From a virus (taxonomy: Duplodnaviria; Caudoviricetes): DNA of 26,819 nucleotides. Positions 1-26,819 of this stretch are shown here, piece by piece; within the stretch, counting starts at the first letter, position 1, and each line of letters opens with the position of its first letter. Location of the stretch: positions 1-26,819 of the IMG/VR virus record IMGVR_UViG_3300003375_000118; one strand, 5' to 3'. The notes beneath the pieces are model-generated. The model was not told where the DNA came from, ran no database searches, and saw nothing but the letters and a program-made list of their open reading frames with translations. The position numbers were made by a program, and so were the translations under genes.

Positions 1-101
1 TGATTTAGTGTTGTTGATGATGGGTATTGATATATCAGATGTGTTACTAGCTACGATAGATGATATTTGTGAATGTAGGGATGGGTTAGTGGTTTTAATT
101 T
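1..101. repeat. Inverted repeat, left copy (perfect reverse complement of 24690-24790)
   Basis: Base-by-base comparison: 1-101 matches the reverse complement of 24690-24790 and diverges at 102 vs 24689. Confidence 0.97.
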
Positions 102-837
102 CGTGAATAGCATTAACGAGGTCTGATGTGGCAACTTTATACTGTGATTCTACCCATCCTGCTGCATGAATGGCTTCTGGTATTAATGCTTTAATTGTAT
201 GTATGACCCACGTGAAAGGCAATGCCAATACTTGAACAATACTATTATATGGAGGAGGGCAAGCTGCTGCAACTATTCTTAATAGAATTACACCAACAAA
301 GACATATACTGATAACCATATGTATTTAGTTAAATTACTCCATTTTTGTGCCAAACTACTATTCTTACCAAATATTTCATTAGCTGTCTTTTCTGTATTT
401 GATAATTTAGATGACAATTCTTCATTACGTTTTTGTAATTCTATAACTTTTGCATCCATCTTAGATAGTTCTTCATTACCACGTTTTATTATTAATTCAT
501 TGGTTGATAGTAAATCACTGACCATTTTTTTATATACGTTGATATCTTCTATGGATGGTGGTGGTAATAATGCCAATGCTTTATAATTTAAATCTTTGGC
601 TAAGGTTGTGTATGAGTTAGTATATGGATTATTATCCAATGATAGTGTAGAAGCATATACATAACCACTTACTTGCTTGTTTATAGAGTTACTATTGAGA
701 ATCACTTTATCTTCTATAGAAGATAGTTTCTTTTCAATATTATTATAATCCTTCAGTGGATTATGAAACAATACACATCCATTCGTGATAGATATTAACA
801 TTACTGATAATAATAATTTACATATAACATTTTTCAT
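1..837 (-). CDS. Lipoprotein with coiled coil and C-terminal hydrophobic segments; candidate unimolecular spanin (3' end runs off the window)
   Basis: Not in the ORF track. ATG at 837, frame checked stop-free to base 1 (279 codons). N-terminus MKNVICKLLLSVMLISITNG-C is a signal peptide with a lipobox-like Cys. A heptad-like segment (ELSKMDAKVIELQKRNEELSSKLSN) is followed by TM-like YIWLSVYVFVGVILLRIVAAA. Confidence 0.7.
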   Translation of the reverse strand, partial: MKNVICKLLLSVMLISITNGCVLFHNPLKDYNNIEKKLSSIEDKVILNSNSINKQVSGYVYASTLSLDNNPYTNSYTTLAKDLNYKALALLPPPSIEDINVYKKMVSDLLSTNELIIKRGNEELSKMDAKVIELQKRNEELSSKLSNTEKTANEIFGKNSSLAQKWSNLTKYIWLSVYVFVGVILLRIVAAACPPPYNSIVQVLALPFTWVIHTIKALIPEAIHAAGWVESQYKVATSDLVNAIHEIKTTNPSLHSQISSIVASNTSDISIPIINNTKS

Positions 838-842
838 AATTT

Positions 843-1205
843 TTAAACTTTATTCGTTTTCTTTAACGTTTCTTTAAAATCACTAGGTTTTTCTACATTG
901 TGATTTTTCAATCCGAATTCAATTTCAATAGTTTTTAGCATGGCATTGAACTGTCTATGATTTACATTTAATTTTTTACTGATATCTCTCTGAGTATTAC
1001 TACAATCTAATATACGACCGACGTCAAATCCACTAGCATAGCATAGTAATGCAATTTTTAATCGTGGATTTCTATCTGTTAATAGGTAATAAAACAAAAA
1101 ATCCATTAATTTCGTTATGTTACAGTCTCTTATTACAGTTTGTTCTTCTTCGTTAAATACGAATGGAACGTATGTTTCTTTGTGTATAGGTTTATAATCA
1201 CTCAT
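843..1205 (-). CDS. Putative helix-turn-helix DNA-binding protein
   Basis: Likely start is M20 of the tracked ORF (MSDYKP), which overlaps the upstream stop (ATGAGTGA). HTH-like segment TQRDISKKLNVNHRQFNAMLKTI. Confidence 0.55.
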   Translation of the reverse strand: MSDYKPIHKETYVPFVFNEEEQTVIRDCNITKLMDFLFYYLLTDRNPRLKIALLCYASGFDVGRILDCSNTQRDISKKLNVNHRQFNAMLKTIEIEFGLKNHNVEKPSDFKETLKKTNKV

Positions 1206-1413
1206 GTTTTTTCTTTTTGTTTTTCTTTCCAAATATATCATCATAGTTACGTTGATATACATTTAAATTATCTCTTCTAGCACTGCCCTTACCATATCCC
1301 GTTCCACGTTTTAATTGATCCATACGTGTTATTTCTTTGATCTCACTATTATCGTGATGCACTATGGCTTCATGATGATATTTGGAGTGGGTTTTACGTT
1401 CTATATATGACAT
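1198..1413 (-). CDS. Small basic hypothetical phage protein
   Basis: 71 aa, tightly packed with its neighbours. The GKGSxxR...YxxNYDxIFGK motif resembles small phage proteins of unknown function. Confidence 0.65.
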   Translation of the reverse strand: MSYIERKTHSKYHHEAIVHHDNSEIKEITRMDQLKRGTGYGKGSARRDNLNVYQRNYDDIFGKKNKKKKHE

Positions 1414-1417
1414 AATG

Positions 1418-1603
1418 TTATATCACATTAACAGTCTTAAAACATCCCGAACAAAAACATTTGACGGTTTTTTCATCGTACGTTACGATATAGGCATCAT
1501 TGATTGGTATATGACCACAGTGGGCACATTGAAGGTTCGATTTATAGACTTTGACTTTATCTACAGCTACCATTACATTGTTAGTTAATTTTATTTCATT
1601 CAT
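1418..1603 (-). CDS. Small zinc-finger-like protein
   Basis: 61 aa with CAHC...CSGC pairs; first gene of the leftward cluster. Confidence 0.6.
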   Translation of the reverse strand: MNEIKLTNNVMVAVDKVKVYKSNLQCAHCGHIPINDAYIVTYDEKTVKCFCSGCFKTVNVI

Positions 1604-1670
1604 ATATCTATAAATAGTATTTTAAATAATTAAAATACAATAATTATTTATTTACGTACTATTTATTGTT

Positions 1671-2456
1671 ATGAACGATACATCAGATAAATCTAATAGT
1701 AAGTATGTTGACCGTAAGAAGTTTAATGCTTTGGTTATTTCATATATTGAGAGTAGAGATGAAGCTATATACGAGGAATTACATCCTATACTTACAGTAT
1801 TTATAGAAATGTTAATGTGGAAAAAAATGGGCAGAGCTAATAATGACTCCAGAGACAGTCGTAAAGATTATAACTCCATAAAGCAAAACATGTTCTTACG
1901 TTTCTTTCAAACCTTAAGATTATATGATGAGAGTAAAGGTGATCCTTTTTCTTATTTCTATAAAGTCATGAACTGTAATCTTATATATGGCAGTATCAAT
2001 GAAGATGAATTAATCAAAAATAATACATTAGTATCGGAACTATCTAATAATGATGCTGAATACGTTGATGGTAATGTCAGAGATGTATTAGATATGTTTG
2101 GTCATGTTGATCCTGATATCTTCAAAGAAGATGAAGAAGAATATGATTTTAATACTTTATTTTCTGATCTACGTCAGTATTTAGTTGGTAGAATGGACAG
2201 TGAGTATCCTGTTCGTCGTAAGTTAATGCAGTTTATGATTGAGTGTATTGATGATCCCAACTTCAAAGATAATGTAAATAAGAATTTATATAGTACGTTT
2301 CATGGAGAAAAAGTAAGCTCAACACGAATGAACAAGAACATATTCTCTAAATTATATGCAAATAAATTGGGTAAAAGTAGTCAGAGTAAATACAATGCAC
2401 GATTTAATAATATTATGAACACGTATAGAGAGCAAAGAAATATTAAAGTTACTTAA
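1671..2456 (+). CDS. Phage sigma-factor-like protein (T4 gp55-like / sigma70 region 2)
   Basis: N-terminal YVDRKKFNALV and the region-2 motif LYDESKGDPFSYF resemble the gp55-type FDPEK..NPFAYF motif; 261 aa. Confidence 0.65.
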   Translation: MNDTSDKSNSKYVDRKKFNALVISYIESRDEAIYEELHPILTVFIEMLMWKKMGRANNDSRDSRKDYNSIKQNMFLRFFQTLRLYDESKGDPFSYFYKVMNCNLIYGSINEDELIKNNTLVSELSNNDAEYVDGNVRDVLDMFGHVDPDIFKEDEEEYDFNTLFSDLRQYLVGRMDSEYPVRRKLMQFMIECIDDPNFKDNVNKNLYSTFHGEKVSSTRMNKNIFSKLYANKLGKSSQSKYNARFNNIMNTYREQRNIKVT

Positions 2457-2670
2457 TAATTTCTTTTAACTCAGCTTCATATTTTTTTAAAAATGGTGTA
2501 ATATGTGACCATACCATGCCGAAATGCTTATTGAGATGATATACATGTGCTTCTAATTGTTCTTCATTATCGGATGTACATAGTTCATCAATGTATCCTT
2601 GCATGTCATTTTCAATACATTTCAATAACTTAGCTACCATTACCATTTCAATCTTTTCTTTTTTTGTCAT
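2449..2670 (-). CDS. Hypothetical protein
   Basis: 73 aa, last gene of the minus-strand operon, converges on the sigma gene. Confidence 0.55.
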   Translation of the reverse strand: MTKKEKIEMVMVAKLLKCIENDMQGYIDELCTSDNEEQLEAHVYHLNKHFGMVWSHITPFLKKYEAELKEIIK

Positions 2671-2887
2671 GTTGATGGGTTTGTAAATTTTTCCATTTAC
2701 GATACTGTACTCTCAAGGAGTAATATCCTACAATACATCCGAGAATGACAGATATAAAACCTATGATTGGAGTTAATACACCGATCCACGTCAATAACCC
2801 ACTTATAAATGCACAGTGTGTAATACCAACACTGAGTGGTGCATTATTAGTTATACTGTGAAATAGATTTGTCTCCTGATCGTCCAT
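2648..2887 (-). CDS. Putative holin
   Basis: 79 aa with a long hydrophobic stretch (AFISGLLTWIGVLTPIIGFISVILGCIVGYY) and a basic C-terminus; lies after the tail-fibre genes. Confidence 0.5.
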   Translation of the reverse strand: MDDQETNLFHSITNNAPLSVGITHCAFISGLLTWIGVLTPIIGFISVILGCIVGYYSLRVQYRKWKNLQTHQHDKKRKD

Positions 2888-2897
2888 AAAAATTAAG

Positions 2898-2925
2898 TTG
2901 ACTTTCTTAAATAATATGATATACT
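2898..2925 (+). promoter_or_regulatory. Sigma70-type promoter upstream of hairpin repeat A
   Basis: TTGACT (2898-2903), 16-nt spacer, TGn-TATACT (2920-2925). Confidence 0.6.
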
Positions 2926-2936
2926 ATGTATTAATA

Positions 2937-2972
2937 GTGGTGATATCGTTCTTACACGTTAATCTTTTCCAC
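2937..2972 (+). ncRNA. 36-nt hairpin repeat, copy A (candidate sRNA scaffold)
   Basis: GTGGTGATATCGTTCTTACACGTTAATCTTTTCCAC; aligns without gaps to copies B-D; GTGG/CCAC basal stem. Confidence 0.65.
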
Positions 2973-3121
2973 CTATATTTAGTCTTCATAATGGTGTTGA
3001 CGAGTTCCTCCGTGTTTTCGTCAACTTCCATATATTTATAATAGTTTTTGGTGTGACTATCCATTGTCAAACTATAGGTATCGTTATAATTTATTAAATT
3101 TGTAATATTTTTAATCATAAT

Positions 3122-3409
3122 TTAAAATAATAAGTTGGCCGTAATATAATTCTGAACATATGCATATATGTTTGTAACGACGGCATTTACATTGGCATCT
3201 GTAGCTTCTAATCCAAGTACGTCACTGATATGAATGAATTTAACTCTACTCATATCTTTATCTCCACTGATAGAAGAGAAGGGACATACGGATATATCAC
3301 AGCTTACCACACTCGTTGGTGATGGTGCTGATATGTGTATATCTAATATCCATATACCGTCATAGGTTATGGATGGAACTGTTATTGAGCCGGATGTAGG
3401 TGTAATCAT
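3122..3409 (-). CDS. Hypothetical protein, possibly tail-fibre associated
   Basis: 95 aa, directly downstream of the tail-fibre gene. Confidence 0.6.
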   Translation of the reverse strand: MITPTSGSITVPSITYDGIWILDIHISAPSPTSVVSCDISVCPFSSISGDKDMSRVKFIHISDVLGLEATDANVNAVVTNIYAYVQNYITANLLF

Positions 3410-3429
3410 ATATTTATTTTTATATTATA

Positions 3430-6207
3430 TTAGAAAGAGACTATATGTAATGATGCCGTACTAAAGTTTGCTAGTGCTGTATTACCGTTGTTACTAACAC
3501 TCATGGAGAAGCTAGATGCAAGGGTATTGTAGATGGATGCTATGCTACCCGTAAGTATAGCACCACTACCACTGTACCCACTAAACGTTACACTGTAAGG
3601 TGGTGTTAGTGCCCTAGACATGGTTACATAGTATGATCCCACGGCAGATTTACTTATGCTAGTGATATTGTAGGATTGTGATAGCATTGGAGATCCATCC
3701 CATGCTACGGCCCATGCACCGAATTGTTGTTTATTGGGAATGACGGATGCCGTTGCTGCAAAGCTAGATGATATAGAATTTAAATTGTACGAGGATGTTA
3801 CACTGTTAACACTCCACGATGATGTACCGTATACACTACCCGTCAAACTACCACTGAAACTTGATGTATACGATGAGGGTAATATTGTTGGTGCATAGCT
3901 TGCACTGAGTATATAGGATGATGTAGTAGCATATGATGCACTACCAAGTACACTACCTGTTAGACTGCCACTAAATGAAGCAGTAATGGTTGATGGTAAC
4001 ACATAAGTATTAGGAGCATAACTTGCCGTTAACGAATAACTAGAGGATAAACTATTATTTGCCCAACTAGAAGTTCCTAAGAAACCAATACCTGTTGCAC
4101 TTGCAGTATAATTACTTGCACTAACGTTACCAATAACTTGTAAAGAACTATTAGGGGTATTAGTTCCTATACCTACCTTACTACTACTAATAGCAACGTT
4201 AACACTTGTCGTACCTGTAGATTGAATACCATTGATCCATAGTACATTCCCTATATTAGCTTGAGCCGTGGCACTGTTACCTGTAGCTCTACCAATTGTA
4301 ATACTATTTGCAAACCCTTTAGGAGCAGAGTAATCACCAATGGCTATACTACTGTTACCATTTGGGGTATTGTTAGCTCCATTGTTCACAGTATCAAGAT
4401 ATCCAGCTTGTTTACCGATGAATATACTATTACATGCACTTTGTGCTCCATAACCAGCTTGATAACCGAAGAAGTTACTATAATGTGTCGTTGTACTTGT
4501 ACCAGCACTAGAAGGTGTGGCACCAGCTTGATATCCAATGAAATTACTATTAGCAGAATAGTTATAGTTGGCACTCTGTAGTGCTGCACCTGCTTGATAT
4601 CCAAAAAAGTTTGAACCCGTATATGTGTTAGTTCCTGCTAAACTATAGTTAACTTGTGAACATGCTTGATAACCAAACATATTACAGTTAGTAACTTGTG
4701 CTGCTGAGAATACGTTACCACCACCAAATGTTCCTGCTCCTGTACCTACAATATTAGCATTAGCTCCAATGAAATTAGAACTATTAATTAATTGTCCTTG
4801 TAGAAATATATTACCATTAATATCTACCCACCATTTATCCACGGCTGTATTCTTAATATGAAATGGATATGTACCTACATTACCATTGTGGCCTTGATTG
4901 TCAAAATAAAATCCATTGTTACTTATGGCTTTTGTATTTGTATCAGTTGCAGCAATCGTGGTATAGAATTGATGTGCTTGGCTACCCTTGGCAAACCATT
5001 TAAAATTACCTTGAAAGTCACTCATTATGCCACCCATTACTTGATCGGTATTATTAGTAAATGTTAAATGAGATTGTAAACTACCATTGGTATTTTTAAG
5101 TACTATTCCAGCTATACTACTCGTAGCTAAATTACTGTTACTATTATTAATTGTAATACGTAAGCCACCGAGTGATGCACTACTTAATGTATCTACGATG
5201 TAACTACTTGTGATTATCTGATTAATGCCTAATGTACTACCACTGTAATAAATGTTAGATGATGTTATTGTTGTACTACCATTCCATAGTGGTATATAAT
5301 TAGTAGTTCCACCTGTAACACCATTGCTTCCTAGAGCATATGATGCTGAAATTGAATATGATGAACTTACTGTATTATTAGCCCAGCTAGATGTAATTGG
5401 ATATGTTGATCCCGTTGTTAAGGATGTTCCTCCACTTCCTCCATTACTTGCATATGAAGCAGTTAAAGCATAACTACTAGTAACAGCAGATCCCAATAAT
5501 AACGAAGCCGTCAAAGCATTAGTAGACCAACTGCTCGTTCCAACCAGACTGCCAGAAAAAGATGCTGTTATAGAGCTAGGAATTATTGTTGGAGCATATG
5601 ATGAACTTAGTGAATACGATGAACTTGTGACTGTTCCAAAAACATTGCTACTTGTTATATACGATGCTGTTAAACTGTTAGATGACCAAGAGGCTGTTCC
5701 AATCAACACACCCGTTAAAGATCCACTGAATGATGCCGTAATACTACTTGGTAGTATATATGAACTTGGAGCATAACTTGCCGATATTACTTTATTTGCC
5801 CAACTACTTGTAATTGAATATGTTGCACCGATTGTTAATCCACCACCAATAACATAAGATGATGTATTAGCATATGCACTACTAACGGCAAAACTCATCG
5901 TAAGTAATGTATTAACAGGTACACTACCCGTTATAATAGAACTTGCATTGATACTACCACCATTTAATTCAGGTACAATGATATAAAACTCATTATTAAC
6001 ATATTGTCCTATTGCTCTCACCAAATAACTGTTTGGAACTAACGATAAAGTATTCGTTGGATTTTGAGTGGTCAATAGAAAGTTAATGGTATCACCAACA
6101 ATGATACTTCCACTGTATACAATGGGAGAATTCATTGGAGTTACAAATACTTTACTATAGAAGTTATTTGATAAACAATTGACCAAGGAAAATGTTACAT
6201 TTGTCAT
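3430..6207 (-). CDS. Tail fibre / receptor-binding protein
   Basis: 925 aa, Ser/Thr/Gly-rich. Repeated SSSYALTASYA and SASYAP..LPS.ITASFSGSLTG units, tandem NFFGYQAG beta-repeat units, and a VGIGTNTPNSSLQV fibre motif. Confidence 0.8.
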   Translation of the reverse strand: MTNVTFSLVNCLSNNFYSKVFVTPMNSPIVYSGSIIVGDTINFLLTTQNPTNTLSLVPNSYLVRAIGQYVNNEFYIIVPELNGGSINASSIITGSVPVNTLLTMSFAVSSAYANTSSYVIGGGLTIGATYSITSSWANKVISASYAPSSYILPSSITASFSGSLTGVLIGTASWSSNSLTASYITSSNVFGTVTSSSYSLSSSYAPTIIPSSITASFSGSLVGTSSWSTNALTASLLLGSAVTSSYALTASYASNGGSGGTSLTTGSTYPITSSWANNTVSSSYSISASYALGSNGVTGGTTNYIPLWNGSTTITSSNIYYSGSTLGINQIITSSYIVDTLSSASLGGLRITINNSNSNLATSSIAGIVLKNTNGSLQSHLTFTNNTDQVMGGIMSDFQGNFKWFAKGSQAHQFYTTIAATDTNTKAISNNGFYFDNQGHNGNVGTYPFHIKNTAVDKWWVDINGNIFLQGQLINSSNFIGANANIVGTGAGTFGGGNVFSAAQVTNCNMFGYQACSQVNYSLAGTNTYTGSNFFGYQAGAALQSANYNYSANSNFIGYQAGATPSSAGTSTTTHYSNFFGYQAGYGAQSACNSIFIGKQAGYLDTVNNGANNTPNGNSSIAIGDYSAPKGFANSITIGRATGNSATAQANIGNVLWINGIQSTGTTSVNVAISSSKVGIGTNTPNSSLQVIGNVSASNYTASATGIGFLGTSSWANNSLSSSYSLTASYAPNTYVLPSTITASFSGSLTGSVLGSASYATTSSYILSASYAPTILPSSYTSSFSGSLTGSVYGTSSWSVNSVTSSYNLNSISSSFAATASVIPNKQQFGAWAVAWDGSPMLSQSYNITSISKSAVGSYYVTMSRALTPPYSVTFSGYSGSGAILTGSIASIYNTLASSFSMSVSNNGNTALANFSTASLHIVSF

Positions 6208-6227
6208 ATTTAAAATTGTTATATAAA

Positions 6228-6521
6228 TTAATAAATTGATCCAGTAGTAGGTATTACTAAAGCACTGGCACTATATGCTGCACTACCCGTTGGAACAGCT
6301 ATGAAGAACTCAGTTTTACTTAAATTAGCCAGTATTCCAACTAAATATGTATTTGCCGTTAACGATAACGATATGTTACCACCATTAGTGATTGGATTAG
6401 TCACACTATCACCGACATATATAACGTTATTACCACTTGTAATACTTATGGGAGTAACCGTCAAGTTACCATTATAAGCTTGCCCCGTGCTATCTGAGAA
6501 ATTGAAATTGACTATAGCCAT
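6228..6521 (-). CDS. Small virion protein resembling the N-terminal domain of the tail fibre
   Basis: 97 aa; shares VTP....G..I.VGD, L.L..N.YLV and EF.I.VP...AS with residues 1-95 of the 925-aa ORF. Confidence 0.7.
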   Translation of the reverse strand: MAIVNFNFSDSTGQAYNGNLTVTPISITSGNNVIYVGDSVTNPITNGGNISLSLTANTYLVGILANLSKTEFFIAVPTGSAAYSASALVIPTTGSIY

Positions 6522-6536
6522 GTTTTTAAATTATTA

Positions 6537-6565
6537 TTGACTTATCTATTTTCCTATGATATAGT
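6537..6565 (+). promoter_or_regulatory. Sigma70-type promoter upstream of hairpin repeat B
   Basis: TTGACT (6537-6542), 17-nt spacer, TGn-TATAGT (6560-6565). Confidence 0.6.
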
Positions 6566-6572
6566 ATTACCC

Positions 6573-6608
6573 GTGATGATAACGTTTATATACGTTTATC
6601 AAAATCAC
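6573..6608 (+). ncRNA. 36-nt hairpin repeat, copy B
   Basis: GTGATGATAACGTTTATATACGTTTATCAAAATCAC; GTGA/TCAC basal stem, GATAACGT/ACGTTTATC upper stem. Confidence 0.7.
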
Positions 6609-6631
6609 ACTGTTGCCATATAATATACAAA

Positions 6632-6641
6632 ATGGTGTCTA
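6632..6641 (-). promoter_or_regulatory. TAGACACYA motif (candidate late promoter)
   Basis: TAGACACCAT on the minus strand, immediately after a terminator. Confidence 0.6.
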
Positions 6642-6647
6642 ATTAAT

Positions 6648-6684
6648 AAAAAAGTGGGTATAACTTTTAAATTATACCCACTTT
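6648..6684 (-). terminator. Rho-independent terminator (possibly bidirectional)
   Basis: AAAGTGGGTATAA / TTATACCCACTTT stem with a U-tract on the minus strand. Confidence 0.75.
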
Positions 6685-6847
6685 AAACAAAAATAAATGA
6701 GTGAATAACTCTCATTTATGGTGTGGTGTACTACTCCACAAACAAACTGACCGTAAGAATAGTGTGAATCAATATGAGGATATGAGGAACACTATTAATA
6801 ATAAATAGTAATAAGGTTTATATAAATACATATTTATTTAATATATT

Positions 6848-7084
6848 TTACCAATAACTTTTAGGACATTTTTCCTTACTTAGTGTAGTTTTGGCAGCTA
6901 TTAGGCATCCACATTCCTTACAGAAATGGTTGGAATGATATTCACAAGCCTTACATATCTTACGTCTGTGAATAACAATATCATGATTAGCCTGATCAAT
7001 ATGTAATGCAGCTTTTGTTAAACCTACTGCACCATGTATTATTGTTTCCGTTAATCCCTTATCTTTATTACAATTACATCCCAT
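6848..7084 (-). CDS. Small Cys-rich protein (DUF6171-like)
   Basis: RRKICKACEY...CKECGCLIAAKT.L..E.CP..YW pattern. Confidence 0.7.
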   Translation of the reverse strand: MGCNCNKDKGLTETIIHGAVGLTKAALHIDQANHDIVIHRRKICKACEYHSNHFCKECGCLIAAKTTLSKEKCPKSYW

Positions 7085-7115
7085 ATGTTAATTTAATTTA
7101 TATGATAACCATGAC

Positions 7116-10067
7116 CTAACATCCATAATAAAAAGAATAAAAACGACAACTACTAGTACAATTACTTTCCATATTATTATATACCGTCCATGGTTCCTCT
7201 ATTATACTATAACTATAACCTAGATTTCCAGGTTGTTGTGGTGGACTCATAGTTGGCCAACTAACACCACTTGGTAATGATGGAGCACTACCCGTTGGAG
7301 CACATGATGGTTCAACATAAGGAATTGGAGGAAAAATATTAACGAGTCCTCCACCACCATTATAATAATCATTTAAACATGTGCCGTCATCAATTTGTAC
7401 AACACTTGGTTGACCAGCTATACTGCTTGGAGTCTTAGGATGTTGATATAATGGATCAACCATATATAACTCAGAATTGGCTTGAGCTATAGCACCAAAT
7501 GGATCATCAATGGCCACATCATTATTCATCCAATATGTTTTACCATTGGCAAAGCTTTCACTATTTGGGGAGATACATACGACTTGTTCGGCACACGGAC
7601 TATATGATAAACAACTACTAGTACATCCATATGGTGTAAATGTACCACGTCCATTACTATACCATGACTGATATCTAAATTCATATTTTGGATTACTATC
7701 ATTCCAATGATAATCAGGTGCACCCGTACTACTAGCATATACAGAGTTTATTATGCCACCACTATATGATGGTGTTATTACGAAATTGCTATCATCAATA
7801 CGTGTAACGATATTTGCAGCAGATGTTGATGTCATACTAAGATCGTATAAATCAATACTATCACCACTTCTTAAATTAGTTTGGGGATCACTAAACGTAA
7901 CAAGTGTATGACTACCCGTAGCACTAACATATATGTTATCACGGCCACATATCGGTGGACAATTTGGAAATCTTACTTTACCAACGAGTCCGTAGCTATC
8001 ACCCGTACCACTGTTGTATGTTCCATAATGATTATAGTCACTTGGTAAATTTGCTATTTTACTACCCGTTATTAAATTATAGTTACCACCACCTGCTGCT
8101 GTCTGACTACATCCTGTATATATACCATCATATCCATCTGTTTGACATAGTAATATTGTGCCACCCACACCACTTAATGGACCATCCATTAATAGTTCAC
8201 CGACAAAGTTACAAGCATTAGGTTCATCAATTAATACTCTATCACTACCACAAGGTCTTGCAAAATTATAACTCTTTATTGGTATTCTTGTTTCGGCCCA
8301 TTTAACTGCAATGATTTCACCATTGATATCTTGAACACTGGCTCCACGTGGTATATAATTAGCCTGTAGATTATTAATCCAATGTGTACTGTCTAACGGT
8401 AGAAAACTATAATATTGTACTCCAGCAGTTCCACCACATGTGTATATTTGAGCTTCTGTTATATCACAACCCGTTTCATATAAATATTGCTCGTATGTTG
8501 GTCCTGAACATCCTCCTGGTGTAGGACAAAATCTCCAATCTTTAAAATACCAATCAAAGAATCCTGCACATATACTACCACTATTACTTGCACTTACATT
8601 ACTACCAGAAAATGGTGCACCAATTATTTTACCATCAAAATTAAAACTATATACACCACTTGATAATAAATTACCAGAGGAAGGATCAGGTGTCCATTGA
8701 TAACCATTAGTATCAAACCATGATCTTTGACTGTATGTAGGAGTCCATGATGGATTAGGATATGTATAACCATTACTATCAGCTATTGGAGATGTTTTAT
8801 CGTCAACACTTGGACATGGATGTGAAGGTTTAATAGTTGTATTAAGATCAACACCTCTACGTGCCACTAACGGTGCATAACCCGTATAATTATCTTGTCT
8901 CCATGGATATTGAGCATTATTCGTTAAATCCCATGTACCTAATAATCCTTTTAAATCACTAATGACACTGGCACCTGTATTTGTATTACTTAATGCTGAT
9001 GTTAACGTTTCATTAATACTGTATGCACCAGATAAATATGTAAATGGTCCACTACCACAATCCGTCGTGACATATATATCACATGTTGCATGTTTTTCAA
9101 TACTATAACTACCACCACTTCTCGTTGCTGTTACGGTACTATTTGCATTGATACTATATACACCTGCTGCTGCACCACTATAACTTAATGTCATGGTCCA
9201 TCCACTTTGATTTTGTGTAACGGCTGTTACCGTAGGCATTACACCACTACCAAAAGCAGCTACGATCGTATTGTTCCAATCATCAGCTTCATTCGTAGGA
9301 CTCCATGGATCACCATAGCAATGTGGATCATATCCAAGTAAAGTATTACCACCTGCACCTGTAACATCTAAAATACCACCAATACAACCTCTATCACAAC
9401 TTGCCGTTGTTGTAAATTGTGCAGTTGCTCCACCAGCACTATTATAAAACGTAGTTTGTATTGTAGATACGGGATCACCACTACTATAACTCATTATTCC
9501 TGTATTTGGATCAACAGAAGATACTGCTGTTCTTCCACCCGTTCGTGTTGTTTTGACACCGAGATATGGTCCACCAGCACCACATGGACTTATATAAGTT
9601 TTAACTTGGTTATTGACAGAGAATGTTTGTGTTTCCGTTAAATATTTAGTAGTATCAGCCGATACAGATGCTGTCGGTGCACATGCATCTAAACTTGTAT
9701 AATTAAAACAACCATGCCACCATTTTCTTGCAGCTACGTTTTTAAAACCATAATTCTTACAATGACCTACATTTCTGGTAGATGGACTACCGTACCCAAA
9801 TGTTTGTACAGTACTTAAATCTTTTACGTTACCTTGCCATAATCCATAACTCCAATTACTACCACTACCAATAGGTGTGTATCCTGGATTACAATCACAA
9901 TATCCTCCGACAGCCGTACCATATGTAGGAACGGGTAAGGGACTTGTAGTATTTACATATACAGGTATGGCCGTTACATTAGTCTTCATTTGTTGACTAT
10001 TACAACCACCCAACCAATATTTTACTTTAGTTGCATTAGCAGAGCACGGAGTTTGTCGGTAATCCAT
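7116..10067 (-). CDS. Large Cys-rich tail protein (tail tip / adhesin candidate)
   Basis: 983 aa, Ser/Thr/Gly-rich, about 34 Cys by hand count; lies between tape measure and fibre genes. Confidence 0.7.
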   Translation of the reverse strand: MDYRQTPCSANATKVKYWLGGCNSQQMKTNVTAIPVYVNTTSPLPVPTYGTAVGGYCDCNPGYTPIGSGSNWSYGLWQGNVKDLSTVQTFGYGSPSTRNVGHCKNYGFKNVAARKWWHGCFNYTSLDACAPTASVSADTTKYLTETQTFSVNNQVKTYISPCGAGGPYLGVKTTRTGGRTAVSSVDPNTGIMSYSSGDPVSTIQTTFYNSAGGATAQFTTTASCDRGCIGGILDVTGAGGNTLLGYDPHCYGDPWSPTNEADDWNNTIVAAFGSGVMPTVTAVTQNQSGWTMTLSYSGAAAGVYSINANSTVTATRSGGSYSIEKHATCDIYVTTDCGSGPFTYLSGAYSINETLTSALSNTNTGASVISDLKGLLGTWDLTNNAQYPWRQDNYTGYAPLVARRGVDLNTTIKPSHPCPSVDDKTSPIADSNGYTYPNPSWTPTYSQRSWFDTNGYQWTPDPSSGNLLSSGVYSFNFDGKIIGAPFSGSNVSASNSGSICAGFFDWYFKDWRFCPTPGGCSGPTYEQYLYETGCDITEAQIYTCGGTAGVQYYSFLPLDSTHWINNLQANYIPRGASVQDINGEIIAVKWAETRIPIKSYNFARPCGSDRVLIDEPNACNFVGELLMDGPLSGVGGTILLCQTDGYDGIYTGCSQTAAGGGNYNLITGSKIANLPSDYNHYGTYNSGTGDSYGLVGKVRFPNCPPICGRDNIYVSATGSHTLVTFSDPQTNLRSGDSIDLYDLSMTSTSAANIVTRIDDSNFVITPSYSGGIINSVYASSTGAPDYHWNDSNPKYEFRYQSWYSNGRGTFTPYGCTSSCLSYSPCAEQVVCISPNSESFANGKTYWMNNDVAIDDPFGAIAQANSELYMVDPLYQHPKTPSSIAGQPSVVQIDDGTCLNDYYNGGGGLVNIFPPIPYVEPSCAPTGSAPSLPSGVSWPTMSPPQQPGNLGYSYSIIEEPWTVYNNMESNCTSSCRFYSFYYGC

Positions 10068-10070
10068 AAA

Positions 10071-10736
10071 TTAATGTTTCGGTAAATTTGCACTGTTAAA
10101 ACTACCACTGACACATCCACCAATCCAACTGTTTAATATAGTATTATTAGAACATATAGATACATTAATCATAGGCATTAATGGTGCCCAATATTGTTGA
10201 TTACATGTAATGACATATCCACTACCATCCGTAACAGTTCTTACATAAGATGATGGTATAACGGGATATATAGGATAATATACATTATATTGTAACCATT
10301 GATATGCATTTGCCGTTTGTGATGTTAAAGGAACACCAGCAGCAGCATAAGATGATGCAACGGTACTGAGAAAATAACTACTATCTTGTGATATGGGTGG
10401 TACTGATTTTATAGCTACAAACAAACCTGGACATAAACTTGCACTACCATAACTGCTACTGCCATAAAAAGAAGCACTATAACTTGATATATTTGGATCA
10501 ACGAACACAACATCATTAATGTTATATGCAGTATTTTCGTTATATACCCCTGCATAATTCATTCTATTTGGTAATTGATTAATGGGTATACTAAATGTAG
10601 TACCTGCATTACTACCATATTGACCGACATTACCACCCATACCCATACTGTTCTGATTCATAGTATTAGCCATACTGGTGAATACAGAACTATTTGGATC
10701 GTCCAAAGGAACTGACGGTCTCTGTAGATAATTCAT
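10071..10736 (-). CDS. Putative tail/baseplate protein
   Basis: 221 aa in the tail module; YAGVYNENTAYNINDVV resembles a carbohydrate-binding-type repeat. Confidence 0.65.
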   Translation of the reverse strand: MNYLQRPSVPLDDPNSSVFTSMANTMNQNSMGMGGNVGQYGSNAGTTFSIPINQLPNRMNYAGVYNENTAYNINDVVFVDPNISSYSASFYGSSSYGSASLCPGLFVAIKSVPPISQDSSYFLSTVASSYAAAGVPLTSQTANAYQWLQYNVYYPIYPVIPSSYVRTVTDGSGYVITCNQQYWAPLMPMINVSICSNNTILNSWIGGCVSGSFNSANLPKH

Positions 10737-10739
10737 AAA

Positions 10740-11792
10740 TTAAAATGCTGTCGGTGCAATAACAGGATAATTAGAATAGTATCCTGGTACATAATATAAT
10801 CCTGCTACCCATTCATCCCATACGAAGTTTTGTGCTAACTGTATTTTGTTTTTCGTTATATATTGATATGTAACGGGTTGAACCATATATCCTGCCGTTA
10901 CAATAACACTTGCTCCACTATCCTGTTGAACACCCGACGTTGAACTTACAACACTTAATATTTTACTATATGATGGATACATTAAATTTTGAACTACTTT
11001 TGGTATGGTATAATTTTTAACCATTTCAGTTTGAGATAATATAGTGTTTCTATTTAGATTTGCTACATTATTTTTAAAACTGACATCACCAGCCGTATTA
11101 AAACTATTATTACTATTATTTAAATCTATGACGGCACTTCTTTTTAGTGTTTGTGTCCACGATGGGGTATGTGTAATACCTGCTCTCATCATACTTAATA
11201 CTTGCTGTGCAAACGGTAAATAACCTGCATAGCTTACACTACCTGATGGTGGAATGATAATTGTAGAAGCCTGATTGTTATAAGCATAATATATTGCAGC
11301 TTTAACAGGATCAGGAAAGGCATACATATTATTAGAAGCATTTAAAGATACTGATGGATTATTATACCAATTACTACTTGCCAATGGTTTTTGTCCGGCC
11401 GTTGGTACTATTTCCCAATTTTCCAATACAGATTGATTAATATAATAATCTTGTTCAGATATTTCATCGAAAGGAACGGTAATCGTAATCGTAAATATAG
11501 GACCCGTTGTGATTTCATAACTACATCCAAAGTCAGCATAGAAGTTTGCTAAATTTTGAATATCTGATACGTTTGGTGATGTGTACACTTTCGTGGTTGT
11601 ACCTAATGTGTTTGGTGCAAAATTAGTTTTACGACTCACTAAAATTATAGTACTTGCATTTGGTAATGTTAATCCTTTATTCGGTGATATTGCACCAACA
11701 AATGGATCAACTATTGTATAGTTACTAGTTGACGGATCCATTGCCAACTCACTACCAAGATTACCTCTATATTTTAGACTGTTTATACTCAT
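10740..11792 (-). CDS. Putative distal tail protein
   Basis: 350 aa, immediately after the tape measure gene (synteny only). Confidence 0.6.
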   Translation of the reverse strand: MSINSLKYRGNLGSELAMDPSTSNYTIVDPFVGAISPNKGLTLPNASTIILVSRKTNFAPNTLGTTTKVYTSPNVSDIQNLANFYADFGCSYEITTGPIFTITITVPFDEISEQDYYINQSVLENWEIVPTAGQKPLASSNWYNNPSVSLNASNNMYAFPDPVKAAIYYAYNNQASTIIIPPSGSVSYAGYLPFAQQVLSMMRAGITHTPSWTQTLKRSAVIDLNNSNNSFNTAGDVSFKNNVANLNRNTILSQTEMVKNYTIPKVVQNLMYPSYSKILSVVSSTSGVQQDSGASVIVTAGYMVQPVTYQYITKNKIQLAQNFVWDEWVAGLYYVPGYYSNYPVIAPTAF

Positions 11793-11807
11793 ATTTTTTT
11801 ATTTGTT

Positions 11808-13430
11808 TTAATGCATTGCTAATGGTTGATTGATAACTCCGATATTTACACCTTGTTTACCACCAGTATTATATACAATTTGTGTTAATAAATTAACCAT
11901 TTGTTCATTTAATACTAATAGACGTGATTGAATATCTGCTCCATATACACCACCAAAACTTAAATTAGGACCACCTGCACCTATATTACCCATTGTTCCA
12001 AAACCAAATTGACCTAATCCTCTATTAGTAGGAGGATATTCAGGATGTAGAATATCATTAACATCACTTTTATTGACGTTACTTGCCATGGCTGCTATAC
12101 CTACATAACCAGTACCGGCAGCAACATAATCAATACTATATTTCTTTGATAACAGTCTCTTTACAGTTTCATCTGATAAAGCATTACCATTTTTTAAAAA
12201 TGTACCTTCAACAGTATCATATTGAACACCAATACTGTCCAAAGCCGATAGGATACTTTTTTCCGATGATAATACTGTTTTATCTAATGCACCTTCGTAA
12301 CCACTCTTGGTTAATTTAGATAAAATACCGTTTTGTCCAGCCGTAGCACCACGTACGGCTCCACCCAATGATTCCATTCCAACTTTTTCCAATCCCGATG
12401 CAACTAAATTTCCAGGAGCAGATGTTCCTCCAACTATTCCCGTTAAAACTGCTGCACCTGCTCCTTGTGCAGCTCTAACATCAGCATTACTTAATCCTAA
12501 AGTTTTATACGAGTCACCAATGTATTTATCAATATATTTATCGGCCATTCCGAAAGTGGCTGTTTTGGCAATGCCTGCTCCCATACCTCCTATTCTACCT
12601 GCTAATTTAAACCAATTACCATGTATAACATCGTCTCCTATTCCTTTTATTGTGTTGATGACACCACTTAACATTGCAGCAAGACCATTTACAATATTTA
12701 ATACTAATGTTGCAATGGGTGATAAAGCCGATCCTAATTCTTTCATATGAAGAACAAAATTACTCCAACTATCAGCCATACTCTGTACATCCTGTGCATT
12801 TACTGTTGGTACACCTACACCAACATTTTCAGCATAGTTTTTTAAACTTCCACCAACGTTATTACCTGCTTTACCACCTGTAAATTGTACGGCTAAGTTT
12901 TGTACATCTGTTATGGATTCTTTACCAAATACTTTCTCAATGGCAAGACCTTGTGTAGATAAAGAGGAACCTTTACCCATTATTTTTTCAAAAATACCAC
13001 TTGTTCCTAATGTTTTTAAATCTTTTAATTGAACACCCAATCTTGCAAAACTAGCAGCTAATTCCATATTACCACTTACAGCTTCTGTTGCAGCAGCATT
13101 TAACTTATCAAAGAAATTCTTTATGTTACCTTCATCAAGATGTGTACGTTCAAATAATGTTTTTAATATTTGATAGTCCGTGGTTGTTGCTCGTACTTGT
13201 TCTGCTGAACGTTGAAGGTTAACGGCCCATTCACCAGTTCTTTGTATGGCCTGTTCAATTAATGCAACGGGAATAGCATCGGACAATGCTTTACCGAAAT
13301 TATCAGATGCTCTCGTTGCATTACCTAGTTTTGATTCAATACTATTAATGTCTGATTTTAGATCGGCAACGTCTTTTTTAAACTGTGATCGGTCCAATCT
13401 ACTTTCAATGCTTACTCCTAATTTTGGCAT
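11808..13430 (-). CDS. Tail tape measure protein
   Basis: 540 aa, helical and Ala/Gly-rich, with an AASFARLGVQLKDL motif typical of tape measures; follows the tail tube and chaperone genes. Confidence 0.8.
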   Translation of the reverse strand: MPKLGVSIESRLDRSQFKKDVADLKSDINSIESKLGNATRASDNFGKALSDAIPVALIEQAIQRTGEWAVNLQRSAEQVRATTTDYQILKTLFERTHLDEGNIKNFFDKLNAAATEAVSGNMELAASFARLGVQLKDLKTLGTSGIFEKIMGKGSSLSTQGLAIEKVFGKESITDVQNLAVQFTGGKAGNNVGGSLKNYAENVGVGVPTVNAQDVQSMADSWSNFVLHMKELGSALSPIATLVLNIVNGLAAMLSGVINTIKGIGDDVIHGNWFKLAGRIGGMGAGIAKTATFGMADKYIDKYIGDSYKTLGLSNADVRAAQGAGAAVLTGIVGGTSAPGNLVASGLEKVGMESLGGAVRGATAGQNGILSKLTKSGYEGALDKTVLSSEKSILSALDSIGVQYDTVEGTFLKNGNALSDETVKRLLSKKYSIDYVAAGTGYVGIAAMASNVNKSDVNDILHPEYPPTNRGLGQFGFGTMGNIGAGGPNLSFGGVYGADIQSRLLVLNEQMVNLLTQIVYNTGGKQGVNIGVINQPLAMH

Positions 13431-13460
13431 AATTTTATATATTTATATCTTATAATAGGG

Positions 13461-13470
13461 GTAGTGTCTA
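13461..13470 (-). promoter_or_regulatory. TAGACACYA motif
   Basis: TAGACACTAC about 30 nt upstream of the tape-measure ATG. Confidence 0.6.
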
Positions 13471-13473
13471 AAA

Positions 13474-14103
13474 TCATTCAGGAGAAGGAACGTAAGGTTC
13501 ATTTATGACATTAACTTGGGCTTTATTTCTAATACTACTATTAACAACTTTAATGGCACCTTCTGTTTCTGCATTTTGACACCACTCAAAAAACAATCTT
13601 CTTAAATTCATATTAAGTATTTCTGTTTCACTATATCCCATTTTTTTAAATATTTGCCATACACCAATTTTCCAATCTAAACCTGTGGGTGTTTGATTTT
13701 GTTTCTGTTCAATGCTGTATATAGGCATATTAAAGAAATATGTCATATAGTCTCGGAATTGATTAACTTTAGTATATATGTTCCAATCTTCTCCTTCAAT
13801 CTCCATGTCGGCATCAATAACTTCTTTTATTGAACTGATGATATCTTTTGCTTCATTATCATCATTTAGAACTGCTAATCCATCTTCATATGATAGGGAA
13901 CATATAGTTAATGCTTTAAAGTAATCTAATAGTCCCGTCTTAATATCAATGTTTACGACGTCTGAATTTATTAAAGGACTATCTATTCTCTCTAATAGTA
14001 ATAAATGACCGAGGCAGAATGGTTTCAATTCAATACTACAAACAATGAATTTCTTTGGTAATATTGCCTCAGGATAATAATATAATGTATATGGATTTGA
14101 CAT
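13474..14103 (-). CDS. Putative tail assembly chaperone
   Basis: 209 aa between tail tube and tape measure; C-terminal GYSETEILNMNLRRL resembles gpT-like segments. Confidence 0.6.
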   Translation of the reverse strand: MSNPYTLYYYPEAILPKKFIVCSIELKPFCLGHLLLLERIDSPLINSDVVNIDIKTGLLDYFKALTICSLSYEDGLAVLNDDNEAKDIISSIKEVIDADMEIEGEDWNIYTKVNQFRDYMTYFFNMPIYSIEQKQNQTPTGLDWKIGVWQIFKKMGYSETEILNMNLRRLFFEWCQNAETEGAIKVVNSSIRNKAQVNVINEPYVPSPE

Positions 14104-14120
14104 TTTTTTAAATTTTTATG

Positions 14121-14148
14121 TTGACTTTCTTAATTACTATGGTATAAT
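14121..14148 (+). promoter_or_regulatory. Sigma70-type promoter upstream of hairpin repeat C
   Basis: TTGACT (14121-14126), 16-nt spacer, TGn-TATAAT (14143-14148). Confidence 0.7.
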
Positions 14149-14157
14149 GCATATATA

Positions 14158-14208
14158 GTGACGATATCGTTCTCATACGAATATCAAAATCACTGTTGCT
14201 CCGGCTGA
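14158..14208 (+). ncRNA. 36-nt hairpin repeat, copy C (14158-14193), plus a 15-nt segment antisense to the tail-tube mRNA starts (14194-14208)
   Basis: GTGACGATATCGTTCTCATACGAATATCAAAATCAC followed directly by TGTTGCTCCGGCTGA, identical to 14700-14714 and 15144-15158. Confidence 0.75.
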
Positions 14209-14245
14209 TAATAATAAATAGTAATATAAAATATCAAAATGCAAT

Positions 14246-14284
14246 AAAAAAGGACTGATCTAATAAATCAGTCCTTTAATTTTT
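14246..14284. terminator. Bidirectional rho-independent terminator
   Basis: AAAGGACTGAT / ATCAGTCCTTT stem with an A-tract on the left and a T-rich tract on the right; downstream of the tail-tube genes and of repeat C. Confidence 0.75.
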
Positions 14285-14300
14285 ATATTAATTAAATAAA

Positions 14301-14717
14301 TTAACTTAATATATTGAGATATCTTATTAACTTTAACGTTACTTTAGTTGCATCCGTGTTCATTTCTTTCTGTGTAGTGGATTCTACGAGCCAGTTTGTA
14401 GATGCAACGGCATCACCAGAAGCTACAGAAACCGTTACGTTCGTACCTTGATCAGGTTTACTGATTACAGCAGAACCATTAACGGCACTAGAATCACTAA
14501 CGACATACTCAATCGTAGCCGTTGCCGTAGGATTATAGAATATCACGGCAGCTACACTACCACTTTGATTTCTTATTTCATTCTTCTCTACATTTTCGTC
14601 GTAATCAATGCTCTGAAATGATCCAGAAGCACCCGTTACGGTTACCGTTGAAGAGCCTAATCCCCATCTTAGATTTACTCCTGATGAGGCATGATACTGT
14701 GTTGCTCCGGCTGACAT
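14301..14717 (-). CDS. Major tail (tube) protein, paralogue 2
   Basis: 138 aa, beta-rich, in the tail-tube position; 120/138 aa identical to its neighbour. Confidence 0.7.
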   Translation of the reverse strand: MSAGATQYHASSGVNLRWGLGSSTVTVTGASGSFQSIDYDENVEKNEIRNQSGSVAAVIFYNPTATATIEYVVSDSSAVNGSAVISKPDQGTNVTVSVASGDAVASTNWLVESTTQKEMNTDATKVTLKLIRYLNILS

Positions 14718-14744
14718 ATTATATTATTTCCTTTATGTTAAAAA

Positions 14745-15161
14745 TTAGCTTAAAATGTTCAAGTAACGTATGAGTTTAAGTGTTACCTTAACAGCATCCG
14801 TGTTCATTTCTTTTTGGGTCGTAGATTCTACTAACCAATTAGTTGATGCAACATTGTCACCACTTGCAGCCGTAACAGTTACATTAGTTCCTTGATCGGG
14901 TTTCGTAATAGTAGCTGATCCATTGACTGCTGAACCATCACTTACGATATACTCAATGGTTGCTGTTGCCGTAGGATTGTAAAACACGACTGCTGCCATC
15001 GTGCCTCTTTGATCACGAATTTCATTCTTTTCAACGTTTTCGTCGTAATCAATAGATTGAAATGTGCCCGTGGCATTAGTTACGGTTATTGCTGAGGATC
15101 CTAATCCCCATCTTAGATTTACCCCTGATGAGGCATGATACTGTGTTGCTCCGGCTGACAT
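14745..15161 (-). CDS. Major tail (tube) protein, paralogue 1
   Basis: 138 aa; AAGGA SD-like site upstream; tandem duplicate of 14301-14717. Confidence 0.7.
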   Translation of the reverse strand: MSAGATQYHASSGVNLRWGLGSSAITVTNATGTFQSIDYDENVEKNEIRDQRGTMAAVVFYNPTATATIEYIVSDGSAVNGSATITKPDQGTNVTVTAASGDNVASTNWLVESTTQKEMNTDAVKVTLKLIRYLNILS

Positions 15162-15189
15162 ATTATATTATTTCCTTATATTATTTTGA

Positions 15190-15199
15190 ATAGTGTCTA
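15190..15199 (-). promoter_or_regulatory. TAGACACYA motif
   Basis: TAGACACTAT about 29 nt upstream of the first tail-tube ATG. Confidence 0.6.
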
Positions 15200-15670
15200 T
15201 TAATTTGTATTTAAACTACATATCACACGAAATGTAGTACAGTTCTCCAATGCATCCTCAATAAATTTACATGTATTATCAAGTGTTTGTACTTGAAATG
15301 CCACGAAATTAAATGTACTATTATTCCACTGACTCGTTATGTTATAACCAGGAATTTGATAAATAGCACTGAATATTTGCATTGCATATTGACTTAAATT
15401 GGTCGTTGATGTATCATATGCCATTTCTAATACTTTAACTTCAACGGTAGCATCAAATACATTTGTTTGATAGTATGTTTCTCTTGCATCCACCACGTTT
15501 ACCGTACATAATGGTGCCGATTTAATTTGGTTATTAATACCAGTATAAATAGGAAATGAACTGCCACTCAAGCTACTGCTTGGATTCATACTACTGCTAT
15601 TGAGAAAGGTAACAAAACTGCTTTCCAAAGCAAAATTAATAGGAACATATGATCCTGTAGGTAGTGGCAT
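15200..15670 (-). CDS. Putative tail terminator (gpU-like)
   Basis: 156 aa directly before the tail tube (synteny). Confidence 0.55.
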   Translation of the reverse strand: MPLPTGSYVPINFALESSFVTFLNSSSMNPSSSLSGSSFPIYTGINNQIKSAPLCTVNVVDARETYYQTNVFDATVEVKVLEMAYDTSTTNLSQYAMQIFSAIYQIPGYNITSQWNNSTFNFVAFQVQTLDNTCKFIEDALENCTTFRVICSLNTN

Positions 15671-15676
15671 ATAATA

Positions 15677-16054
15677 TTATGATTGGCAAGATATATATTG
15701 TAAATAGCTGCCACTAACTTCGTTATAAGTACTTTTTCCATATAGAGTTACCGATCCAGAGTATGGTAATAATGCTGTATCGGATGGTGCTAATATTGTA
15801 TTATATTGTATACTGGATGTATTCTGACATATTAATACGGATGCAGAAGCATTAGGATTACTAAGAAACAAATATCTTAGATTAGTTGCCGTACCTTGAT
15901 TAATCAATGTCCATGCACTACTGGTAATAGCCAATGTAGATGCTAAATTATTAGATGACGTAAGATATACTGTATCGGTAAGTACACCTTGAGATTTAAT
16001 ATTATTGTTCGTTAAAACAACTAAACCGTTAATTACGAATGAATTGGTTGCCAT
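15677..16054 (-). CDS. Hypothetical virion protein
   Basis: 125 aa, beta-rich Ser/Thr/Asn composition, in the neck region. Confidence 0.6.
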   Translation of the reverse strand: MATNSFVINGLVVLTNNNIKSQGVLTDTVYLTSSNNLASTLAITSSAWTLINQGTATNLRYLFLSNPNASASVLICQNTSSIQYNTILAPSDTALLPYSGSVTLYGKSTYNEVSGSYLQYISCQS

Positions 16055-16083
16055 ATTTTTTTATTGATTTCCTGATATTATCA

Positions 16084-16093
16084 ATGGTGTCTA
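16084..16093 (-). promoter_or_regulatory. TAGACACYA motif
   Basis: TAGACACCAT about 30 nt upstream of the ATG at 16054. Confidence 0.6.
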
Positions 16094-16096
16094 ATC

Positions 16097-16747
16097 TTAC
16101 TTGTATTTATCTAATAACTTACCATATATAAGTTCTGAGAATTTCTTCCATTGAGAATTAACATCTTTATATGCTTCTTGTACACCTTGCATTAATACGT
16201 TTTGTGCTTGTGCTTTGGAATCACCATCACCCGTCGTATTAATAGCCATTGCATATTTACTTGTAGCATTAACTTTAGCATATACTACATCACCTTTATC
16301 GGTACCTACATTTTTCGTTAATGGATCAATTTCAAATTGATATCTTTTAATAATACTATAATACTTACTTCTTTTTAAAAGTTTATCAAGGTATTTAATG
16401 GATGGCATCCATCCTGATTTTAAATATGTAATACTGAATATTTTAGCTGCTATTAACTTCTCTACGGCTTCATGTAATGGTGGTCCTTTAAGTTTACTTA
16501 ATCCATTACTCTTTCTCTTAGAATTAACTAATGCCTCACCAAGAGTACCACCACTCATTGATGGTTTATTCATATCAGCTACGATCTTTGCTTCCGTACT
16601 CTTTAACGTTATAGCATTACTATTTTGTGCAATCTGTAATACAACGGCATTTATTACATCTGTATTTAATTCATTTATTTCTTTTTCAAAAATATCAAGG
16701 TCATCAAACAATTGTTTTTTATTCTTAATATGAAAGGATGTAGCCAT
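16097..16747 (-). CDS. Putative neck / tail-completion protein
   Basis: Basic helical protein. Likely start is M11 of the tracked ORF (16747), just after the stop of the upstream gene. Confidence 0.55.
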   Translation of the reverse strand: MATSFHIKNKKQLFDDLDIFEKEINELNTDVINAVVLQIAQNSNAITLKSTEAKIVADMNKPSMSGGTLGEALVNSKRKSNGLSKLKGPPLHEAVEKLIAAKIFSITYLKSGWMPSIKYLDKLLKRSKYYSIIKRYQFEIDPLTKNVGTDKGDVVYAKVNATSKYAMAINTTGDGDSKAQAQNVLMQGVQEAYKDVNSQWKKFSELIYGKLLDKYK

Positions 16748-16748
16748 A

Positions 16749-17090
16749 TCATATACCTCTGTTTTGATTAATGGCAACTAATCTCATATGTGTACCTTGA
16801 GGAGCCGTTCTTATCTGTAATATACGATATGTAATACCGTTATATGTAACGAGTTGTTGAGTCGTAGGCATCGTCGTAAATAACGATGAACTATCTGCAT
16901 TAACCAGACGTACCGTTATATTAGCAGTTGTGTCAACGGTATAACCACCAATACCAAGTTGCTTTTCTTGCATGGCAAGACTAACGACGGCAGGATATGA
17001 ACTACCACTGATAGTAATGGTATTAGGTACATCATTCTCCATATATAATAGAGCATTAATCGTGTCTTTTTGCAAACTACTTAAACTCAT
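16749..17090 (-). CDS. Head-closure / head-tail joining protein (gpFII-like)
   Basis: 113 aa after the capsid gene; LVTYNGITYRILQI motif typical of head-closure beta-barrels. Confidence 0.65.
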   Translation of the reverse strand: MSLSSLQKDTINALLYMENDVPNTITISGSSYPAVVSLAMQEKQLGIGGYTVDTTANITVRLVNADSSSLFTTMPTTQQLVTYNGITYRILQIRTAPQGTHMRLVAINQNRGI

Positions 17091-17102
17091 ATAATAATAA
17101 GA

Positions 17103-17112
17103 ATAGTGTCTA
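17103..17112 (-). promoter_or_regulatory. TAGACACYA motif
   Basis: TAGACACTAT directly after the capsid terminator, 12 nt before the next ATG. Confidence 0.65.
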
Positions 17113-17120
17113 ACAATAAA

Positions 17121-17160
17121 TAAAAAAATAACCCCAAGATAATTAAACCTTGGGGTTATT
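17121..17160 (-). terminator. Rho-independent terminator after the major capsid gene
   Basis: AATAACCCCAAG / CTTGGGGTTATT stem followed by a U-tract on the minus strand. Confidence 0.85.
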
Positions 17161-17182
17161 CTGACTAACTATTTATTTAAAA

Positions 17183-18112
17183 TTACGTCAACACAACGAT
17201 TGCATTAGGATTACCTAGTGCCGTACCATAGATAGCCGTGGTACTTACTTGCCATTGACCCGTAGCTTGTAAATAACTAATACGAGCCTGAATACTAACA
17301 CCAGAACTTGGTTCGGATACAGTAGTAGCCTGAACAACACTGTTATTAACTTCAACGGGTGCTCTCATAGCCATTGCAAAACCTTGTTTATGTGTTGCAA
17401 TACCGAAGAGGTTGGGGAATCCAGAATTAGACTGAACGTTATAAGGAGAATCTTTCAATCCTGCATATACATATTCAGCAAAACCAGCAACACGATTTGC
17501 TTGGAATTCTTGAATTGCAGAGGTAGAACCATAGGTTAAATATGGATTCAATGCACCGATCAAACCATAGTGAGAATCAGGGCAGAGAATCAAAGTTCTA
17601 TCAGAACGAGGTACGAATTGTTTGTCTAAAACAGTAGCTAAATACGAAGCACTGTTGAAGTTTAATGATTGAGCATTAGTACCAATAGAGGAAGTAGTAA
17701 TGTAACCAGTAGTGGTTGCAAAACCCGAACCTGTATTAATGTTAGACATAACATCAACGGCAATGGTGTTAACCAAAGAGTCAATTTGTCCTGGCAAAAA
17801 TGTATTTAACAACACCTGAGGAGTTGCTGTTGCCCATTGCAATTCTGAAAAAGCATGAGTAACGTCTTTCTGTAAAAGAGTAATGGTAACGGCACTAGCA
17901 GAAGCTGCTTGTGAAGTATAACCATTGATATCGGTACGATTAGCAGTCAACGGAGTCGTTGCTAAACGTGTAGTGACACTCAAACCACCGTCGGCAACGG
18001 TAGGAGAGAAGTCGGTAGACCAAGCATTAAATAATGGTGCTTTGGCAATGAATTGTTTAAGGCTTTCTTGTGCATACACTTGAAGAAAACCACTTAGTGA
18101 ATTGGCTTGCAT
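17183..18112 (-). CDS. Major capsid protein (HK97 fold)
   Basis: 309 aa after protease and scaffold. LDKQFVPRSDRTLILCPD and C-terminal AIYGTALGNPNAIVVL are typical capsid motifs; a strong terminator follows. Confidence 0.85.
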   Translation of the reverse strand: MQANSLSGFLQVYAQESLKQFIAKAPLFNAWSTDFSPTVADGGLSVTTRLATTPLTANRTDINGYTSQAASASAVTITLLQKDVTHAFSELQWATATPQVLLNTFLPGQIDSLVNTIAVDVMSNINTGSGFATTTGYITTSSIGTNAQSLNFNSASYLATVLDKQFVPRSDRTLILCPDSHYGLIGALNPYLTYGSTSAIQEFQANRVAGFAEYVYAGLKDSPYNVQSNSGFPNLFGIATHKQGFAMAMRAPVEVNNSVVQATTVSEPSSGVSIQARISYLQATGQWQVSTTAIYGTALGNPNAIVVLT

Positions 18113-18135
18113 ATTTTATATATTTGTTTTAACTA

Positions 18136-18585
18136 TTAGAGATTGATTTTATTAACATTCATTGGTTTCAACATACTTTCCTGATTATGTTGCTTACTAA
18201 TTGCAGCTAATATTAGCTTTTCATTTTTGTTATAAAAAGCTGTTTTTTCGGCTCCCATTGCCATTTTCTCATACTGAGATAATGCAGCATCAGGAGATAG
18301 AAATTCTTTAGGGGTTGGTTCAGGTATTGTGTTAACACTAACCCCTATGTTGGCTAACTCAGTGTTAACTCTATTGTTAATGACTTTTGCAGTCACTTTG
18401 GTTTTTTCTTCAAGAAGACTTATTTTAGCAAGAAGACTTCTTTTTTCAACCATAAATTTTTCAATGACATCTTGTGCATCATTTAAGTCTCTTTCAGCAA
18501 GACTTTGTGCATTGATTGCAGTGTTCAAAGATTCCTGTAATGCTTTGATTTCACTGCCTTTTTTAAATACGTTTAAGATACTCAT
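18136..18585 (-). CDS. Putative scaffolding protein
   Basis: Coiled-coil protein between protease and capsid; ATG at 18585. Confidence 0.6.
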   Translation of the reverse strand: MSILNVFKKGSEIKALQESLNTAINAQSLAERDLNDAQDVIEKFMVEKRSLLAKISLLEEKTKVTAKVINNRVNTELANIGVSVNTIPEPTPKEFLSPDAALSQYEKMAMGAEKTAFYNKNEKLILAAISKQHNQESMLKPMNVNKINL

Positions 18586-18597
18586 ATACAATTTAAA

Positions 18598-18607
18598 ATA
18601 GTGTCTA
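18598..18607 (-). promoter_or_regulatory. TAGACACYA motif
   Basis: TAGACACTAT between the protease stop and the scaffold start. Confidence 0.65.
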
Positions 18608-19303
18608 TTATTTAATCATTTTCAAATACTCATCTAAATCTTGTACGATACAATCAATGAGATTAGCTTCCAATGCTTGTTTAGCACCGAACACTTGTCC
18701 TTGCATATTCTCATCTTTCACACCACCACGATTAGTAGATACAGTATTTTTAAACTTAGCATACTGCTCTTGTACACCGTCATCAACCCATTTCTTTTCA
18801 ACTTCTGTCATTTCTTTGAAGGGCATACCAAGAAGTTTATATAATCCACCGAAAAATGCATTGACCTTGATACCTTCTCTTTTTAATCTTTCAGAATGAT
18901 CTTCTATTAAAGAGAATACACCGATAGATCCAATTTCACTACTTGGTGTGGCAGCAAAACCATTACAGCACGATGCTAACCAATATGCAGCACTACCACA
19001 TAATGTATCACAGTAAGCTAGTATAGGTTTGTTTTTACCACATTCTAAAATGTAGTTACCGAGTTCTTCAATACCCGTTACTTGTCCACCGGGAGAATCA
19101 AAATCAAATATAATAGTTTTAATACTATCATCATTCATGGCTGCTGTTAATTCATCCGTTATGATCTCAACATCAATCATACCTTCATCATTATCACCAA
19201 CACCTTTAGCAAGTACACCTTGAACTCTTATAATAGAAACATCGTCTACCTTGTACATACAAGAAATAGACGATGGATCAAACTCATCATTAACACCATA
19301 CAT
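18608..19303 (-). CDS. S49-family (SppA / lambda gpC-like) prohead protease, catalytic part
   Basis: DFDSPGG, CGSAAYWLAS and GSIGV motifs. Confidence 0.9.
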   Translation of the reverse strand: MYGVNDEFDPSSISCMYKVDDVSIIRVQGVLAKGVGDNDEGMIDVEIITDELTAAMNDDSIKTIIFDFDSPGGQVTGIEELGNYILECGKNKPILAYCDTLCGSAAYWLASCCNGFAATPSSEIGSIGVFSLIEDHSERLKREGIKVNAFFGGLYKLLGMPFKEMTEVEKKWVDDGVQEQYAKFKNTVSTNRGGVKDENMQGQVFGAKQALEANLIDCIVQDLDEYLKMIK

Positions 19304-19329
19304 CTTTCTAGATGTTGATGCTTCTCTTT

Positions 19330-20013
19330 TTACTGGGAGTCTTCTACTTTTTTTTTAGAAGATTTAACAGGTGCTTTCTTAACGGTTTCCTCTTCAGCTT
19401 CTTCAGCAGCAGATTCTTCCTCAGCAGCATTGTTTTTACCTTCATCAGAGACAGGCTTACTATCTCCAACTTTCTTACCACCAGCAGCTAAATAACCTTT
19501 GTCATAACCACTTAAATAACCACAATCATATCCTTTAGAATACTCTTCAGAATAATCTTCATCAACTTTATTATCGGCAATGGCTTCTTCTTCCTCTGCT
19601 TCCTCAGCAGATTCTTCTTCACCATCTTCATCGGATTTATAAGGCACACCTTTTTTCTTATCGTTATAAACAGCTTTCTTTTTAGGTGATTTACCTTTTT
19701 CTTCTTCTTCAGCTTCTTCAGCAGATTCCTCTTCCTCTGCTTCACTATCTTCACTATCTTCATCTTGATATGGTGATTTCTTTTTGGTAGGGATCTTTTC
19801 AGATTTCTTAGGCATCTTACCCTTTTCCTCTTCCTCAGATTCCTCACTGTCTTCATCGGATTTATCCTGATAAGGTGCCTTAGCTTCTTCCTCATCGTTC
19901 TTAATAGGAACTCCAGGAGAACCAGGAAGTTTAGCCTTCATGTACTTATCAATGGCTTGAGGGCAAACCATCCACATATTTTTATCGTTATCGTTATCAA
20001 ATTTTGAGATCAT
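19330..20013 (-). CDS. Highly acidic repeat protein; probable N-terminal part of the protease via a -1 shift
   Basis: EEESAEEAEEEE and PYQD/PYKS repeats. A -1 shift in the A9 run at 19348-19356 reads without a stop into the protease ATG. Confidence 0.7.
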   Translation of the reverse strand: MISKFDNDNDKNMWMVCPQAIDKYMKAKLPGSPGVPIKNDEEEAKAPYQDKSDEDSEESEEEEKGKMPKKSEKIPTKKKSPYQDEDSEDSEAEEEESAEEAEEEEKGKSPKKKAVYNDKKKGVPYKSDEDGEEESAEEAEEEEAIADNKVDEDYSEEYSKGYDCGYLSGYDKGYLAAGGKKVGDSKPVSDEGKNNAAEEESAAEEAEEETVKKAPVKSSKKKVEDSQ

Positions 20014-20039
20014 ATATATATTTTCCTATACTTTTTATT

Positions 20040-20049
20040 TTAGTGTCTA
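20040..20049 (-). promoter_or_regulatory. TAGACACYA motif
   Basis: TAGACACTAA between the portal stop and the ATG at 20013. Confidence 0.6.
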
Positions 20050-20053
20050 TTTT

Positions 20054-21682
20054 TTATTCATTGTTATTACCATCCGGTACAGATGATATGGTGAAGCTAC
20101 TATTACCTCTTTGTGTTATGAGGTTTAATATCACATTTTTATCCATGTCTTTGTGTTGTGCAGACAATTGGTCTACCACATTTAACAGATTATTGGTTTC
20201 TTTTACTCTTTCATTCATAATTCTTTCAGAATCAATACCTTGACTTTCTGAAATACTACCAAGTGATGTTAATCCAAGCTTATAATTTTCAATCATATTC
20301 TTATTATCATAACCAGAATCAATACTGAATTGTGCTGGCATTGTAAATTCCGTGCAATTATATACATTTTCGTCTGTATTAGGTAAGTAACCAAGTTCAA
20401 TAGCATTACTTAATGCCCATGCCACGAATAACTTAGCATATTTACATAGTAATTGCTGACGAGATACCACGTTCTTTCTCACCATTTCTGTAATTGCATA
20501 AGCACTACGACCCGTTATTTTATCACTACTGTATATTAATTGATGGGGATAACCAATAGCCGATAACAAAGCCGTTTCAATTCTATTCATATAGGATTGA
20601 ATTTCCTCTGATGGTCTCTGACTACGAAATGATTTAACATCATTACCTTCTTTAATATAACGTTCCGTACTGCCTTGCTGTACATTAATAGCATGTGTCG
20701 TTGGTGATGGTACTGTTCCTGGAATACCACCAATGATATTACTTTGACCATTAACTTGAGCAGCAGCTTGAGCCTGTATAGACTCTAATAAATTACTATA
20801 TTCTTGAGGTGCTTCACCACTATCATTGATGTTTAATACGGCAATAGTAGATTCAAGTTTCAATGTTTCCATTAAATATTGATCTAATTCCTGTAGAGAA
20901 AGACCATATAACACACCTGCATATAATGCTGGTAAACCTCTATATTTATCAAAATATTGTGGGGAGAATATTAATTTAGCATTACGTAGTGATACGTACG
21001 TAGTATTAGATACTGTACCTTGTGCAATGAAATTACCGACTGTATTACCAATGGATAGGTAACATGGTTTCATGTTTTCATCAAATAATACACCGTCATA
21101 ACATGAATATGATTTACCATCAACTTCAACGGCATCTCCACCATCAGCATTATTCGTAATTCTTTCTGTATTAACAACTTGTAATAGAGGCCAACCTTCA
21201 TTATCTTTTGTAAATATAACGGCAAGATCACCATCAATATCTAATGTTTTGCTCATGAGACGTATAATAGTCTTAAAATCATATGTACTACCTCTTGTAT
21301 TGCATCTATTATACCACGTATCATTTATAAATGATTCAGCAGCTTCTTTAAATTTTAAATCTTTACCTGTATATTTAAACTCCCAATGATCACCAACAAC
21401 TAAATTAGCCTTAGCATCACTTGCCACATTAAATATGGGAAATTGTGCAAATAACTCACGAGATAAACGTACGACCTGCTCACGACTGAGTTTATCAATA
21501 CCCGTTTCATTACCAGATAATGTATAGAATCTCGGACGAAACTTACCTGCATTCTGAAATGACATGGGATTTGGTAATAGACCCATGGCATTTTTCTTTG
21601 GTGGTAGTGTGACATTAATATTATTAACGATCTTCGTTGCCTTAGTTGATGCTTTTCTATTTGATGATTTCTTCGTAGCCAT
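20054..21682 (-). CDS. Portal protein, lambda family
   Basis: 542 aa after terL/gpW; lambda-portal-like SRELFAQFP, DIDGDL and KYRGLP motifs. Confidence 0.85.
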   Translation of the reverse strand: MATKKSSNRKASTKATKIVNNINVTLPPKKNAMGLLPNPMSFQNAGKFRPRFYTLSGNETGIDKLSREQVVRLSRELFAQFPIFNVASDAKANLVVGDHWEFKYTGKDLKFKEAAESFINDTWYNRCNTRGSTYDFKTIIRLMSKTLDIDGDLAVIFTKDNEGWPLLQVVNTERITNNADGGDAVEVDGKSYSCYDGVLFDENMKPCYLSIGNTVGNFIAQGTVSNTTYVSLRNAKLIFSPQYFDKYRGLPALYAGVLYGLSLQELDQYLMETLKLESTIAVLNINDSGEAPQEYSNLLESIQAQAAAQVNGQSNIIGGIPGTVPSPTTHAINVQQGSTERYIKEGNDVKSFRSQRPSEEIQSYMNRIETALLSAIGYPHQLIYSSDKITGRSAYAITEMVRKNVVSRQQLLCKYAKLFVAWALSNAIELGYLPNTDENVYNCTEFTMPAQFSIDSGYDNKNMIENYKLGLTSLGSISESQGIDSERIMNERVKETNNLLNVVDQLSAQHKDMDKNVILNLITQRGNSSFTISSVPDGNNNE

Positions 21683-21698
21683 ATAGATAAATAATTAA

Positions 21699-21965
21699 TT
21701 AAACGTAGTAAGGACGAGATGTAGATGAAATAGGTCCATATTTAGCAGGATTCATTTGCTTTAAACAATAACGACTTTCTGCTAATACTTGATCAACGGG
21801 TAATGTAAACTTTCTTTTATATTCTGTTCCTTCACCATTATACTCGAGAATGGTTTTTCCTTCCAATACAAGTTGTAATGCTACTGCCCTAATTGCTAAA
21901 ATAGCCGATTCTGTATCAATAATTGGATCAAATAGCATCCCACGGGTAATATTATTTTTGCTCAT
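21699..21965 (-). CDS. gpW-like head-to-tail joining protein
   Basis: 88 aa between terL and portal, the lambda gpW position. Confidence 0.55.
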   Translation of the reverse strand: MSKNNITRGMLFDPIIDTESAILAIRAVALQLVLEGKTILEYNGEGTEYKRKFTLPVDQVLAESRYCLKQMNPAKYGPISSTSRPYYV

Positions 21966-21993
21966 ATATAAATTAAGTTGACTTTCTAATATT

Positions 21994-23835
21994 TCAGATG
22001 GTGTCTAATTCTATGGGTTTTTCAATTTGACCTGTATTATATGCTCCTGCCATGATAGCCATCGTTAAATTCATACATTCACAATCCCAATAATGGTTAT
22101 TTTCATTGATTTTAACAAACTTTTGCTTTGTTGTATTCGTTTTCATATCAATAAAGTCTTTTAAAACTTCACTGTGCATTTGTTCTATATAAACTTTATC
22201 GGATACATCAGCCATCCATCTGTAAGATTCAATCTTATTATCACGTAAATTAGCTAATATAGTCTTGATACTATCACCGGCCCATAGATATAATCTTGCA
22301 TTTATACCTTTGAATTTATGACCATAACCAAAATTAGGATCACCTTTGACTTCCTGTGAATAGTACTTATATGATTCATCTTTATGTTTGTATGCTACTT
22401 TATCGTTACCTTTGAAACATAACCATGTAGCATATATTCTATTTTTACCCACTACCATTAATTGTCCATGTTGAATACTAGCTGCATATACCTCTGTAGC
22501 TTGATATCCACTGTCTACACCAATACAATATGGTGGTAATTTATATTCTTTAGCCAGTTCTGCTATTTCTTCCCAGTTCGTAACATAACCTCTCTTTAAT
22601 AATCTACTTTCATTAGTTTTATTACTCCATGCTCTTATAACATAATATCTTACACCATTGATCTTTTGATAATCCACACTCATGAATCTATGTGTTTCAT
22701 CAGCCCATGTTTCATCTTTTTTCGTTACATAATTCAGTATACGTGGTGCTTCAATTACACCTTGCTTATCCCATTCTTTTCCAAGCACTTGCTGTACAAA
22801 TAACTTATATGTATCATCATTACCCGTTCTTTTAAATATATTGATACTTTCAAGATATTGCATGGTCATTTGTTTAAATGATATTGTAGGATTGACAAAT
22901 GCACTCCACATGAATGTAACGTTTTCAGAGTTACCATCTTTTGTTTTAACATATGTTCCATTTTCATTTAAATATCTACGATTGTCATATGTATCAATTA
23001 TCTCTCCATGACAATTAGCACACACTAATCTACTACTTTCAGCAGTACCATCCATATCAAATGTACCATCTTTTCTTAATTTTTTATCGTAAACCATTCC
23101 ATATTTTTTACCATCTTTAACTCCATACCATACATAAGGTTGTATGGCTGAACAGTGTTTACATTTATAGAACCATTCATATACTTCACTTTTATTTATT
23201 TCATTGGATGTATCATCACCGACTACTCCTGGTTGAGAACTAATGAATATCTTCTTTGTATTATTAAAGGCTGTCGTACGAGCTTTTGCTTTGGCAATAA
23301 CACCTGCATCCATTAACCATGTTTCATCCATGAACAGATATTTAATAGATAAACTGTGTAGATTATTCTCACTGCCACCACAACATTTAATGGCCATATG
23401 TGGAAATACTATACCACTCTTACGAGCCTGAAATCTATCATTTTCTAATAATGCATTGATCTTTTTATTATTTTTTAATAGTGGAATTAAACGAGTCTCC
23501 GTCATATGTTTTGCAACGTCATCGTTTTGATTTAGACATAGAATTGGACCCGGCTCCAATAATATGATATAAGGTATCATTAATTCACGAGTCATAGTCT
23601 TACCCGTTTGTGTTGCAGCAATACAGTTTACTTGTCTTATCATTGGTTTTAATAGATAATCCATGGGCATCTTAAGATAAGGACTATTATCAATATTAAA
23701 TGAACCTTGTATGGCATATGCCGTGGGTAAATTAACATTATCTTTAGCCCAATCATACAACGTACCTGTATATACCGATGATAGATTATCACCGAAACTC
23801 TTAATTGCAATATCAATCCACGTAGTTTCTTTCAT
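21994..23835 (-). CDS. terL: Terminase large subunit, GpA family
   Basis: Walker A AATQTGKT, Walker B YLFMDE, CKHC...CANC, and nuclease motifs MSVD, VDSGY, NHYWDC. Confidence 0.93.
   Translation of the reverse strand: MKETTWIDIAIKSFGDNLSSVYTGTLYDWAKDNVNLPTAYAIQGSFNIDNSPYLKMPMDYLLKPMIRQVNCIAATQTGKTMTRELMIPYIILLEPGPILCLNQNDDVAKHMTETRLIPLLKNNKKINALLENDRFQARKSGIVFPHMAIKCCGGSENNLHSLSIKYLFMDETWLMDAGVIAKAKARTTAFNNTKKIFISSQPGVVGDDTSNEINKSEVYEWFYKCKHCSAIQPYVWYGVKDGKKYGMVYDKKLRKDGTFDMDGTAESSRLVCANCHGEIIDTYDNRRYLNENGTYVKTKDGNSENVTFMWSAFVNPTISFKQMTMQYLESINIFKRTGNDDTYKLFVQQVLGKEWDKQGVIEAPRILNYVTKKDETWADETHRFMSVDYQKINGVRYYVIRAWSNKTNESRLLKRGYVTNWEEIAELAKEYKLPPYCIGVDSGYQATEVYAASIQHGQLMVVGKNRIYATWLCFKGNDKVAYKHKDESYKYYSQEVKGDPNFGYGHKFKGINARLYLWAGDSIKTILANLRDNKIESYRWMADVSDKVYIEQMHSEVLKDFIDMKTNTTKQKFVKINENNHYWDCECMNLTMAIMAGAYNTGQIEKPIELDTI
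21998..22007 (-). promoter_or_regulatory. TAGACACYA motif (inside the last codons of terL)
   Basis: TAGACACCAT about 32 nt upstream of the gpW-like ATG. Confidence 0.55.
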
Positions 23836-24098
23836 GATTGTTCAAGATGTAATGATATTGCAGTATGATTAGATTCACCGATGTCTTTCTGATATATTGT
23901 ATTTAGTATATATTTATTATCTATTAGTTTATATACCAATAGGAACTCATCAACTTTTCTTAAACCATAACCATGAGGCTGTAGTTCTGATACTATACGA
24001 GTATTAATATAATACACATCTTTATCTGTATTAATACCAAAACTATCTACAGTTGTATTTATTAACTCATTATATTTTTCTTTACTTATTTCTTTCAT
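23832..24098 (-). CDS. Hypothetical protein between terS and terL
   Basis: Likely start at 24098 (MKEISK); ATGA overlaps with both the terS stop and the terL start. Confidence 0.65.
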   Translation of the reverse strand: MKEISKEKYNELINTTVDSFGINTDKDVYYINTRIVSELQPHGYGLRKVDEFLLVYKLIDNKYILNTIYQKDIGESNHTAISLHLEQS

Positions 24099-24655
24099 TT
24101 TTTTACCTCGGGATTCCAATCATCTATATTCTTTTTTAATATACTAATGACATCATTAATTGCACCTTTACAAATGTATCTTATTTCTTCTTCACTTTTA
24201 CCAACGGTCAATGGTGGTAATTCTTTAATTATTTTTGACGTCAATACACCATTTAATTGTAATGCTAATACCGTCATAAACTTATTAATTTCAGCAATTG
24301 GTATATTCTCTTTTCTCATCTGAGATATATCCAATTCTTTTCGTATGCATTCCAATTCAATCTTTCTCTTCTTTAGTTCACCAATAGTATCTTCTTTATC
24401 CTGTTCACTTTCCTCTGCCATTTTCTTAATGAGTTCAATATTAGATTCATATTGTGGTTTTAATATACTCCAATGAATTCTGTTATCTTTTTCAAAGCCG
24501 TTAAAATTAAGATCTCTACATATACGAATATGTTGCACGGGTATACCTTCTATCTTTGATAAGCTTTTCATACTACGATGAGTATCACCGACAGGTCTTG
24601 CCTGTTCATAATACTTTAACCCTTTAATTTCTACACTACTTGATATTTCACTCAT
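24095..24655 (-). CDS. terS: Terminase small subunit (Nu1-like)
   Basis: First gene of the operon; N-terminal HTH-like part and a Nu1-like coiled coil ELKKRKIELECIRKELDISQMRKENIPIAEI. Confidence 0.7.
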   Translation of the reverse strand: MSEISSSVEIKGLKYYEQARPVGDTHRSMKSLSKIEGIPVQHIRICRDLNFNGFEKDNRIHWSILKPQYESNIELIKKMAEESEQDKEDTIGELKKRKIELECIRKELDISQMRKENIPIAEINKFMTVLALQLNGVLTSKIIKELPPLTVGKSEEEIRYICKGAINDVISILKKNIDDWNPEVKK

Positions 24656-24689
24656 ATCTTATAAATATGAAATAAAAATATCAAAAAGC

Positions 24690-24790
24690 AAATTAAAACC
24701 ACTAACCCATCCCTACATTCACAAATATCATCTATCGTAGCTAGTAACACATCTGATATATCAATACCCATCATCAACAACACTAAATCA
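24690..24790. repeat. Inverted repeat, right copy
   Basis: Exact reverse complement of 1-101. Confidence 0.97.
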
Positions 24791-24815
24791 GATAACAACA
24801 TAGTAAGTTAAATAT

Positions 24816-25346
24816 ATGAGAAACAATAAAAAAGCCAAATCTACTAAAAATAGAAACAATAATAGTAACACTCTATCATCACTATATAATAATCATAATG
24901 ATCTAACATACACCATCGTACGACATATACAATTATTACTGATTAATAATTCTAAACTAACACTACAATCACTATATCTATTATCACCCTTCTCACCATC
25001 TCAGATACGATACTACTATGAGTTAATACCATTAATGAAATATTCTAAGGAACTTCCACCTGAGTATTTATACGAATTAAGAAACTTTGGGGTCAAACAA
25101 AATAATAGTAATAATAAATACATACATTCAGCATTATCATACTATACTAATAATAAACCAACTATATCAGCATTTCGAAAATATATACGATCTACATTAT
25201 CACCATATACTAGTACAGATAAAATAAAAATTAAAAATAGTAAATTAAATAAAAACCTCTACTTCATTAAGAGACAACTTAATAATCCTGATAATAGAGA
25301 TCTAATACTAAGCAGTATACACAGTCATGATGATAAAACACAGTAA
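24816..25346 (+). CDS. Basic hypothetical protein
   Basis: 176 aa, Lys/Asn-rich; starts 4 nt after the TAA (24809-24811) that would end the lipoprotein frame. Confidence 0.6.
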   Translation: MRNNKKAKSTKNRNNNSNTLSSLYNNHNDLTYTIVRHIQLLLINNSKLTLQSLYLLSPFSPSQIRYYYELIPLMKYSKELPPEYLYELRNFGVKQNNSNNKYIHSALSYYTNNKPTISAFRKYIRSTLSPYTSTDKIKIKNSKLNKNLYFIKRQLNNPDNRDLILSSIHSHDDKTQ

Positions 25347-25417
25347 TAAGCACAGTGAGTGGATAGACAGTGAATGGTATATCATATGGTTATTACTAGC
25401 ACGTAGTAAGTAAGTAA

Positions 25418-25446
25418 TTGACTTCTATGGTAAAGTAATATATATT
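25418..25446 (+). promoter_or_regulatory. Sigma70-type promoter upstream of hairpin repeat D
   Basis: TTGACT (25418-25423), 17-nt spacer, TATATT (25441-25446). Confidence 0.55.
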
Positions 25447-25455
25447 AATAGTATA

Positions 25456-25491
25456 GTGCTGATAACATTACGATATGTTTATCAATTACAC
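25456..25491 (+). ncRNA. 36-nt hairpin repeat, copy D
   Basis: GTGCTGATAACATTACGATATGTTTATCAATTACAC; CAT/ATG replaces CGT/ACG (compensatory change). Confidence 0.65.
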
Positions 25492-25517
25492 TAATATGAA
25501 TATCTATGTCACGTACG

Positions 25518-25630
25518 TAATGTCAAGACTAATACTTTTTATAATTTTGGATGTATAAATTTTTGTAATTATAAAATTATAATGTCAAGTCTAATACTTT
25601 TTATAATTTTGGATGTATAAATTTCTGTAA
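25518..25630. repeat. Direct repeat, 2 x 51 bp (period 62)
   Basis: 25518-25568 and 25580-25630 differ at 2 positions. Confidence 0.9.
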
Positions 25631-25974
25631 GTATCTAATAATTGTATAATTACGTATGAGAATTACTTATAAGTTATATAAAAAGGTAATACTGTATGGA
25701 ATACTAGCTAGTTCAATGCCATCCACCAAAGAGAATTCCTAAGGTGGGTAGGGTCATTACATTAACGATAACGTTAATATATAAAATAAATACACATCAT
25801 ATACGTTCCCTACTATTGATAATATCAACACTATAAGTACTAACTATACGATGTGTATTGCCATGTTATGACTACATTCTATGGTCTTATGTAATTGATT
25901 TCTTATTTTGATTAATGGGTATTAAATAATTAAAGATTATAGTATAGATGATAGCTATGTGCTGTATGGTATTA

Positions 25975-26355
25975 TTACTTATTTATTAATTTATCAATCT
26001 TTTCCCTATGATGGAAATGTACATGACCGTAATTACCACGTTCGTATATGTCATTTATCTCATTATATAGAAAGTTCCAATAATCATTGTTATTTCCTTT
26101 GGCACCCTTGGCACTTGCACTCAGAACATTTTTGAATTCAGTGAAAATCCGATAATTTATATTGCTAGGTTGAGCCTCCTCAATTGAAATATCTGCCACA
26201 ATATGCATTATAATTTCATTATCCATTCTGTTCACCAGTTCAAGCCATACTAGGTTTCCGTATGGCTTACCGTCATGATACATGATTATGTCGTATTTAT
26301 TTGATATTTGCACGGTGCAATATTTCCTACCGATGTTCTTTTTATTTACTTTCAT
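25975..26355 (-). CDS. Hypothetical protein
   Basis: 126-aa ORF with no recognised motif. Confidence 0.6.
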   Translation of the reverse strand: MKVNKKNIGRKYCTVQISNKYDIIMYHDGKPYGNLVWLELVNRMDNEIIMHIVADISIEEAQPSNINYRIFTEFKNVLSASAKGAKGNNNDYWNFLYNEINDIYERGNYGHVHFHHREKIDKLINK

Positions 26356-26401
26356 ACTAGTATTATATACGTTTTTATTAGATTGTAAAGAAGTATATTA
26401 A

Positions 26402-26818
26402 TTATAATTTGATATACTTACCTAAATTAATATCAATTCTATATACCGAATCCATCTCAGTTTCTCCGTTATTGTGATTTAATAGTGGTGTATTAGTGTG
26501 ATTATTACTATTAATGGCATTGATTATGTGCTCACCGTTTAATATTAGCATGGTCTTCAGTGGGCTATCTAGAAATACTATGCATGATTGGTATGCTTTA
26601 TTAATGAAGTACTTACCTTTACGTTTGAATACATTAATATAGCTTCTATTCAGATTACTAGTCCAGAATAAATTATGTTCCACTTCAACTCCTATACTGT
26701 AATTAGGTGTGATTAGATCTATACCATACACATCTGGATTATCTATGAGGTGTATTCCTATAGATTTGAAATAGTTACTTACAATATTACGTGATATGGC
26801 ATCGTGCTGATTGAATAA
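26402..26818 (-). CDS. Putative PD-(D/E)XK-like nuclease, 5'-truncated by the window edge
   Basis: Frame stays open upstream of the tracked GTG to the window end (...YFKSIGIHLIDNPDVYGIDL...GVEVEH..W); ID...EVE resembles a PD-(D/E)XK core. Confidence 0.5.
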   Translation of the reverse strand, partial: LFNQHDAISRNIVSNYFKSIGIHLIDNPDVYGIDLITPNYSIGVEVEHNLFWTSNLNRSYINVFKRKGKYFINKAYQSCIVFLDSPLKTMLILNGEHIINAINSNNHTNTPLLNHNNGETEMDSVYRIDINLGKYIKL

Positions 26819-26819
26819 T

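Follow-up and report, generated by a model that had tools for sequence, protein, structure and literature searches.

Why should a 15-nt segment that directly follows a hairpin repeat be the exact complement of the first codons of two tail-tube genes? The window in which this question arises is a whole metagenome contig of 26,819 bases with a G+C content of 33%, and the sequencing runs that contain it carry a freshwater label. Taking long, non-nested open reading frames as genes, 30 of the 32 genes lie on the minus strand; the large terminase, portal, head protease and major head protein are named by PHROGs. Cultured phages are very distant from this virus, as all terminase matches are less than 60% identical, and those among the matches listed share 22-25% identity. 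The stretch that harbors the segment, termed unit C (14121-14287, plus strand), may encode a small antisense RNA that acts in trans to repress translation of the tail-tube genes, a reading drawn from sequence features and predicted structures to which we give about an even chance.

The two target genes, TT1 (14301-14717) and TT2 (14745-15161), are both located on the minus strand and encode proteins of 138 residues each, TT2 being 87% identical to TT1. By sequence, the tube proteins have no match in Pfam or PHROGs, and Pfam, PHROGs and NCBIfam together gave no family for either them or the genes adjoining the four promoter-hairpin units described below. A tube-protein profile searched against PDB sequences retrieved antibody matches only, at chance level. 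However, a deep profile search collected 181 tube-protein relatives, and the AlphaFold2 model built on an alignment of 144 sequences reached a pLDDT of 83 and a pTM of 0.70, compared to an unusable earlier model from 14 sequences with a pLDDT of 36.7. Using this model, Foldseek found the tail tube protein of siphophage R4C (8gtb_A), with TM-scores of 0.56/0.59, in addition to the tubes of phage 812, GTA, SPP1 and monocin (8q01, 6tba, 6yeg, 8qhs). The BFVD matches include entries named “Tail tube protein” and “major tail protein TP901-1”, and the nearest named atlas clusters carry Phage_tail_2 and Phage_TTP_12, in 24% and 17% of the members, respectively. In gene order, TT1 and TT2 are flanked by the head-tail genes on one side and by a likely chaperone and tape measure on the other. 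The tube-like fold of the model and this place in the gene order thus support the naming of both targets as tail-tube genes, in agreement with the sequence-only reading of this locus that preceded our analysis. The gene in the chaperone position (13474-14103, minus strand), which encodes 209 residues, has no family, and the leader upstream of it is overlapped in full, in antisense orientation, by unit C.

From the ribosome site through codon 20, TT1 and TT2 are identical save for one synonymous change; beyond codon 20, 56 codons differ synonymously and 18 non-synonymously. This homogenized tract of ~78 nt probably originated by gene conversion. The target sites in the two genes are identical because the whole tract has been homogenized, and as the tract is far longer than the pairing region, the identity of the target sites is no evidence of selection by an RNA. 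Codons 2-6 of the tube genes have the highest GC content among the 28 genes examined (9/15). Tube-protein relatives with other N-termini also exist, beginning with MAATAT or MALSAQ.

The 15-mer TGTTGCTCCGGCTGA has exactly three exact sites in the whole contig, at 14194-14208, 14700-14714 and 15144-15158, all of which are on the plus strand, and no further site in the contig was found at up to two mismatches. The identity claimed earlier for these three positions is exact, without a single mismatch, and far above chance, with a mean of 0.01 matches in 100 dinucleotide shuffles, none of which reached three. The copies at 14700 and 15144 are the complement of codons 2-6 of TT1 and TT2, respectively. 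The third copy begins at 14194, the base after the closing CAC of repeat C, and the match does start at the repeat boundary, as had been pointed out. The four bases before both targets are ACTG, again as described before. A caveat raised at the time also holds: repeat B (6573-6608) is followed by AC and then by TGTTGC. As these six of the 15 nt also come after hairpin B, only 9 nt are private to unit C.

The antisense segment as a whole spans 14194-14210 on the plus strand, as defined by direct reading, the 15-mer search and duplex computation. It is composed of the 15 nt identical to both tube starts and two more pairing bases, T and A at 14209-14210, which extend the pairing into the AUG (U-G with its G, A-U with its U) to give 17 contiguous pairs; the A at 14211 does not pair. 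The earlier claim of a 17-nt pairing that extends by these two pairs into the AUG was confirmed, the pairs running from nt +2 to nt +18 in each mRNA. The target site in TT1 mRNA (14700-14716, minus strand) covers codons 1-6, with a duplex energy of -31.5 to -32.8 kcal/mol, and the corresponding site in TT2 mRNA is at 15144-15160 on the same strand. The 30 nt that follow the hairpin of unit C are predicted to pair with both tube start regions at -32.8 kcal/mol, compared to -14.4 kcal/mol for the next best of 29 start regions, and the energy of this duplex was matched by none of 200 shuffled segments. Taking into account the opening costs of 6.4 kcal/mol for the RNA and 6.2 and 4.9 kcal/mol for the TT1 and TT2 mRNAs, respectively, the net energy is about -19 to -20 kcal/mol. 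The center of the segment, UCCGGC (14200-14205), is predicted to be open, with an unpaired probability of 0.8-1.0; the ends of the 17-mer are weakly paired in the minimum free energy fold, and its mean unpaired probability is 0.40. RNAs that pair within about the first five codons of an mRNA block binding of the 30S subunit.

Upstream of the segment, the promoter scan detected a sigma-70-type promoter (14121-14148, plus strand) of the form TTGACT, 16 nt, TG-n-TATAAT, which matches 11 of the 12 consensus positions and has an extended -10. It is the sole 11/12 site with TG, and the best sigma-70-like promoter, in the contig. From the usual spacing, the RNA would start at ~14155-14157, 1-3 nt ahead of the 36-nt hairpin repeat C (14158-14193, plus strand). 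This repeat, assigned by its repeat family, its fold and a covariance model score of 49.6 bits, is the predicted 5′-terminal stem-loop of the RNA. The antisense segment starts 46 nt past the -10, right after the 5′ hairpin and ahead of a terminator. The latter is a bidirectional intrinsic terminator (14249-14287), found by the terminator scan on both strands and common to TT1 on the minus strand and unit C on the plus strand; the plus-strand call covers 14249-14277 and has an interrupted U-tract (TTTAATTTTT). The resulting RNA is predicted to be ~130 nt long. In the fold of 14156-14287 (132 nt), which has an energy of -27.7 kcal/mol and a z-score of -4.77, the 5′ hairpin and the terminator, with an 11-pair stem, are both intact. 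No open reading frame of at least 40 codons is present on the plus strand in 14156-14287. At the level of sequence prediction, its own promoter and an intrinsic terminator thus bracket a short non-coding stretch.

Adjoining the 15-mer is an A/U-rich, AAN-type 18-mer (14209-14226, plus strand), which an exact-repeat search found to be identical to 6796-6813. Only five exact repeats of at least 18 nt, this one included, occur in the contig, compared to 0.05 in shuffles. Another exact 18-mer ties unit A to 21970-21987. Unit C as a whole is a mosaic, as it has TGTTGC in common with unit B and the 18-mer with 6796-6813, and its A/T-rich part resembles 24661-24703, the region upstream of the packaging operon.

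Unit C belongs to a set of four paralogous units scattered over the contig, on the strand that carries only 2 of the 32 genes, each identified by the repeat family, the covariance model and the promoter scan. Unit A (2898-2972, plus strand) consists of the promoter TTGACT-16-TG-n-TATACT and hairpin A (2937-2972). Unit B (6537-6684, plus strand) has the promoter TTGACT-17-TG-n-TATAGT and hairpin B, followed by ACTGTTGCCAT, a late motif and a terminator (6651-6684). Unit D (25418-25491, plus strand) comprises the promoter TTGACT-17-TATATT and hairpin D (25456-25491). The covariance model finds only these four hairpin copies in the contig; they are solitary, separated by 3636, 7585 and 11298 nt, and share 69-81% identity with the reference copy. 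Despite this divergence, base pairing is kept in 45 of 48 cells, with compensatory changes in 3 of the 12 pairs, a covariation score reached by 4 of 500 shuffles, and every one of the four hairpins has retained an asymmetric internal loop and a bulge of 1 nt. The -35 element TTGACT is likewise intact (6/6) in all four units, the extended -10 TG is present in A, B and C, and the -10 positions T1, A2, T3, A4 and T6 are kept in all four, whereas the spacers and the distance to the hairpin differ. As the hairpins lie 7-11 nt past the -10, the predicted transcripts start 0-5 nt before the hairpin. Forty sites in the contig match the promoter consensus at 10/12 or better, but only four of these have the extended -10 TG, three of which belong to units A, B and C. 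Taken together, promoter-like sites are no more frequent in the contig than in shuffles (70 vs 79.3, and 82 vs 83.0), and the argument therefore rests on the conservation of elements across diverged copies rather than on the scan. The sequences that follow the hairpins (TGTTGC, ACTGTT, CTATAT and TAATAT) have no T-run, and no hairpin is listed as terminator-like. Like that of unit C, the fold of unit B (z = -5.3) is far better than the folds of shuffles, and that of unit A (z = -1.4) is less clear.

A significant trans target was found for only one of the four units, namely unit C. The trans-target p values of units A and D are 0.56 and 0.43, at the level of shuffles, and that of unit B (0.045) is marginal and stems from late-gene upstream sequence held in common. 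With A and D lacking a target above shuffles and B marginal, trans targeting is not the shared function of the unit family. On the minus strand, the flank of unit B reads TTAGACACCATT, then ATG GCA ACA and the hairpin; this late motif and these initial codons match those of the virion gene 15677-16054. Judged from unit B, this suggests that the flanks of the units may be captured or left-over gene starts.

We propose that the ~130-nt RNA of unit C would pair via its exposed 17-nt segment with nt +2 to +18 of both tube mRNAs, which likely blocks ribosome binding. Host RNA polymerase might fire the promoter early in infection, or in the lysogen if the phage is temperate. 5′-terminal stem-loops stabilize bacterial RNAs, and the 5′ stem-loop and terminator of unit C may do likewise. 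Translation of the tube genes would then be held down until the late mRNA outnumbers the RNA; alternatively, the RNA might silence tube genes that enter the cell with closely related phages. In addition, each of the four units may act in cis on the adjoining gene leaders, either as an antisense RNA or by colliding transcription, and unit C would be the one in which a trans target was acquired. A copied piece of a tube-gene start is the probable origin of the segment, and such a duplication origin and a present function do not exclude each other. The sequence-only reading had proposed a trans-acting guide that represses tube synthesis. Of this, the repressing, trans-acting part is consistent with the placement behind a promoter and a 5′ hairpin and with the pairing energy, but the spacer, guide and DNA-targeting part is not supported.

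Alternatively, the units may be real cis elements, with host-type promoters that fire against late transcription and produce cis-antisense RNAs across the leaders of three genes (of 79, 97 and 209 aa), and the 15-mer, with no selected trans role, may be a by-product of the recombination by which the cassette came to lie beside a fragment of a tube-gene start. We regard this as possible, though doubtful. It draws on the flank of unit B, where late motif, ATG and GCAACA run into the hairpin and resemble a cut gene start, on the mosaic make-up of unit C from pieces found elsewhere in the contig, on the lack of convincing trans targets for A, B and D, and on the orientation of the 15-mer, which is that of the tandem tube genes, as expected for a left-over copy. 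Nevertheless, a perfect GC-rich 15-mer with flanks at background level is unlike neutral decay. The 30-nt flanks of the 15-17-mer are identical to the tube genes at 7-11 of 30 positions, compared to 8.4 ± 2.5 for random pairs. Moreover, the segment covers exactly the window in which pairing blocks initiation, is exposed in the predicted RNA and is antisense with respect to its promoter; and the two RNAs, once present together, would join in a 17-bp duplex (about -32 kcal/mol), selected or not. A perfect GC-rich match with background flanks that covers the initiation window, antisense to a strong promoter and in an open part of the RNA, is unexpected for a neutral scar, and we therefore favor the antisense RNA.

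The segment could also be what remains of the start of a third tube gene in the tandem, which would account for both its orientation and its origin from a gene start, but does not explain why the ATG and any similarity upstream have disappeared. The sequence-only reading had named a decayed third copy, with homology beyond the 15-mer in relatives, as a finding that would speak against a guide. In the contig itself, similarity to the tube genes stops at the 15-17-mer, and the identity breaks off abruptly on both sides of the segment, unlike in a decaying gene copy.

A broader version of the antisense reading would treat all four units as phage-borne, Cas-independent programmable antisense RNAs, in which the constant 5′ hairpin, with its own host-type promoter, serves as a handle that captures short 5′ pieces of neighboring late genes (for unit C, 15 nt from the start of the tube genes; for unit B, the late motif and ATG-GCAAC of another virion gene). 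Such RNAs could time the translation of virion genes or, when expressed by a resident prophage, silence the tube genes of closely related invaders, and the variable codons 2-7 of the tube protein family would be a record of escape. This generalization is unlikely.

The units might instead act at the level of DNA only, as recombination hot spots that shuffle modules in the manner of PeSL cassettes, with the 15-mers as junction microhomologies without RNA function; we consider this quite unlikely. Dispersed cassettes of a sigma-70 promoter and a stem-loop do mediate modular shuffling, according to the available part of PMC2839356, and the exact 18-mers that link units A and C to distant sites, as well as the gene conversion between the tube paralogues, are in line with such a role. 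However, the compensatory changes in the stem and the conservation of -35, TG and -10 among diverged copies point to selection on transcription and on the folded strand, and not on sequence identity alone. In addition, homologous recombination would be expected to leave near-identical copies, whereas these are 69-81% alike, and a hairpin without a T-run downstream of a promoter differs from a PeSL terminator.

It is very unlikely that the minus strand is the functional one, in which case the copy of UCAGCCGGAGCAACA and the hairpin in the leader of the 209-aa gene would form a binding site, in common with the tube mRNAs, for a translational regulator, be it a protein or the ribosome via GGAG. 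The hairpin folds equally well on that strand (-5.0 to -8.6 kcal/mol), the 15-mer has GGAG with GUG 5 nt later, and three of the four hairpins precede a minus-strand start codon by 65-85 nt. Yet apart from the hairpin, the leader (14215-14080) is unstructured by comparison with shuffles (z = 0.11), no minus-strand gene follows hairpin D, conservation is lacking in the short reading frames that run through the hairpins, and the conserved extended -10 elements would be left without a role.

The weakest of the alternatives takes up the earlier comparison of the segment with a spacer, either as a CRISPR-like or other nuclease guide on tube-gene DNA or RNA, or with the solitary repeats as RNA anti-CRISPR decoys. 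As has been reported for viral solitary repeat units, each repeat here has its own promoter; the repeats are moreover 36 nt long with an internal hairpin and GTG...CAC ends, and the match begins at the repeat boundary. Rfam gave no match at the gathering score in the whole contig, and permissive Rfam scans of units C and B gave only sub-threshold matches on the terminator hairpins and no CRISPR-DR on the repeat. None of 26 proteins matched the defense or Cas models of PADLOC, and no Cas family was found by Pfam or PHROGs in the contig, which is possibly incomplete. With copies that are solitary, 3.6-11.3 kb apart and diverged with compensatory changes, and a match in only one of the four units, directed at the phage’s own essential genes, the CRISPR-like reading is largely refuted and a guide or decoy role extremely improbable.

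Neither the single tube protein nor its alignment found a relative in the viral contig and genome contig collections, metagenome contigs returned only the contig itself, and the major head protein likewise found no relative. A terminase search yielded 19 loci at 24-33% identity only, and the hairpin is absent from these distant loci by the covariance model (best score 17 bits, E = 0.42). A degenerate repeat pattern had no match in viral contigs. The exact 15-mer occurs elsewhere at no fewer than 118 loci in viral contigs and at least 120 in genome contigs, and by estimate the full genome collection contains ~1700 such stretches. Of the 258 loci collected by all searches, 257 were screened and none encodes a tube homologue; since none of 238 outside matches is preceded by CAC, they are chance matches. 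None of the sequencing runs listed for the contig is recorded as RNA. In the DNA contigs X2, X3, X5 and X9 from these runs, the pieces are identical to the contig. Among X19, X20, X23 and X24, a variant was found in X23 only, whose coverage includes the start of TT1 but excludes unit C; it has 8 changes in 187 nt, none of which falls in the 17-mer.

What is known of phage antisense RNAs comes largely from a small number of temperate models, in which they regulate early or immunity genes or work in cis. The trans-acting ones include the c4 RNA of P1/P7, the CI RNA of satellite P4 and the sar RNA of P22. Similar to unit C as predicted, they are small structured RNAs in which short exposed segments pair at or near the ribosome-binding or start region and shut off a phage gene. 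However, the genes under their control are early, immunity or antirepressor genes, and most of these RNAs are either processed out of the regulated operon or overlap with it. By contrast, the predicted targets of unit C are two late tail-tube genes 0.5 and 0.95 kb away, and unit C has its own sigma-70 promoter and is one of four promoter-hairpin units. Neither sequence nor Rfam relates unit C to c4, sar or other Rfam RNAs.

Antisense transcription within a structural module is a feature in common with Pseudomonas phage PAK_P3, in which 15 of 20 antisense RNAs map to the structural region and were proposed to act early in silencing late structural genes, according to the available part of PMC4933390. 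In that account, all but one of these RNAs lie within genes and are taken as cis-acting, whereas the unit C family is intergenic and has a conserved 5′ hairpin and one predicted trans target at two start codons. Pairing of a phage RNA with the mRNA of a virion gene is also known for STnc6030 of Salmonella prophage BTP1, an RNA antisense to the tailspike mRNA that lowers its expression and excludes superinfecting relatives, with escape mutations clustered in the paired region, as described in the accessible portion of PMC12197685. STnc6030 differs in being cis-encoded, whereas unit C is encoded elsewhere and matches only 15-17 nt at the start codon. The PeSL cassettes of T4-type phages, as far as the available text of PMC2839356 describes them, resemble the units as several dispersed intergenic cassettes with a strong sigma-70-like promoter and a stem-loop in mosaic surroundings. 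The stem-loops of PeSL are effective transcription terminators (PMC2839356), unlike those of the units, which are located at the predicted transcript start, 7-11 nt past the -10, have no T-run, run against the genes and carry compensatory changes. No trans-encoded phage small RNA aimed at tail-tube start codons was found by searches of an open-access library or in the available part of a 2025 review (PMC12197685), which is not proof of absence.

If the antisense reading is true, a self-contained small RNA of an uncultured freshwater phage would act in trans on the most abundant tail protein, at the start codons of its two paralogues at once, and the translation of virion genes could be gated by RNA. 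The design would be simple and portable, comprising a host promoter, a stabilizing 5′ hairpin, a 17-nt seed and a terminator, and the four-unit family would provide a natural series for the birth of such RNAs from pieces of their targets. If the 15-mer is only a recombination scar, the units would still be new, as a set of conserved promoter-hairpin cassettes in antisense orientation within the structural module.

In addition to the four units, a TTGACT box with neither a -10 nor a hairpin is also found upstream of two other minus-strand genes, and AGAAAGTCAA is present upstream of the genes ending at 16054 and 21965. A reading of the TTGACT boxes as merely ribosome-site-like elements of minus-strand leaders is kept as a caveat; it does not explain the conserved extended -10, which is confined to the hairpin units.

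The paralogous minus-strand tail-tube genes TT1 (14301-14717) and TT2 (14745-15161) are most alike at their starts. From the ribosome site through codon 20 (14655-14733 in TT1 and 15099-15177 in TT2), the two copies are identical save one synonymous change, whereas beyond codon 20 synonymous differences occur in about half of the codons. Judged from the sequence, this pattern points to either a gene-conversion tract or selection acting on the whole start region. Among the sequencing runs compared with the window, X23 is the sole variant, all pieces from the remaining runs being identical to the window. The variant strain in X23 is 95-99% alike and is represented by three short contigs, which cover 13596-13798, 14627-14813 and 15232-15300 with 5, 8 and 1 differences, respectively.

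The two tail-tube genes differ in an upstream motif, TRGTGTCTA on the plus strand (TAGACACYA on the minus strand), which is present for TT2 but absent for TT1. It has eight intergenic copies, at 6633, 13462, 15191, 16085, 17104, 18599, 20041 and 21999, which are uniform in orientation and precede the starts of minus-strand genes by ~8-35 nt, except for the copy at 6633, which is 112 nt upstream with the promoter-hairpin unit B sitting in between. As the 9-mer shows no excess by count, with 11 occurrences in the window compared to 9.7 in shuffles, the case for it is built on position and orientation, which make the motif a candidate phage late promoter or operator.

A second recurrent element is the TTGACT box, the -35 box shared by the four plus-strand promoter-hairpin units A-D. 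On the minus strand, a AGAAAGTCAA-like box is found 14-22 nt ahead of five start codons, at 2887, 6521, 14103, 16054 and 21965. In addition, the -35 region of unit A matches the region upstream of gene 21699-21965 over an exact 18-mer (2890-2907 and 21970-21987), and this gene is without a hairpin. Together, the minus-strand boxes and the 18-mer at a hairpin-less gene suggest a possible role for the TTGACT box on both strands.

Downstream of unit D, a repeat search of the window revealed two 62-nt tandem repeats (25518-25641) that are 90% alike, into which the predicted unit D transcript would extend. Read by eye, each repeat contains one hydrophobic mini-ORF of 12 codons starting with ATG TCA. 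The same search found a perfect inverted repeat of 101 nt (1-101 and 24690-24790), one arm of which constitutes the first bases of the contig; either misassembly at the end of the contig or a genuine structure, inverted or invertible, could account for it. By arithmetic from the ORF positions, the ORFs leaving the two contig ends mismatch in frame by one base in a simple circle. Several direct repeats, GAA/GAG-rich on the coding strand, were also found at 19387-19865 within gene 19330-20013, where they encode an acidic repetitive protein. This gene lies between those of the portal and the protease, an interval that is the usual location of the scaffold protein.
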